From a virus (taxonomy: Duplodnaviria > Caudoviricetes), in IMG/VR virus record IMGVR_UViG_3300007609_000017, positions 1,895 through 65,894 of that record: 64,000 bases of DNA; one strand, 5' to 3'. The translations under genes and the position numbers were made by a program. Of this stretch, positions 1 through 64,000 are shown in pieces. A model generated the notes under the pieces. That model made no database searches and had not been told where the DNA came from. It saw only the letters and a program-made list of their open reading frames with translations. The number at the start of each line of letters is the position of its first letter. The first letter of the stretch is position 1.

Positions 1-1016
1 GGTTGTGGTACATAACTTACGTTAAAATGATTTGGATCATGCAACATATTCCAGTGCACCGCATCAAACTGCTTTTTTTCTGCCCATTCTAACAACTCGC
101 TTATATCCAAACAGTTGAACATGTTTATAGTAAAACACAACTGGCTACTGAGATTGGCATTGTACTGTTTGTGTAGATTAAATTGATCAATGGTTTGATT
201 ACTTTCTTTCCAATTTGCACCATGTCTTTCATATTCGAACTTGGCGCCGATATTATCAACACTGAATGCAACTTCTACTTCTTTGAAGTGCGGCCACAAA
301 TCCGTGAGTGCATGTTCGGGCATTTGTGTTGAGTTGGTGTTGTAATGAATGGTTATATTTTTGCTGACACCTGTGTCTACTGCCAACTTGAGAAGATCAA
401 AATGCTCTTTGATTAAAAATGGCTCACCGCCTGTGAACTCGAAATATCTCACAGTTGGAAGCATTGCTGTTAAATCTTCCCAAAAATCTGCGCTTTCTCT
501 GGGCCAGTTTCCTGCTTTTAGCATAGTGTAAGCAAAGGTATCTTCTTTGACTGCACCTTTACTAACATCATGTTTGATTTCTTCGCTTGCCCAGTTACTG
601 CTACTCCAAGATCCGCAAATTCTGCATTTGAGATTGCAAATATTTCCTAACTTTAGATCTAAGAACCATAGCTGATTACTTTCTATACTGTCAAAGTTCA
701 TTTCCTCGACTTCGTGTTTGAATTTAACCAGTGTGTTTATTCGCTTGCTGGTTCTTCCGCTATCTTCTTCGGACCAACAACGATTGCAAGTAGCCAGACG
801 CTGATCTTCCAAAAAAGACCGGCGCATGTTCTGCATATAGTTGCTGTTCATTGCTTGACTCAGCGTGTGCTCTTTAAGATTATATTTTTCGCCGTTGTCT
901 TCTATTTCGTCAATGGCCAAACAACACGGACGTAACGTGCCCATTGGTGTAGTTTCGACACTCACCCATGGTAAAATACAGAAATTGGTATTGTCTATAA
1001 TATCTTTATACTTCAT
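1..1016 (-). CDS. Radical SAM protein with N-terminal twitch-like domain (3' end runs off window)
   Basis: Not in ORF track; translated by hand from ATG at 1016: MKYKDIIDNTNFCILPW...RPCC...CNRCW...CNLKCRIC...FTGGEP...YNTN. Paralogous to the three adjacent genes; overlaps the 3' end of the 1006 gene. Confidence 0.9.
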   Translation of the reverse strand, partial: MKYKDIIDNTNFCILPWVSVETTPMGTLRPCCLAIDEIEDNGEKYNLKEHTLSQAMNSNYMQNMRRSFLEDQRLATCNRCWSEEDSGRTSKRINTLVKFKHEVEEMNFDSIESNQLWFLDLKLGNICNLKCRICGSWSSSNWASEEIKHDVSKGAVKEDTFAYTMLKAGNWPRESADFWEDLTAMLPTVRYFEFTGGEPFLIKEHFDLLKLAVDTGVSKNITIHYNTNSTQMPEHALTDLWPHFKEVEVAFSVDNIGAKFEYERHGANWKESNQTIDQFNLHKQYNANLSSQLCFTINMFNCLDISELLEWAEKKQFDAVHWNMLHDPNHFNVSYVPQ

Positions 1017-2328
1017 GCAAGATTTCTTCTAACTCAGGAAAAGAATCAAAGAAACTTTCATCTCTGAATTTGTCTAGGTCGGCCATTACTTGCTTGAATT
1101 TTGTCAATAAATGACTGTTGTCTTCTGCCATCATAAAATCAATTGCACCTTTAAAACCGTTGGTTGCTCTAGTAAGATGATCATCAGGCTCAATGAGTGC
1201 AATGTGTTCCAGATACTTTTCTTTCACACGTTCTTTCATATGTTGCGGCAACATATCAATACGATAGTATTCAGGTCCTTGAAGAATGTTTACATTTAGA
1301 TCAATGGCCCGTAAAAATCCTTTGTCCATCCAATCTCGATGAAAGTCCGGTAGATGAAAACTATTCATAATGCTCAATGTAGGAGAAATATAAAAGTCTA
1401 CATCCGGGCACACTTTTAGCATGCGTTCGCGATTGCGTTCTGTTTGTGCCCAATCTTGCCCTTTACGAATATACTCGCCCCTTGTGCCCATTCCGTCTAG
1501 ACTAGCGCCTACACTTACACTGTCAAACAACTTCCAATACTCGATTACATCCATGTCTTTGTAGGACATTTCAGAGAAGTTGGTATTGTAGATCAACTTT
1601 ACATCAAATCTTTCGTTATCAACTAACCACTTGAGTATGCGATAGTGTTCCTCCATAATAAGAGGTTCGCCGCCAGCAAAATACACCTGTTCAACATATG
1701 GCATATGTTCTTCGGCTTGTTCCCATATGTCCATTTTGTGGCGACCGGCATACTGTATAACTGGGGTGTCTTTGGGCAACCAACCATTGCGTATTTTTTC
1801 TTTGGCCCAGTTGCTGGAGAAGATATCACCGCAACTTCTACAACGGAAATTACATAGATTACTGAATCTGATGTCCCAATAAATCAGTTTAAATTCTGGA
1901 TGTGTGCCATCTTCTAATGTAGTATCTACTTTGTCTATGTGATGTCCAAAATGCTTGTTCGAGCTGTTGCGCATGCTAAAGAAGCCATTCTTTTCTTGCT
2001 CGTAGCACTTGACGCACTCTTTGCTGGGCTCGTCATTGAGCATGTTGCGACGCATTGTTCTATAAGCATCGCCATTGTATATTTCTTCTAAGGAATTTTC
2101 TCTCATGTTTCCAATAGGATGATCCATGTGTCCTAAACAGCAAGGATATGCTTCGCCAGTTGGAAATCCATGTATATGGATCCATGGGATCATACAAAAA
2201 TGATCGCTTTTCATCAACCGATCTTGCTGATCCTGTCTCAGTGTTTCGGGCTCTACAAACACCGGTCTACGACTGTTGTAGTCGTAGGTTTTGTAATAAT
2301 CTTTGATTTTGTCAACTTTTGTTGTCAT
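1006..2328 (-). CDS. Radical SAM protein with N-terminal twitch-like domain
   Basis: FCMIPW..YPCC..CVKC N-terminal Cys cluster, CNFRCRSC (CxxxCxxC), AGGEP, YNTN. Start set at 2328 (ATGA overlap with upstream stop); ORF track gives 2343. Confidence 0.92.
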   Translation of the reverse strand: MTTKVDKIKDYYKTYDYNSRRPVFVEPETLRQDQQDRLMKSDHFCMIPWIHIHGFPTGEAYPCCLGHMDHPIGNMRENSLEEIYNGDAYRTMRRNMLNDEPSKECVKCYEQEKNGFFSMRNSSNKHFGHHIDKVDTTLEDGTHPEFKLIYWDIRFSNLCNFRCRSCGDIFSSNWAKEKIRNGWLPKDTPVIQYAGRHKMDIWEQAEEHMPYVEQVYFAGGEPLIMEEHYRILKWLVDNERFDVKLIYNTNFSEMSYKDMDVIEYWKLFDSVSVGASLDGMGTRGEYIRKGQDWAQTERNRERMLKVCPDVDFYISPTLSIMNSFHLPDFHRDWMDKGFLRAIDLNVNILQGPEYYRIDMLPQHMKERVKEKYLEHIALIEPDDHLTRATNGFKGAIDFMMAEDNSHLLTKFKQVMADLDKFRDESFFDSFPELEEILHEV

Positions 2329-3650
2329 AAGGATTGGTACCATTTTGATAAATTAGGAAATGCACGATGGAAATCGTGGCCCCTGCGTGTGTCGTACTGC
2401 GAATAAAACTTTTTGAAATCATTTAACAATTTAGGCATTTCAAACGTTTCGCTGTGCGGTTTGTCAACACTTTCTAAATATTCAATTAATCTAATTGTTT
2501 GATTTTCTTCCATGGCATGCAATTTATGATTGTTTGCATCAAGCCACTTTGCTATATTGTCTCTATACTTGCGTTTTTGTTCTTGTGGCAAAATAAGAGG
2601 ACTTTGAAAACTTGGGAATCTAAGTATATTTAGTGTAAAAGTTGGAAAATCCTTACCATATCTATCTTTAAGTTCCAGCATCATACTAAGGAATTCTGGC
2701 AAACTATCAAGACAAAGTGCATTCACTGTACACATCATGTGGAATCCTTTGAGTACTCCACTGTCGGATACTTTGTGTGCATTGGCTAGCCACCTGTCCC
2801 ATTCTAGTCCATCTCTGATGTATTCTGCTTGATACCCTACTGCTTCGCAACTGGTGTATAAATGCAAATTGTTTATGTCTTTGCCTAGATCAATAAATCG
2901 ATCAATCAACGAGTCTTTGCCGCATAGATTACTATTCACAGCAAGATCAACATTCAATGTTGGGTCCCAACTTTCCATCAATCGCCATAATTCGCCGGCC
3001 ATCATTGGCTCGCCACCGGTGATTCGCAATTCTTGTAGTGAGTTTTTAAGATCACTTTCCCACCATTTGAAAAATGCTTCCACATAAGGATTGTATTCGT
3101 CTTGCTTGTAGAGCTGTGCGCTTTCGTGTTCGTGCGTAAAGTGATTGCGTCCATCACTTACTAGTCCCTCGTATCCGCCGTTGGTTTTTAGATCTTTTAC
3201 CCAGCTTGTGCTAAACGCAGGATTGCAATAACTGCACCCAAGATTGCAAGTTCTATCAAATGCAATTTCCAGTGTTTGTAGATCAAAGTCTTGGGCGTGG
3301 TCAGAATCTTTAGCAATAATCAAGTCGTTATTACTGTAAATTTTGCTTTTATAAACCCGGTCACTAACGTACTCAGAGCCCATATCTTCAATTTTCCAAC
3401 AATACTCACAACCTTGCGGACGTTCGCCGTTTTGCATTTGACGTCTTTGCTCTTTTTTTTGCGGAGTATTATGAATAGCTTTGGGATTTTGTTCTGCATG
3501 ATGTGCTTGAATAAAATGAGGCAAAGGATGATGACAGCTTGTTGTCATTCCACTGCCTAACCATATGGTAGCATTGTACCACTTTGCTCCACAAAAACTA
3601 GCACTCTTGGGGTCTAATATATTCTTTTTATATTCTAAATCAGGATTCAT
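2325..3650 (-). CDS. Radical SAM protein with N-terminal twitch-like domain
   Basis: FCGAKW..SCHHP..CEYCW, CNLGCSYC, ITGGEP; TAATG coupling with upstream gene at 3650. Confidence 0.92.
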   Translation of the reverse strand: MNPDLEYKKNILDPKSASFCGAKWYNATIWLGSGMTTSCHHPLPHFIQAHHAEQNPKAIHNTPQKKEQRRQMQNGERPQGCEYCWKIEDMGSEYVSDRVYKSKIYSNNDLIIAKDSDHAQDFDLQTLEIAFDRTCNLGCSYCNPAFSTSWVKDLKTNGGYEGLVSDGRNHFTHEHESAQLYKQDEYNPYVEAFFKWWESDLKNSLQELRITGGEPMMAGELWRLMESWDPTLNVDLAVNSNLCGKDSLIDRFIDLGKDINNLHLYTSCEAVGYQAEYIRDGLEWDRWLANAHKVSDSGVLKGFHMMCTVNALCLDSLPEFLSMMLELKDRYGKDFPTFTLNILRFPSFQSPLILPQEQKRKYRDNIAKWLDANNHKLHAMEENQTIRLIEYLESVDKPHSETFEMPKLLNDFKKFYSQYDTRRGHDFHRAFPNLSKWYQSL

Positions 3651-5050
3651 TATATGCCTCTTTGATTACTTAGCATTTTACATTCGTTCCACCAATTGAT
3701 CATTTGTGGAAATGTTGATTCAAAGTCTAGACCTCTTCTGCGATCATATTCAGAAAAAAACCTATAAAAATCTATTTTGCGCCTAACTATTTCTTCGTCT
3801 GATACTTGTTGCTGACGCATCCAAGCAACATCACGTTCAAACTTTTTAATTTCAAAATCTTTGAAATATTGAAAATGATCTTCGTTGCCTTGCTCCACTC
3901 TATCTTTGATTCCGTTTGTAATTTGCTCCAACTTCCATGCATAAGGTTCTGGCATGTGCTGTAGACTTTGCCACACAGGTTTGTACAACAACGGAATATC
4001 AAACCAAACTCTTTGATATGTTTTTGAATATTTTCCTCTAAGTTCGTATATCCATTCCAACAACTGGTCTAGGCTAAACAAACTTAGATTGTTCATAGTA
4101 ACAATGAATGTTACACTACTGCGGTAAGGGACTTCCTCTAAAAACCTTTCTACATTGTGTTTCATACGTTCAAAGTTAAGACCGTCGCGCATATACTCTG
4201 CTTGTTTGCCCCATCCATCTATGCTAACAAACTGCATAAAATGCTCAACTTTTATTTCATCTATATCGCATAACTTTTTAACATAGGACATATATTTTTC
4301 AAACAACACATTGTCGACACTGAAATTACTAGTGACGTTGAGATGTAGATCCGGTTTGGGATTATCTAATACCCAATCAAACACGCGATAGGTATTTTTA
4401 TCCATTAACGGTTCGCCGCCTGTCATGCGAAAATGCTTGAGATCTTTGTAGAGATCTGGCCACCATTTCCAAAATGCTTCAACATATGGATTGTTTTCTC
4501 TCACAGGTATATTTCTGCGATCGCCGGAAAAATGCTCCGGAGCATTGTGCGGTGTTAAGGTAGGATATTCTCCAAACTTGTCGATTTCTTGTTGCCAAGC
4601 TGTGCTGAATTGCGGACTACAATAACTGCATGCAAGATTGCATCCGTGACTAAAATTGACTTCTACATAGCTTGGGTTTATATCGGAATCCCATGCACTG
4701 CTAGCAATCACGTCATAGTCCTGCATTGCCCACGGCTCACCTGACCGATAGTGTCTGTCACTCATGTTGCCGGTGGATTCAATATTCCAACAATAACTGC
4801 ATTCTTCGCACTGTACTCCTTCCAACATTTCTTTTCTTCTAAGCTTTTTGTGGCTGGTATTGTGTAGTGCACTAGGATTGCTTGCTATTTCTTCCAAAGG
4901 AATTTTATGCAAAGGCGGATGATAGCAACTATTGTTGAATCCTGTGGGCAGATGCAAACTAACTTGTTTCCATTTTGCTAAACAAAAACTATCACTTACC
5001 TGTGCTAGCTTTTGTTTTGCTACTTGTGCATCATCTAAATAGTCGCTCAT
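3650..5050 (-). CDS. Radical SAM protein with N-terminal twitch-like domain
   Basis: FCLAKW..SCYHP..CSYCW, CNLACSYC, MTGGEP; shares NPYVEAF.KWW with the 2325 paralogue. Confidence 0.92.
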   Translation of the reverse strand: MSDYLDDAQVAKQKLAQVSDSFCLAKWKQVSLHLPTGFNNSCYHPPLHKIPLEEIASNPSALHNTSHKKLRRKEMLEGVQCEECSYCWNIESTGNMSDRHYRSGEPWAMQDYDVIASSAWDSDINPSYVEVNFSHGCNLACSYCSPQFSTAWQQEIDKFGEYPTLTPHNAPEHFSGDRRNIPVRENNPYVEAFWKWWPDLYKDLKHFRMTGGEPLMDKNTYRVFDWVLDNPKPDLHLNVTSNFSVDNVLFEKYMSYVKKLCDIDEIKVEHFMQFVSIDGWGKQAEYMRDGLNFERMKHNVERFLEEVPYRSSVTFIVTMNNLSLFSLDQLLEWIYELRGKYSKTYQRVWFDIPLLYKPVWQSLQHMPEPYAWKLEQITNGIKDRVEQGNEDHFQYFKDFEIKKFERDVAWMRQQQVSDEEIVRRKIDFYRFFSEYDRRRGLDFESTFPQMINWWNECKMLSNQRGI

Positions 5051-5967
5051 CTTTCTGTTATAAAATCTTTTTCTGTGGTCATCACTGACTTTTGTACATG
5101 TGTCTGCCTGAAAACTTCTTTGAAAAATTTACTTTGCTGTGCAGAATACTCACTGATGCCCATATCTAACTGTTTGTTAAGAGCACCCATATATTCTTTT
5201 GAAACTTTATCACATTCTAACTCACTAACTTCTTGATTCCACATTTTTTCTAAACTAGGAAACCATTGTACTTGTGTGTGATCCCAATCTTCTAACATTG
5301 TTTTCACAGTTCCCATTCTTGCACCAAGAATAGCCCAATCTCCGTTGTCAACGTCATGGCCGATAGTTTGCCAAATTTTTAAATTGTTTAAATTTTGCTT
5401 GTGTACGCTGTCCTTGAATTCTTCTACAGATGGCTTTCTTCCCCTATCAAGACACATTTTTACACCTTCTCTGAATCCTGCTCTCCATGCTTGAAAAGGT
5501 GTGCCATTAGGATAGGTGGTGCTGTAGACATTGTGCATTGCCCAATATCTATCATCAAAACAAAACTCTACATTGGTTTCGTCGTCTCCCTCGCTGTGTT
5601 CGTGTGTTTTCATGTTGAGCACAAAGTCTTTGGTCCAGCAACTCATGCCTCCATTGCCGTACATAAGTCCGTTGATTTCATTTACAGCTCTCCAGCGGAA
5701 TACACATTCTTTGTTAACGCTATCTAATTTTAGTTGTTGATTAAAAAAGCTTTCGTAAGGCAAGTTATCACCGTCGATTAAAACAAATCTATCAGTATGG
5801 CTAGCTTCAGCAGCTGCTTTATGCGCAGCATCACTACCCTCCACACCATCTACCCGTTTGGCCCATGGTACCATATTTTGTATGTGTGCCCAGAACTCTT
5901 CTTTTTGAGGTTCGTCGTAACTCAAATAAATGCAATCTAGGTCAGCAACATCTACTATTTCTGTCAT
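5047..5967 (-). CDS. Glycosyltransferase-like (GT-A fold) phage protein
   Basis: YLSYDEP, AHKAAAEAS and FVLIDGDN (DxD) in a GT2-like layout. Start at 5967 from ATGA overlap (track: 5976). Confidence 0.6.
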   Translation of the reverse strand: MTEIVDVADLDCIYLSYDEPQKEEFWAHIQNMVPWAKRVDGVEGSDAAHKAAAEASHTDRFVLIDGDNLPYESFFNQQLKLDSVNKECVFRWRAVNEINGLMYGNGGMSCWTKDFVLNMKTHEHSEGDDETNVEFCFDDRYWAMHNVYSTTYPNGTPFQAWRAGFREGVKMCLDRGRKPSVEEFKDSVHKQNLNNLKIWQTIGHDVDNGDWAILGARMGTVKTMLEDWDHTQVQWFPSLEKMWNQEVSELECDKVSKEYMGALNKQLDMGISEYSAQQSKFFKEVFRQTHVQKSVMTTEKDFITER

Positions 5968-6239
5968 TTGATCCACTCCACTGGTTGTCTTGCAAAAGGA
6001 TGTATATATTTTGTTTGTTCAAACTGTTTTTCTGTGGCTTTGCCATCTTTAATCTCAACTCGATCCAATCTAAAAGTGTTGTACTGTTGTTTAGTCAATA
6101 CTATGTATTTTCCAGCAGGTTTTTCAGTGGTCATGTACAAAGGATTATTGTCATCATCGTGATACAATCTATATTCCTGCTGTATAACTTGTGTTTCAAA
6201 ATTATTTTGTTCAACTGCGTGAAAAAAAGAGCTGCTCAT
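5964..6239 (-). CDS. Hypothetical protein
   Basis: 91-aa ORF overlapping both neighbours in the operon. Confidence 0.65.
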   Translation of the reverse strand: MSSSFFHAVEQNNFETQVIQQEYRLYHDDDNNPLYMTTEKPAGKYIVLTKQQYNTFRLDRVEIKDGKATEKQFEQTKYIHPFARQPVEWIK

Positions 6240-7083
6240 AGTGCGATATTACCTTGTCGGTAGCAAATTCTTTTTCGTAATAGTGAAAAGGATACAGTTG
6301 ACGATATCCTCCTACTATAATACTGGCATCGTCATTTAAACTGTACGGCAAAACATCTAGCCAATTGGTACTTTCGGGCCAATTATGTATGCCTGGTTTC
6401 ATGTGCGTAAAGCACGGATAGTCCGTGTGCGATAAAAAGCATTTTTCTTTTCCAATTATGTTGGCAGCTACTGCATAGGCTTCGTCGGTGGCAATTTTAT
6501 TGCAATAAGAAAGATTTCTTTTTACAATATCTGTTTTTTCGAATATGTCTTTGAGTGCAACAAAAAAGTCTGCACTTGTTTTACTGTAGCGAAAATAACT
6601 GAAACCGTTGTAGGCATTAGGCAAATTGTTTTTGTCAAATGCTGTGCGATATGTCCTACTGTGACTTATTGCATTTCTATAGTCTCTTGCAACTACACTA
6701 AAACAAACATCTTTATGTCTCAACATGTGCCACCAATGATCCTGCGGTACTGTGAGCAGAAGATCGCTTTCTAGTTTTATTGTTTCCTTGAACGGCGTTG
6801 CCCACCAAACTTGCCATTCGTTTTGTAATTTCCAGTTGACGTTCTCTGCCATATCGTCAAATGGCAACTCTATTACATAGTCAAACACTTGTCTGTGTAA
6901 ATCAGTAACTTGCTTGACTGTATGAGAATCAACCACTACTGCATAATTGTTGATTTTTTGTGTAGCTTTAATACTTAATGCCTGCAGGTATGCTAAACGC
7001 AAATAATCAACATCGTTGCTGTTTTGTGCTATAGTTAAATAACCTTGTTGCTGACTAAATGGTACTGTTCTGCGTAAATTCAT
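6211..7083 (-). CDS. Glycosyltransferase-like protein (GT8-like, GT-A fold)
   Basis: GYLTIAQN..DYLRLAYLQALSIK, TPFKETIKLESD (degenerate DxD), C-terminal FHY; paralogue of the 7055 gene. Confidence 0.6.
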   Translation of the reverse strand: MNLRRTVPFSQQQGYLTIAQNSNDVDYLRLAYLQALSIKATQKINNYAVVVDSHTVKQVTDLHRQVFDYVIELPFDDMAENVNWKLQNEWQVWWATPFKETIKLESDLLLTVPQDHWWHMLRHKDVCFSVVARDYRNAISHSRTYRTAFDKNNLPNAYNGFSYFRYSKTSADFFVALKDIFEKTDIVKRNLSYCNKIATDEAYAVAANIIGKEKCFLSHTDYPCFTHMKPGIHNWPESTNWLDVLPYSLNDDASIIVGGYRQLYPFHYYEKEFATDKVISHYEQLFFSRS

Positions 7084-7909
7084 ATATTTTAGACAAATCT
7101 GACTTGTTCATCACGTGTAAATCGCCACGATATAGAGTTTGTTTCTTTACCACCTTGCCTGATTTATGACTGGGGTAACTTAAAAAAATTGTTCCAAATT
7201 TGGAAATTTTATCAACTGTATGAGACGAGTTAAGAGTAGGCAATGCATAAGGAATACTGCAAAAATTGTTAACGTGCCCTTGTAGTGTATTTAGTGCTAT
7301 AGTAAAAGCAAAATCATTTCTATAAGTTGCGCTCTTAAAATTGTACAAAACGCGATAATGATTCCAATTTTCTGCTACCTGTTTCCAGAGATCAAACACT
7401 TGCTTTACAAAACTGCTTTTTTTAAAAACAATCACAGTGGCCCAATACATTTGCAGGCTGTTAAAATTGATGTATCGATCGATTTCGAACGAATTTTTGC
7501 CACTTACATCATAGACAGAATCAAATGCAGTGATTTCTACATTGGAATTTAATATTTGAGCTAGTTTGTCAGTGAATACAAAGTAATCTGCATCCAGCAA
7601 AACAGTAGTGTCATATGGAGACAATTCGTATGCGCTGTATCTTCCACTGTTTTTCCAGTTGACCGTTTCGACACCCGAATCCCATCTAAAAGCACGCTTG
7701 TTTGTGCTGTGATTCTCTACAACTTTTACTTGATCAAAAATTGTATTGTCGATAGGAGAGTCTGTGATTAATGTTACAGGAATATTGAGATTTTTTTTGA
7801 TCAATACAGCATTAGCAACAGCAATACTAACATAATCTAAATCACTGTTGAATGCAAATATCAATGCACCAATGTTATTGGGGTTTTCTGATTGACTTTG
7901 CTTGATCAT
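7055..7909 (-). CDS. Glycosyltransferase-like protein (GT8-like, GT-A fold)
   Basis: GALIFAFN..DYVSIAVANA..IK, VTLITD, SPYDTTVLLDADY (DxD), RNDFAF, LHVMNK. Confidence 0.65.
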   Translation of the reverse strand: MIKQSQSENPNNIGALIFAFNSDLDYVSIAVANAVLIKKNLNIPVTLITDSPIDNTIFDQVKVVENHSTNKRAFRWDSGVETVNWKNSGRYSAYELSPYDTTVLLDADYFVFTDKLAQILNSNVEITAFDSVYDVSGKNSFEIDRYINFNSLQMYWATVIVFKKSSFVKQVFDLWKQVAENWNHYRVLYNFKSATYRNDFAFTIALNTLQGHVNNFCSIPYALPTLNSSHTVDKISKFGTIFLSYPSHKSGKVVKKQTLYRGDLHVMNKSDLSKIYEFTQNSTI

Positions 7910-8189
7910 ATTCTGCTAACCAATTGTTCATTACTTCTTGGTACTTAATTTTACATTTGTATATAAAGTCTTGTATATTGGTAATTTTTACTGGATTTCC
8001 GTAGCTGTCTTCTAACACAATTTCTTCTTGCTCTGCAAACATATTTGCAAACACAATCAATTCTGGTGTGATTTTGAATAATCCGCCATTAACAGCAATT
8101 GTAAGACTTTGTTGATTTTGTTCTCTAATGTTTTTTTTAGCTTGTTGTATGTCAAAACTTTTTTCTACAGTTTCTTCGAACGTACTCAT
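7875..8189 (-). CDS. Hypothetical protein, first gene of the GT/radical SAM operon
   Basis: 104 aa with AGAGGG SD-like sequence upstream, directly behind a sigma70-type promoter. Confidence 0.7.
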   Translation of the reverse strand: MSTFEETVEKSFDIQQAKKNIREQNQQSLTIAVNGGLFKITPELIVFANMFAEQEEIVLEDSYGNPVKITNIQDFIYKCKIKYQEVMNNWLAEYDQAKSIRKPQ

Positions 8190-8206
8190 AGTGACCCTCT
8201 GGATAT

Positions 8207-8242
8207 AAAAAAGCGTATATAGTATATACTATATACGCTTTT
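8207..8242 (-). terminator. Intrinsic terminator / perfect 34-bp palindrome ending the late tail-fibre operon
   Basis: AAAAGCGTATATAGTATATACTATATACGCTTTT (8209-8242) is a perfect inverted repeat ending in a T6 run on the - strand. Confidence 0.7.
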
Positions 8243-8249
8243 GTGTCAA
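8221..8249 (-). promoter_or_regulatory. sigma70-type promoter TTGACA-N17-TATACT
   Basis: On the - strand, TTGACA at 8249-8244, 17-nt spacer, TATACT at 8226-8221, ~30 nt upstream of the ATG at 8189. Confidence 0.8.
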
Positions 8250-8273
8250 TTTTAATTTAGCTAAATTAAATTT

Positions 8274-9203
8274 TTACGATGTGCTATTGGTGCTTCCCCA
8301 AGTTGGTGTGCCCCAAGTAGAGGTAAGTGCTGTTGTGCTTGGCTGACGTGCAACTGTGGTAGTTGTTGTTGTACCGTCAACTTGATCAAGAACGTTATAC
8401 ACACTCTTGTCGAAGCTTGTACTATCAGCCGCGTCATCACGATAGCTAATTGTTAAAGTGATAACATTGCCGTTATTGCCGTTGCCGTCGCTGTGTGCAG
8501 CGCTAACTTTTGCTCTTACTTCAATGTAGTTTGTGGTATACGGACTCGAGTCTGCGAACTGCTTGAAAATCACAGTGTCGGTTGTGCTCAAGTCGTAGTA
8601 GCCTGTGGTTGTAGCAAGTGTACTTACTGTGCCACTGCCGCCATTTTTACTTGTAGTGCTTGCGCCCAATACTATCGTTCCTGATTGTGTAGCTAGCTGA
8701 TTCCACTCTGTGTTTTTAGCACTGCTAGTGCTGCCTGTGTGATTAAAACTAATACGAACTTCGCCGCCTGCGTTAAAGAAGTAACGTGCTTCGTTGCCGC
8801 CGGCAAAAGTAAGTGTTTGTGTGTGCGTAGTTTCTGTGAACCATGTAGCCGTGGTTGCATTTGTATCGCTTGTGTCTGTTCCTGTACCTGCACGATCCAG
8901 TCTGTTGGTGTCAACAGTGCTGATATTTGTGCTGAGTGCAGTGTATGCTTCGATCGTATCACCTGTGGTCGGATTAGTGATGCTTGTGATTGAACTATTT
9001 TGGTGTGTTGCCAAGCTTGAAATTCTGCTTAAAAGTGTAGTCCACTGTGTAGCAGTAACTGTGTTACCCGCGCTTACAGAACTAACTGTAGTTGATTGGC
9101 CATAACCACGGTCACCTGTGCCGGTGCCCCATAGTGCATTCACACTAGCAACAAAATCGTTGTAGTGATCGTCTAGAATTATATCTCCAGATTGATATGC
9201 CAT
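8274..9203 (-). CDS. Virion structural protein (tail fibre/baseplate-associated)
   Basis: Thr/Ser/Gly-rich beta-type composition, ARYFFNAGG motif, last gene of the fibre operon, GGGGA SD. Confidence 0.65.
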   Translation of the reverse strand: MAYQSGDIILDDHYNDFVASVNALWGTGTGDRGYGQSTTVSSVSAGNTVTATQWTTLLSRISSLATHQNSSITSITNPTTGDTIEAYTALSTNISTVDTNRLDRAGTGTDTSDTNATTATWFTETTHTQTLTFAGGNEARYFFNAGGEVRISFNHTGSTSSAKNTEWNQLATQSGTIVLGASTTSKNGGSGTVSTLATTTGYYDLSTTDTVIFKQFADSSPYTTNYIEVRAKVSAAHSDGNGNNGNVITLTISYRDDAADSTSFDKSVYNVLDQVDGTTTTTTVARQPSTTALTSTWGTPTWGSTNSTS

Positions 9204-9231
9204 GTATTATATCCCCAATTGGTTGTATTTT

Positions 9232-10695
9232 TTAGTGAATGCTAACAATAGCTTCCACCAGTTGAATGTCGACACTGTATTTATCTTCCAGTGCTCTACC
9301 AATGGTGTTAAACGCTGTTGCTTCACCTTCTTTGGCTGTTCTTGCAACGCCGTTGCCTGCACTAACCAATCGATCGCCTTTGCGACATTCACCTTCAACT
9401 TTTACTGGTACTCTTCCTTGCATTGCAACTGCTGGGTGAGTTTCATCAGTGCCTGCTCCTGCATTCATCAAGTAAGCAGCTCTGCCACTGATTACACCAA
9501 AAACACTACTGCTAGCAGCTTCTGAGCTGGCAGTAATTTCTTCGGCTCCGCCAAGTGCTACCACTGTGCCTACATCATATGTTTGGTCTGCGGCAAATCT
9601 TTCTGCCAAGTCGGCATATTGTGCTTGTGTGGCTGTGCCATTGAATGTAGTAGCGTAAATTGTTTGAAATCTCACACTATTAGTACCAATATCTTGTGTT
9701 CCGTCGCTGGACAAAATATCACCAGTCATAGTACCGCCAGTGGTTAGTAGTGCTCCTGCACCACTTACCTGTCCATCTACATACTGCTTGGTTGCCGCAC
9801 CTAGGTTGCTCACAGGATCGCCTGCTAGTAAAATTCTGCTGCTAGCGCCATCAATTGTTAACGCAGTGGTTACAACACCCCCGTCGTTGACTCGCAGCAA
9901 GATATCGCCATTTTGTGTTTGGTTTTGAATCACAACATCGTCGGTGCTTACACTCACCTTAAAATCATTGTCTGCACCTACTTGCAATCCATTGTCATTG
10001 TTGACTGCAAGTGTGCCTGTGGTTGTGTCATTTGCGTCACTGCGTAGGAAGCTTGATGCACTTACTCCGCCTAACGCATCACTGTCTGAACTTGTACCAT
10101 GGAATTTGGCTGATGCTAGTGTACTATTAAGATTGTAACCTTGTTTGATGGTTGCAAATCCACTGATTGCTACCTGTGGTGTAAATTCTGCATCTTTGCT
10201 GACAATGCCAACAATCACATCGCTAACAAAATCTTTTACAACCACGTGGTCTGTTCCAAGATTGTCAGTCACAGTATCAACTACTGCACCACTTTCTCCG
10301 GTGCCTGCTGTAAAGCTAGGTCCAATAAGAGTAAAGCTGGAGCCATTGTACACTTTGAGCTGATTGTTGCTGGTATCCCACCAAAGATCACCAGTAACAT
10401 TGCTGGTAGGTGCACTAGCACTAGCTGTACTACTGCTCACTGTTTTAAAAGTAGTACCATTGTAAACCTTTAGCAGGTTACCACTGGTGTCCCACCAAAT
10501 TTGTCCTGCAATAGGATTGGTTGGTTGTGTGCTGTTTGCAAAGTTTTCCAGTAGTTTAACATAGTTTTCGTTTAGAATTTCACCGTAACCACTATAGTTC
10601 TTACCTACTAGAGTTAAATCTGTTGTTGTATCAATCGTACCGTCTGCTACTGTAGCAAGAATCGATCCGTTTGTTTTGTTAATGGTGTAAGCCAT
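9232..10695 (-). CDS. Tail fibre protein with putative C-terminal autocleaving chaperone-like domain
   Basis: MAYTINKTNG..LVGKNYSGYGE..LLENFA N-terminus, two GxxWWDTSxNxLKVYNG repeats, AATKQYVD, C-terminal YADLAERF..GRVPV domain. Confidence 0.75.
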   Translation of the reverse strand: MAYTINKTNGSILATVADGTIDTTTDLTLVGKNYSGYGEILNENYVKLLENFANSTQPTNPIAGQIWWDTSGNLLKVYNGTTFKTVSSSTASASAPTSNVTGDLWWDTSNNQLKVYNGSSFTLIGPSFTAGTGESGAVVDTVTDNLGTDHVVVKDFVSDVIVGIVSKDAEFTPQVAISGFATIKQGYNLNSTLASAKFHGTSSDSDALGGVSASSFLRSDANDTTTGTLAVNNDNGLQVGADNDFKVSVSTDDVVIQNQTQNGDILLRVNDGGVVTTALTIDGASSRILLAGDPVSNLGAATKQYVDGQVSGAGALLTTGGTMTGDILSSDGTQDIGTNSVRFQTIYATTFNGTATQAQYADLAERFAADQTYDVGTVVALGGAEEITASSEAASSSVFGVISGRAAYLMNAGAGTDETHPAVAMQGRVPVKVEGECRKGDRLVSAGNGVARTAKEGEATAFNTIGRALEDKYSVDIQLVEAIVSIH

Positions 10696-10730
10696 GGTTT
10701 TATCTCATCTCCAATAATACAAGTTATATG

Positions 10731-10738
10731 TATTTATA
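10731..10738 (-). promoter_or_regulatory. T4-type late promoter TATAAATA
   Basis: Exact T4 late consensus in the intergenic gap upstream of the 10695 ATG; gp55 is encoded in the window. Confidence 0.8.
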
Positions 10739-10760
10739 TTCTTGTATAATATACTGTTAT

Positions 10761-11429
10761 TTAGGTAATATCACCCAAATTGGTTAGTGTTTGTATTCTC
10801 ACTGTGTAATCGATTTGAATAAGTCTATTCAATGACTTTTGCACAGGGTGAAATACCACGTGTGTTAGTAATTTTCCTTGTCCGGCTTCGCCTGTCCAGC
10901 TTTTAAGACCCAGTTCATCAAACACAAAATCACCTTCTAGGTCTGTGCTGTTGTCGAACGCTTGTTGACCACTGGGTTCGCCGTAGTCTAGCAAGCAACT
11001 TACCAATATGTCAGTGTAGACCTGTCCTACTGTGTGTCTTATTGTCATTTTGTTTCTAGCAGGATCTGTGTTTAAACTACTGGTATCGTCTACTACTTTG
11101 TAGTAAGTTTGGTTGTAAAGGTCGCTGTTTACACCAGTATTGTTGGCAGGAAGATATGTGATCAAGCCTGTAGGATCCACACTGGTACCACCGTTGCCAA
11201 AATGCATTTCGTGTATGAAGCCAGTTGACTTGTTGGCCAGCATATTTGCCATTGCTTCTGATATATTTTCAAAGTGAATGGCATTTCTTTTATCTACAAA
11301 TATTTCTTTGGTTTCTGGGTCAAAAATTTTGATATGCCCTTGTACGTGGACACCGCCTTTTTCGTCAGGCTTTTTCATTTTGTTTTCTTCCTGCTGTGTG
11401 TTTTGTTTTTTTAAATCTTTAGCAGACAT
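10761..11429 (-). CDS. Baseplate/tail-fibre attachment protein (putative)
   Basis: VHVQGHIKIFD..KRNAIH..FDELGL..THVVFHPVQKS..IDYTVRI pattern, between fibre genes; true start may be 11378 (MKKPDE). Confidence 0.6.
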   Translation of the reverse strand: MSAKDLKKQNTQQEENKMKKPDEKGGVHVQGHIKIFDPETKEIFVDKRNAIHFENISEAMANMLANKSTGFIHEMHFGNGGTSVDPTGLITYLPANNTGVNSDLYNQTYYKVVDDTSSLNTDPARNKMTIRHTVGQVYTDILVSCLLDYGEPSGQQAFDNSTDLEGDFVFDELGLKSWTGEAGQGKLLTHVVFHPVQKSLNRLIQIDYTVRIQTLTNLGDIT

Positions 11430-13780
11430 TCTACCAATCCTAATCCTGTTGTTGTTTTTGTTTCTAGTGCAATGCCTACTAGCGCACCTGTGCCTGCGAC
11501 GGCATATCCTGCTGACTGTGCATATACTGGCTGTCCTTTTTGCACACTATCTTTAATCAAAACAGGCACGCGGCCAGCAAGTGCAACTGCAATTCCGTTT
11601 TCCAGTTCACTGTTCATTAAATATGCTGGCTGTGTAGATACTACGCCAGCCACAAAGCCTTCCTGGTACTCTTCAAGTTCGTAGTCTTCACAACTACTTA
11701 CCTGTAGTACAGTACCCGGGGTATAATCTTTGTTTGCGGTGTACTTTTCAGCTAAGTCAGCATATCGTGCTTGTGTAGCCACTGCCGAAACTTCCCCAGT
11801 TACTGTCAGTGTGTTGGTACTGGGATTGTAGCTGATTCCTGCATCAGTGTAAACATTTTCATATGCACTGCTGACGTTGTTACTGTCAACAAATGTAGGA
11901 TAAAATGTTGCATTAGTAGAAGTAGATGTGGTTGCTACAGTGTTTGCTTGTGTTGCAACACCGGCACTTGTAGCACTATTAACTGTGCCAGTGACACTGA
12001 TGGTTACTGTGTTGTCTGTTACGGCTGTTGTAATATTTGTTCCGCCTGCAAAAGCAAGAGATTCTCCCAACGACACAGAGTCGGTTCCGCTGTCTCCACT
12101 TATATCGAATGATGTTGTGCTGCTGGCAATAGATGAATCTACATACGACTTGGTTGCTGCATCTTGTGCACTCACTGGATCAACCACATCTACAATTCTG
12201 TTGGTGTCGGCACTGATATTTCCTGCAGGAGACAGCACAAGATCATTTGACAGTGTTGTTATAACGTGATTGCCTGCATTGTTGAGTACTAGCTCGCCAA
12301 TTTCTAGCGTGCCTTTTGACACAACCAAGTTGCCGGTGCTGGTACTACTGAATGTGCCAGTGCCCATTGTAAATCTGTCTGCACTTTCATCGTAACCAAT
12401 AAATGCATTGTTTAGATCGCCGCGTTCTATGATTATACCGCCATCGCCACTGGGCGTTCCGGTTCTGCCATTGCCCAAATACATCAATAGATCTTCTACC
12501 AGTATGTTGGCTGTGTTCACAGTGGTAACGCTACCGTTTACTGTTAAGTTGCCCTGCAACACAAGATTATCAAATGTAGGGCTGTCGCTGGTTCCTATGC
12601 TTTGTGGTATACTTACTACCACATTTGCACTTTCTGCGGTGTTGCCTGAAACTGTTACACCTGTGCCTGCTGTGATATCTGCCACATAGATACCAGTAGT
12701 ATGAGTGCCCAAATCCACACTGTTGTCGGCAACCTGTGTTGTGATATTGATGTTGGCGCTTCCGTCAAAGCTTGCACTGCCAGCTACATCGCCGCTGATT
12801 TGTATTGTTCTGGAAGTCTGTAACTTGGTGGCTGTTGCTGTGTTGACCGCAAGACTGCTGGGCAACGATAATGTTATTGTTCCTGCACCGTCGTTGGTTG
12901 TGTTGATCTGTCCTGTGGTTCCATTGATTGTAAATGTACCATTGCTGTCTATGTTTAGAGTACTCAACGAGCCGATGTCTGCAGCAAAATTTATAGCATA
13001 ACTTCCTATGGTGTTGTCTACATATGCTTTGGTTGCTGAATCTTGGTCGCTTATTGGATCGGCTAGACCAGTTATCCTGTTTGCATCCATTGCTAGATTG
13101 TTGGTAGGATCAAAATTAATTGTGATTCTTTCGCTGGACTGTGACATGTTGATATTGTCACCTGATTCAAAACTTCTAAACTGTAGATCTACACCTACTT
13201 TTTGTGCAAACACTTCAAATCCGCTGTTTAGATTGGTTGCTGTGTTTGCTTCACCGCCTGATGCTCCAGGAGCTTCTGCAGCTACCCATCTGCTGCCGTT
13301 CCAAGTTAGCACGTGACTCAATGTTGGCGTGGTTGCAAATTCAACATTGGCTAAATCGTCTATGTTTGCCGAAGCAATCCTTGCATCAGCACGAGCATCT
13401 GTGTAGTATAGATTGCTGCCTTCTGCTAAATCGTTGGTGGTTTTTGCACTGAGATCAAGATTTGTGCCGGTGTTGAGTGCTATTCTGCTGTCTGCTCGGG
13501 CATTTGTATAATAGAGATTGCTTCCTTCGCTGACATCACTGGTAGATTTTGTTGCCAGTCTAGCATCAAACGCATTGTTTGCTCTGCTGGTTGTAAAATA
13601 TAAATTTCCACTTTCGGTGATTTCGGCTGTGGTGAGATTTACCGCTCCGGTTAGTCCGTTGACAGAACTTACATTACTTTCTTCAATGGCACTAAGTCTG
13701 TTGTTTAGTTCACTGAAGTTTCCATCCACTTCTTCAAATGTTAATGGTACACTTTTGTTTGCTCGAAGTACAATTGCCAT
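11411..13780 (-). CDS. Tail fibre protein with internal repeats and C-terminal chaperone-like domain
   Basis: N-terminal PLTFEEVDGNFSEL, three EGSNLYYT-type repeats, two D(S/A)ATKxYVD, TATKLQTSRTI..GDVAGSASFDGS, C-terminal YADLAEKY..GRVPV. Confidence 0.8.
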   Translation of the reverse strand: MAIVLRANKSVPLTFEEVDGNFSELNNRLSAIEESNVSSVNGLTGAVNLTTAEITESGNLYFTTSRANNAFDARLATKSTSDVSEGSNLYYTNARADSRIALNTGTNLDLSAKTTNDLAEGSNLYYTDARADARIASANIDDLANVEFATTPTLSHVLTWNGSRWVAAEAPGASGGEANTATNLNSGFEVFAQKVGVDLQFRSFESGDNINMSQSSERITINFDPTNNLAMDANRITGLADPISDQDSATKAYVDNTIGSYAINFAADIGSLSTLNIDSNGTFTINGTTGQINTTNDGAGTITLSLPSSLAVNTATATKLQTSRTIQISGDVAGSASFDGSANINITTQVADNSVDLGTHTTGIYVADITAGTGVTVSGNTAESANVVVSIPQSIGTSDSPTFDNLVLQGNLTVNGSVTTVNTANILVEDLLMYLGNGRTGTPSGDGGIIIERGDLNNAFIGYDESADRFTMGTGTFSSTSTGNLVVSKGTLEIGELVLNNAGNHVITTLSNDLVLSPAGNISADTNRIVDVVDPVSAQDAATKSYVDSSIASSTTSFDISGDSGTDSVSLGESLAFAGGTNITTAVTDNTVTISVTGTVNSATSAGVATQANTVATTSTSTNATFYPTFVDSNNVSSAYENVYTDAGISYNPSTNTLTVTGEVSAVATQARYADLAEKYTANKDYTPGTVLQVSSCEDYELEEYQEGFVAGVVSTQPAYLMNSELENGIAVALAGRVPVLIKDSVQKGQPVYAQSAGYAVAGTGALVGIALETKTTTGLGLVECLLKI

Positions 13781-13803
13781 TTTTGTTCCTATATACTATG
13801 TTT

Positions 13804-13811
13804 TATTTATT
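13804..13811 (-). promoter_or_regulatory. Late promoter AATAAATA
   Basis: TAAATA core overlapping the stop of the giant gene, upstream of the 13780 ATG. Confidence 0.6.
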
Positions 13812-16800
13812 CGTTAATTTCCACGTATCCTTCGTTGACGTATCCGGATTCTAGATATCTACCACGCTGATCGTTGATCAATATTGGCAGTATGCCACGC
13901 TTTTCGCGCAGGAATTTTGCCTGTGCAGTGTTGGCTTTTTGCATACCTCTGCCATCGGCAGCTGTGCTAGTTCCTTGATCTAGCCACGTGTTTGTATCAG
14001 TATTAGAGCCTGCAATTACATTTTCTATGCCGGCGTCGACTACTGGCATATTCACAGGATGTTCATTTGCAACTCCTGTGCCAGCTGTTCCCCTTCTGAT
14101 CTGCGAAAGTATATTTCCAGTTTTTTGCCAATATGTTATTCTTTCAGCATCAACAAATATCACACCCGGACGATTTTCGGGTATGCTAGGCTCCGACAAC
14201 ACTGAACCGTCTGCTACATATATTTCAGTGTCTTGGGCCAACAAAGGTTGTGTTAACTCAGTAACGCCTTGTTTGATCATTCTGTGGTATTCTACATCAC
14301 CCAGCATACTGTGGAAAATACGCCAACTTATAGCATCAACACTGGTTTCTTCAGTAAAGCTGCTAACAACAACCAAACTGTCTGCTCTAACACCAAAGCT
14401 ATCGCTCACAACAACCTTGTTGCCTTGTACCACAAAATCTATGCCAGGATGCAACTTGATTCCATCTACGGTTACCCAAACATAATTGCTGTTGGTAATA
14501 GGTCTATCCAACTGATATTCTGCGTTGCTGATAATTGTTATGGTTTCACTGTCGAAGTCTGTTACATCATACGGAGCACCACCGAATCCAATAGTGGTAG
14601 TGATTGTGCTTTCTGCAGTTCCTACAAAAACTTTTGTTTCAATGTCGTTGTTGTCGTGATTTGTGAATGTTATTGCTCGTAGATTGCCGCCTTCACTGAT
14701 GTCAATGCTGTCGCTTAACACCACAATATTTTCGCTTTCAACTCGGTACTCTGCATCAGCACTGTTGCTCACAGTTATACGACTGCCAGATGCGGGCGGA
14801 GTGTAAAAAATAACAAATCGTTGTGTGCTACCGTCGTCAAAACTGATGTCATAATCAATAAACTGTTCTTGCTTGACATCGTCTACCCAAACACCAATTT
14901 CAGTGTCGCTGATGCCAAACTGTGTGTCATTGGCGCTGGCTGGAGTATCATAAACAATAGTACTGCTGTCGCCAGTGTAGTACACACTGTTGGCTGGTCG
15001 TAGTCTACTACCATTGTATTCCAAAATCATTTGGCTGCTTGCTGGACCAGTAAACAGCACACGATTGTCCAATTGGTAACTGAGCGTGCTTCCATCTAGT
15101 TGTATCACTTGTTCGTGTATTTCACTGTACGGTATTGCTTGTTCAGAATTAAACACCCAAATCTTTACACGATCTCCTAGCGCAGGAGTTCTTCCAAGCA
15201 CTACTGTGATGTTATCGCCGGTGTCTACTATGGTGCTGACTACACCTTCGCCTTCTATCATTGCAAAGCTAGCCAGTGCAATCTCTGGATCTACCTGTAG
15301 GCTAAATTCATTGGTTCCGCCTGTGCCAATTTCTGTTACTTCAGCAACAGTGTTCTCGCCTGCTACTTGGAAAATATAGCAGTATGCAATGTCTCCCTCG
15401 GCTAGAGGAGTATTAAACACTATCAAGCTATTGGCATAATCAACTTCGTAGTGAGTGCCTGCATATCTAGGGCCTAGGTTTTTGGTGTACACCACCACCA
15501 TATCGCCGTCCGCTATTTCAAATACTGCGGTACTGCCGTCACCTTCTAGGTATGATACTGCAATATTGATGCCATTTCCGGTGCCTCTGCTGTTGCTAGT
15601 AGGTGCTTGATATACTTTTAGATCAAGTGTGTCGAACACTCTTCCAGGCACTAATTCCTCTGGCGAATGACTGCTGTATTCATCTACAAATTCACTGCCA
15701 TCGATCACTATATCACTTGGACGAAGTCCTAAATTGCTGTCACTGAACTGACTTTGTACAAATGTATCGTATGCGTCATCACTGATCACTTCCCTGCCTT
15801 CTGGTCCAATTTGGAAGTTATCAAAAGACTCAATGTCAAACACAGGCAAATCAAATCCAGGTCCTTGATTGAACAACGGCCCTACTACATTTACTCCTGG
15901 ATATTCTACGCCATATACCTGCTGTGAAAGTTCTTTGCCAAGCATACCGCTGGTTGGTGTGTAGTAGGCTGATATTCTATCGTTGGCATTTGTGAAATTT
16001 TCATCAGCATACACACTTAGATTGTCGGCTGTAAACGCAGTTCCGCTGACAAAATCACTGGTGGCAACAAATGCTTCACCGTTGTAGCCAATAATGTCAC
16101 TGGTTTGATATACTGTGTTTGCGGCCCAAGTTTTAACATCACTGGTGTATCTAAATCTATCAAATTTAATTGTGGTAGATATTTTTCTAGTTTTTTGGTT
16201 TTCCAATCTAACCGACAATCTTGCTCCAGAGCCGTTTCCACCTACCAGTGTTACAGTCGGAGTGGTAGTGTATCCGCTGCCCGGCTCTGTCACAGTAACT
16301 TTGTCAATTCCACCGTTTCTGATTCTCGCTACAGCGGTTGCTGTAGTACCGCCTGGTAAATCTGGGTCGCTAATAACTAATTGTGGCGCCACAGTGTAAT
16401 TTTCGCCAGGTGATGCTATTGCAATACTGCTGACAATATAATCATAGTTGCTGTTCCAGCTGGAATTTTGTGCTTGTTCAAATAACGCATCATCCAACGG
16501 ATTGTCACTTTCTGGTTTGCGGTAAATTTCTAAAGACTGATCATAAAAACTTGCAACATCAAAATCTGTGACATCACCCAAGTATTCTTCTTGTTTGTTG
16601 TACCTGTACAAATATTCTCTGATCTTTGTGTGATATGGTTTGGCTTCGTTTACATAATCCAACAAGAAGCTTTGATTATCAGGCTGATACACGCTGTATT
16701 GCTCTAAGCCGCGTATTTTGTGTTCTAAACTGATAAATGATGTTTTAAACAACCAATCAACATACTGCTGTTCTTTGAGAATATATTCAAACAAATCAAA

Positions 16801-19800
16801 AGTAAATCTGTTGAATAGATCGGTTTTATCCGAAATAAAGATATCATCTCTGACAGCATCTATGATTTTGTGTGTTTCCAGTGTTGGCAATTCGTCCCAA
16901 CGATTTCCATCAAATACTTCTGCGCCAAACCCTAAATTTTCCACAGTAGGTTCATACAAGGCAGTACTGATTTGTATAGTACCGTTTTGCAATCCAACCA
17001 ATACCAGCTCGCCGTTTTGCACCACATAGATTTCGAAATTGCCTGCAAGATTGGCTTCAACTTTTACAACGTCATCTTCTGCTAAGTTTAGGTCGACTAC
17101 ACTATTGATTGATGCTATGCTGTAGTCAATTACCGTATCGCTGCTATATCCTTCTGCATACCAGTCAGTAAAACTCCAGTAGTTGCTGGTTTTGTATGAT
17201 TGAACTTTGACCTTTTTCCAGTTGCCGTTGGTCTGTAACTGTCTTATAGTCCATAAATTGTCTTCGGTGGTGTCTAATTGAACAAGGATTTTATACCCAA
17301 CTGGCAATGCCGAGATGTCAATGAAATCCAAATCGCCGGCTGTTGCCACCTGCTGGTTCCACTCGCCACTTGTACTACTAGGAGGTTGTTGCTCGCTGTT
17401 GAGGTTGGCAAATTGTATGGAAGTTGCATATGATTCTTTTTGTAATTCGTTGTTGACAAAGGTTAAAACATTTTTCAGTGCTGCCTGTCTATCCAACACT
17501 ATTGTTTGCCTTGGACGGAACTCTAGACCAAGTTTTTCGCTTATGCTTAGATTTTTATCAGGCACTGTTTCGCCGGTGAAAGTGGTGCCTGCTAAACTGT
17601 CCTTTATTTTTCTAAACATTCTATCATTGACAACACTATCACCGCTGCCTTGTTTGATCAATTCAAATTCTGTGTGTAGATTTTTGTCATTGCGCTCTAC
17701 ATCGTAGTTTACCTTCAGCACACTTTCTTTGTTTTCCAAAAGATTGTTGGCATTGTATACCAGCATTGCATTTGAATCAACAAAAGCAACATATGGAAAT
17801 CCTTGAGTATTAGGAGATTGAATATAATCTGCTATTTGTGCTACACTTAGTGTCTTGTTGTTGGCAACTTGTGATTTGTTTTTAACCCAAAAATAGTAAG
17901 TGGTAGTAAAGGTATTTCTGGCTTGATTATACTGTGTATCAATGGTATAAATGTTGCCTGTTGGATATTTCAAAAGCTGGCCTGGATTTTGATCTATGTA
18001 ATCCAGTGGAGGCAACACACTGCTTGTCCATTCGTATACATCTATCTGACTGCCCGGGAAGAAACTGTTCCAATATTGGGCTCTGTCCTCTAGTGTGCCT
18101 TGTTCGTACTCAAGATATTTTGCAGTACTGGTATCCCACCATATTGTTCCTTGATTGGGCTCACACCAAGCACTGTATTGATTTTGATTTTTGCTGTTGC
18201 CGGTGTTGTATTTGGCAGGATCGTTGTCGCTGATGATGTCAATATTTTGTTGTGCTGCACCTGCAATCTTGCCTTTGGCACCGTCAATATAATCCAAACG
18301 ATCTATGATTGTGTTTGTTCTAGTGTTGTACAGCATCACACTGTTGAATAAATCTGTATCAACTTTGGTGTCTTCTGATCTATATGTTTCCCAGGCTCTT
18401 TTGCCGGTGGAATTTTTAAACACATACAATGCGCCACTGTTTGTGGTAGAATCTTCGTCAAATGGTGCACCCACAATTAATGTATCTGCACTAGCCGCAA
18501 TAGCTGTGCCAAATCTGTCGTTTAAGCTTATTTCGGCACTATAAAACTGCTGACTAGGAACAAATGCGCCAGGATCTTGCAGACTGGCGTTTTCGGCTTC
18601 TACAAACTCAAACACATACACACTACCACTGTCCACATCGTCACTGAACTCTGTGGTTTCGCTGTCAAACACAGTGGTTTGCTGATCAAATTCTGTGATT
18701 TTGTAGGTGGTTGCAAAAGGTGATCCTACAAACAAAACATTGCTGTTTCTATTGAGTTCAAGTGTAGTGCCGAACTGTTCATTTGGCTGTGGATCTGGAT
18801 GATCAAGAGTTTGTACGTATTGCACAGGCTCTAATCCCATTGCTGTTAACACACTGGATTGTAGTGCACTTATTGACATTTCGCCTGTGCTGGTAACAGT
18901 TAACTGGTTGTTGGTTGCAGTTGCACTAATTCCGCTGATGTGTTGGTTGTTGATATTTTGTGCAATTGTACTTGCACTAGTGCCAGTGATAATCACCGGA
19001 CGATTGTTGATTTTGACAATATCGCCTATGTTCAATGATGAGCTGTCTACTGTGCCTGTGATTGTGCTGTATTGAACCGGGACATTGGTGTATCTGTACA
19101 CCGAGCCTTGGTTAAGGTTATTACCAACATCGCGACCAGGTGCACTTGTGTACACACTACAATTATTGTAACAAATAATAACATCTGTGCCAAACCGGTC
19201 ATTGAACCCAGGATTGCTCAACTCAATTGTTTGAACGAGATTGAAGTTGTTGGTTTCGACATCTATCAGTTGTCCAATTTCAGGCGGAGTAGAAAAAACT
19301 ATGTTTGCAAGATTTACAGTAGTGCTGTTGTTTTCTACACCATTAACCAGTACACGATTTGCAGTTGAATTGATATTTTGCACTGTTGAGTATACTGTGG
19401 TGCTACCATCGCCTGTGTAACTTTCTATACTACGCTCATAGTAATACAGCTTGCCGCTGTTTTGTGTGCCAAATTTGGGTGCACTTACCAGTATTTTGTC
19501 GCCTGTGGTCGTGGTGGCTATTTTATCGCCAAATCTATCCCCTTGGCTACTGTCGCTTGCACTGGCAGTATCAACATACACATAGCTAGCATCACGAGTG
19601 ATTAAAAATTCCGTTCCAATTTGCGGTGCACTGGTAAAATGAATTTCGTTGTTGTTTACTAGATCGAAATCTATGTAAGGAGCATAAATTTTACCTGTGT
19701 TATCACTGATATGAACTTGCCAAATATTGTCGTAATCACGATCCATATAGTAAACAGTGGTGCTGCTGTCTGCTGTGAATGTATTAGTGCTAACAGTACT

Positions 19801-22800
19801 GCCGTCATCTTCAGGTGTTTGTTGATTGAATGCAAACACTTTGTTAACACCGGGTGCTCCTACATACAACCAACTTCCGTTTCTGCTCAACTCTACAGTT
19901 GACCCAAATTCGCTGTTGTTTTCTAGAGTTGGATCGACCAGTAGTTGATCAATAACTGTGTTTCCTAGTGCATCTCGCTTGAGTACTACAACATAACCTT
20001 TGTTGTTGTTGCTGGCTGGAGCACCCACTGCAATGTATCCATTGTCTGACTCCGAAACACTGTGACCAAATTGTTGCAAATCCTCAATATTAGGCGACAC
20101 AATGCCTTTTTGTTGATATGTTTGGTCAGTTTTTACAAAAGTTATGGCTTGATTGTTGTGAGGCTGTGTTGCCAACACAAAATTGCTGTCTCTGCTGATG
20201 TTTACTGCCTGACCAAGGTTGAAATCAGTGCCAGGTGTGCTGGCCAATATTCTCTGCGAATCTTCCCAAGGACTGGTTCTGTTAAGCACACTCCAACCAC
20301 CATCCCGGGTGCTGTCTATCCATAATTTTTCGTTGTTTTTGAATTGACTTGTGTTGGTGAGATTTCCAACGTCTGTGCCTGATGCAAATCTCACATTCTG
20401 CAACTTCAACACATAACCTTTACTGTCAACTTCTACATTATCCACATCGGTGGTGCATATCACAGTTTTTAGACCGCTCACACGTTGTACAATATGAAAT
20501 CCATCTACTTCATCGTCAAAATTTCTCAGCAGAACTACATCATTTTTTACAAAATCAATGTTTTTGTCAAATCCTAGTTCTAATTTACCGTCTACTGTGG
20601 ATGCAGATTTTACAACCGCATCAGTTGCAGAGATTCTATAAACAGCCCAGTCTTTGTCAAAACTTTGTGCTACCCAAATTGCACTGCCTTCGGGAGCGGA
20701 TTTTGATGCTGTGTCCAAAGTTTTTATATCAGATATGTTGAACAATGTATATTCTACATCTTCTAAATTTACGTAACCAGCTGTTTTGATATCAGTTTCG
20801 TATTGTGCATCCAAATTTCTTGTTTTAAACAAGTCAGGAACATAATTATTAGGTTTTTTGTAAACATCGCTTGGCTTGATCTGGTATCTATCTTCTACTG
20901 GATCAAATGATTCGTTGACCAGCTCTACAATTTTTACGTTGCTGTCAAACACACCTTCTTCTAGCACCAGTTCAATCTCTTGATTGAGATCTACAGCACC
21001 ATACGTGCCCACACGTACTGCCCACTCTTCGTAAAAATCTAGATCAACTGTGAGATTATCAAGTTTTGTTTTGAGCAGATTGTTGAAACTGTTGCTTGTG
21101 CCTTTTTCCTGCAACATTCCTTGATAGAATTTTACTTGACTAACATCATCTAACTGTAGATTTTCAAGATAATTGCGTTTCTGATAGCCTATCAGTCCTT
21201 TGCCGAATTTATCCAGATCATTTTCATTGTTTGCAACATCTAAGTTGTAGAAATTTTCAAATTGTCCAGCCTTTGTGCCTAGGTTGGGCAACATACCCAC
21301 AGGAATGTTGTCGCTCACAGAAAACTTTTCAAAATCAAAACTTTCACTGGCTTCCTGATTGATTTTGCTCACATACACTTTGCCTTTGAAACGTACAAAT
21401 TCGCCCTTGGCATAGTTTTTGGTGGCACTCCACTGCTGTATGTTGTCTTGGTTTATCACAAATCCTGGGGAATACAACGTGCCGTTCCATTCTCCGCTGA
21501 CATAGCCTGTGAGTTTGATTGCTTGTTGGCGATTGCCTAATTCAGGTTGATAAACAATATCACTAAAAATAGTGTTGTTGTCAAACACCGCTAAGTGCTC
21601 ATATTGCACTGTTTGGCATTTGAACAAGCCAACGGTATCTGCAGAACTAGAAAATGCAAGAGTATTTTGATCTCTTTGTATTTGACAGTTTTGTATTTTG
21701 ATTGGCGCAAAATTATTGTCTAAAATCTGTGCAGTGGTATTGAGATTGTCTACTACTTCTCCGGTTCTTGATATTTTAACTGTTCCGCCAACGGGCGTAA
21801 GACTTATAATATTGCCGGCTTGCCAATTCTGGCTAGTCCAGAATAGAAATTCTTTTGCAGACAACACAAAATCCTGTGCGGTACCTACTTCACTCAGCAC
21901 ATTGTCAAACACAAATCCTTGCGAAATCAAAAATCTTTCATAGCTAACCAAAAAATCAACCACTTGATCTCTGTTGTTAAAACTTGTACCATACGGTATT
22001 CGAACAATTGTATTGCCGAAATCTTTGTATACAGTACTAACAATTTCACCTGCTGAAATACTATATCTATTGTTGTTGACCACGCTAGGAATAATATCAA
22101 AATATGGGCTGTCAAAATCATATCCCCGGACACTATATCCGTTGACTTGTTTTTCGACTATCACTCCACTATAGCTAACTTGGGCAACTGGTTGACTTTT
22201 GTGTACCAATAGCTGTATATTTTCGTCTGGTATTAGAACACTTTGATTTTCTGTATTAGGAGTAACCTGCGTGGCAAAAAACTTGGTTTTGTTAAGATCG
22301 GTATAACCTGCTAATTTGTATGCAAGATTGATCTGTAGGTTTTCTAGTTTGTCGGCTAGGTTATCTGTGTTGTATCCTAAAAATACATTATAATCGCTGA
22401 TAAATTGACCTAGGCCGTTGACATAGTAATTGCTGTTGTGTACTTTATGGTCAGTGAACTTGTGTCTAGTGTTGTCAACTGCACTTACATACTGACCATT
22501 TTTTAACAGTGTACTGTCAATGTCGTAGCATAGATCTAAAAACTTTCCGGGTTGAGCAAGTGATGCAAGTATGATCAAAGCATATGGATATTCACTACTT
22601 CTGCGCCAGGCTGTTTCTGCTGGGCTCAAATCGCCAAAAACAAAGTTATTTCCAGATTGCAAGGAATTGTACTCTTTTACCAAACAATCCAGTGGAGATT
22701 TCAAGTTGCCGTATTCGTCAACTGGAATAATATCGGCTAGTCCTGTGCGCACAAAGTCTGCATTAACATTGTATGTACCAGTAGCGGATTGATAGATTTT

Positions 22801-25800
22801 GCCGGCTTCTAAGTCGTCCCACAAAATTTTGTTTCCGCTGGTATAGGGTGCTGGTCCATATAAGTTTTCCCACCAATCTGGTTTTTGAGAAAATCCCAAC
22901 ATTTCCCAAGGAGTTAGATGCGGAGTTTCGGTATCGTAGTGATATCTATAGATTGATCTCCAACTTCCTTGTAGCAAAGACCCATCTACTTTGCTGCTAA
23001 ATGCACTGTAGTTCCAAGTAAACGGATTGTTTTGATCATAATTTCTTGCATCATTAATCGAAACATTGTTTTTGCTAGACCACAAATTGAATTGTGAACT
23101 AATTATTTGATTGATTTCTTCTCTGGTGTAATCAGTTGACCTAAATTTACTGGGCAAAATTTCATACCAATCATAGCGATTGATATTGTATTCTGTTTTG
23201 AGGTTATTGTATATTCTTTTTTCCAGTTCCAGTATTAAGTTGTCTAATGCATCTCCGTAGGCAACTGTTATGCTTCCATCGTGACCTCTGATAACTTCAG
23301 TTGCTGTTACGTAGCTGGTATCAATATATTTTTCGGGTGTATACTTGTACCATAGCCCGAGCTTAGTGGGTGTTGGCGGTACAAAGCTGCCTCGTGTGTT
23401 GTTGTATTCTACTATTTTTATGCTGTCGTTTTGTTGAACGTCAAACAATTCTACAGCAGGTCTGCCCGATACGAAAGCATAGTCCACATCCTTGACCAAC
23501 TGCACACCATTTTTGTATACCAGCACACTAACAAAACTTTTTTGATTGTCTAAAAATTCACTTGATATTTCGTATTCCTTGATGCTGGAATCAATCACAG
23601 TATAATTTAGAGTTTGTTTATCACTGGAATATCCCAACATATCACTGAGATAAAATGGAAAATCCTGTGCACTCTTGTACTGATTGAGTTCTTCTAGCAC
23701 AGTGTCAACACTGCCAGGAATATCAGCGAGATCGAGATCTAGGTTTCTTGCTTTGTCAACGAAACTGTTTTTAAATTTGGTATACTGTTGTTTTACATAT
23801 TCTACCGATTCTACAATATCAAAATTATTGTCGCAGAACAACAGTGCAGTTGCACTAAAACTACTGGCATTTTGTTTGATTTTTCCGCCGGTGCGATAAT
23901 AATCTCCTAAATCTCTGAGATTTCCAAAACCCGGAAAATCGCCTTCAAAGTTCGGCGAGTTTTCAGCTATAGATTGCAAGTGATTGCGAATCTGGCCAAG
24001 TGTAAAATTGCTCAACAATTTGTTGTTGGCATTGAATTCAAGGTTTGATGGAATTTCGTAATAGCTTCTGCTATCCTTAACTTCACTTCTAAATCTAATC
24101 ACCAATTCTGTGCCAACAGCAAGCAGTGTATCAAAAGAAATTACAGTTTTGTTTTGTGATCTGTCAACACTATAACTGTCAGTTAATACTCCGTTGGTGT
24201 AAACAAATAGTGTGTTTACAAATTCAGAAGAATCTATCACAGGTATTTCGTATACTGATAACCCTGTGTCTAACACTTGCTCAATCACTTGGTATTGACG
24301 ATTTTGTTCGTAGACAGGCTCCCATATGTTTTTGGATTGCACAGTTGTTCTGTCAACAATCAATGCCAAATCATACAAATTTATTTTCTGTGATGTGCTG
24401 TTGCCGTTGGATATAAAATTAAAATTATCAGTATCTAGATAACTTTCGAACTCAATATCGCCAATGTTGTTGAATGTGCTGTAAGAAAGAGAAAATCCTA
24501 GTTCAGAATCAACAACCCCGTTGCCCAGCTTATAACCAAAAACTTTGGTTCCTTGGAAACTGCTGCTGTTGAAAAAATCAGTATTGCCCAACGATATGCT
24601 TGCAGAGTCAACTACATCAAACAAAGGCGGCTGATTGATTTTGGTTTTTTGCTGAGAATGGATCCAATCTTTTCCGTCAAAATACAAACTTTTTCCTTGA
24701 TTGGACAGTCCTTTGGTTACCACAATAGTGTCATTTTCCAAAGCTGTGGATTCGGTGTCTTCTACTAGATGTATCTGTTTTTCACCATCTGTGGTTGTTT
24801 CTATAAAACTCACATTGTATACTTTGTTCACAACATCAGGATTAGTGTCTGCTGTAAACAATACTCGCATACCTTCGGCCAATGATACACCGTCAACAAA
24901 GTAGCCAGCAGACCCTTCAATTTGCGAAAACACATCTGATGTTGTGCTGTCAATCAAATCTACTTGTGTTTTTCCAATTTTTCCGTTGTTGTACAACAAA
25001 AGATTTCGTTCAAATTCAATAATAGGCCTTTTTGCTCTAGATGTTTGATCGATTTCTGGAGAAAAATTGTTGTATTCAGCAGTTTTGTTAATAATATCTT
25101 CGTGGAACCATCTATTGTGTCGACTCCAAGCGTTTCTATCAATACTGGCTCGATTTATAACGATATAATCTTTTTCCACAGGACTATTGCCTGTTTCTTC
25201 AAAACCGCCTTTGTCATATAGGGTATTGTCATAGCCTTCGCTGAGATTTTGAGTAAAGGTTTCTGGAGTTATCAACTGATCCACAGGCACAAGCACAATG
25301 CCCGAACCTACGCCTTCTACGTAGTACTCTCTGTCTTGGTACTGTTGCTGAACAACATCTGTGTCGAATCTAATTTTTAGTCCGTTGGTAAATTCCACTC
25401 CATTAGGACTGGTATAATTGGTCTGGTCTAGTATGTCCTGCTCTACATCAATTTGCGCAGTAGACTGAGCCAATATTATTTCAATTTTACCAAATATGGT
25501 TTCGTCAGAGCCGTCCTGATAAAACAGACTGGTTTTGTTTGCAGTTATAATCGGTATTAGATCCAACTCGCCGTTGGATTTTTTCCACAATTCTCTGTTT
25601 CCAAAACGATTGCCTTCGCCTATGACAACTTTGTTTTCTGTAGGCCATTCTTTGATTCTATCAAGTTTTAAAAACTCAACTCCGCCAAAGTCTTGCACAC
25701 GGATTCTAAAAATATCTCTGCGTTGAGATTCAGGTACTGCTTCTCCTACATCATAGGATCTAGCATTGTACTCACTGCTGGCATACGGTTCGTTTGCGGC

Positions 25801-26694
25801 CCAATTGTCTTGGTCTGACTGATAAAATACCACCAATTTACCATCTAGATTGAGTTGTCCATCAATACCTCCTAACTCTACAACACTTTGCAGTGTACGA
25901 TTGTGCAGTTGATTGTAGTTCAGCGTGGTTGCAAGATTTACATTCTCAACCACAGGCATTTGTAAAAACTTGTCTTGTGAGTTCTCCAGAGGAACATTAA
26001 AGATTAGTTCGCCTTGATCTTCGCCATTGTTGACAACACCTAGTACATCTCTTGTGCTGATGTTGGATTGTACACTGCTAACACCACTGGTGCCTTGCTC
26101 GGTTTGTATAAAAAACTGATGCCCTGGCTGATCCAGCTGAAAAGTGTAGCTACCGCCGCGTTTAAAAGTCAGTCTCGGGTTAGTTTCTGATGACTGCTTG
26201 AAAGTGTATCCTTTGCTTGTGCGGCCAACTTCAATAGTGTCTGTGGCTGGTACCGCTCCTGCAAACACATCTACCGCATCAGGACCGTTGGGCAACCAGT
26301 AGTATTTGCTGAAGTTTACAAACTTGTCAAGATCGACCAAACCACTGAGACTGTATTCTGTGTGTGCAAACAGTCTATCGTGTCGATCTACTATGGCACC
26401 TTTGGTGCGCATTTTATCTATTACTTCTGTGTAGGGCACAAAATTGGTCGTGCTGTCAGGATTGGTTATTTTTAACCCGGGTTCAAGCTGATAATTCTTG
26501 CGCTGACTTGTTTGCTCGCTGATAAAACTATCTTGCTGTATAAATCTGCTGCCGAACCCCCTGCCAACAAACCCGTTGATTTTTTTGAGTTCGATATCAC
26601 TTATTAATTGATCAAGAGTTGCGGCCAAAAACTTTTTGTTGGCACCACTTTGGTGTATTTGTGGCAGTAATTCTACGGATTTTCTATTGGCCAT
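13807..26694 (-). CDS. Giant (4295 aa) baseplate wedge/structural protein, positional gp7 equivalent
   Basis: Directly downstream of gp6 with TAATG coupling; FG-GAP-like repeats (YIAVGAP, LYVGAP, FVGSP, LIVGAP), CBM5/12-like W..Y..G..V..G..Y motifs and repeated GD(G/S)STT modules. Confidence 0.75.
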   Translation of the reverse strand: MANRKSVELLPQIHQSGANKKFLAATLDQLISDIELKKINGFVGRGFGSRFIQQDSFISEQTSQRKNYQLEPGLKITNPDSTTNFVPYTEVIDKMRTKGAIVDRHDRLFAHTEYSLSGLVDLDKFVNFSKYYWLPNGPDAVDVFAGAVPATDTIEVGRTSKGYTFKQSSETNPRLTFKRGGSYTFQLDQPGHQFFIQTEQGTSGVSSVQSNISTRDVLGVVNNGEDQGELIFNVPLENSQDKFLQMPVVENVNLATTLNYNQLHNRTLQSVVELGGIDGQLNLDGKLVVFYQSDQDNWAANEPYASSEYNARSYDVGEAVPESQRRDIFRIRVQDFGGVEFLKLDRIKEWPTENKVVIGEGNRFGNRELWKKSNGELDLIPIITANKTSLFYQDGSDETIFGKIEIILAQSTAQIDVEQDILDQTNYTSPNGVEFTNGLKIRFDTDVVQQQYQDREYYVEGVGSGIVLVPVDQLITPETFTQNLSEGYDNTLYDKGGFEETGNSPVEKDYIVINRASIDRNAWSRHNRWFHEDIINKTAEYNNFSPEIDQTSRAKRPIIEFERNLLLYNNGKIGKTQVDLIDSTTSDVFSQIEGSAGYFVDGVSLAEGMRVLFTADTNPDVVNKVYNVSFIETTTDGEKQIHLVEDTESTALENDTIVVTKGLSNQGKSLYFDGKDWIHSQQKTKINQPPLFDVVDSASISLGNTDFFNSSSFQGTKVFGYKLGNGVVDSELGFSLSYSTFNNIGDIEFESYLDTDNFNFISNGNSTSQKINLYDLALIVDRTTVQSKNIWEPVYEQNRQYQVIEQVLDTGLSVYEIPVIDSSEFVNTLFVYTNGVLTDSYSVDRSQNKTVISFDTLLAVGTELVIRFRSEVKDSRSYYEIPSNLEFNANNKLLSNFTLGQIRNHLQSIAENSPNFEGDFPGFGNLRDLGDYYRTGGKIKQNASSFSATALLFCDNNFDIVESVEYVKQQYTKFKNSFVDKARNLDLDLADIPGSVDTVLEELNQYKSAQDFPFYLSDMLGYSSDKQTLNYTVIDSSIKEYEISSEFLDNQKSFVSVLVYKNGVQLVKDVDYAFVSGRPAVELFDVQQNDSIKIVEYNNTRGSFVPPTPTKLGLWYKYTPEKYIDTSYVTATEVIRGHDGSITVAYGDALDNLILELEKRIYNNLKTEYNINRYDWYEILPSKFRSTDYTREEINQIISSQFNLWSSKNNVSINDARNYDQNNPFTWNYSAFSSKVDGSLLQGSWRSIYRYHYDTETPHLTPWEMLGFSQKPDWWENLYGPAPYTSGNKILWDDLEAGKIYQSATGTYNVNADFVRTGLADIIPVDEYGNLKSPLDCLVKEYNSLQSGNNFVFGDLSPAETAWRRSSEYPYALIILASLAQPGKFLDLCYDIDSTLLKNGQYVSAVDNTRHKFTDHKVHNSNYYVNGLGQFISDYNVFLGYNTDNLADKLENLQINLAYKLAGYTDLNKTKFFATQVTPNTENQSVLIPDENIQLLVHKSQPVAQVSYSGVIVEKQVNGYSVRGYDFDSPYFDIIPSVVNNNRYSISAGEIVSTVYKDFGNTIVRIPYGTSFNNRDQVVDFLVSYERFLISQGFVFDNVLSEVGTAQDFVLSAKEFLFWTSQNWQAGNIISLTPVGGTVKISRTGEVVDNLNTTAQILDNNFAPIKIQNCQIQRDQNTLAFSSSADTVGLFKCQTVQYEHLAVFDNNTIFSDIVYQPELGNRQQAIKLTGYVSGEWNGTLYSPGFVINQDNIQQWSATKNYAKGEFVRFKGKVYVSKINQEASESFDFEKFSVSDNIPVGMLPNLGTKAGQFENFYNLDVANNENDLDKFGKGLIGYQKRNYLENLQLDDVSQVKFYQGMLQEKGTSNSFNNLLKTKLDNLTVDLDFYEEWAVRVGTYGAVDLNQEIELVLEEGVFDSNVKIVELVNESFDPVEDRYQIKPSDVYKKPNNYVPDLFKTRNLDAQYETDIKTAGYVNLEDVEYTLFNISDIKTLDTASKSAPEGSAIWVAQSFDKDWAVYRISATDAVVKSASTVDGKLELGFDKNIDFVKNDVVLLRNFDDEVDGFHIVQRVSGLKTVICTTDVDNVEVDSKGYVLKLQNVRFASGTDVGNLTNTSQFKNNEKLWIDSTRDGGWSVLNRTSPWEDSQRILASTPGTDFNLGQAVNISRDSNFVLATQPHNNQAITFVKTDQTYQQKGIVSPNIEDLQQFGHSVSESDNGYIAVGAPASNNNKGYVVVLKRDALGNTVIDQLLVDPTLENNSEFGSTVELSRNGSWLYVGAPGVNKVFAFNQQTPEDDGSTVSTNTFTADSSTTVYYMDRDYDNIWQVHISDNTGKIYAPYIDFDLVNNNEIHFTSAPQIGTEFLITRDASYVYVDTASASDSSQGDRFGDKIATTTTGDKILVSAPKFGTQNSGKLYYYERSIESYTGDGSTTVYSTVQNINSTANRVLVNGVENNSTTVNLANIVFSTPPEIGQLIDVETNNFNLVQTIELSNPGFNDRFGTDVIICYNNCSVYTSAPGRDVGNNLNQGSVYRYTNVPVQYSTITGTVDSSSLNIGDIVKINNRPVIITGTSASTIAQNINNQHISGISATATNNQLTVTSTGEMSISALQSSVLTAMGLEPVQYVQTLDHPDPQPNEQFGTTLELNRNSNVLFVGSPFATTYKITEFDQQTTVFDSETTEFSDDVDSGSVYVFEFVEAENASLQDPGAFVPSQQFYSAEISLNDRFGTAIAASADTLIVGAPFDEDSTTNSGALYVFKNSTGKRAWETYRSEDTKVDTDLFNSVMLYNTRTNTIIDRLDYIDGAKGKIAGAAQQNIDIISDNDPAKYNTGNSKNQNQYSAWCEPNQGTIWWDTSTAKYLEYEQGTLEDRAQYWNSFFPGSQIDVYEWTSSVLPPLDYIDQNPGQLLKYPTGNIYTIDTQYNQARNTFTTTYYFWVKNKSQVANNKTLSVAQIADYIQSPNTQGFPYVAFVDSNAMLVYNANNLLENKESVLKVNYDVERNDKNLHTEFELIKQGSGDSVVNDRMFRKIKDSLAGTTFTGETVPDKNLSISEKLGLEFRPRQTIVLDRQAALKNVLTFVNNELQKESYATSIQFANLNSEQQPPSSTSGEWNQQVATAGDLDFIDISALPVGYKILVQLDTTEDNLWTIRQLQTNGNWKKVKVQSYKTSNYWSFTDWYAEGYSSDTVIDYSIASINSVVDLNLAEDDVVKVEANLAGNFEIYVVQNGELVLVGLQNGTIQISTALYEPTVENLGFGAEVFDGNRWDELPTLETHKIIDAVRDDIFISDKTDLFNRFTFDLFEYILKEQQYVDWLFKTSFISLEHKIRGLEQYSVYQPDNQSFLLDYVNEAKPYHTKIREYLYRYNKQEEYLGDVTDFDVASFYDQSLEIYRKPESDNPLDDALFEQAQNSSWNSNYDYIVSSIAIASPGENYTVAPQLVISDPDLPGGTTATAVARIRNGGIDKVTVTEPGSGYTTTPTVTLVGGNGSGARLSVRLENQKTRKISTTIKFDRFRYTSDVKTWAANTVYQTSDIIGYNGEAFVATSDFVSGTAFTADNLSVYADENFTNANDRISAYYTPTSGMLGKELSQQVYGVEYPGVNVVGPLFNQGPGFDLPVFDIESFDNFQIGPEGREVISDDAYDTFVQSQFSDSNLGLRPSDIVIDGSEFVDEYSSHSPEELVPGRVFDTLDLKVYQAPTSNSRGTGNGINIAVSYLEGDGSTAVFEIADGDMVVVYTKNLGPRYAGTHYEVDYANSLIVFNTPLAEGDIAYCYIFQVAGENTVAEVTEIGTGGTNEFSLQVDPEIALASFAMIEGEGVVSTIVDTGDNITVVLGRTPALGDRVKIWVFNSEQAIPYSEIHEQVIQLDGSTLSYQLDNRVLFTGPASSQMILEYNGSRLRPANSVYYTGDSSTIVYDTPASANDTQFGISDTEIGVWVDDVKQEQFIDYDISFDDGSTQRFVIFYTPPASGSRITVSNSADAEYRVESENIVVLSDSIDISEGGNLRAITFTNHDNNDIETKVFVGTAESTITTTIGFGGAPYDVTDFDSETITIISNAEYQLDRPITNSNYVWVTVDGIKLHPGIDFVVQGNKVVVSDSFGVRADSLVVVSSFTEETSVDAISWRIFHSMLGDVEYHRMIKQGVTELTQPLLAQDTEIYVADGSVLSEPSIPENRPGVIFVDAERITYWQKTGNILSQIRRGTAGTGVANEHPVNMPVVDAGIENVIAGSNTDTNTWLDQGTSTAADGRGMQKANTAQAKFLREKRGILPILINDQRGRYLESGYVNEGYVEINE

Positions 26695-29600
26695 TATTGG
26701 CTACCTCCGGTTTGAATTTGGTCAGCTTTTATCTTGCTGGCAGTTATACTGTCTATAATCTCTACATTGTCTACAGTTGCACTGCTGATAAAAATTTCAT
26801 CTGGTTGGCATTTAATTTCGTATAGGCTACCGAAGGTTTGATTGTTGCTGGTAGGCACTAAAACTATGCTACTGGCAATTGTACGCAACTCGTTGTGCAG
26901 GTATGCACTTAATTCAGAGAAGTAAAATGTTTCGCCAAAATCCCAATTTTCGATGCTAAAATATTCATTCACTGCTGAAATAAGCTGACTTTTGACTTCG
27001 CTGTCAGTAACAACAGTGTTGGCGTTTTTCACTACTTTGAAGCTGGCCTGAAGTTCTTCTTCTGCTTTGTTGCCAAACAACGGTTTAAATCTTGCGTGAT
27101 TGTATATGATGCTGTCGCTAACACTTTTTACTGTTTCTAGATCACTGAATTCTGTTTTTAGTTGCTCTACAGTAGGCACGCTGGGCTGTTGCACTGTACC
27201 AGTAAAATCTTCTGCGTAGTTTCTATAGGCTTCTTCGTAATTTTTTGTCAGCAAGAATAGATCAATTATATTGCTAGGACTAGGATCTATCCGGCGATTG
27301 TTTGGTGCGTTGTGTTTGTATTGAAATTTAAGGTTGCTTCTTCCTATTCTAGCCACATAGTCATCGCTGACATCAACAACAGTTTTTTCTCCTGTGACTG
27401 CATTGTCACTGATTTGATAGAATTTATTGTCACTGATTGCGTAAAACAATGTGCCATCTGCGAATAGATTTTTTTCATTTTGCAATTGTTCCAGTGTGGC
27501 ATAATCTGTGCTGACCAATTCACTGTATGGCACATATGTGATGTAATTTTGATTGCTGATTTGTTTTTCAAAGAACACATACTTTTGCGTGCTGTTGGTT
27601 TCAGGAGCAACCACAATATCAAATATTTCTGGATTGTCTAGGATGCCATCTTTGTCAGTGTCTGGGAATGTGACTTTTACTTTTTTATTGTCAATATAGC
27701 CATCACTTTCTAAAATCACATCTTCAACAAACATTACATAATCTCTGTTGAGACCTGTGGTGGAATCTGGCTCGCTGTTTATGCCCAATACTACTATCTG
27801 ATCGTCTACTGTTGTGCCTGTGGCGCTGTCGTAAATTCTTGTGACAGGATCAAAATAAAATCTTGTTTGAATAACACTTTCAAACAGTATACTGATTCCT
27901 CTGTATTTCACTGTGTAGGTCTGTCCGTCAGTTTCGAACAACACTATCCAGCTGGCATCACTGCCAGTGCTGGTGATATCTCCGGTGTTGTCAATGCTCC
28001 AATCACTGGTTTTGTTTAAATTGTTGGCTGTGATTATTTTCCAGGTTTGCGAGTCTCTGTCAAATCTCAGTCCAAAATCTTTATACAAGGTCACATTGGA
28101 AACTATTTCATTGCTCACTGTGGATAGTGTGGTGTTGAAAGGTGGTATTACAGTTTCCACAATGGCACCAACTGGTATGTTTTGATTGAGAGAAACAGGT
28201 CCTGATCCGTCAGACAAATTGCCCAGCCCTTGATTGGTTCCGTCATCTACAATGCTGTTGACTCCGCACCAAATGTAGGAAAGCTGATTTTGTCCTGATG
28301 GTGTGCCTAATTCAAGCTTGTTTCCGCTGGCAAGATCAAAGTAAAACCCTGCAGGAGCAACAAATTTTATCAAAGATCCTACCACAATGTTGCGTCTGCT
28401 GTTGCCAACAAATGCACCTATGCCTTGCGGTACTGAGCCGTTGCTGAAGTAGCCAGTGCTGGCATTTGTGCCCACAGTGGCTCTTTCCCACACTGTGGCA
28501 AGATTGGTAAGATCCACACTGCCATATTTGCCCAGATAAAAATGCAGTGTGTCAGGATCGTTTATAATATTCAACAAGTCACCACGAACCACACGCAAAA
28601 TATCATTGGTGTTGGTCCATTCAAAACTAAAACTGCTTAAAAATTCATTTCTGTAGAATATACCATCGTCGCAGAATACATTGGTGCTGCTGTATTTTCC
28701 TGTGGTGTCTTTGACATCTAAAAATCTACTGATACCGCTGCTGGTTCTGTTGACTGCTTTGCTCTTGATAATATTAGTATATTGCGTGAGTGGATATACA
28801 TTGTAGTCTTCGCCGTTGACCATTCTGTTTTGAGTGTAGTACTGTTGCGGAGCTTTGGTACGAATGTCGTTGAGGCTTTCTCTTTCTACTGCATTTGCTA
28901 CTGTGTACTGAAGAGCTAATCCAACAGTGAGAGTTTCCAACTGTCCTGCGCGACTGATGTAGTCAATTTCTATTTGAGAGTTGGAAATCTCGCTGGGTTT
29001 AATTCTATAACTGGATCCGTTGCTGGTTCGATAGAACAGTCTAAAATCGCCAACAGGAATTTCTGCAAACACGCCATCGCCAAAAATCAAATCAATTTGA
29101 TCATTGTTTCTGGTATTGACGGCAAATATTTTTCGTTGGCCTTGCTCCAAGCTGTTGTATGCTATGTTACTACCAACCACTGCAGGTACTTTGATCCATT
29201 CTTCTGTAAGGACACCGTTTTCATCTAGCTTGTACAACCAAACATCATCGTTGTTGATGTTGTCCACGTTGATGTTTACAATTCTATTGTCCAGTCTCTG
29301 CGAAATGGTAAAGTCAGTGGATTTTAATTCGCCTTGTTTGAAGTAAAAGAAAAATCCAGTGTCGGCTGATGCATTGCCGCGGCTGTCGTTTTTGTACAAC
29401 AGATTGAAATTGCTGCCTAAATTTGGCGAAGGTTCATACAAAAACTCTTTGCCAACTAGATCTGCGCTAACCAATTCAAATGGCATATTCACGCCATCGA
29501 CTTTGGCTCTAAATGCATAGCGAGGCAGCACTCCGGTAGGTGTGTTCACTTGATAAATTTCATTTCTTACGCCCAGCAGTGTTTTTTTAACAGCTGGCTT

Positions 29601-30113
29601 TCCGAACTTTTGATTGCTGGCAAATGCGGCGTTCATCACCGCAACAAACTGTTCAAAAAAATCCGTGTTGGTTGTGTCGTTCCATATCACTTCTAGACCG
29701 CGGAGATTGATTCCGTTGCTGTCAAACACATCTTCGGTGGTGGTTACACTGGCTACTTTGAGTACGCCCTTGGCATTCACGTGACGTTTGGGCACATAGC
29801 TGAGCATTTTAGCCAAGCGTAGCACACTGTCTCTGCGTTCGGCAGTTTCTAAAAAATTCTCTCGAGCATTTAGGTCTGTTCTAAAGCTAATGCTTTGTCC
29901 CAAAAACGCAATCAATTCTATGAGAGCAATGTATTCGCTGCTTTCAATATAATCGTTGAAATCTTCAGGATAATAGGTACGTAGATAGTCAATCATTGTT
30001 TTGCGAAGAGTTTCAAAATCATAGCTTTGAAAGTCAGCTTCGCGGAAGGTTTGGTAGATTTTTGTCCAATTCTCAGCTGAGAAAAGTGTAGCTTGTCTTG
30101 TGGTTGTTGCCAT
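26694..30113 (-). CDS. gp6: Baseplate wedge subunit (T4 gp6-like)
   Basis: DFETLRKTMIDYL..FNDY.ESS..ENFLETAERRDSVLRLAKMLSYVP, FGDGVF and ESLNDIRTKAP..YYTQNRMV..EDY are gp6/Baseplate_J hallmarks. Confidence 0.88.
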   Translation of the reverse strand: MATTTRQATLFSAENWTKIYQTFREADFQSYDFETLRKTMIDYLRTYYPEDFNDYIESSEYIALIELIAFLGQSISFRTDLNARENFLETAERRDSVLRLAKMLSYVPKRHVNAKGVLKVASVTTTEDVFDSNGINLRGLEVIWNDTTNTDFFEQFVAVMNAAFASNQKFGKPAVKKTLLGVRNEIYQVNTPTGVLPRYAFRAKVDGVNMPFELVSADLVGKEFLYEPSPNLGSNFNLLYKNDSRGNASADTGFFFYFKQGELKSTDFTISQRLDNRIVNINVDNINNDDVWLYKLDENGVLTEEWIKVPAVVGSNIAYNSLEQGQRKIFAVNTRNNDQIDLIFGDGVFAEIPVGDFRLFYRTSNGSSYRIKPSEISNSQIEIDYISRAGQLETLTVGLALQYTVANAVERESLNDIRTKAPQQYYTQNRMVNGEDYNVYPLTQYTNIIKSKAVNRTSSGISRFLDVKDTTGKYSSTNVFCDDGIFYRNEFLSSFSFEWTNTNDILRVVRGDLLNIINDPDTLHFYLGKYGSVDLTNLATVWERATVGTNASTGYFSNGSVPQGIGAFVGNSRRNIVVGSLIKFVAPAGFYFDLASGNKLELGTPSGQNQLSYIWCGVNSIVDDGTNQGLGNLSDGSGPVSLNQNIPVGAIVETVIPPFNTTLSTVSNEIVSNVTLYKDFGLRFDRDSQTWKIITANNLNKTSDWSIDNTGDITSTGSDASWIVLFETDGQTYTVKYRGISILFESVIQTRFYFDPVTRIYDSATGTTVDDQIVVLGINSEPDSTTGLNRDYVMFVEDVILESDGYIDNKKVKVTFPDTDKDGILDNPEIFDIVVAPETNSTQKYVFFEKQISNQNYITYVPYSELVSTDYATLEQLQNEKNLFADGTLFYAISDNKFYQISDNAVTGEKTVVDVSDDYVARIGRSNLKFQYKHNAPNNRRIDPSPSNIIDLFLLTKNYEEAYRNYAEDFTGTVQQPSVPTVEQLKTEFSDLETVKSVSDSIIYNHARFKPLFGNKAEEELQASFKVVKNANTVVTDSEVKSQLISAVNEYFSIENWDFGETFYFSELSAYLHNELRTIASSIVLVPTSNNQTFGSLYEIKCQPDEIFISSATVDNVEIIDSITASKIKADQIQTGGSQ

Positions 30114-30142
30114 TGTTATACTTTACCTAAATGTCGATAAAG

Positions 30143-30150
30143 TATTTATT
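30143..30150 (-). promoter_or_regulatory. Late promoter AATAAATA
   Basis: TAAATA core in the gap upstream of the gp6 ATG. Confidence 0.65.
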
Positions 30151-30170
30151 TGCTGTATAATATGATGTTA

Positions 30171-30557
30171 TTATTGTGTGACTGTAGCGCTGGATAAACT
30201 GAGATTTCTGCTGTCAAACTCCACAAACAACAGTTCTGTGGCCTGCAGATTGACATAGTTCAATTCCAACACAACCTGCAGTCCGTGCTCATATTCTTGT
30301 AGTCTAATGCCCACAAGTTGCAGTCTCGGATCCAAGGATATAATACGTTTTAACTCTGTGACCACTGCATCTTTGGTGGCATCATCCAAGGGTTCGTGAA
30401 TATAGTTCCACACACCGCACCCATAATCTCCGCGCATCAATCTTTCGCCTTGGCGTGTTTTCAGCACATTCAAAAGATCTTGTTTGATTAGTTCTGTGTC
30501 TGTAACAGTGTAGTTGTCTATTCTGCCGTCTGTGCTAAATCCTTTGAAAAATGCCAT
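30171..30557 (-). CDS. gp25: Baseplate wedge subunit (gp25/GPW family)
   Basis: IKQDLLNVLKTRQGERLMRGDYGCGVWNYIHEPLD..DPRL. Start set at ATG 30557 after a GGAG SD (track: 30572). Confidence 0.88.
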   Translation of the reverse strand: MAFFKGFSTDGRIDNYTVTDTELIKQDLLNVLKTRQGERLMRGDYGCGVWNYIHEPLDDATKDAVVTELKRIISLDPRLQLVGIRLQEYEHGLQVVLELNYVNLQATELLFVEFDSRNLSLSSATVTQ

Positions 30558-30558
30558 A

Positions 30559-30864
30559 TTAATCTCCTGCACTCACATCAGGCGACCCTTTAGTCATTTC
30601 GCCTGCGTCGGCACTATCGCCTACTCTGCCCACCTCAATTCCATTAATTTTTACTGTTTCGGATCCTTCATTTAGAAAAGCTATATGTGGTACACAAATA
30701 CCTTCTACAAGTATAGTATGAGATACTGTAGGTGCACCTACTACAGCAATAGCAATACCGTTGGCTTTTACTGTACGATCTGTATTGGAATTTCCAAGAG
30801 TAGTAGATCCTGCACAAAAATGACCGGTGCTCAAACCGTCTCCAATTCTTACAACTGCTGGCAT
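30559..30864 (-). CDS. gp5.4: PAAR-repeat central spike tip protein
   Basis: PAVVRIGD, IAVVGA, GSETVKING..VGRVGD, GSPDV, with His/Cys metal ligands; follows gp5. Confidence 0.88.
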   Translation of the reverse strand: MPAVVRIGDGLSTGHFCAGSTTLGNSNTDRTVKANGIAIAVVGAPTVSHTILVEGICVPHIAFLNEGSETVKINGIEVGRVGDSADAGEMTKGSPDVSAGD

Positions 30865-32222
30865 TATTTTTCTTCTTCCTGTCTATCGGTGCTCTGTGCC
30901 AAATTCAAGTGGGTGTAGCTAGGCTCGTGCGCAGGCACTCTTTTACTTAGTCCATTTTTAGGCGAGCTTTTTTGTTGCCATTCACCGTCGACTTTTTCGC
31001 TGTCTGTCCATTGGAACAATTCTAGCTGCGCGGCTTTTTCGGCTTCTGGTCCGTTAAAATCAATGGTTTTTCCTTTGAAAATCATTGCTTTTTCTGATTT
31101 GACTTGATATTTGCTATCAGTTGTACATCGCATTTCATCTACGCTTTTGAAATCCATTTTAGCATTACTATTAAGAGTAGTATTGATTTTACTTAACAAG
31201 TTAAAATCTCGTTCAGCAGTTATATTAACATCTCTGTTAGCGTGTATGTTTAAGTCTGTTTCGGTATGAATACTAATACTGTCTGCACTATACACATCAA
31301 TTTTACCAGTGTTGCTCATCTGTATCCAACTGTTGCCATCTGCTGTTGCCACATAGATAATGCCAGCAGTGTCGTGCATTACAATTTGATGCCCAGTGGA
31401 AGTTTTTAATCTCACTAGTTTGTTGTTGCCTTCTGCGTCACCGTCGTCTAATACCAGCTGATGCCCAGGTTTGCGCACTTTTATTGGTGGAATTTTTTGA
31501 CTGCTGGCTTCGCTGGTGCTTTGGTTACTGTCCACTGTGATTTCAGGATCGGGCGATCCGGGTGTGCTGAAGCCAAACACTCTGCTGGGCGTTTCTCTTT
31601 TGCTGCTACTAGAAGTCAAGCCTCTGGTTTCATCTTCTATCAACCCTTGATTTACCAATTGGTCACTGATGTAAGGATTGGCAGGTTTGGGATTTTTTTT
31701 GTAGTTTTGATGACGATTTTGCTCGTTTCTGTCGTTGTATTCGCTGGCTGGCAACTTTGTCTTGTTGTACTTTTGCAAATCTTCGCTGACAATAGCTTCG
31801 CTGGCAGCGTGACCGGGTACAGCGTGATGGTTGTGCTGATCAGGCAAGCACCCGAAATAGAATCCTTGGTTAGGGTCACCTTTGACAAATGTACACAGCA
31901 CTCGCACACCCAAGTCAGGAGGTGTAAACCACATACCGTAGCTGTGATTGGTGTTGTCAAAATTGTTTTCCACGCTTTTGCCTGCGTCAGAAGTCTGTCC
32001 AAAAAACGGACTGCTGTATCGCACAGGCAGCCACTGACTTTCGTCATTTTCGTTACCTCCGAATCCTTCTACAAACACACTCACTCTACCTTTGCGCAAA
32101 GGATCAATGTTGGCTTTGACAATGCCAATGTGCGGACCAGGGTCTAGTTTTACTCCGGGCTTGAGTTCTGTTTGTGCATATTCGGGCACCACTCTATTGT
32201 ATCGTCTTATGCTTCCGCTCAT
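30864..32222 (-). CDS. gp5: Baseplate central spike (gp5-like OB-fold plus beta-helix, no lysozyme domain)
   Basis: GIVKANIDPLRKGRVSV..W..PPDLGVRVLCTF..GD OB-fold, then GHQLVLDD..TGHQIVMHD beta-helix repeats. Confidence 0.85.
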   Translation of the reverse strand: MSGSIRRYNRVVPEYAQTELKPGVKLDPGPHIGIVKANIDPLRKGRVSVFVEGFGGNENDESQWLPVRYSSPFFGQTSDAGKSVENNFDNTNHSYGMWFTPPDLGVRVLCTFVKGDPNQGFYFGCLPDQHNHHAVPGHAASEAIVSEDLQKYNKTKLPASEYNDRNEQNRHQNYKKNPKPANPYISDQLVNQGLIEDETRGLTSSSSKRETPSRVFGFSTPGSPDPEITVDSNQSTSEASSQKIPPIKVRKPGHQLVLDDGDAEGNNKLVRLKTSTGHQIVMHDTAGIIYVATADGNSWIQMSNTGKIDVYSADSISIHTETDLNIHANRDVNITAERDFNLLSKINTTLNSNAKMDFKSVDEMRCTTDSKYQVKSEKAMIFKGKTIDFNGPEAEKAAQLELFQWTDSEKVDGEWQQKSSPKNGLSKRVPAHEPSYTHLNLAQSTDRQEEEK

Positions 32223-35200
32223 TGTTCATCTGTTCCTGGTAATGGTTGATTTGATATTATTGTGCCGTCCCCAGACACTACTGTTACTCCTGTTTGATTT
32301 ACAGATCCTTGATCGGCATCCACACCAACTGCGGTTGGTCCTGGGGTTCGCACAACTCTTTGTGTTACCACGCCTACACCCGGTTTTACATCTCCTGGTC
32401 CAAATACAGTGCCAGCACTGGGTGCGCTGTCCAATGGAAATGATTGAAATGTTTGATTTCCGTCACCTTGGTTGTTAAACAAGCCGCGGCCTGCACTACC
32501 AGTGGCAGGCGATAGTCCACTACCGGGTGGTTCTTCTGCTAGATTTTGTAGTTCGGCAAAGTGTGCTGTGTTGCTGATTTCACCTAGGTTGTCGCCAACA
32601 CCTGAGACACCTCCAAATTGTGTTACAGGATTGTCGCCGGGATTGAATCCGGAGCCGCCTAGGCCTGGCAATGGACTGGTAGCAACACCGCCTAAATTGG
32701 TTTTGGGCAAACTGTAGTCGCCTGCAATGCCTTTTCCTATACTGTCACTGATTGCACCGTTGAGTATGCCGGCACCTAACTGCTCGCTGATTTGTGCATC
32801 ACTCAACAGATTGTTTTCGGGCGCTGTGAGCTTGACAGCACTCACTGTTTGTGTAAACTGCCCGGCACTCAAAGAACTTTGCACCTCTAACACACGATAT
32901 TTTCCTGAAACCAACACACTGTTTTTGGCATTTGTGATGTCCATTTCTCCTGTAACAGGATCATAATCTGTGGGTGTTTTGAGAAACAACTCCAGATATG
33001 TTTCTCTGGCATTGTAGTTGATTCCGCCATCAGGCAGGTACACTGAGGAGGAGACGTCGTTATCTAATGCTGGCACACTGTAGTTTGTAGTGTCGATATA
33101 ATCCGGATCTCCCAGAATTTCCAAACTTAACTCCAACATATCAACACTGTTGTTTAGTATTTGTCTAGTTATATCGCCTGCTAATTTTACATTTTCAATA
33201 TCACCTACTATAGCATCAGTTTCATAGCTGTTGTGGTAGTGTACAGGCATAGGCATAACTGTGTCTTTGCTGGTATTTCTGTCTGTGCCTTGTGGCACAT
33301 AGGGCTGTGCCTGTGCAAAGTTTTGTATCAAACTTCTAGCTTGATAGTAGGTGGCGTCAAACTGTAGATTGAGATTGATGATGTCTTCGTTTTGTCCAGT
33401 GTAGATATAGCTGTAGCTTTTGTGCACACCTTCTGGCATTTTTTTGCCTATTCCGTCGATGTTGCGACCATTTAGATCAATTTTTTTAGTATAAAATGTA
33501 ACTCGCTTGGCATAAGACTTGCGGGCTTCGTCATAGCCCAGCAATTCAATTCTTGGCACTATTTTCCACCATTGTATAGGTTTGCTGGCGTTTTCTTGCG
33601 AGGTATCAATTTGGTTTGTCATATAAGTAGCGCGTCTAATCACAAGGTTTATCAACTCTGTAATACTAGTACCTTGTCGGATCACAAATGTTTTTTGTGC
33701 TTCACTGTAGCTGATGTTAGGATCAATACTGCTTCTAAAATCTTCAAAATTGTTGCGTGCCATTGGCACTTTTTCTTCTTCGATGTTGAGTAAATCAGCC
33801 AGTGTAAATCGTGCTTCGCCTAGTTCTTTGTCAAACTCAAACACATATTCGTCAGCAATATACTGGTATCCATTGACAACTTTTCTCTGTTCAAAGGCGT
33901 TCAATGCTGCAGCTAGTCCATCAAACTCGCTGCGTTTTTGTGTGTTTTTGGTGCGCTCAACACTGACCAAATCCTCGCGCTCCACTGACACAGTAGACAC
34001 AACTCCTACTCGTGCGTTGAAAAAACTTTCCACATTGCCTGCGGCTATTACAATACTAAAAGGAATAACGTTTCTTATGGTGTCATAGCCTTGGTGATGA
34101 TAGGGAATTGCAGTAATCTCATAGTTACTTCCAGTTTTGTCTATGTTGAATCGCATATCAGTGATACGTATAGGAATATTCTTGGTTTGCACGCCGTCAG
34201 TTATTTCTGTACCGTTGTCGTCGTACCCTAAAAAACTCACGCTCAACATATAAGGTTGATCTATGTAGTTACCTTCGCCTAGTGTGCTGTTGGCCAACAC
34301 AAGGTTTTCTATCAAACTAACACCATAGGGTTCGTAGATGGTAAAACTTAATTCAGTGACATTGGTGTTTCTGTTTCTGCCACTGAATCCTATAAGACTA
34401 TTGATATTAAGATTATCTATGTGATACTGGCTGTTTGCAAATGCAGGATTCCTGCCTACCTGTACAAAATTGTTATAGCTTGCGGTGCCACTGTTACTGA
34501 TCAATAGATCGTTGCTGGTTTTTGTCCAACTGCCTCCGGTACTGATTTGATTTAATTTGCTCAAAGGCAGTATGTAAAGTTCTACGTGGTAACTAAAACT
34601 GGCATATGGTCTTAATGGATTTTGTTTTGTGGTAATCACTTTGCTTGATGCACTGCTGCCTTCTACACTGCTGATGGGCTGTTGTGTTGCACTGTCCAAT
34701 TTGTTTTGTGCATTGCTTTGTATTGCACTTGCTGTTTGTTCAGCCTCATCAACAGCAGCAGTGTTTTCAGAAGATTGGATAGCACCACCTTGCCCGGGCT
34801 CGTCTTCGGGGACAATGTCTTGTCCTACCAATCTTTCACGTTCCTCTGCAGAGGTTATTCTGCCTGTTGTTACAGCACCTTCGGCTTGATCTGCAGGGTC
34901 TTGTGGATTTTTATCTTGCTCTGCTTGTTTGGCGTTTTGTACAGCTTGTTCGCGTTCTATGGTTTTTTGTTGTGTGGCTGTTTGAATATTGGTTTCAGGA
35001 GCGGGTTCAAAGGTGTCAGAGGGAGGTTGTACCTGTACTCGCTGTTCGTTGATATCGTCTCTCAGTTGATCACGTTCTTGTTTTAGCGACACAACTTCTG
35101 GATCGTTGACTGCTTCCTTAAAACTAGCGCCTTGTGCCCGTTTTTCTGCAATTAGATCTTGACGTCGTTGAGCAACTTCTTGCTCTCTTTGTCTTAGGGC

Positions 35201-35653
35201 AGTTCCTTGCGGGCCATCTTCGTACACACCAGCAGTGCGTGTTCTTGTTCCGCCGCCTGTTGTTTGCACATTTTGTGTTGTAGTGCTAGTTACCGTTCTT
35301 GTGGTTGTGGTCTGACTGGATAGCGGTGGCACAGTAGTGTTGCTTTCTTTTGGCTGATTAACAGTAGTACTTTCCACAACCTGTCTAGGTTGCACTGTGC
35401 GAGAAACAGTTTGTCCTCCACTAGCGCCATTTTGTATGTTGGTGCCTGTGCCAATACTGAATGTTTCAAGTTGGCCATACTGAGGATTATAATCCGGTGC
35501 GCTTGGGTTAGGGCTTCCTACTTCATTGACCACATAGTCGTAATTGTCTAATTCGCTGTCTGTAATGCCGCTCTGAGTTAGTGCATCACCTTCACTGAAT
35601 CCCTGGGACCGAAGTTGATTGTAGAGTTTGGCTTTTTCTGACTGACTGGCCAC
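32219..35653 (-). CDS. Baseplate hub protein (gp27-like) with long low-complexity extensions
   Basis: GTG start; central NPLRPYASFSYH..FTIYEPYG..LEILGDPDYI..GKYRVLEVQS..GQFTQTV hub-like motifs; located between gp53 and gp5. Confidence 0.65.
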   Translation of the reverse strand: MASQSEKAKLYNQLRSQGFSEGDALTQSGITDSELDNYDYVVNEVGSPNPSAPDYNPQYGQLETFSIGTGTNIQNGASGGQTVSRTVQPRQVVESTTVNQPKESNTTVPPLSSQTTTTRTVTSTTTQNVQTTGGGTRTRTAGVYEDGPQGTALRQREQEVAQRRQDLIAEKRAQGASFKEAVNDPEVVSLKQERDQLRDDINEQRVQVQPPSDTFEPAPETNIQTATQQKTIEREQAVQNAKQAEQDKNPQDPADQAEGAVTTGRITSAEERERLVGQDIVPEDEPGQGGAIQSSENTAAVDEAEQTASAIQSNAQNKLDSATQQPISSVEGSSASSKVITTKQNPLRPYASFSYHVELYILPLSKLNQISTGGSWTKTSNDLLISNSGTASYNNFVQVGRNPAFANSQYHIDNLNINSLIGFSGRNRNTNVTELSFTIYEPYGVSLIENLVLANSTLGEGNYIDQPYMLSVSFLGYDDNGTEITDGVQTKNIPIRITDMRFNIDKTGSNYEITAIPYHHQGYDTIRNVIPFSIVIAAGNVESFFNARVGVVSTVSVEREDLVSVERTKNTQKRSEFDGLAAALNAFEQRKVVNGYQYIADEYVFEFDKELGEARFTLADLLNIEEEKVPMARNNFEDFRSSIDPNISYSEAQKTFVIRQGTSITELINLVIRRATYMTNQIDTSQENASKPIQWWKIVPRIELLGYDEARKSYAKRVTFYTKKIDLNGRNIDGIGKKMPEGVHKSYSYIYTGQNEDIINLNLQFDATYYQARSLIQNFAQAQPYVPQGTDRNTSKDTVMPMPVHYHNSYETDAIVGDIENVKLAGDITRQILNNSVDMLELSLEILGDPDYIDTTNYSVPALDNDVSSSVYLPDGGINYNARETYLELFLKTPTDYDPVTGEMDITNAKNSVLVSGKYRVLEVQSSLSAGQFTQTVSAVKLTAPENNLLSDAQISEQLGAGILNGAISDSIGKGIAGDYSLPKTNLGGVATSPLPGLGGSGFNPGDNPVTQFGGVSGVGDNLGEISNTAHFAELQNLAEEPPGSGLSPATGSAGRGLFNNQGDGNQTFQSFPLDSAPSAGTVFGPGDVKPGVGVVTQRVVRTPGPTAVGVDADQGSVNQTGVTVVSGDGTIISNQPLPGTDEQ

Positions 35654-35654
35654 T

Positions 35655-35954
35655 TTAGATTCCTAGATCGTTTTTGATATTACTGAGTTTTGGCAATCGG
35701 ATCACAATGCCTGTGCGAAAATCAAACAGTGGATCTTTGAGTGTATTGGGATTTCTTTTGGCAAACACCCACCACAGATTGCTGTCTTTATAGAGGTCAA
35801 ATGCCAACAAATCAGGACGACGATCATACACAGCATCAATTTGATAGGTAACGTCGTCTGGTTCGGCTGTGATTGGCTGATTGGTCCACACATCAAGATA
35901 GAAATTATTAGTAGATGTGTTTTTATAAAAACTGGTTGCTTTGTATTCTGCCAT
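35655..35954 (-). CDS. gp53: Baseplate wedge subunit (gp53-like, LysM-like)
   Basis: RPDLLAFDLYKDSNLWWVFAKRN..DPLFDF..G..IRLP signature. Confidence 0.8.
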   Translation of the reverse strand: MAEYKATSFYKNTSTNNFYLDVWTNQPITAEPDDVTYQIDAVYDRRPDLLAFDLYKDSNLWWVFAKRNPNTLKDPLFDFRTGIVIRLPKLSNIKNDLGI

Positions 35955-36841
35955 TAGATAAATCCACCTTTGCTGCCACTGCTGGTCAACTCTCCGTTGG
36001 CAAATGCCTTCACACTGAATTCACTGCTGACCCGCTGTCTGCTGTACAGTGGCATCAATGTTATGTTCATTACAGTACTGGTTGGCACCATTGTGGTATT
36101 TTCACTACCCAAAAACTGCTCTGGTGAGCCTAAACTGAATTCATTTGTGCCCACAGGTATATAGTCCACATCGTCAGGCAACACATAGTTAAAGTCTGTG
36201 ACAACCACTGGAATGTCGTCAAACATATATTTGCCGTGACCTTTGAGTCTCAACACTGGCGGCGGAGTTCCTCTGTTGGCATCGTTGCTGTAGTACATCT
36301 TGGTTGCGGTACGGAAAAAATGTATGGCTGCTAGTACGTATCTAGCTTCGTCTAGGTTGCTGGCACTAAACTCGCCTGGTACAATTATACTCTGTATCAT
36401 ACTGTTTTCGTAGGCAGGATAAGGATAGTTGGTTTGAGCTGGCTGAACCATACTGTAGTTGGCACTGTGAATAACACTGATGTTGGGCTGAAAGGGAAAT
36501 ATCACACCAAATCTATTTTCACCGGTGTATCTCAGTGGACTGAGTATGTCGCTCTCAAACACGCTTTGGCCTATAGTACTGCCAGCAGGACATAGTATTT
36601 TAACTCTAGTGTCCTGCTGAGTGCCAGCACTGGGAGTAAAATTCACAGGTGTGATAGGTTGTGCGCCAGGTGTTAGTCCTGCGCTGTCTAGTCTGCCTCC
36701 ACTGAGTGTGCCAGCGAACGCTTGTACACCAGGCTGGTTAGCCAAAGTAGACACAGCACTCTGTGCTAGATTGTTTCCTATCTGTCGGGCCTGCGAAACT
36801 GCGCTGCTGGCTATTTCTTTGATTGGTGGAATTAATGCCAT
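35954..36841 (-). CDS. Baseplate/tail-tube initiator (gp48/gp54-like)
   Basis: IFPFQPNI..FFRTATKMYY..GTPPPVLRLKGHG..VVVTDFNYVLP tube-initiator-like pattern; first gene of the baseplate operon. Confidence 0.6.
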   Translation of the reverse strand: MALIPPIKEIASSAVSQARQIGNNLAQSAVSTLANQPGVQAFAGTLSGGRLDSAGLTPGAQPITPVNFTPSAGTQQDTRVKILCPAGSTIGQSVFESDILSPLRYTGENRFGVIFPFQPNISVIHSANYSMVQPAQTNYPYPAYENSMIQSIIVPGEFSASNLDEARYVLAAIHFFRTATKMYYSNDANRGTPPPVLRLKGHGKYMFDDIPVVVTDFNYVLPDDVDYIPVGTNEFSLGSPEQFLGSENTTMVPTSTVMNITLMPLYSRQRVSSEFSVKAFANGELTSSGSKGGFI

Positions 36842-36856
36842 TCTTAAAAAAATCTC

Positions 36857-36885
36857 TTGTTTTTATTATTTATTGAGTGTATAAT
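36857..36885 (+). promoter_or_regulatory. sigma70-type promoter TTGTTT-N17-TATAAT for gp55
   Basis: TTGTTT 36857-36862, TATAAT 36880-36885, 17-nt spacer. Confidence 0.55.
36867..36874 (-). promoter_or_regulatory. Late promoter AATAAATA for the baseplate operon
   Basis: TAAATA core ~25 nt upstream of the 36841 ATG. Confidence 0.65.
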
Positions 36886-36917
36886 AACTCCATATAATTG
36901 GAGATAAATATCAATCT

Positions 36918-37757
36918 ATGCGAATCAACTATCTAAACAACCGAGATATCCTCAAAGAAATTCACCGAAGCAAATGCACCTACAGCAGTTTTCTCAGCAA
37001 ATACGACAGCGACTGCGACTATATTGTCAGCGACTTGAGCGAGATCACAGCTCAGACTATTTCGCAGGCCAAACACAATCGTGCAGATAGAATCAGCAAA
37101 GCTGCTTACTACGATCATATCAAAGCACACGGCAAAAAAGATGTAAAAATGAGTGACTTTGACATTGATCCGTTGACTTACACAGACACTGATGTAGTAT
37201 TTAGATTGATGACTTTTGACCACGTCCCAGAAGAGCCGGGTCGTAAAAAAACAGTCAAGTCCGAAGCTGACAAACACACTAGACTGAACTTTCCTCCGTT
37301 CCAGCACTATCGACTAGACGAAGAAGGCAACCTCAATCTTGTGGGAAAAAGCCACTGGAAAGGTGATGTACACACTGGCAAGTTCAGCAAGGATCACGGC
37401 AGAATGACTGACGAACTGGGCAAAATGTTTTTGAAATTGTGTGACAGATATGGTACTAGAGCCAACTGGAGAGGGTACACCTACAATGACGAAATGAGAG
37501 GTCAAGCAATTGTCCAACTGGCCCATATTGGTCTACAGTTTGATGAAAGCAAAAGTCAAAATCCATTTGCATACTACACAGCAGCCATCACCAACAGTTT
37601 TACTAGAGTGCTAAACATTGAAAAGAAAAATCAAAACATTCGTGATGACATTCTAGAAATGAATGATTATAATCCCAGTTACACTAGACAGGCGGCGCAC
37701 GAACACGCTGTAGGTCTAGCTAGATTCAACGAAGCAGAAGGCCACAACGATGAGTAA
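36918..37757 (+). CDS. gp55: Late-transcription sigma factor
   Basis: NYLNNRDIL, NWRGYTYNDEM, FDESKSQNPFAYYT and EKKNQNIR are gp55 hallmarks; upstream of gp47 as in T4-like phages. Confidence 0.9.
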   Translation: MRINYLNNRDILKEIHRSKCTYSSFLSKYDSDCDYIVSDLSEITAQTISQAKHNRADRISKAAYYDHIKAHGKKDVKMSDFDIDPLTYTDTDVVFRLMTFDHVPEEPGRKKTVKSEADKHTRLNFPPFQHYRLDEEGNLNLVGKSHWKGDVHTGKFSKDHGRMTDELGKMFLKLCDRYGTRANWRGYTYNDEMRGQAIVQLAHIGLQFDESKSQNPFAYYTAAITNSFTRVLNIEKKNQNIRDDILEMNDYNPSYTRQAAHEHAVGLARFNEAEGHNDE

Positions 37758-38769
37758 TCTGTTCAATCGAGCAGCAATTTTCACAGACATACACTTCGGC
37801 AACAAAAGCAACAGTCATTCACATAACCAAGACTGTTTGGACTTTGTGGAATGGGCTATTGCTACTGCCAAAGCACACAACTGCGACACTGGTATGTTTT
37901 TGGGCGACTGGCACCATCATCGAGCCAGCATCAACATTGCCACACTCAACTACAGTCTGCAAGCACTAGAGCAATTGGCCAACGGATTTGGACAATTTTT
38001 CTTTATTCCAGGCAATCACGATTTGTACTATCGCGACAAACGCGATATTCAAAGCGCAGAGTGGGCAAGAAACATCAAAGGCATAGAAATTGTCAACGAT
38101 TTTTTCAAAGAAGGTGATGTTAGCATTGTGCCTTGGCTGGTTGGCGACGATCACAAAAAGTTAAAAAAGATCGATGCAAAGTATATGTTCGGTCATTTTG
38201 AACTGCCGCACTTTTATATGAATGCAATGGTGCAAATGCCAGATCACGGCGAAGCCAGTTCAAAGGACTTAGTTGGTGTGGAGCACGTGTACAGTGGGCA
38301 CTTTCACAAGCGCCAAACGCAGGGCAACATCACATATATGGGCAACTGCTTTCCGCACAATTACGCAGATGCACACGACGATGACAGAGGACTAATGATT
38401 CTAGACTGGCACAATGGGCCTACATTTATTCCCTGGCCAGGTGCACCCAAGTATCGCAAATACAAACTAAGCCAGCTGTTAGAAGAAGGTGGTGCTGATC
38501 GCTTGCTATCAGAAAAAATGTATTGTAGGGTCGATCTAGACATTGATATCAGCTACGAAGAAGCAGGATTTATCAAAGAAACATTTGTCGACAACTACAA
38601 TCTGAGAGATCTACACCTGATACCTATCAAAAAACAAGAGCACGACAAAGAGTATTCAGGCGAAATTAGCTTTGAGAGTGTAGATCAAATTGTCAGCACA
38701 GAACTTAAACAGGTAGAGAGCGATTTTTACGATCCTAAAATTTTAATGGAGTTGTATCAGAACTTATGA
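37750..38769 (+). CDS. gp47: Recombination endonuclease subunit (Mre11/SbcD-like)
   Basis: TDIHFG, LGDWHH, PGNHD, GHFE and SGHFH metallophosphoesterase motifs. Confidence 0.93.
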   Translation: MSNLFNRAAIFTDIHFGNKSNSHSHNQDCLDFVEWAIATAKAHNCDTGMFLGDWHHHRASINIATLNYSLQALEQLANGFGQFFFIPGNHDLYYRDKRDIQSAEWARNIKGIEIVNDFFKEGDVSIVPWLVGDDHKKLKKIDAKYMFGHFELPHFYMNAMVQMPDHGEASSKDLVGVEHVYSGHFHKRQTQGNITYMGNCFPHNYADAHDDDRGLMILDWHNGPTFIPWPGAPKYRKYKLSQLLEEGGADRLLSEKMYCRVDLDIDISYEEAGFIKETFVDNYNLRDLHLIPIKKQEHDKEYSGEISFESVDQIVSTELKQVESDFYDPKILMELYQNL

Positions 38770-39350
38770 ACACTGCAAACAAAAACAATCTAAGTAATCA
38801 TATTCCAGAACAATTTTGCACATTATTAAGTAAACATTTTAAAATATTAGAATTTATAAACTTCCTGCAATTTGACCACAACTACGATGTTTTATACGAA
38901 AAATTAAGCAATTTAAAAAAACAAACATTTGATCGAAACGAAAAGATCATAATTGAACATTTTGATACAGATTATTACAAAAAGGATATACTAAAATATG
39001 GTTTAATTTTGTATAACTTTTTTAGTATTGCAAAAACTTTAGACATTCCGCTTAGTGTTTTTGTATTTTTTTCTGGTCATTTTGGCATAAGCAAAGAAAT
39101 AGACAAAATATTAGCCAATCATGACAAGAATGATAGACCGTTAATATTTGAAACATTTATCGAAAAACCAGTATATGATACCAAACCCAATGCATACAAA
39201 GATATTGATATTAATATTAACAAAATTAAATATCAAGGATTATCAATGATGGGTGCACCGCGCAGTCATAGATTTGCATTTTATAACTATTTGGTTAAAA
39301 ATAATTTGCTAGATAAAATTGAAGTCAGTGTTAGAGCACAAGAAAAGTAA
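38766..39350 (+). CDS. Hypothetical protein (possible N-terminal half of a GT-like family protein)
   Basis: AT-rich ORF inserted between gp47 and gp46; ends PRSHRFAFYNYLVKNNLLDKIEVS. Confidence 0.65.
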   Translation: MNTANKNNLSNHIPEQFCTLLSKHFKILEFINFLQFDHNYDVLYEKLSNLKKQTFDRNEKIIIEHFDTDYYKKDILKYGLILYNFFSIAKTLDIPLSVFVFFSGHFGISKEIDKILANHDKNDRPLIFETFIEKPVYDTKPNAYKDIDININKIKYQGLSMMGAPRSHRFAFYNYLVKNNLLDKIEVSVRAQEK

Positions 39351-39898
39351 TGTTATACAAATCTGTCCTTACTATTGATCCTTTCACTAGAGTCAATGAT
39401 AAGTTATCAAGTACAATTGATCAAACGCCAGTGATCCAAAATGTAGTAAGCTCGGTTATTCCGGGCAAGCCCAATGATAAATCTACTCATTATCAAGCGG
39501 AATTTTATAATGAATTTGGAGTTGACATTGTAACAGAAACTGTGTTTGATTATCCATATCCTTTTATTTCAGAAAAAACATTAAGACCCATTTCTAGCAA
39601 AAGACCATTTATTATCATCGGAGCACCTGGCACTTTGAAAATGTTAAAGACAAAAGGTTTTACAACATACAGTAATATCATTGATGAGTCGTACGATGAA
39701 ATCTCAGATCATGAATTAAGATTCTTTGCTGTTTGCGAATCTGTAAAAAAATTCACAAATCGGCCAATTGCTAAAATTAAACAAGATATTAAAAGTATTG
39801 AATCAACTATTGAAGAAAATTTCCAAACATTAAAAAATTTACAAAACTTAGAGCTACAACGACTAGAAAAAATACTGAGAGAATATGTTAAAAATTAA
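39350..39898 (+). CDS. GT-B (GT10-like) C-terminal domain protein
   Basis: DIVTETVF..FISEKTLRPI..RPFIIIG..KGF..IIDESYD motif; TAATG coupling to the previous ORF. Confidence 0.55.
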   Translation: MLYKSVLTIDPFTRVNDKLSSTIDQTPVIQNVVSSVIPGKPNDKSTHYQAEFYNEFGVDIVTETVFDYPYPFISEKTLRPISSKRPFIIIGAPGTLKMLKTKGFTTYSNIIDESYDEISDHELRFFAVCESVKKFTNRPIAKIKQDIKSIESTIEENFQTLKNLQNLELQRLEKILREYVKN

Positions 39899-41654
39899 CA
39901 ATCTTACTGTTAAAAACTTTATGAGTGTTGGCAACCAGACACAGGCTATAGATTTCAATAGAGAAGATCTAACTTTAGTGCTGGGCGAGAATTTAGACAC
40001 TGGCAGCGGCGACACTGGCAGTAGAAACGGCACAGGTAAAACCACTATTATCAATGCACTCAGCTATGGACTTTTTGGCAGTGCTCTAACTAATATTCGC
40101 AAAGACAATTTGATTAATAAAACCAACGGAAAACATATGTTAGTTACCATTGATTTTGAGTGCAGTGGTACTGGCTATCGTATTGAACGAGGCAGAAAGC
40201 CTAATCTGTTGAAACTGTACATTAATGACTGCGAAAAGCAAGCAGAGGACGACAACAGCCAAGGCGACAGCAGAGAAACACAGGCAGAAATTGAGCAAAT
40301 CTTGCAGATGAGCCATGACATGTTCAAACACGTGATTGCTTTGAACACATACACTGAACCGTTTTTAAGCATGCGTTCAAACGATCAAAGAAATATTATT
40401 GAACAATTGTTAGGCATAACACAGCTCAGCGAAAAAGCAGATAGTCTCAAGGAACAAACAAAAGTCACACGCGATCAAATCCAACAGGAAGAATACAGAA
40501 TTAAAAGTGTACTTGATGCAAACAAAAGAATCGAAGAACAGATTGAGAATTTACAACGTAGACAAGCACTATGGCAAAAGAATCATCAAAATAGTATAGA
40601 TGAATTAACAAAAGCAATTCAAGAATTGTCACACGTGGATATTGAAATCGAACTACAATCACACGCAAAACTAGTAGAATACAACGAAGCAGTTGTTAAG
40701 AAATCAACTGCACAACAGTGGATCGACAGCATAAATCGCGACATAACAAAACAAAACAAGCTACTAGAAACACTCAAAAAAGAAATTACTGATTTAGAAT
40801 CGCACACCTGCTATGCATGCGGTCAGCAATTGCATGATAATACACACGAAAAAATTCTAAAGGAAAAACAAGATTTACTGCAAGAAACTGCACTGAATAT
40901 TTTGTCAGCCGAATCACAAAGAGACGAGCACACAAAAATATTAAGCGAAACAGTTGAAATTGACAAACCAGAGGTTTTTTACACAGATGTTAACGATGCC
41001 TACAATCACAGAACAAGTGTAGAACAATTAGCATCAGAGTTAGAAAAAACCATACAACAAACAGATCCTTACTTTGATCAAATCAAAGAAATGAAAACCA
41101 ATGCTATTGAACAAGTAAACTACAATGAATTAAACAGACTGTCCAAGATAAAGGATCATCAAGATTTCCTATACAAGCTGCTCACTAACAAAGATAGTTT
41201 TATACGCAAACGTATCATTGATCAAAACATTAGCTTTTTAAACAGCAGATTAGATATGTACTTGGATAAATTGGGATTGCCGCACAACGTAGAATTTAAA
41301 AATGATCTCAGCGTAGAAATTGCAGAACTAGGCAGACAACTTGATTTTGATAATCTCAGTCGTGGAGAAAGAACTAGATTAATTTTATCGCTAAGTTGGA
41401 GTTTTAGAGATGTTTGGGAACATTTATATCAAAGCATTAACTTGTTGTTTGTTGACGAATTAATGGACAATGGTTTAGATTCCAACGGTACTGATAATGC
41501 GCTCAGTGTGCTCAAACAGATGAGCAGGGAAAGAAACAAAAGTGTATGGCTGGTTTCGCACAAGGAAGACTTGGCTACTAGGGTACACAATATACTGAAA
41601 GTAATAAAAGAAAACGGATTCACATCTTACAATACAGATATCGAAGTAATATGA
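39885..41654 (+). CDS. gp46: Recombination ATPase (Rad50/SbcC-like)
   Basis: KNFMSVGN, Walker A NGTGKTT, coiled coil with CYAC zinc hook, LSRGE signature, Walker B LFVDE, VSH. Confidence 0.94.
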   Translation: MLKINNLTVKNFMSVGNQTQAIDFNREDLTLVLGENLDTGSGDTGSRNGTGKTTIINALSYGLFGSALTNIRKDNLINKTNGKHMLVTIDFECSGTGYRIERGRKPNLLKLYINDCEKQAEDDNSQGDSRETQAEIEQILQMSHDMFKHVIALNTYTEPFLSMRSNDQRNIIEQLLGITQLSEKADSLKEQTKVTRDQIQQEEYRIKSVLDANKRIEEQIENLQRRQALWQKNHQNSIDELTKAIQELSHVDIEIELQSHAKLVEYNEAVVKKSTAQQWIDSINRDITKQNKLLETLKKEITDLESHTCYACGQQLHDNTHEKILKEKQDLLQETALNILSAESQRDEHTKILSETVEIDKPEVFYTDVNDAYNHRTSVEQLASELEKTIQQTDPYFDQIKEMKTNAIEQVNYNELNRLSKIKDHQDFLYKLLTNKDSFIRKRIIDQNISFLNSRLDMYLDKLGLPHNVEFKNDLSVEIAELGRQLDFDNLSRGERTRLILSLSWSFRDVWEHLYQSINLLFVDELMDNGLDSNGTDNALSVLKQMSRERNKSVWLVSHKEDLATRVHNILKVIKENGFTSYNTDIEVI

Positions 41655-42256
41655 ATATTGCAATAACAGGAACATCTAGCGGAATAGGCAAAGAATTGTC
41701 TTATTTGCTAAAACCTAACCATAATATCACCTCACTAAACAGGCAAATATTAAATCTGTCTGATTTGGATCAAGTTATTAATTTTAACTTACAATACTGT
41801 GATATTTTAATCAACTGTGCCGGCACAGACGAAGGGGGCAAGATTGATTTCTGCAATCATAAATTAAACGAAATAAAAAACATAATGCATACTAATTTAA
41901 TTTCTCCTATGATGCTTACACATCACGCATTATCAAAAAATCCTAAATGTAAAATAGTAAACATTACAAGTACTAATAATAAAAGGTATTGGCCTGATGA
42001 TCTAGCTTATAGTTTGACTAAGATAAGTTTGCATAATTTTTCAGAAATGATTCGTATAGAATATCCAAATACTAATATTCTTGAAGTTCAGTTAGGCCTT
42101 ACTAAAACAAATTTTAATCAAAATAGATATAAAAAACACAAAGATAGATATCAAGATATCTACAAAAATAAACACTTGCAAGCAGATTTTGTTGCACAAA
42201 AAATTTGTTCAGTGCTGTTTGATAACAGTATTAAGTTGATAGAGATTTCTCCATGA
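41651..42256 (+). CDS. Short-chain dehydrogenase/reductase (SDR)
   Basis: ITGTSSGIG Rossmann motif, INCAG, VNITS, catalytic YSLTK (YxxxK). Confidence 0.88.
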   Translation: MNIAITGTSSGIGKELSYLLKPNHNITSLNRQILNLSDLDQVINFNLQYCDILINCAGTDEGGKIDFCNHKLNEIKNIMHTNLISPMMLTHHALSKNPKCKIVNITSTNNKRYWPDDLAYSLTKISLHNFSEMIRIEYPNTNILEVQLGLTKTNFNQNRYKKHKDRYQDIYKNKHLQADFVAQKICSVLFDNSIKLIEISP

Positions 42257-43350
42257 CTGATTATTGGCAATTATACCATTGGCATTTTGAAGTAAGTGGC
42301 AAATGTACGTTGAAATGTCCTAGATGTCCACGCAATGATGCTCAACCAGTTCCGTGGATTAACAAAGAACTAGACCTAAAGTTTTTTCAAGACTTGTTTT
42401 CGCCTGATATGCTAAAAAAAGAAGTGAAAAGGATTACTATGTGCGGCGACATTGGTGATCCTATTTATGCTAGTCAATACTTAGAAATTGTCGACTACCT
42501 TAAGACACACAATCATAAACTACATTTGTTTACAATCACCAACGGTAGCTACCGGAAGTCGGACTGGTGGAGAGACTTTGCTAAACTAAGCAACAAATAC
42601 GACACTGTAAACTTTAGTATAGACGGCTTCGACAACTATAGTAACAATCTGTATCGCATCGGCAGTGATTGGGACAGTATTATGCAAGGCATGGATATTA
42701 TGTGTAACGAAAGTAAAGCCTTTGTAAATTGGGCTAGTATTGTTTTCAATTTCAACCAGGATAAACTTGATTACATTAAACAGCTTGCAACTACGAAGGG
42801 ATGCGACGGACTACAACTTACCTATAGTACAAAATTTGGAAGTAAATATAGTGAAGCATATGGTGGCAAAAATGATTCATTAGAACCACGTAGCGAATAT
42901 ATAAGCCCTACGCATCGATATGAAAGATATTTTTATAAATTAAGTGATAGGGATATTGATAATAAAGAATATCTATCATACAATTTACAACAGTTTAAAA
43001 ATGTAAAGAAAAAACATAATTCTTATATTACGCCGATGTGCAGCATAGGTAATAGAGGATTGTATGTTAGTGCCGATGGAGTTTTACATCCTTGTAGTTG
43101 GGTAAGCTATCCTTATGATACCATTGCAACCGATAGAAAATCAATTCGTTTTGTGGATAGTTTTCACCAAGTTTACAGAGATAAACTTAATTTAAAAATC
43201 CGTAGAATAGACGAAGTAATGGGCGACCCAGTGTGGAATTATTTGTTTAACACATTTGACAACGATTCCAAAGCTTGGGTTGAGTGCGAACAGAAATGCA
43301 ATTGTGATCTAGTAAATCAAGAATACGCAGTAGGGTGGTTGACAAATTAA
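42253..43350 (+). CDS. Radical SAM protein with C-terminal twitch/SPASM-like Cys motif
   Basis: CTLKCPRC, CGDIGDP, TNGS, FSIDG, C-terminal PMC..DGVLHPCSW..ECEQKC. Confidence 0.88.
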   Translation: MTDYWQLYHWHFEVSGKCTLKCPRCPRNDAQPVPWINKELDLKFFQDLFSPDMLKKEVKRITMCGDIGDPIYASQYLEIVDYLKTHNHKLHLFTITNGSYRKSDWWRDFAKLSNKYDTVNFSIDGFDNYSNNLYRIGSDWDSIMQGMDIMCNESKAFVNWASIVFNFNQDKLDYIKQLATTKGCDGLQLTYSTKFGSKYSEAYGGKNDSLEPRSEYISPTHRYERYFYKLSDRDIDNKEYLSYNLQQFKNVKKKHNSYITPMCSIGNRGLYVSADGVLHPCSWVSYPYDTIATDRKSIRFVDSFHQVYRDKLNLKIRRIDEVMGDPVWNYLFNTFDNDSKAWVECEQKCNCDLVNQEYAVGWLTN

Positions 43351-43531
43351 CATATTTCAATTTTTGATTATTAGTCAAAAATTAAATCTGAAGTTTATCT
43401 ATTAGCTATATAATATGCACAAACACTAGTAAATCTAAAAAACATGTTTACTATGTTTGAACTAACTTTGTTAAACTTATCACTGTATAATATAACTTAA
43501 ATTAGTCCGATCATTTTTAAGGAGATCCTAA

Positions 43532-43717
43532 ATGACTATACACGAACAAATTGTAGAACAATTTGAAGCATACCTAGAAGAGAACGAAAAGTTTGAAGAA
43601 AAAGGCGTTAAAGCAGCTGCAACACGTGCTCGTAAAGCACTAGGCGAATTAGGCAAACTAGCCAAAACTCGTCGTGCTGAGATTCAAGCTAAGAAAAACG
43701 ACATGGAAGGAAAGTAA
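43532..43717 (+). CDS. Histone H1-like (Hc1 family-like) small DNA-binding protein
   Basis: KFEEKGVKAAATRARKALGELGKLAKTRRAEI resembles the Hc1-family core; strong AAGGAG SD. Confidence 0.7.
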   Translation: MTIHEQIVEQFEAYLEENEKFEEKGVKAAATRARKALGELGKLAKTRRAEIQAKKNDMEGK

Positions 43718-44644
43718 TTGCTTCCTTGTGATATTTTTGAGCTACACATTGAGGCTAGTAATGCATGTAATGCAGATTGCCCAATGTGTCCCAGAAATGT
43801 CAACGGTAAAAAAATTAACCCAGATCTAATAATTAATAGCATTACATTAGACTGGGTTAAAAGCCATATCTCGTTGGAGTTAATTAACAATCTAAAAAAA
43901 GTTACTATTATAGGTAGTCTAGGCGACCCGGCTTCTTGTACTGATCTTATTCCTATTATTAATTACATCAAGCAACACAACAACAATTGTGTAATTGGTT
44001 TAAATTCCAATGGAGGACTTAGATCTGAGCAATGGTGGGCCGATTTAGCGGGTTCATTGAACGGAATTTATGATTATACAGTCTTTTCCATTGATGGGCT
44101 GGAAGATACTAACCACTTGTATAGAAGAAATGTAAATTGGCGAAAGCTTATTGCTAATGTGTCTTCTTATATAAATGCAGGTGGAAAAGCACATTGGGAT
44201 ATGTTAATTTTTGAACACAACAAACATCAAATCGACAATTGTTTATCGTTGGCAAAACAATTAGGATTTACTTGGTTTAGAACCAAGCTAACAGATCGAT
44301 GGGACATGTATGACCCAAATATTATAGGTGTGTTTCCGGCAGAAGAATACCTGTCTATTGATTACAACAACATTACTAATATAATCTGCGAAAAAGAAAG
44401 AGACAACAGTCTATATTTAGACAGCAATAAAAATGTATGGCCTTGTTGTCACTTATCAGAAGCACACGCTTCGAAAAATCACCACGACAAAGATGTAAAA
44501 AAATATTCAGCTGATGAATTATTAACTGTTTATAAAGAGAAACTAGATACAACACCATTTTATACTTGTAAAAGGACCTGTGGGATTTTAAAAAAGACTA
44601 CTGTGAAAAGATCACAATGGAAAAAAGAAATTCAAATAAAATAA
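43718..44644 (+). CDS. Radical SAM protein
   Basis: CNADCPMC, GSLGDP, NSNGG, FSIDG, WPCC; TTG start directly after the previous stop; paralogue of the 42253 gene. Confidence 0.85.
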   Translation: MLPCDIFELHIEASNACNADCPMCPRNVNGKKINPDLIINSITLDWVKSHISLELINNLKKVTIIGSLGDPASCTDLIPIINYIKQHNNNCVIGLNSNGGLRSEQWWADLAGSLNGIYDYTVFSIDGLEDTNHLYRRNVNWRKLIANVSSYINAGGKAHWDMLIFEHNKHQIDNCLSLAKQLGFTWFRTKLTDRWDMYDPNIIGVFPAEEYLSIDYNNITNIICEKERDNSLYLDSNKNVWPCCHLSEAHASKNHHDKDVKKYSADELLTVYKEKLDTTPFYTCKRTCGILKKTTVKRSQWKKEIQIK

Positions 44645-45048
44645 AAGATTATTTGATTGTGAGTGTTTACGAACCGTCTATATCAATGCTTCGCGTTGAA
44701 ATCAATAACCAAGTTGTATCTACTAAAAAGTATAAAAACAATTTTTACTTTAAAGCACAAAATCAAAGCAATGTTAAAATATTTTTTGAACCGTGGAAAA
44801 TAAAGCCTTTAATTAGATTTAATCATCACTTAGTGGACTATAGTTTAGTAAATATAAGTCAATACGATCATATGTTAGAACTTAACGTAAACACTAATTA
44901 CTTAGAACAGTATTTTAAAAAAATAGTCGAGCACAAAAAAGTCTATTTTTTAAGTCAAAAAATGGATATAAACTTAGTTGACAACTTTATTGGTGTGGAT
45001 GTAAACTATACTGATATAGTAAATGATATAAAAAGAAAACTAAAGTGA
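44617..45048 (+). CDS. Hypothetical protein
   Basis: AT-rich 143-aa ORF overlapping both neighbours; start uncertain. Confidence 0.55.
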   Translation: MEKRNSNKIKDYLIVSVYEPSISMLRVEINNQVVSTKKYKNNFYFKAQNQSNVKIFFEPWKIKPLIRFNHHLVDYSLVNISQYDHMLELNVNTNYLEQYFKKIVEHKKVYFLSQKMDINLVDNFIGVDVNYTDIVNDIKRKLK

Positions 45049-46505
45049 AAACTGCATTACTTGTTAATTTGCCTAAAACTGATTACCTTGCTCCTCCGGC
45101 AGCATTAGGTATCCTTTCAGGTGTCTGCAAGGATCAAGGCTGGAATCCTACAATTGTTGACTATAATAAAATATTATACGAATCTTTAAACGAAAATCAA
45201 ATTTTAGAACTTGATAACTGGTTAACTGAAATAATTCCAGAAATAAGTGACGAGTTGTTGTCTATTTTATTAAAGTGTTGGGATGATTATGTTTTATCTC
45301 ATAATGCTGACTTACTTTGTATAAGTGTGTTTAGTTATTGGAGCATTAAGATTGCTGTAGAAATATTTCAATACCAAAAAGACAAGTTACAAAATAATAT
45401 TAAAGTGGTTATTGGCGGTAATGGATGTATTAGTAGAATCCCGGGGACAAGTACAAACTTAGACCAGTTTGCTTTAGATAACAAGCTAGTAAATTATGTT
45501 GTATACGGCGACGGCGAACCAGCTTTTATTAATATCCTTAATGAAAATTTTATTGCTCCTGGTATAAACAACAGAAATAATGTAGAGGAAAAAGATCTAA
45601 ACGATTTTCCTACTCCTGATTATTCTAACTTTGAGTTAGACAGATATCAAGATAAAAAAGTTTACATAACTGGATCCAGAGGATGTGTACGAGTTTGTAC
45701 GTTTTGCGATATACAAAATATTTGGCCAAAATTTAGATATCGTAGTGCTGAAAATATTGTTGAAGAAATTAAAAAACATTACTACGAGCTAGGAATTACT
45801 TTTTTTGACTTTACCGATAGTTTAATCAACGGAAGTATTAGTAATTTTTATAAACTAAATTGTTTACTGGCCGAAAATAAAGAAAAAAATCCAGATTTAA
45901 AACCAATATCTTATATAGGACAAGCAATTGTTCGTCCAAAAAAACATATGCCGGAAAAGCACTACGAAGCCATGTATTATGGTGGTTGCAAGCAACTAAC
46001 TATCGGTATTGAAAGTTTTGCAGAACCAGTAAGAGATCATATGTTAAAATATTTCTCAAACGATGATATTGAATATCATATAAAGCAGTGTAGCTACTGG
46101 GGAATTAATAACATCTGGCTAATGATTACTGGTTATCCAACTGAAACACTTGAAGATCATCATGATAATATAAAAGGCTTGTACAAATATGCAAAATACA
46201 CAAAGCAAGGTGTTATCGAAATGATAAGATGGGGAACTACTATGCATCTTATCGAGGACACTCCGATTATGCATCCGGAAATGATTAAGCAATTAGAAAT
46301 TTACGAATATGATAAATCAAAATCAGAAATTTATTCTGGCACTGGCTGGAACTGGATAAGTAAAAAGAATGCAAATCTTACACTTAAAGAACGTTTGCGT
46401 AGAAGAATAGAACTACACGAACTAAGTGTAGAACTAGGTTATCCGCAACCCCGAGTAAGAGAAGAACTTAAAATCATTAATAGACTAGCAGATAAAATCG
46501 TATAA
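45045..46505 (+). CDS. B12-binding-domain radical SAM protein (class B methyltransferase-like)
   Basis: N-terminal PPAALGILS..VVIGG..VVYGDGE cobalamin-binding-like domain, GSRGCVRVCTFC, GIES, ITGYPTETLED. Confidence 0.85.
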   Translation: MKTALLVNLPKTDYLAPPAALGILSGVCKDQGWNPTIVDYNKILYESLNENQILELDNWLTEIIPEISDELLSILLKCWDDYVLSHNADLLCISVFSYWSIKIAVEIFQYQKDKLQNNIKVVIGGNGCISRIPGTSTNLDQFALDNKLVNYVVYGDGEPAFINILNENFIAPGINNRNNVEEKDLNDFPTPDYSNFELDRYQDKKVYITGSRGCVRVCTFCDIQNIWPKFRYRSAENIVEEIKKHYYELGITFFDFTDSLINGSISNFYKLNCLLAENKEKNPDLKPISYIGQAIVRPKKHMPEKHYEAMYYGGCKQLTIGIESFAEPVRDHMLKYFSNDDIEYHIKQCSYWGINNIWLMITGYPTETLEDHHDNIKGLYKYAKYTKQGVIEMIRWGTTMHLIEDTPIMHPEMIKQLEIYEYDKSKSEIYSGTGWNWISKKNANLTLKERLRRRIELHELSVELGYPQPRVREELKIINRLADKIV

Positions 46506-47011
46506 TGCCAAGTACACAAAAAGCAAAAGGTTCCGGTTGGGAACGTGATGTCGCAAAACATCTTTCAGATATATACAGTGAGACATTTATTCGAGCGCCC
46601 GGTTCCGGAGCATATGTCGGCGGCAGCAATTCCAGTCGTAAAGAAATGCTCCACGAAGGCCAAGTTCGTGCCTTCAAAGGAGACATTGTTCCAGGTGAAA
46701 GCTTTCCTAAATTCAATGCAGAATGCAAATTCTATCAGGACTTTCCGTTCCATCAACTGTGGTCAAGCTACTGTCGTGTACTAGATGAATGGCTGGAACA
46801 ACTGCTAGATGTTGAAGACGACGGTGACTTCAATATCTTAATAATGAAATTTAACCGTAAAGGCAAATACATAGCAGTAGAAGAAAAACATCAACTCAAG
46901 GCATCAACATATCTTACCTACCATAGTCACAATAATCGCATCTGGCGGTTTTATGAGTATGACGACTTTTGGCAACATAATCAGGCACAAGTAAAAGAAC
47001 TCTGTAAATAA
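46505..47011 (+). CDS. Holliday junction resolvase-like PD-(D/E)XK nuclease
   Basis: KAKGSGWERDVAKHL, SGAYVGG, GDIV, AECK. Confidence 0.8.
   Translation: MPSTQKAKGSGWERDVAKHLSDIYSETFIRAPGSGAYVGGSNSSRKEMLHEGQVRAFKGDIVPGESFPKFNAECKFYQDFPFHQLWSSYCRVLDEWLEQLLDVEDDGDFNILIMKFNRKGKYIAVEEKHQLKASTYLTYHSHNNRIWRFYEYDDFWQHNQAQVKELCK
47003..47010 (+). promoter_or_regulatory. Putative late promoter TGTAAATA at the 5' edge of the ncRNA
   Basis: TAAATA core overlapping the resolvase stop codon, the same geometry as at 13804 and 62238. Confidence 0.5.
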
Positions 47012-47015
47012 AACA

Positions 47016-47484
47016 TCAGGCAATATACCAACACTGTTTGGTCGGGGCGGCTCGACCTACTGCGGCATCTGTACCTTTTTAAAAGGACAGTGAAGAGTAG
47101 TAAGTTGGAAGACAAGTGCTAACTTCAGGCATAAATGATGACGGCAATGAGAAAAAGCAACCGTCAGCTCTCACACATTTAGACAAACATGGATGTGTAG
47201 GGCTCCGTTGATATGTGAAGCTGGAACTAGGGGGTACAGGTCAACCGCCTCCGCGAAGTGTATTATAAAGAACGCATCAGTATACTAGATGCTTTGTTTA
47301 TAACACATTTTAAAGTCCTTTGTTTGAAATGGTGGATACGCTCAGCTGAAGCTATTACCGTACTTTGCCCTGTGCGGGTGAAGTATGGCTTCAAAGTCTA
47401 GCTGAAACTACAAGTCGCTTCGCTCTTAGATGCTAAAAATAAATGCGAGCTATAGCGAAGCATTTAGATGTCTATAGACATCTC
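47016..47484 (+). ncRNA. Putative large structured non-coding RNA of unknown class
   Basis: Largest ORF-free gap in the window; at least nine consecutive stems found by eye, several with G-U pairs that only work on the + strand (e.g. 47358-47370/47376-47388). Ends approximate. Confidence 0.7.
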
Positions 47485-47493
47485 TCAGTACTA

Positions 47494-47724
47494 CTAAAAA
47501 AATGGTTGTCCAGTTTTCTTGGTAACATCTAAATTCTCTTTGATCAATTCTGCTACAATTTCTCTTTCTTGTGATCCTAGCTCTAATGCTTGATCATAAC
47601 TCAAACCACCACGCATATACCAACAAAGTTTAAACAATTCTGACTTCAAGGCTTTTGTTTCTTTATCGTAGTCTTCCAACATCTGTACAATGCTAGCATT
47701 ATCTAGAGACAAAAGCCTTAGCCG
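47494..47724 (-). CDS. gp51-like hub/tail assembly chaperone segment, probably expressed as a -1 frameshift extension of gp26
   Basis: -1 frame relative to gp26; LCWYMRGGLSYDQALEL..ERE resembles gp51/GT-type chaperone tails; no SD before the internal ATG at 47682. Confidence 0.65.
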   Translation of the reverse strand, partial: RLRLLSLDNASIVQMLEDYDKETKALKSELFKLCWYMRGGLSYDQALELGSQEREIVAELIKENLDVTKKTGQPFF

Positions 47725-48551
47725 AAAAAATTGCTCTGTTCCAGTGTAAGTGGTGCTGTATATTGGTGATTGCAATCAGCACAGGTGATTTCCAGTGGCT
47801 TTGTACCTACTAATGCTTTGATTTCTTGAATGCGTTCACTTACTGCACTGTAGACTTTTCTGTCTGCATTTTCTATAAACTCTGCAATATAGTCTGCGTT
47901 GTCCACAGTGCTGCCAGCTGGCAACTGTATTCTTGCTATGCTGCTCACAATATTCTTAACAGTCATGTCTGTGAGTCTATGAAATATTTGAGTAAACTGC
48001 TGAAATCTTTGTTCTTCGGTGATGTCGCTTTGATTTGCCAGCACCAACAATTTTTGTTCTTCGAATGTTTCTATATTGCCCTGGTTGAAATTATAGTAAT
48101 CCTGCGGTTTGAGAAATATTTGTAATTCTCCACAGTGTATTGGAGTATCCCAGTTTACCTCTGTTGTACTATCGTTAACTGTTCTTAGATCAATTGCGTA
48201 CTCGTTGGTTTCTTTGCATTCTGGGCAACCAGTGGTGAAATTTAATTCTTCTCCATAGCTGGCAATACGTATTGCTATCAGCACTGCATCCAAGTCTACT
48301 GTGGGCATGCGCCATGCATCCTTGATGTTTGGCACGCAACTTTGAATAACCTGCACAGTGCTACTACCGTTGAGCAGTGCATCTGGTGTTTTGAGAGTTA
48401 TTTCGTCTTTGGCAGTCATTGGATAAATTGGTATTTCGCCGTTGAGTGGCATTTCTAAACTGCCCTCTGGCCAAAACATGCCTTTGCTGGGCAGACTCAT
48501 GTATAGAGCTGGCTGCCTAAAATGACCTGCCAGTGGATTGTTAGAATTCAT
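47718..48551 (-). CDS. gp26: Baseplate hub assembly protein (gp26-like)
   Basis: LPSKG, PMTAKDEI.L, DLDAVLIAIRIASYGE, two CxxC (CPEC, CADC), C-terminal NFFG. Confidence 0.78.
   Translation of the reverse strand: MNSNNPLAGHFRQPALYMSLPSKGMFWPEGSLEMPLNGEIPIYPMTAKDEITLKTPDALLNGSSTVQVIQSCVPNIKDAWRMPTVDLDAVLIAIRIASYGEELNFTTGCPECKETNEYAIDLRTVNDSTTEVNWDTPIHCGELQIFLKPQDYYNFNQGNIETFEEQKLLVLANQSDITEEQRFQQFTQIFHRLTDMTVKNIVSSIARIQLPAGSTVDNADYIAEFIENADRKVYSAVSERIQEIKALVGTKPLEITCADCNHQYTAPLTLEQSNFFG
47724..47730 (-). other. Programmed -1 frameshift slippery site U_UUU_UUC
   Basis: gp26 ends AAT TTT TTC GGC TAA; the -1 frame reads TTT TTT CGG CTA and stays open for 76 codons. Confidence 0.6.
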
Positions 48552-48563
48552 TGATTTTCTCCG

Positions 48564-48590
48564 GATAAATAGATTATACCCATATTTATA
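48564..48590. promoter_or_regulatory. Opposed late promoters: GATAAATA (+, 48564-48571) and TATAAATA (-, 48590-48583)
   Basis: Both lie in the 52-nt gap between the gp26 ATG (48551, -) and the TMP ATG (48604, +); each gene has its own SD. Confidence 0.7.
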
Positions 48591-48603
48591 TCAAGGAAAA
48601 TGC

Positions 48604-51066
48604 ATGGCCGAAGAAGTAAAAGTACGATTACCGCAAGAACTAGGCGGGCAAGACGTGATTTTGCAAAATGCTGCCAGTGAAGCAACCATGCAGAGAATGC
48701 TGGAGGTCTTTGAAAAGTTCAGTGGGCAAAAATCAGATCCTGGTGCTCGTCAGGAAAAAGCCAAAAATACTTCTGCACAAAAACAAAACACACAAGCTGT
48801 AGAAAAGGCCAATCAGCAGATAGAAGACTTCTACAACGAGCTAGACAAAAGCAACACCAGCCTGACTAAATTTGGCAATGCTGCCAAAGATCACGCACTC
48901 AATCTCACAGCAGCCACACAAGATCTAGCAGGAAATATCCTACAAGGTGGCGACAGTTTCAGTATGTTGAGTGGTATTTTTGAAACAGCCAGCAACACTG
49001 TGGGCAGTGCGTTCAATGGTCTTGCTAGTACTATTCCGTTTGTGGGCAGAGGCCTAGGCAAACTAGCCGACACAGCAGTAATGGCCAGCACAGCAATTGC
49101 TGGTTTTGCTCTAGCACAGTTTGACAATATTGCGGACAGTTTTGACCAGGTTGCAGAAGTAGGTGCTACATTTGGCGGGCAACTAATGCAGCTCAAAGAC
49201 ACTGCCACTGCCAGTAGAATGAGTTTAACACAATTTACCAATGTGATTCGTCGAAGCAGTCCGCAACTGGCAGCCATCGGTGGTACGGTCAGCAGCGGTG
49301 CACGAATCCTAGGCGAAGTGGTCAGCAATGTAGAAGCAAGAGACAGACGAGCACTGCTGTTGATGGGTGTAAATGCAGAACAGTTGGGTGATATCACAGC
49401 AGAATTTTTAGCACAGCAGAGATACGCAGGCAGACTCAGTTTGATGAGCACAGAGCAAGCCAGCCAAGGTGCAGTTGAGTTTGCCAAAAACCTCAGCGAT
49501 CTCAGCAAACTCACCGGTGAGGACATTGATCGACTCAAACAAGAACAAGAACAAATGCGTATTCAGTCTGAATATGCCAGCACACTGGCTAGATTTGGCG
49601 ATAATATTCAAGGCTTTTCGCAAAACGCAGCCGCATTTAGAACCATTGCTAGAAGAATGGGTCCAGAATTTGAAAGTGTGTTTCAAGAAGCACTGGCATT
49701 TGGACAAGTCAGTACACGCAGTAATAACATAGTAATGGCTGCCAATCAAGAAGCAGGCAGTTTGGTAGTGGAAGCCGCACGCAGAATACGCCAAGGTATG
49801 GATCCTAGCGAAGCTATGCGATTTTTCGAAGATCAGTTGCGTTCGAGTGCTCCTGGTGTGCTAGCAGGAGTCGAAAGCAGTGCACAAATGGGACAAATGG
49901 CACTGCTGGGTGTGCAAAGTGAGTTGGTAACAACCACAGCCAATGTAAATGGAGGTCTCACAGAGTTTTTCCGCAGACTAGACCAAGCAGGATCGTTAGA
50001 AGGTTTAGTAACCACAATCAACGAAGAACGCAGACAGGCTGCGCAAGGCGGCGACGATCTAGGTGATATTGTAGCAACATTCCGAGAAAGAATGAACGAA
50101 GCAGCCAGAACCATAGAAGAAGAAGTGATAAATCAAGGTTTAAAATTAGGTGCCGCAGGAATCAACACTGCATTTGACAGTGTCGAGCAAGCAGTGTTTG
50201 ATCTAAATGCACAGTTTAAAAATCTCACCCAAAACACGGATTTGCTGAATCAAACTATAGGCAGTGTAAACCGGCCAGAAAGTGTTGTAGATCAAGTTGT
50301 AAGAGACACAGCAAGTACCCTATTGCCAGGACAAAGTTTTACTGCAGGAGGTGCAAGACAGCAACTGATGCAAGCACAGCTAGAGAGAGGTGAATTATTG
50401 TCTGAAGAACAAGTACAGGATGCGCTCAATACGCTAGCACGAACAAAAAGAAACGCAGATACTAGTCTAGGCAGCATTCTTGATACATCTTTAAACAAAA
50501 TATCTGATGCTTTTGGAAATTTTAATGTATCAGATGATCTAGCAAATGATATAAACCAACAACAAGCACTTTTAAGGGAAATACAAAAGGTACAAGCTCA
50601 AGCTAGCATTGATAGAGCCGACGAAATAGGTGACATTACACTACGCATACAGGATTTACAGCAAGTTCAACAAGACAGACCGTTAACTACCGCAGAAGAA
50701 ACACAAATGGGTACATTGACTGACAAGCTGAGAGCTGCCACAGAAAATTATAATCAAATTAGTTCAGCACAATTACCAATGCCAAGAATAGATTTTGTAC
50801 CTTTTCAAGGAGACCGAATTTCTATTGACACATCACAGATTCAAAGTGCGCTAGCAAGTGAAATACAACGACTTGAACAATTGCAAGGCACAACCAACTC
50901 GCAGATTCAACAAATACAGCAAGGCGGTGTTCAAGCCAACGAGCAACAAGACTACAAAAATCTCACTGCTGAGCTAAAGGTTCAGACACAAAAATTACAG
51001 GAAATGGTTGCAGAACTCAAAGCTGTAAGAACAAACAGTTCTAGACAACTGCAAAATTCATATTAA
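48604..51066 (+). CDS. Tape-measure-like protein
   Basis: ~820 aa, Ala/Gln/Leu-rich and helical, N-terminal NAASEATM, head-to-head with the chaperone pair. Start at ATG 48604 after AAGGA (track: 48538). Confidence 0.65.
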   Translation: MAEEVKVRLPQELGGQDVILQNAASEATMQRMLEVFEKFSGQKSDPGARQEKAKNTSAQKQNTQAVEKANQQIEDFYNELDKSNTSLTKFGNAAKDHALNLTAATQDLAGNILQGGDSFSMLSGIFETASNTVGSAFNGLASTIPFVGRGLGKLADTAVMASTAIAGFALAQFDNIADSFDQVAEVGATFGGQLMQLKDTATASRMSLTQFTNVIRRSSPQLAAIGGTVSSGARILGEVVSNVEARDRRALLLMGVNAEQLGDITAEFLAQQRYAGRLSLMSTEQASQGAVEFAKNLSDLSKLTGEDIDRLKQEQEQMRIQSEYASTLARFGDNIQGFSQNAAAFRTIARRMGPEFESVFQEALAFGQVSTRSNNIVMAANQEAGSLVVEAARRIRQGMDPSEAMRFFEDQLRSSAPGVLAGVESSAQMGQMALLGVQSELVTTTANVNGGLTEFFRRLDQAGSLEGLVTTINEERRQAAQGGDDLGDIVATFRERMNEAARTIEEEVINQGLKLGAAGINTAFDSVEQAVFDLNAQFKNLTQNTDLLNQTIGSVNRPESVVDQVVRDTASTLLPGQSFTAGGARQQLMQAQLERGELLSEEQVQDALNTLARTKRNADTSLGSILDTSLNKISDAFGNFNVSDDLANDINQQQALLREIQKVQAQASIDRADEIGDITLRIQDLQQVQQDRPLTTAEETQMGTLTDKLRAATENYNQISSAQLPMPRIDFVPFQGDRISIDTSQIQSALASEIQRLEQLQGTTNSQIQQIQQGGVQANEQQDYKNLTAELKVQTQKLQEMVAELKAVRTNSSRQLQNSY

Positions 51067-51069
51067 CGG

Positions 51070-51098
51070 TTGCACTCTACCGCTATAAATAGTATAAT
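51070..51098 (+). promoter_or_regulatory. Late promoter TATAAATA (51084-51091) nested in sigma70-like TTGCAC-N17-TATAAT
   Basis: Both motifs read directly upstream of the portal ATG at 51122. Confidence 0.7.
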
Positions 51099-51121
51099 AT
51101 AAAAAACCAACGGATCTTACA

Positions 51122-52834
51122 ATGGCTTGGCGCAAACATTTTAAAACCACAAACACCACAGGGCAGTATAGTGCTATTCCTGGCAATGCAGGAATGGACA
51201 ACGGAACACCCACCACTCCTGGGTTTGGCAACTACAGCACACCTTTGCCTGAAGTATACAGCGGACATCCCAATCGTGTGGATAGATACAATCAGTACGA
51301 AGCAATGGATTTAGACAGCGAAGTAAATGCCGCACTGGACATACTTGCAGAATTTTGCACACAAACCGATGAAATTAACCAGTTGCCTTTTGAGATACAC
51401 TACAATGATCAAGCCAGTGACACAGAAATCAGCATTATCACAGAACAGCTGAATGCTTGGTGCAAGCTGAATAAAATGAATCAGCGTGTGTTTAAAATGT
51501 TTCGCAACACACTGAAATACGGTGATCAGGTGTTTTTGCGAGATCCAGAAACATTTGAACTTTACTGGGTTGAACCCAAAGATGTTGTAAAAGTGATTGT
51601 AAACGAAAGCGAAGGCAAAAAACCCGAGCAGTACATGCTAAAAAATGTAAATGTAAACTTTGAAAATCTAACAGCCACACAATTGCCTAATCAAACCGAC
51701 TGGAATACCAGTCCAGCTGGCGGCGAAGGGGCAAACATACAAAGCAACTATCCACAAAACACAGGCAGTAGATTCAGCAACACACAAGACGAAAAAGCCA
51801 TCGAAGGTCAGCACATAGTACATCTAAGCCTCACAGAAGGTTTAGATCCAAATTGGCCGTTTGGTACCAGTGTGTTGGAAAACATCTTCAAGGTGTACAA
51901 ACAAAAAGAGTTGTTGGAAGATGCTATCATCATCTATCGTATCAGTCGTGCACCAGAAAGACGTGTGTTTTATATCGACGTAGGCAGTATGCCACCGCAT
52001 ATGGCTATGAGTTTTGTAGAGCGAGTCAAAAACGAAATACATCAAAGACGCATACCCACACAAACCGGTGGTGGGCAAAATGTAGTCGACAGCACCTACA
52101 ATCCACTGAGTCAAAACGAAGATTACTTTTTCCCTCAAACAGCAGAAGGTCGTGGATCAAAAGTAGAAACCTTGCCAGGCGGCACCAATCTTGGTGAAAT
52201 TGATGATTTGAAGTTTTTTACCAACAAAATGTTTAGAGGATTGAGAATCCCTAGCAGTTATTTGCCCACTGGATTTGATGACACCAGCGGTAGCTACACA
52301 GACGGCAGAGTAGGCACTGCACTTATTCAGGAACACAGATTCAACGAATATTGCAAACGACTACAGCGTATGCTGGAAGATACACTGGACAGGGAATTCA
52401 AAGTGTTTTTGGCTTGGCGTGGGTTCAACATAGACAACAGCTTGTTCGACATCAAGTTCAACGATCCTCAAAACTTTGCTGCTTATCGACAGCAAGAACT
52501 GGACAGTGGTCGCATTAGTGCATTTACACAGCTAGAAGGAACTCCTTATCTCAGCAAGCGTTTTATGATGAAGCGTTTCCTTGGTCTGTCTGAAGCAGAA
52601 ATGTTGGAAAATGAAGAATTGTGGAGAGAAGAAACTGGAAACGCCAGCACTCCGGGTGCAGGTCAAACTGATCTAAGAAGTGCAGGTGTTACACCAGGCA
52701 GTTTGGACAGTGACTTGGGCACTGCTGACCTTGGGGATCTAGATCTGGACACTGGTGAAGGTGATGCAGACATAGACGATATTGCAGGCGATGTAGAAAC
52801 TCCAGAAGAACCAGACGCCACAGATGAAGAATAA
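51122..52834 (+). CDS. gp20: Portal vertex protein
   Basis: LLEDAIIIYRISRAPERRVFYIDVG, EDYFFP..EGRGSKVETLPGG.NLGEIDD, LRIPSS; acidic C-terminus. Confidence 0.96.
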   Translation: MAWRKHFKTTNTTGQYSAIPGNAGMDNGTPTTPGFGNYSTPLPEVYSGHPNRVDRYNQYEAMDLDSEVNAALDILAEFCTQTDEINQLPFEIHYNDQASDTEISIITEQLNAWCKLNKMNQRVFKMFRNTLKYGDQVFLRDPETFELYWVEPKDVVKVIVNESEGKKPEQYMLKNVNVNFENLTATQLPNQTDWNTSPAGGEGANIQSNYPQNTGSRFSNTQDEKAIEGQHIVHLSLTEGLDPNWPFGTSVLENIFKVYKQKELLEDAIIIYRISRAPERRVFYIDVGSMPPHMAMSFVERVKNEIHQRRIPTQTGGGQNVVDSTYNPLSQNEDYFFPQTAEGRGSKVETLPGGTNLGEIDDLKFFTNKMFRGLRIPSSYLPTGFDDTSGSYTDGRVGTALIQEHRFNEYCKRLQRMLEDTLDREFKVFLAWRGFNIDNSLFDIKFNDPQNFAAYRQQELDSGRISAFTQLEGTPYLSKRFMMKRFLGLSEAEMLENEELWREETGNASTPGAGQTDLRSAGVTPGSLDSDLGTADLGDLDLDTGEGDADIDDIAGDVETPEEPDATDEE

Positions 52835-52836
52835 AA

Positions 52837-52844
52837 GATAAATA
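52837..52844 (+). promoter_or_regulatory. Late promoter GATAAATA
   Basis: TAAATA core 5 nt upstream of ATG 52850. Confidence 0.6.
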
Positions 52845-52849
52845 CTAGT

Positions 52850-53077
52850 ATGTTGTTAACAGAGTTTGCTGACAAAGTTGAAATTGCAGAACCATTGCAC
52901 GACGAAGAGCAAGATCAGAGTGTAAAAGCAATTAATGACTTGCGCACCAGTAAACTCACCTTTGAACAACTAAATAAAATTCGTAGAGCGAGAGACAGTC
53001 GAAACTACGAACTTGCTGAAAAGCAAAAGTTAGTTCAACAACAGTATAGCCAAGCTGCTGATACTGATAGCCTCTAA
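52850..53077 (+). CDS. Small prohead-associated protein (putative)
   Basis: Lies between portal and core genes; N-terminal MLLTEF resembles an LxE gp21 cleavage site. Confidence 0.6.
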   Translation: MLLTEFADKVEIAEPLHDEEQDQSVKAINDLRTSKLTFEQLNKIRRARDSRNYELAEKQKLVQQQYSQAADTDSL

Positions 53078-53163
53078 AAACTGGAAAAATATTACAATTT
53101 TTCCGGCCTTTCCGTATAAATGGTTCAAAATCCTACCTTTTTTGCCTTTTGATTGTAACATTT

Positions 53164-53171
53164 ATTAAATA
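53164..53171 (+). promoter_or_regulatory. Late promoter ATTAAATA
   Basis: TAAATA core upstream of the AGGAG SD and ATG 53209. Confidence 0.55.
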
Positions 53172-53208
53172 ATACTATACAATATTACCCGTATAGGAGA
53201 TTTATAAA

Positions 53209-53907
53209 ATGGCTAACAAATTTGAACAATTGATTGAGCACATTGTCAATTCAGAAGAAGACAAAGCTCAAAATCTTTTTCACGAAATTGTTGTGGAAAA
53301 AAGCAGAGAAATCTACGAAAACATCATCGACGATGAAACAGCTGATCTAGAAGAAGCTGAAGAAGCCGACGAGGACAGCGAAACAGTAGAAGAGAATATC
53401 TATACTGACGAAACTGACGACTTGATTGCTGATATCCAAGCCGACGAAGTCAGCGAAGAAGATGACGACGAAGAAATGGAAATGCCAGGTGCAGAAGCAG
53501 ACAGTGAAGAAGCCGAAGACGAAATGTATGATATGAACAACGACGGCGAGCTAGATGATCACGAAGGCGAGCACGAAGAAATTGACGATCGTGTAGACGA
53601 CTTGGAATCAGCACTAGACGAGCTGAAAGCAGAATTCGACAAGCTAATGGATATGGAAGCTGACGAAGAAACAGAAGAAGAAATGCCAGAAGGTATTGTG
53701 CGTGAGTATGATGAAAAAGCGCCAGCACCTTCAATGCCATCAGCTGACAATGATCACAGTCCAGTAGCCGACAAAGGTGCTCCAGAAACAGACAAAGATC
53801 CTGCAGACATGCCAGCAAAAGGCGGTGAAGAATCAGGTCGTGAAGCACCAAGCAGTGAAAAAATGACAGATGCTTCAACAGAAGCAGATATGAAAGAAGT
53901 AAAGTAA
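53209..53907 (+). CDS. Highly acidic prohead core protein (positional gp67/68 equivalent)
   Basis: Extremely Asp/Glu-rich, between portal and protease. Confidence 0.65.
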   Translation: MANKFEQLIEHIVNSEEDKAQNLFHEIVVEKSREIYENIIDDETADLEEAEEADEDSETVEENIYTDETDDLIADIQADEVSEEDDDEEMEMPGAEADSEEAEDEMYDMNNDGELDDHEGEHEEIDDRVDDLESALDELKAEFDKLMDMEADEETEEEMPEGIVREYDEKAPAPSMPSADNDHSPVADKGAPETDKDPADMPAKGGEESGREAPSSEKMTDASTEADMKEVK

Positions 53908-53921
53908 TAGGAAACTAGTTG

Positions 53922-54551
53922 ATGCATTACTTACGTGAAAACCTAACATTCAACGAAGCGCAAATTGTTGTTGAATCGACCAACGAAGGCAAGGACCTTT
54001 ACATGAAAGGCATTTGCATTCAAGGTGGCGTAGAGAATGCAAATCGCAGAGTATACCCTGTAGAAGAAATTGAACGTGCTGTTAAAACTATTAATGAGCA
54101 AGTGCAAAAAGGACAGAGTGTGCTAGGTGAAGTAGACCATCCAGATGATTTGAAAATTAATTTAGATCGTGTTAGCCATATGATACAAAGCATGTGGATG
54201 GATGGTCCAAATGGCTATGGCAAACTAAAGATTTTGCCTACTCCAATGGGCCAACTAGTAAAAACTATGTTAGATGCCGGTGTGCTTCTTGGCGTGAGTT
54301 CAAGAGGCAGTGGCGAAGTGGATGACACTACCGGGCAAGTTCGAGGGTTTGAAATGATCACTGTTGATATTGTAGCACAACCAAGTGCTCCAAATGCGTA
54401 TCCAACAGCAGTGTATGAAGGACTGATGAACATGCGTGGCGGTCATGGTGTACTTGAGGTTGCTAAAGAAGCGCAATACAATCCAAAAGTACAAAAATAC
54501 TTGAAAGACGAAGTGACTCGTCTTATCAAGGAATTAAAAATCGGGAGATAA
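53922..54551 (+). CDS. gp21: Prohead core protease
   Basis: NANRRVYP, LGEVDHP, INLDRVSH, LGVSSRGSG, VDIVAQPSAPNA. Confidence 0.96.
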   Translation: MHYLRENLTFNEAQIVVESTNEGKDLYMKGICIQGGVENANRRVYPVEEIERAVKTINEQVQKGQSVLGEVDHPDDLKINLDRVSHMIQSMWMDGPNGYGKLKILPTPMGQLVKTMLDAGVLLGVSSRGSGEVDDTTGQVRGFEMITVDIVAQPSAPNAYPTAVYEGLMNMRGGHGVLEVAKEAQYNPKVQKYLKDEVTRLIKELKIGR

Positions 54552-54553
54552 AC

Positions 54554-55642
54554 ATGCTAGATGCTATCAAACCATTGCTAGATAGTGACTTAGTAAACGA
54601 AGAAACTCGCAGAGAAATCAGCGAAGCTTGGGATGCTAAGATAAACGAAACTCGAGAAGAAATTCGCACAGAACTTCGCGAAGAGTTTGCTCGTCGCTAT
54701 GAGCATGACAAGAGTGTAATGGTTGAAGCATTAGATAAAATGGTAACTGAATCACTGGCCAAAGAAATCAATGAAATTGCACAAGAAAAACGTGCAATTG
54801 CAGAAGATCGTGTTAGTACCAAAGAGCAACTTGCAAAAGTTGCACAAACCTTTGAAACTTTTCTAACACAAAAGCTAAGTGAAGAGATCCGTGAACTACA
54901 TGAAGATCGTAAAGCACAGCAAGAAAAAATCACAAAACTAGAACAGTTTGTAGTAGAAAATCTTGCAGAAGAAATTCAAGAATTTGCCACAGACAAAAAA
55001 GAATTAGTTGAAACAAGAGTTCGTCTAGTAGCCGAAGCCAAAGACAAACTAGAACAACTCAAGAAAAGCTTTATTGCTCGTAGTGCCAAAATGGTTCAGG
55101 AAACAGTTGCTAATAATCTAACTTCAGAGATTACACAGCTAAAAGAAGATATCCAGCTTGCTAAAGAAAACAACTTTGGACGCAAGATTTTTGAAGCATT
55201 TGCTGCAGAGTTTGGTACAAGTTACCTAAGCGAAAATGTTGAGATCAAAAAGCTGATGGATGCCATCAGTGAAAAAGAATCACAACTTGCAGAAGCAGAA
55301 GAAAAAATTGCACAAACCGAATCACTGGTCGAAAGCAAGGTGCAAGAGATAAACGTTATCAATGAAAGTGTACAAAGAACCAAAAAGATGGGTACACTAC
55401 TAAAATCATTGAACAAAGAGAAAGCAGCTATTATGGAAAGTTTGTTAGAAAACGTTGCAACCAACAAACTAGATAGTGCATTCGAAAAGTATTTGCCAGC
55501 AGTTCTAAAGGAAAGCAAAGTTAGTGTTTCACAAACACTAACAGAGTCTACCAAAGAAGTAACTGGCAATAAAGGGACTGCCACCAAGGCCGATGAAAAG
55601 GGCAACATCATCGATATTAAAAGACTGGCAGGTTTAAAATAA
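54554..55642 (+). CDS. gp22: Prohead scaffold protein
   Basis: Glu-rich coiled coil between gp21 and gp23; FGRKIFEAF; ends IKRLAGLK. Confidence 0.85.
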   Translation: MLDAIKPLLDSDLVNEETRREISEAWDAKINETREEIRTELREEFARRYEHDKSVMVEALDKMVTESLAKEINEIAQEKRAIAEDRVSTKEQLAKVAQTFETFLTQKLSEEIRELHEDRKAQQEKITKLEQFVVENLAEEIQEFATDKKELVETRVRLVAEAKDKLEQLKKSFIARSAKMVQETVANNLTSEITQLKEDIQLAKENNFGRKIFEAFAAEFGTSYLSENVEIKKLMDAISEKESQLAEAEEKIAQTESLVESKVQEINVINESVQRTKKMGTLLKSLNKEKAAIMESLLENVATNKLDSAFEKYLPAVLKESKVSVSQTLTESTKEVTGNKGTATKADEKGNIIDIKRLAGLK

Positions 55643-55669
55643 AAACTAAAATATTAGGAGATGAAAAAA

Positions 55670-56839
55670 ATGTCAAACGAACTACTTGAAAGTCGCTGGA
55701 CAGAAACAAAGGACGCCCTACTAGAAGGTCTTGAGGGCTCTAAGAAAAACAGCATGGCTGTTATTCTAGAAAATACTAAGAAGCATCTTGCAGAAGCTAG
55801 CACAGCTGGCGCAACTAGTGCAGGTAACGTAGCTACACTTAACCGTGTGATTCTACCAGTTATCCGTCGTGTAATGCCAACTGTTATTGCAAACGAAATT
55901 GTTGGTGTACAGCCAATGCAAGGTCCTGTAAGCCAGATCCACACACTACGTGTTCGTTACGCTGACAGCGTAAACAGCACAAGTGGCACTGACGTTACAG
56001 CAGGTGACGAAGCACTGTCACCATTCAAGATTGCTACTGCATATTCTGGTGCACTAGATGACAAAGCTGCTCCAACAGCACAGTTAGAAGGTCAGCCAGG
56101 TAACCGTATCAACGTACAGATCTTGAAGCAAGCAGTCGAAGCCAAGACACGTAAGCTAAGTGCACGTTGGACATTCGAAGCTGCACAAGACGCTAACGCT
56201 ATGCACGGTCTAGATGTTGAAGCAGAAGTAATGGCTGCACTAGCACAAGAAATCACTGCTGAAATTGACCAAGAGATCCTAGCATCTCTACGTGCTCTAG
56301 CAGCAACTGAAGAAACATACGACCAGAGTTCAATCACTGGTACTCCAACATACGTTGGTGACGAGCACGCTACACTGGCTATTCTTGTTAACCGTGTTGC
56401 CAACAAGATTGCTAGTCGTACACGTCGTGGCGCTGGTAACTGGGCAGTTGTGTCTCCACAGGCATTAACTATTCTACAAAGTGCAACAACTAGTGCATTT
56501 GCTCGCACAACTGAAGGTACTTTTGAAGCTCCAACCAACACTAAGTTTGTTGGTACACTAAATGGCGCTATGCGTGTATACGTAGACAGCTATGCAAGTG
56601 ACAACACACCAGTACTAGTTGGTTACAAAGGTTCTACAGAAACAGACGCGGCAGCATTCTATTGCCCATATGTCCCGCTAATGAGCTCAGGTGTGATCCT
56701 TGATCCATCAACATTCGAGCCAGTAGTAGGCTTTATGACACGTTATGGTTATGTTGAGCTAACAAACACTGCTAGTTCATTGGGTAACGCAGGTGACTAC
56801 CTAGGTGAAATCAGCATCAGCAACGTAAGCTTCTCTTAA
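55670..56839 (+). CDS. gp23: Major capsid protein
   Basis: IRRVMP..GVQPMQGP, EAKTRKLSARWTFEAAQD..HGLDVEAE..EITAEIDQE, AFYCPYVPL, FMTRYG. Start 55670 fits the AGGAG spacing (track: 55661). Confidence 0.97.
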   Translation: MSNELLESRWTETKDALLEGLEGSKKNSMAVILENTKKHLAEASTAGATSAGNVATLNRVILPVIRRVMPTVIANEIVGVQPMQGPVSQIHTLRVRYADSVNSTSGTDVTAGDEALSPFKIATAYSGALDDKAAPTAQLEGQPGNRINVQILKQAVEAKTRKLSARWTFEAAQDANAMHGLDVEAEVMAALAQEITAEIDQEILASLRALAATEETYDQSSITGTPTYVGDEHATLAILVNRVANKIASRTRRGAGNWAVVSPQALTILQSATTSAFARTTEGTFEAPTNTKFVGTLNGAMRVYVDSYASDNTPVLVGYKGSTETDAAAFYCPYVPLMSSGVILDPSTFEPVVGFMTRYGYVELTNTASSLGNAGDYLGEISISNVSFS

Positions 56840-56863
56840 TAGTTTAGAAAGTTTACACGCTTC

Positions 56864-56896
56864 AAGAAGGGCAGTTTTTTAACTGCCTTTCTTTTT
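56864..56896 (+). terminator. Intrinsic terminator after gp23
   Basis: AAGAAGGGCAGTT-TTTT-AACTGCCTTTCTT followed by further Ts. Confidence 0.85.
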
Positions 56897-56912
56897 GTCC
56901 GTAAATAATATT

Positions 56913-57488
56913 ATGATAGCATTTGCCTTAGGAAATGGCCGCAGCAGACTGGATATTGATTTTAAAAAATTAAAATCTGCAGGCACAGTGTTTGGTTGTA
57001 ATGCATTGTACAGAGACTATTATCCAGATGTGCTGATTAGTACCGATCCTCCAATCAGTGAAGAAATACAGCACAGCGGCTATAGCCAATCAAACACGCA
57101 CTACACTAGACAGCCGTTGCATCGCAGTGGCGCAAAACAAATAGATGATGTTTGCAAAGGATGGAGTTCGGGTCCTATTGCTGTGAGATATGCAAGCAAG
57201 CAACACCATCAAGTTTATCTTATTGGCTTTGATCTATCCAGCCCTGATGACAAAATAAACAATGTGTATGCTGGATCCGAATGCTATCGTCCTCCGGACA
57301 GTGATATTACCTACTACGGAAACTGGGTAGGGCAAATATGTAAAGTGTGGCGTGAGTTTCCACGTGTGAAGTTTACTAGAGTAACAACCTGGTACACTGA
57401 CACACCAAAAGAATGGTCCAACTACGAAAACTACTCCGAAGTAGACATAAACGAGTTTACCTCTTGGCTAAATAAACAAATACAATAG
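56913..57488 (+). CDS. Maf/DUF115/CstII-like glycosyltransferase-fold protein
   Basis: ALGNGRSR, FGCNALYRD, SSGPIA, VYLIGFDL motifs; ATG 56913 lies 5 nt after CGTAAATA (56900-56907). Confidence 0.6.
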   Translation: MIAFALGNGRSRLDIDFKKLKSAGTVFGCNALYRDYYPDVLISTDPPISEEIQHSGYSQSNTHYTRQPLHRSGAKQIDDVCKGWSSGPIAVRYASKQHHQVYLIGFDLSSPDDKINNVYAGSECYRPPDSDITYYGNWVGQICKVWREFPRVKFTRVTTWYTDTPKEWSNYENYSEVDINEFTSWLNKQIQ

Positions 57489-57497
57489 GATAAAACA

Positions 57498-58130
57498 ATG
57501 TCAAGAACTATTAGAGCTGACAATATTACACTAGACGGCAATGTAACCATCACAGGTCAAACCACTCTGGGCAATATCGAAGAAGTCACAGTTCAGCAAA
57601 CACTAATCGAAGACAACTTTATTACTCTCAACAGAGGTGGCGGCAGTGCAAGTGGCATTACTCCTACTGATCCTGTTGATGGAGTACCTGCAGCAGGCAT
57701 AGAAGTTGACAGAGGCGATCTTACAAATGCAAAATTAAGATACAACGAATCAGACGATCGCTGGGAAATTTCCAATGACGGAGTAAACTTTCTGGCAATT
57801 TCCGGCACCACTGGCGGTAGTGGACTAGAAAATGTAGTAGAAGATTTGTCACCACAACTAGGCGGTGATTTAGATGTTAACGGCCAAGACATTGTTAGTG
57901 TAACAAATGGCGATATTAGATTAGTTCCCGATGGTACAGGCAAACTCATACTCAACACATATGTAAGATTAGAAGAGGTTGCAAGTGCACCTAGTATGGC
58001 TGCCGGGTATGCTACTGTTTATGCGGACACAGTGAGCAGCGGTGGCAGTGGTGTATATGTGAGCAATACTTTAGGACAAGATGAATTAACTACTAAAAGA
58101 AAGGCAATTGCTTTTAGTATAGTATTTTGA
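57498..58130 (+). CDS. Virion structural/fibre protein
   Basis: IEDNFITLN..AGIEVDRG..YNESDDRW and DLSPQLGGDLDVNG fibre motifs; late promoter GCTAAATA at 57467-57474. Confidence 0.7.
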   Translation: MSRTIRADNITLDGNVTITGQTTLGNIEEVTVQQTLIEDNFITLNRGGGSASGITPTDPVDGVPAAGIEVDRGDLTNAKLRYNESDDRWEISNDGVNFLAISGTTGGSGLENVVEDLSPQLGGDLDVNGQDIVSVTNGDIRLVPDGTGKLILNTYVRLEEVASAPSMAAGYATVYADTVSSGGSGVYVSNTLGQDELTTKRKAIAFSIVF

Positions 58131-58138
58131 GGTAAAAA

Positions 58139-58450
58139 ATGGCAATTCAACAGACAACTTTAACAACTAGCCCTCAGTCAGTGTTTACTGCAAGCGCAGA
58201 TACTGCTGTTACTATTGTAAACTTTTGCAATACAGCAAGCAGCATAGACACTGCTTTTGATTTTTATGTAATTCCGAGCGGTGAAAGTGCCGGCTCTGGC
58301 ACACAAGTTTTAAATCAAGTAGAGCTAACGCAAACCAATACGTATGTGATTGATAGTGAGAGGTTTATTTTAGAATCAGGTGATGCATTGTTTGCATCTG
58401 CAAACAATGACGGAATTGTAACTGTTACAGTCAGTACAATAGGATTGTAA
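58139..58450 (+). CDS. Small virion structural protein (putative)
   Basis: 103 aa, beta-rich (FILESGD); GAGG SD; in the late operon. Confidence 0.6.
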   Translation: MAIQQTTLTTSPQSVFTASADTAVTIVNFCNTASSIDTAFDFYVIPSGESAGSGTQVLNQVELTQTNTYVIDSERFILESGDALFASANNDGIVTVTVSTIGL

Positions 58451-58451
58451 T

Positions 58452-58862
58452 ATGGGCAGATATATAAAAGTGCCACTGGCAACACAAACCACAGACGGCG
58501 TTGTAGTTCCTGTTGGTTCAACAGTACAACGTCCGCCTACACCCGGTACAGGAACACTGAGATTCAACACTGACAGCAATGTATTAGAAGTTTTTAATGG
58601 TGTAGAATTCAAAAACGTTACCAAACAAGGCACTGTTAATATCACCAAAGACACTTTTACAGGTGACGGCAGTACCACAGATTATGATCTTAGTTTAGCA
58701 CCTAGTGCAGCAGAAAACATCATAGTATTTGTAGGAAACGTGTTTCAAATATCTGGCACAAACTACACAATATCAGGCACAACTATAACATTTACCAGTC
58801 CTCCGCCAGACACTCATACCGTTGTGGTTCTTCACGGGTTTGACAGTACTGTGGTAGATTAA
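58452..58862 (+). CDS. Virion structural protein with GDGSTT module
   Basis: VPVGSTVQRP..GTLRFNTD..EVFNG plus FTGDGSTTDYDL module. Confidence 0.7.
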   Translation: MGRYIKVPLATQTTDGVVVPVGSTVQRPPTPGTGTLRFNTDSNVLEVFNGVEFKNVTKQGTVNITKDTFTGDGSTTDYDLSLAPSAAENIIVFVGNVFQISGTNYTISGTTITFTSPPPDTHTVVVLHGFDSTVVD

Positions 58863-58868
58863 TCACAG

Positions 58869-58876
58869 TATAAATA
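58869..58876 (+). promoter_or_regulatory. Late promoter TATAAATA
   Basis: Exact T4 late consensus upstream of ATG 58932. Confidence 0.8.
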
Positions 58877-58931
58877 ATAATACAGACCCAGGCACACCCG
58901 GGATAGAACAGTGGTGTAGGAGAACAACACT

Positions 58932-60908
58932 ATGGCAATTGGCCGTATTAGTGGTGCTATGCTTAAGAGCAATCTCTTAAGACAAGGCACTGATTTAGCA
59001 TTTGAAACAAATTTATTATATGTTGATGTAAACAATGGTCGCATTGGCATAAACACAGACACCCCATCCTCTTCACTGCACGTTGATAATGTAACTGTGC
59101 AATCAAACCAAATTAGAAGTACCACAGGCACATTAGACCTAGGTGATGATGCTGCAAACATCAGCATTGGTGGCGGTGCTGAAAATTATGTACTCAGCAC
59201 AGATGGCAATGGAAATATCGCTTGGAATAGTCTTAGTAGTTTGTCACCTGGTAGTTTAACAGGAATGGACATTGTGTTAAGCACGCCCACAGACGGTGAT
59301 CTTGGTGGGAATGTAGCAGTAGAACTCGAAACCACTACCAAAGTAACCGATGCGATAGATACACTCAATGAAGTACTCGGCAAGTTGGTTCCAACTGCAC
59401 CTGGAGATTTTCCACGCAGTCAAACCTTGTCTATATCAAGCACAAGCACATACCGAATGTGTGATTTCGTTCAAACAGACAATACAGACACTGGCGGAGC
59501 GAGTGTAGCAGGTGGCACAACAGTGTCTACTGTAAGACGCAGTGCAAGTTATTCTACAAACACAATATCTGACAGCGGGCCCGGTAATAGAGGCAATGTT
59601 AGTGTGTATGTAAATGGAGTCAGCACCGGCACTGTGCAATTAGACAATGATTCCAACAATGGCAATACTAGCGATTTAGTGATCAGTGATAATGTGGACT
59701 ACGGTACAAAAACTGGCGATGCACTAGGTTTTTGGCAGAGCTTTGATACTAAAGCAACAGGTAGTGTGAGTGCTGGCTGGAACGAAGTTTACATCGAACA
59801 CGACCAAGCCAGCAATACAAATACAGCCGTTTGGTATTATGATGCTAGTTCACCGGGCACACCTCAAATTTCAAACACAGTTTTTACTGTTGACAACGAA
59901 GACTTGAGTTATAGCAGTAGTGTTCCGCATTACACAAGCAACACAACTTGGGATATTAGTTTTGACGTCAACCGATTGTCAGGAGATATGTATCCAACAA
60001 GCAACACATTTGTATCAGGAAGTGCCGGGGGTGCATTCAGTGCTCCTAGCAGTGTTACATACTCTGGTGCAAGCATAACCACACCTTTGGCAAGAAATTT
60101 ATATGTAGCTTCAGGATCAGCAAGCGTTACAACCAGTGTTAGTGTACGTAGCGGCCACGGCAGTAGCAACGGCAGCCCTAGTGTAAATGTACAAAACAGC
60201 TATGCTACTGGCACTGGGTCGCTAGATCCAAGTGCAACAGTGTTGTATATGACGGGTGCTAGCACCGGTGTTGTTGACGAAGACAATATAGAGGTTAGCA
60301 ATGTTGGCGGCGGAAGTGGAAATGCAATTAGAGTAAGTGGCACTGGTACAGGAGATACACCTGACCTGAGTGGAGCTACAATCAGCGCCTGGAACGGCGA
60401 AAACACTATATTAGAAACCTACGAAGCAACAGTGGTTGCCGGAGCTGCCAGACACGATACTACAGATTACAGCACAGCTTATTTGCCAGTTGGACCAGAT
60501 CTAAGCACAGGAAGAACCGGCTCGCAGTATCTTACATTTAGATTTGCAAGAACCACTGTAAGCAAGTTTGATATTCAGTATAGCGGAAAGATCACAGGAT
60601 GTCAAGTTGCAATGCCTGGCACGGAATTAGACAACACTAGCAGTGCAAATGGATGGATTGATCCAACCAGCGAATATGCAGGATCTGGTATTCCAGGAGA
60701 CAACAACACAGGTACAAACAGTGGAGATTTAGGGTGTGCTATTGGTGGTGTAATGTCCACAGGCAGTACAGTAAACAATCAAAGAACCACTGTAACATTT
60801 GGCACAGAAAGCAGCACCAATAGCACAAATAACTTTATATATGTAAGATTCAAACTGGAAGACGGTGACAGTATTACCAGTCTACAATTCCGGGAGGCTA
60901 GCAACTAA
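58932..60908 (+). CDS. Virion fibre/decoration protein
   Basis: MAIGRISG..GRIGINT..LHV, YVLSTDGNGNIAW; Ser/Thr/Gly-rich. Confidence 0.7.
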   Translation: MAIGRISGAMLKSNLLRQGTDLAFETNLLYVDVNNGRIGINTDTPSSSLHVDNVTVQSNQIRSTTGTLDLGDDAANISIGGGAENYVLSTDGNGNIAWNSLSSLSPGSLTGMDIVLSTPTDGDLGGNVAVELETTTKVTDAIDTLNEVLGKLVPTAPGDFPRSQTLSISSTSTYRMCDFVQTDNTDTGGASVAGGTTVSTVRRSASYSTNTISDSGPGNRGNVSVYVNGVSTGTVQLDNDSNNGNTSDLVISDNVDYGTKTGDALGFWQSFDTKATGSVSAGWNEVYIEHDQASNTNTAVWYYDASSPGTPQISNTVFTVDNEDLSYSSSVPHYTSNTTWDISFDVNRLSGDMYPTSNTFVSGSAGGAFSAPSSVTYSGASITTPLARNLYVASGSASVTTSVSVRSGHGSSNGSPSVNVQNSYATGTGSLDPSATVLYMTGASTGVVDEDNIEVSNVGGGSGNAIRVSGTGTGDTPDLSGATISAWNGENTILETYEATVVAGAARHDTTDYSTAYLPVGPDLSTGRTGSQYLTFRFARTTVSKFDIQYSGKITGCQVAMPGTELDNTSSANGWIDPTSEYAGSGIPGDNNTGTNSGDLGCAIGGVMSTGSTVNNQRTTVTFGTESSTNSTNNFIYVRFKLEDGDSITSLQFREASN

Positions 60909-62242
60909 TGGCAATCAGCACCGAACAGAAACTAGACTTCTTGTTTAAAAAATTGTTGTTTGGTAAAACCAAGTCAGACACACAAGAAAACAAATCGCCT
61001 TCAAACGAAGCAATAGCCAGTCCACTGTTGGTGCGTGGCGACAGAGTTTGGAAGCAGAGCAGTGACATACCGGCTACACCGCCTAGCAGTAATACAAGTG
61101 TGATAACAGTCTACAACGATGACGGCGGCAACACTGTAGAAACCACCGAAGATACAACCAGCACCGACAACCGAACGTGGACCACTGGGTTAGCAGATTG
61201 GATACCCACAGAGTTTGGACCACAATACATTGTAAAAGTATACATCGACGATCCAGGTAGTTCCAGTGCAGAAACTACTGGTACTAGAATTTTTCCAGAC
61301 GGGTCAGGCGGTAGTGACAGCTTTATTTTTGATTATCAAGCAGGTGTTTTGCATTTTCCAGATTCTAATGTGCCCAGTGCTATCACAGGATCAAAAGTTC
61401 CTTATGTTGTAGGCTATAGATACACGGGCGAGTTTGGAGTTGGCGCAGCTTCTGGCGAAGATACACAGTTTGGTAATCTTGAAGTTAGCGACACAACAAT
61501 TTCAACAGTGGTCAGTGGTGCTGACATAGTATTAAATCCAACCAGTGGCGGCAAAGTTATTGTAGACAGTGTCGAAGGTATGTTATTGCCGGATGGTACA
61601 ACCAGTGATAGAAGTGTAACCCCAAGTGCAGGGGAAATACGATTTAACACTACAAACAGCACAGTAGAATTTTACAATGGCGAAGATTGGAAAAGTGTTG
61701 GTACACAGACAAATCTATCTGTAGACACCTTTACAGGAGATGGCAGTACAACAGATTTTACTCTAAGTCAAGAAACTTCAGATGCAGGTGTTATAGTTAG
61801 TATTAATGGTGTACTTCAGCACGATTCTAGTTATTCTGTTACAGGAACTACACTTTCTATGACAGAACCTGTGGCACAGGACGACACACTAGAAGCAAGA
61901 ATCATCAGTACAATCGAGCACATTGAATATACAGTCGATTATAGTGATATTCAAAACAAACCCAATTTAGCAACCGAAACTTATGTAGATAATCAAATAG
62001 CCAATGTTGATACAAGTATATCTTCAGGAGATATAACCACAGCATTAGGATTTACACCAGGAATGCAAGGTCAATTACCAGTTTACACAGTTGCAGAAGC
62101 AAACTCCTTGTCACCTACACCCGAAGATGGTGCTATTGCTTATATTTCTAACGGTTCTGCTGGAAATCCTTGCTTATCAATATACAGTCAAGGCAACTGG
62201 AAAGTTGTTAATTTATTAGCTGGTAATATAAGTGCTACATAA
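60908..62242 (+). CDS. Virion fibre/decoration protein
   Basis: LPDGTTSDR..GEIRFNT..EFYNGEDW, FTGDGSTTDFTL..VSINGVLQ, LATETYVD, ALGFTP; TAATG coupling. Confidence 0.7.
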   Translation: MAISTEQKLDFLFKKLLFGKTKSDTQENKSPSNEAIASPLLVRGDRVWKQSSDIPATPPSSNTSVITVYNDDGGNTVETTEDTTSTDNRTWTTGLADWIPTEFGPQYIVKVYIDDPGSSSAETTGTRIFPDGSGGSDSFIFDYQAGVLHFPDSNVPSAITGSKVPYVVGYRYTGEFGVGAASGEDTQFGNLEVSDTTISTVVSGADIVLNPTSGGKVIVDSVEGMLLPDGTTSDRSVTPSAGEIRFNTTNSTVEFYNGEDWKSVGTQTNLSVDTFTGDGSTTDFTLSQETSDAGVIVSINGVLQHDSSYSVTGTTLSMTEPVAQDDTLEARIISTIEHIEYTVDYSDIQNKPNLATETYVDNQIANVDTSISSGDITTALGFTPGMQGQLPVYTVAEANSLSPTPEDGAIAYISNGSAGNPCLSIYSQGNWKVVNLLAGNISAT

Positions 62243-62245
62243 ATA
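62238..62245 (+). promoter_or_regulatory. Late promoter CATAAATA
   Basis: TAAATA core overlapping the previous stop, upstream of ATG 62279. Confidence 0.6.
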
Positions 62246-62278
62246 ATCTACTAGTATTTTCAACCTATAGGACCTATT

Positions 62279-63025
62279 ATGGACATCTCTCAAGAAAAAG
62301 CCAATGAAATTATTGCACGCAGTCACGTGCATATATGTGTTCCTTGTTATGGCGGTATGGTTACAGAAGCAGTGATGAGCTCGCTTCTAAAATTTCAATT
62401 GATGGCAAGACAAGTAGGATTAAACTACACCATTGATACAATGATCAATGAAAGTCTTGTGACAAGAGCTAGAAACAATCTAGCCGCTAAGTTTCTCAGC
62501 AACAAGAATGCAACTCATCTCTTTTTTATCGACAGTGATATTAAATTTGAAGCAGGCGAAATAATCAAACTTGTGTTGCGTGACAAAGATATTGTAGGTG
62601 GTGCTTATCCTGCCAAAAAAGAACCTCCTTTTTATGTGTTAAACAAAGTAGCAGAACCTGAAATCGAAGGTGATCTATATGAAGTACGTCATTTAGGCAC
62701 TGGGTTTTTGATGATCAAGCGTGCGGTTTTTGACAAGCTGATTGAAGTTATGCCGGAAACCAAGTACAAAGACAGCTTAAACTTGGGATCAACTCCAGAC
62801 GGTGATCCTTATGAAAATTGGATGTATAACCTGTTTGATGTGGTAGTAGACGACAAAGGACATTTGTTAAGCGAAGACTGGGTTTTCTGCGATAGAGCCA
62901 GAGAACAAGGATTCAAAGTGTGGTGCGATACCACTATTCTACTACATCACGTAGGATATCACACCTTCAACGGCAGTATTGAAAAACTGAAAAAAACCAT
63001 CACCGAGCACAAAAAATCTTCCTAA
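62279..63025 (+). CDS. GT2-like glycosyltransferase
   Basis: ICVPCYGG, SLVTRARN, THLFFIDSDI (DxD), GTGFLMIKR, LSEDWVFC, HVG. Confidence 0.8.
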   Translation: MDISQEKANEIIARSHVHICVPCYGGMVTEAVMSSLLKFQLMARQVGLNYTIDTMINESLVTRARNNLAAKFLSNKNATHLFFIDSDIKFEAGEIIKLVLRDKDIVGGAYPAKKEPPFYVLNKVAEPEIEGDLYEVRHLGTGFLMIKRAVFDKLIEVMPETKYKDSLNLGSTPDGDPYENWMYNLFDVVVDDKGHLLSEDWVFCDRAREQGFKVWCDTTILLHHVGYHTFNGSIEKLKKTITEHKKSS

Positions 63026-63109
63026 TTTGATCATAAATACAATCGGTACACAGTTGCCGATTGTTTCCTTTCAATATAGTACCTACCCACACAAAAAACA
63101 AGCTCGCTC

Positions 63110-63117
63110 AATAAATA
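63110..63117 (+). promoter_or_regulatory. Late promoter AATAAATA (a second candidate, CATAAATA, at 63032-63039)
   Basis: TAAATA cores in the gap before ATG 63240. Confidence 0.55.
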
Positions 63118-63239
63118 CATTGTATTTGCCTAGATAATCAAAATGTCGACAATTATTTGGATCAATGGCAAATACAAAAAAAACAATACAAAGACAAAAC
63201 TTTGTATAAGCATGCTTATATTGAGGAGCAAAATATAAA

Positions 63240-64000
63240 ATGGCAATTACTCGTATTAATACCGATCAGATTACTGATCTTGCGGTTACTACAGCCAAAA
63301 TAGCAGCCAAAAACATAACTAGCGCAAAGCTAGAAGATAATCTAAGTTATGGCAGTAACCTTACGATCACTGGTAATCTAACAGTACAAGGTACTACAAC
63401 AGCAGTTGACAGTACCAACCTAACAGTAGAAGATCCAATTCTTGTGCTAAACAGCGGCGCAAGCACTGGTACACAAGATACAGGTATCTTGATTGAACGT
63501 GGTTCAGATGACAGCTATGCTCTTATCTGGGACGAAAGCGAAGACAAGTTTGTGTTTGCAAACGTTGGTTCTGAAGATGGAACTACAGCAGGTAACATCA
63601 CAGTTGGCAGCAATGCTGACGTAGTAATGGGCAACCTAGAAGCTGCAGGGATCACAATAAGTGGCGACCTAACAGCTAATGCAATCACAGCTAACACTAG
63701 TACTACTACAAACACACTAACAGTGAACACTACCAGCACATTTAGTGGTGACATTGATCTAAACGCAAACATTGACGTGAGCGGAAATGCAGTAGCAGAT
63801 GCACTAACAGTTAATAACGCTGGCACAATTGGTGGAACGCTAACAGCTAACGCTTTAGTTGTTAACACTACAGCTACTATCGAAGGTGATGTTACAGCCA
63901 ATGCTAACGCTACAGTAGCAGGTACACTAGACGTAACTGGTGCAGCTACATTTGCTAGCACAGCAGTTATCGAAGGTGATGTTACAGCCAATGCTAACGC
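63240..64000 (+). CDS. Long fibre-like structural protein (runs off the window)
   Basis: Not in ORF track; hand translation MAITRINTDQITDLAVTTAKIA..GNLTVQGTTT..VEDPILVLN..GILIERG..WDESEDKF; GAGGAG SD at 63223-63228. Confidence 0.85.
   Translation, partial: MAITRINTDQITDLAVTTAKIAAKNITSAKLEDNLSYGSNLTITGNLTVQGTTTAVDSTNLTVEDPILVLNSGASTGTQDTGILIERGSDDSYALIWDESEDKFVFANVGSEDGTTAGNITVGSNADVVMGNLEAAGITISGDLTANAITANTSTTTNTLTVNTTSTFSGDIDLNANIDVSGNAVADALTVNNAGTIGGTLTANALVVNTTATIEGDVTANANATVAGTLDVTGAATFASTAVIEGDVTANAN
63878..64000 (+). repeat. Exact direct repeat (33 nt or more, 90-nt period) within the fibre gene
   Basis: TATCGAAGGTGATGTTACAGCCAATGCTAACGC at 63878-63910 and 63968-64000 (IEGDVTANAN). 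Confidence 0.85.

Follow-up and report, generated by a model that had tools for sequence, protein, structure and literature searches.

A large, uncatalogued structured RNA with twin drifting boxes in uncultured T4-like giant phages

Large, intricately folded RNAs without a known job are, to our knowledge, rare, and each one that has been solved (ribozymes, riboswitches, and guide RNAs) has opened a field. In the 64,000-nucleotide stretch of viral DNA analyzed here (the window), a first-pass annotation made from the sequence alone had placed such an RNA behind a late promoter at positions 47012–47410. Does the locus encode a structured RNA, and what might that RNA do? We found that positions ~47018–47484 of the plus strand are, with near certainty, the gene of a ~470-nt structured noncoding RNA having at least 13 conserved helices and two pseudoknots. 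The interval first proposed stops short of the end of this RNA: the element continues to about 47484, and positions 47411–47493 hold its 3′ module. Its family, large and uncatalogued, comes from uncultured T4-like giant ('jumbo') phages; absent from Rfam, it occurs widely among the giant phages of natural waters, with hundreds of carriers.

A plus-strand RNA gene and its family

Iterated nhmmer searches from the window matched 133 of 200 fetched viral loci (14 of 80 anchored on the nuclease and 119 of 120 anchored on the motif), mostly at full length. The 133 loci yielded 88 distinct sequences that were full length and had enough flank, and one sequence was taken per 90%-identity cluster, giving an alignment (A1) of 79 diverged homologues. 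Across these, 91.5% of cells are paired, as compared with 75.1% in shuffled controls (0 of 500 reach the observed value), a generous control since the structure was chosen on the same alignment. The safer measures are the slid control, in which 38–45% of cells are paired, and the count of compensatory changes, which affect both sides in 58 of 72 pairs. Helix H1 and some window-specific pairs were left out of the counted structure, as were the linkers preceding the two boxes described below, in which pairing covaries but its register shifts.

The plus strand folds at −129.8 kcal/mol (z = −4.41), equaled by 0 of 100 shuffles, whereas the minus strand has a z of −1.97, with 2 of 100 shuffles equally good. 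About 628 of the 5532 pair cells in the alignment (summed from the pair table) are G-U, and two G-U pairs are fixed in 78 of the 79 sequences, confirming the plus strand. Open reading frames inside the element span 31–47 amino acids only. The RNA gene is thus real, as judged from covariation, strand-biased folding, and homologues across viral loci. The large, ornate, pseudoknotted noncoding RNA of the first-pass annotation, including its remark that G-U pairs favor the plus strand, is borne out by this evidence; both the covariation in related intergenic regions and the comparison with shuffled sequence, which it had suggested as checks, came out in its favor. All stems that it listed are present in the sequence, each matching a helix conserved in the family.

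The same data largely refute a purely DNA-level role, for example as iterons of an origin or as recombination sites on either side of a palindrome. An inverted repeat is indeed flanked by direct repeats here, and the site lies between convergent gene blocks with recombination genes beside it. However, the many G-U cells, including the two nearly invariant ones, would become A-C mismatches if the opposite strand, or a hairpin in the DNA, were the folded form, and covarying long-range helices, loop-to-strand pseudoknots, and strand-asymmetric folding all speak for RNA. We give the DNA reading almost no credence.

No match to similar DNA was found by blastn against 50,697 phage records. The nearest isolates by hub protein (about 33% identity) are Sinorhizobium phage Phosso, Agrobacterium phage Atu_ph07, and Pseudomonas phage PA5oct, and nhmmer detected no homologue of the RNA in their hub regions. 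A motif scan of bacterial genomes returned 111 stretches, as compared with ~139 expected by chance (our own arithmetic, at equal base use). The RNA was present in 2 of the 80 bacterial loci retrieved, both of them contigs of one 'Haliscomenobacter sp.' metagenome-assembled genome, whose two complete copies offer a lead to the host.

None of 4227 Rfam families matched the window at gathering thresholds, in agreement with the novelty that had been proposed. At E-values up to 10, positions 46800–47700 gave only chance-level snoRNA and sRNA matches (E 0.14–9.3), and Rfam searches of a further 19, 11, 20, and 20 loci gave nothing relevant (one L20-leader match, E 0.72). The absence of tRNA, tmRNA, RNase P, and intron hallmarks noted earlier also stood, as ARAGORN found 0 genes in the window and the Rfam models for RNase P and introns gave no match. 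A self-splicing group I or group II intron was rejected on this account and because no gene is there to be spliced, the element having a stop codon on one side and convergent genes on the other. GOLLD, ROOL, HEARO, OLE, and other catalogued large RNAs were rejected as well (no Rfam match at gathering). The likeness in kind to GOLLD and ROOL drawn by the first-pass annotation still holds: like these, the window RNA is large, ornate, and phage-borne, with many helices and (covariation-backed) pseudoknots and no known job. It differs in being smaller (~470 nt), in having no Rfam match, and in its fixed place behind a small nuclease gene; we know of no twin covarying direct repeats described for GOLLD or ROOL.

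The closest catalogued relative appears to be the Polynucleobacter-1 motif (RF01718). The window itself was rejected as a member, falling below the 37-bit gathering score with no match even at E up to 10, and RF01718 matched none of 70 other loci. A sister locus in a related phage, however, scored 35.5 bits (cut-off 37; E 5.6e-7) in its front part only, and a twin-box module that the family profile recognizes (E 3.2e-5; boxes ACTCGCATGAAGT and ATCTGCATGAATA) lies downstream of this near-match on the same strand. Polynucleobacter-1 and our RNA share a freshwater or estuary origin and the status of an orphan structured RNA without known function. The Rfam model has 141 positions and covers the front part only; the boxes, the pseudoknots of this branch, and the 3′ module are uncatalogued. 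The word "undescribed" is therefore apt in that the window RNA has no Rfam match and no paper on it appeared in the literature searched, but the front part of the sister form is close to a catalogued motif. The more than 10,000 candidate RNAs of Fremin 2023 (PMC10690425) may include the family.

Architecture and twin boxes

The RNA consists of a 5′ domain, a central series of hairpins tied together by a long-range helix and two pseudoknots, two direct repeats around a hairpin, and a 3′ module (Table 1). Changes at single column pairs in A1 illustrate the covariation: pair 272/303 of H5 is UA in 30 sequences, GC in 26, CG in 13, and AU in 7; pair 429/585 of H7 is AU in 35, UA in 33, and GC in 7; and pair 647/655 of H10 is GC in 39, CG in 17, and UA in 15. 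The pseudoknot between the H6 loop and the downstream TGTTTG strand (PK1), suggested in the first pass, is supported in the same way by columns 327/591 (UA 35, CG 23, UG 6, and GC 3) and 328/590 (UA 23, AU 19, and UG 15); as seen by eye in the alignment, the loop and partner words match each other in other phages. For PK2, columns 349/450 are UA in 59 sequences, CG in 14, and UG in 5, and columns 352/447 are UG in 49 and CG in 24.

Table 1. Features of the RNA locus (window coordinates)
Feature	Position	Strand	Remarks
Small PDDEXK_15 nuclease gene	46505..47011	+	168 aa; ends 6 nt before RNA; conserved neighbor, putative partner
Likely RNA 5′ end	47018..47039	+	AGGCA word 47018–22, then conserved ACACTGTTT word; 5′ end putative
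H0	AAC 47030–32 (5′ strand)/47104–06 (3′ strand)	+	Long-range helix; columns 97–99/200–202 86% paired, 3/3 pairs compensatory
5′ domain	47040..47106	+	H1, H2, H3, and H0 3′ strand
H1 hairpin	47040–46/47051–57	+	Read from sequence and alignment by eye
H2 outer stem	47058–61/47099–102	+	90.9% paired, 4/4 pairs compensatory
H3 inner hairpin	47069–79/47081–91	+	78.5% paired, 3/3 compensatory
H4 hairpin	47116–20/47128–32	+	Conserved loop UAACUUCAG; 84.4% paired
Joiner AAAUGAU	47133–39	+	Invariant, between H4 and H5
H5 hairpin	47140–44/47161–65; inner pairs 47148–49/47158–59	+	99.4% paired
H6 hairpin	47173–80/47191–98	+	6/6 pairs compensatory
PK1 pseudoknot	H6 loop 47182–89; CAAACA 47184–89 with UGUUUG 47321–26	+	Loop GACAAACA; 87.6% paired, 2/2 counted pairs compensatory
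CCGUUGAU strand	47205–12	+	Contains PK2 partner 47207–12
H7 long-range helix	47223–27 (5′ strand)/47315–18 (3′ strand)	+	97.2% paired
H8 hairpin	47230–35/47247–52	+	Most conserved; 99.8% paired; 440/456: GC 69, AU 10
PK2 pseudoknot	H8 loop GUCAAC 47240–45 with 47207–12	+	Columns 348–352/447–451, 88.3% paired, 3/5 compensatory
H9 variable hairpin	47258–47306	+	Long in window; counted in covariation analysis
Twin box 1	47340..47352	+	Core 47344–50; G-CUC-AGCUGAA-GC
H10 hairpin	47358–70/47376–88	+	Between boxes; 13-bp stem; 93.8% paired, 6/8 pairs compensatory
URUGRC word	47384–89	+	Conserved; UAUGGC in window; after H10
Twin box 2	47396..47408	+	Core 47400–06; G-UCU-AGCUGAA-AC; 56 nt after box 1
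A-rich linker	47409..47440	+	Variable length
3′ module	47441..47484	+	H11, GAGC-loop-GCGAA hairpin, and H12
H11 stem	47441–46/47460–65	+	Encloses conserved GAGC-loop-GCGAA hairpin (47447–59); H11 helices 93–100% paired
H12 terminal hairpin	47466–73/47476–83	+	92.7% paired, 8/8 pairs compensatory

The linker between the second box and the 3′ module has an A+U content of 0.74 across the family (A alone 0.53), as compared with 0.56 for the whole RNA, and is 13–84 nt in length, with a median of 27. The end of H12 is probably the 3′ end of the RNA; a terminator scan found no canonical terminator after 47484. The 3′ module also occurs in sister loci that lack the remainder of the RNA.

The RNA also carries a pair of 13-nt direct repeats sharing a 7-nt core (AGCTGAA in the window), which follows CTC in box 1 and TCT in box 2. 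These flanks (CUC and UCU) are kept in 74 of 79 sequences, and the spacing of the boxes varies from 49 to 61 nt, with a mode of 55. The cores drift and stay the same at once: 19 distinct cores occur across the family, and at least 40 core changes fall on the tree, some of which could reflect recombination moving the whole box module, yet the two cores are identical within the RNA in 73 of the 79 sequences. With boxes paired at random, 10.4 pairs on average and at most 19 were identical, and the mutual information between box 1 and box 2 is 0.7–1.06 bits. The boxes are rich in purines (0.74 vs. 0.55); their constant differences are all transitions (CUC/UCU and G/A), and all eight combinations of (A/G)GAU(G/A)A(U/A) occur among the cores. 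One phage with two copies of the RNA has a different box in each, AGATGAA and GCATGAA.

What keeps the boxes identical? No column in the 79-sequence alignment covaries with them as a Watson-Crick partner, and apart from the antisense strand itself, a trivial case, the RNA and its locus contain no complement. We infer that the identical, purine-rich boxes pair with nothing else inside the RNA. Neither the boxes nor their complements are enriched within the 64-kb window, and three whole phage genomes showed no enrichment over cross-genome controls and no syntenic or paired sites. One exact 13-mer copy of box 1 occurs elsewhere in one of the genomes (G002).

A partner outside the RNA is one explanation, albeit an unlikely one in our estimate. 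The RNA would act in trans as a regulator, sponge, or anti-defense decoy, each box recognizing one and the same short stretch of another nucleic acid, whether a host or phage mRNA, a tRNA, a small RNA, or a site present in two copies. Lying next to a junction, the purine-rich boxes are single-stranded and accessible, and since the differences between them that stay constant are transitions, a single strand containing G and U could base-pair with either. Cores that drift freely but remain identical are what base pairing with a co-varying partner elsewhere would yield, and the eight core combinations resemble a specificity set. Against this stand the lack of enriched, syntenic, or paired sites in the three phage genomes and the window, and the fact that a G-U-tolerant partner would not enforce identical purines, as found in all but six of the aligned RNAs.

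Strict identity, rather than mere complementarity, is the signature of a realignment template. A polymerase might jump from box 1 back to box 2 and so recopy a ~55-nt unit repeatedly, for which telomerase templates and DRT2 rolling-circle reverse transcription are precedents, and the identical, fast-drifting direct repeats do bound a unit of fairly constant length. We find a template RNA very improbable, however: no extra genomic copies of the unit were found, a stable hairpin lies within the unit, and the length of the unit is no constant multiple of three. A retron- or DRT2-type template was rejected, since none of 5 records (three being complete genomes) contained a reverse transcriptase (PF00078), for which control genomes were positive.

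The upstream nuclease gene

The gene preceding the RNA encodes a protein that matches Pfam PF24608 (E 4.2e-23) and PHROG 244 ('RusA-like Holliday junction resolvase', E 7.9e-17). The co-directional upstream ORF belongs to a small-nuclease cluster in 83 of 99 unbiased loci, being SegE-like GIY-YIG in 66 and PDDEXK_15-represented in 17, with cluster labels based on a single representative of each scanned against Pfam (GIY-YIG, 143 amino acids; PDDEXK, 172 amino acids). The GIY-YIG representative contains profile positions 1–123 of 123 and is barely longer than the catalytic domain. Neither nuclease has sequence relatives in the PDB. Other genes (rSAM and unknown ORFs) are upstream in 16 of the 99 loci, and there is no such ORF in 20 of 119; a gp46-like ORF is the upstream neighbor in 24 loci. 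The second RNA locus of the two-copy phage lies behind an orphan (ORF176) with no nuclease signature, which has no Pfam or PHROG family and matched only itself in the protein collection.

The late promoter proposed in the first pass is not supported. The sequence TGTAAATA, which we take to be a 7/8 match to the T4 late consensus, does lie near the 5′ edge of the element, but at 47003–47010 it overlaps the nuclease stop codon. TATAAATA shows no enrichment across the window (4 occurrences vs. 3.71 expected), and in the family's main branch no late box is conserved, the RNA beginning immediately past the nuclease stop codon. A promoter scan found no sigma-70-type promoter upstream of the RNA either.

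This arrangement would suit a cis-acting 3′ untranslated element of the nuclease mRNA, a stabilizer or a limiter of a toxic nuclease, in which the boxes are two sites for one RNA-binding protein. The element directly follows the stop codon in the same direction, a separate sigma-70-type promoter is lacking, and the sister motif Polynucleobacter-1 is tabled as probably cis-regulatory (Weinberg et al. 2010, PMC2864571). The same RNA is nevertheless kept behind unrelated genes, its size and double knotting go beyond known mRNA stabilizers, and a protein-binding site would be expected to be conserved, whereas the boxes drift through 19 words. Such a role appears very improbable.

Could the RNA instead serve the nuclease? 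As a guide or cofactor RNA in the manner of OMEGA systems, it would direct the small nuclease through its boxes to a DNA cut in a competing phage or host. Nuclease-cluster ORFs end at the RNA start, within a few bases of the stop codon, at most loci, and two unrelated folds occupy the same place; both proteins hardly exceed a catalytic domain and may be without a DNA-binding part. We nonetheless hold this to be rather unlikely. The RNA also stands behind other genes or without such an ORF, including the orphan at the second locus; its own gene carries both boxes, so that self-targeting would need some safeguard; and no target was found in three genomes. Like the omega RNAs of IscB and TnpB and HEARO, the RNA is a structured transcript of a few hundred nucleotides beside a small mobile or viral nuclease gene. 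An OMEGA-type pair was rejected, however, as the neighbors are PDDEXK_15 or SegE-like GIY-YIG nucleases and not RuvC-type (IscB/TnpB), there is no terminal guide and no HEARO match, and the variable word occurs twice, in the interior of the RNA.

T4 also shows a known pattern of homing nucleases that stand free next to conserved RNA genes: its SegB is a freestanding homing endonuclease in the tRNA cluster. Seg-type GIY-YIG genes there, as here, occupy intergenic space beside a highly conserved structured-RNA gene. Since the RNA also occurs without an adjacent nuclease, the nucleases may be no more than selfish homing genes lodged next to a conserved target. The present loci differ from SegB in that a nuclease is found at most of them rather than sporadically, an unrelated fold substitutes at the same spot, and the proteins are barely above catalytic domain size. 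Even if the nucleases are only selfish neighbors, the RNA is still among the largest unexplained phage RNAs.

A possible R-loop mechanism

Two covariation-backed pseudoknots, a doubled word that drifts yet remains identical, and a near-constant place behind nucleases of two folds make the function of the RNA directly testable. The best reading, which we put forward tentatively and by analogy, is a cis mechanism: box 1 in the transcript would anneal to the DNA template at box 2, nucleating an R-loop. Transcription of the small nuclease gene would yield the RNA as a 3′ tail on that transcript or as a product immediately downstream of it. During transcription, box 1 of the folded nascent RNA would be held near box 2 by a short helix at the base of the box module, and would then pair with the template DNA strand at box 2, by definition its exact complement. 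A persistent RNA-DNA hybrid would thereby be seeded next to the A/T-rich linker, and could start replication or recombination, either by priming (a role already raised in the first pass) or by offering the adjacent structure-specific nuclease a branched substrate.

The absence from the cores of A/G differences that a G-U-pairing RNA partner would tolerate fits pairing of one box with the template of the other. The two copies in one phage carry different boxes, as would be expected were each to act on its own locus. The strict core identity, together with the lack of a complementary partner in the RNA or in three genomes, lends the R-loop reading weak support. It also fits, if loosely, with the purine-rich boxes (a purine-rich RNA strand is the stable orientation for RNA-DNA hybrids), the A-rich linker, the two unrelated nuclease folds upstream, and the recombination genes nearby. 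Against it, the two boxes match perfectly over the 7-nt core only, and with constant flanks that differ (CUC and UCU) the hybrid would be short; the elaborate, doubly knotted 470-nt fold also exceeds the known needs of a primer. Cumulative GC skew has no extremum at the RNA in three genomes, a weak argument as T4-like phages need not show one.

A bolder version, which we judge distinctly unlikely, joins the RNA and the small nuclease into a new RNA-programmed DNA-processing unit. The doubled word would open the matching locus, in its own genome or that of a co-infecting phage, as a defined R-loop, and the domain-sized, structure-specific nuclease would cut it, firing replication, recombination, or homing. 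Addressing would then be by an internal, duplicated RNA word, and not by a protein or a terminal guide. More generally, should the doubled word act as an address on DNA or RNA, giant phages might prove to use a new principle for targeting nucleic acids or for starting replication.

For the R-loop reading, ColE1 RNA II offers a parallel. There, an upstream RNA segment re-pairs with the downstream template DNA, and the persistent hybrid primes replication. Like the window RNA, RNA II is a folded transcript of several hundred nucleotides, and upstream re-pairing implies a direct repeat in the RNA. The two differ in that there is no homology between them, no antisense regulator was seen here, and the boxes of the window RNA are only 7–13 nt; the likeness is an analogy in how the two would work.

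A conserved, doubly knotted RNA

The only ORFs within the gene-free stretch downstream of the nuclease gene encode 31–47 amino acids. A large, ornate RNA behind a late promoter had been proposed here in the first-pass annotation. All of the stems it named are present in the window sequence, and folding of the + strand is far stronger than that of its shuffles (z = -4.41; none of 100 equals it). The same does not hold for the - strand (z = -1.97). No tRNA or tmRNA was found by ARAGORN, none of 4227 Rfam families matched the window at the gathering threshold, and a permissive Rfam scan gave matches at chance level only.

We aligned 79 representatives having <90% identity with MAFFT (alignment A1, source of the column numbers below). 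G-test covariation and diagonal extension yielded a model of 72 pairs with two pseudoknots. Cells are paired in 91.5% of cases, as compared to 75.1% after shuffling (0 of 500 reach the observed value), a flattering control because the structure was chosen on A1 itself, and 38–45% after sliding by 1–3 columns, a control independent of that choice. The covariation score is 0.438, versus 0.169 (shuffled, also flattering) and 0.06–0.10 (slid). Pair-type counts are likewise independent of the choice. Changes occur on both sides in 58 of the 72 pairs across the 79 sequences, as in pairs 272/303 (UA30 GC26 CG13 AU7), 429/585 (AU35 UA33 GC7), and 830/840 (GC33 CG27 AU9 UA5). About 628 cells are G-U, and two pairs are of this type in all but one of the 79 sequences, which fixes the strand as + and argues against a DNA-level element. 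The proposal of a large, ornate RNA is borne out and extended, as a conserved, doubly knotted + strand RNA.

The pseudoknot suggested earlier between CAAACA and UGUUUG is PK1 of the covariation-derived structure, and is joined by a second, PK2. The RNA also reaches past the end of the region first annotated, with the boxes followed by an A-rich linker and then 3' hairpins. The word GCUUCGCUC (window 47414–47425) is able to pair with the downstream GAGC...AGCGAAGC hairpin region (47447–47461), in competition with the hairpin itself. Only some family members in A1 have a similar word, UCGCUUCGCU, which may thus be a relic or a switch that is optional.

The late promoter and the abundance proposed for the RNA are wrong or unproven. 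Across the 64-kb window there are only 4 occurrences of the T4 late-promoter word TATAAATA, versus 3.7 expected by chance; late promoters of this phage may thus depart from the T4 consensus.

Features of the RNA locus (window coordinates)
Feature	Coordinates	Strand	Remarks
PDDEXK_15 nuclease gene, 168 aa	46505–47011	+	Pfam E 4.2e-23; upstream border of stretch
PK1	CAAACA 47184–89 / UGUUUG 47321–26	+	pseudoknot
PK2	GUUGAU 47207–12 / GUCAAC 47240–45	+	pseudoknot; loop of near-invariant hairpin 47230–52
Box 1, 13 nt	47340–52	+	N-CUC-core-G; direct repeat 5' of hairpin 47358–88
Box 2, 13 nt	47396–408	+	N-UCU-core-A; direct repeat 3' of hairpin 47358–88
GAGC-loop-GCGAA hairpin	47441–65	+	conserved; downstream of A-rich linker
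Terminal hairpin	47466–83	+	probable 3' end of RNA
93-aa ORF	47494–47775	-	converges on RNA; no Pfam or PHROG family
T4-type baseplate hub gene		-	downstream of stretch; second convergent neighbour

Twin boxes under selection for identity

After the helices, the strongest covariation is between non-pairing columns (616/682, 620/686, and 622/688), which carry the same letter in nearly all sequences. These columns belong to two direct repeats, box 1 and box 2, which share a 7-nt core. The two cores are identical in 73 of the 79 RNAs and differ at a single place in 4, with 19 distinct cores occurring among the 79. CUC and UCU flank the cores in 74 of the RNAs, and the spacing of the boxes is 49–61 nt. 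Random pairing of box 1 with box 2 gives identical cores in a mean of 10.4 RNAs and a maximum of 19, and variable box columns share 0.7–1.06 bits with their twin columns. A tree from the remainder of the RNA requires at least 40 changes of the core, yet the boxes remain matched; whole-module recombination could account for part of these changes. The doubled word is under selection for identity.

Rival readings of the matched boxes are that the RNA binds an RNA or DNA partner from outside at both boxes, or that it is a realignment template. No Watson-Crick partner column for the boxes occurs anywhere in A1, and no box complement occurs in the RNAs or loci except the trivial opposite strand. A partner was also sought in three complete related genomes, which have different boxes and one RNA copy each by profile search; one of them has a second, sister copy as well. 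In these, neither a genome's own box nor its complement is enriched as compared to the other genomes' boxes, and neither shared-context nor paired box sites were found. There is no box enrichment within the 64-kb window, and none of 5 records encodes a reverse transcriptase.

The simplest reading is that one box of the RNA would pair with template DNA at the other box, given the strict identity, lack of a partner, free drift, and purine richness of the boxes (0.74 vs 0.55), the A-rich stretch directly after box 2, and the differing words in one phage's copies. No third party would be required. Such pairing might seed an R-loop, similar to the seeding of an R-loop by ColE1 RNA II, and the R-loop could be a primer or a branched structure on which the neighbouring nuclease acts. 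Our confidence in this scheme, the leading one, is low. The short shared core and differing flanks (CUC vs UCU) speak against it, as does the absence of a GC skew signal at the RNA in three genomes.

In a 303-kb related genome, G002, the 13 nt of box 1 and its flank recur exactly at one other place (~220345); ~0.01 such copies are expected by chance, an estimate uncorrected for the several boxes tried.

Neighbouring nucleases and carrier phages

Iterated nhmmer searches seeded with the window sequence found homologous noncoding DNA downstream of the nuclease in 14 of 80 fetched nuclease-anchored viral loci. With a degenerate motif based on the best-conserved hairpin, at least 120 further viral stretches were located, and the RNA is present, mostly at full length, in 119 of 120. 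A co-directional ORF ends at the RNA start in 99 of these 119 unbiased loci. Based on one scanned representative per cluster, 66 of the 99 fall in a GIY-YIG cluster (representative, a 143-aa SegE-like nuclease; PF19835, E 5.7e-32) and 17 in a PDDEXK_15 cluster (representative, E 2.2e-24); the remaining 16 are radical-SAM or unassigned proteins. The first conserved RNA words start within a few bases of the stop codon. We infer that the RNA is co-transcribed with the nuclease gene. A 3' UTR element and a guide for the adjoining nuclease are further rivals of the R-loop scheme. The occupation of one position by two unrelated, domain-sized nucleases may reflect a working partnership; our literature search found no paper on a GIY-YIG protein with a structured RNA partner. 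The nucleases may also be freestanding homing enzymes that target a highly conserved RNA gene, resembling T4 SegB, a freestanding homing nuclease adjoining tRNA genes. On its downstream side the RNA is usually followed by the convergent 93-aa ORF, the most constant neighbour there (55 loci), and the hub gene.

The carrier is an uncultured giant T4-like phage, as related RNA-bearing records span 303–347 kb and the window's record has an estimated completeness of 19%. The closest isolates by hub protein (~33% identity), Sinorhizobium phage Phosso, Agrobacterium phage Atu_ph07, and Pseudomonas phage PA5oct, are giant phages; no RNA homologue was detectable in their hub regions. Phosso has an unannotated ~1-kb gap (L203 8230–9243) between RNase HI and Holliday-junction resolvase genes, close to the hub gene. 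The family profile has no match in this gap, which could have room for an unrelated or very distant RNA.

No match was found by blastn among 50,697 deposited phage genomes. In prokaryotic genomes (596 Gb), motif matches number about as expected by chance. Among the matches listed, only two loci have the real RNA, both full length and in contigs of one 'Haliscomenobacter sp.' MAG (L296 492–880 and L313 4004–4386; nhmmer E 1e-110 and 3e-105, respectively). These contigs are probably binned phage, since their lengths (148 and 183 kb) sum to about a giant phage genome, and are at best a possible host hint.

A wider RNA family

Our literature search turned up no description of this RNA, nor of comparable structured RNAs from giant phages. 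More than 10,000 candidate RNAs were predicted from the same viral collection, in a study whose main text mentions neither jumbo phages nor baseplates (Fremin 2023, PMC10690425). G002 has two different wider-family RNAs, with box words AGATGAA (locus L100) and GCATGAA (locus L204). In the latter (L204 1501–1990), the front part matches Polynucleobacter-1 just below threshold (35.5 bits vs a cut-off of 37). This front is followed by a twin-box module, which the family profile recognises, and then by a 3' hairpin; the RNA lies behind an orphan 176-aa ORF and before a peroxiredoxin-like gene. Polynucleobacter-1 is listed in a table row as probably RNA and probably cis-regulatory (Weinberg 2010, PMC2864571).

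Seven nuclease loci (L007, L032, L038, L043, L056, L073, and L075) have a gene-free gap of 450–850 nt after the nuclease with no core-profile match, and a GAGCG...GCGA 3' hairpin ~400–470 nt into the gap. These gaps probably hold more distant sister RNAs. In L007, the 5' domain is similar as well, and box-like GGCAA(A)TG repeats occur. These shared parts and the RNA of L204 place the window RNA in a wider family, as a branch that is not catalogued; from this family, Rfam contains no more than the front of a sister branch.
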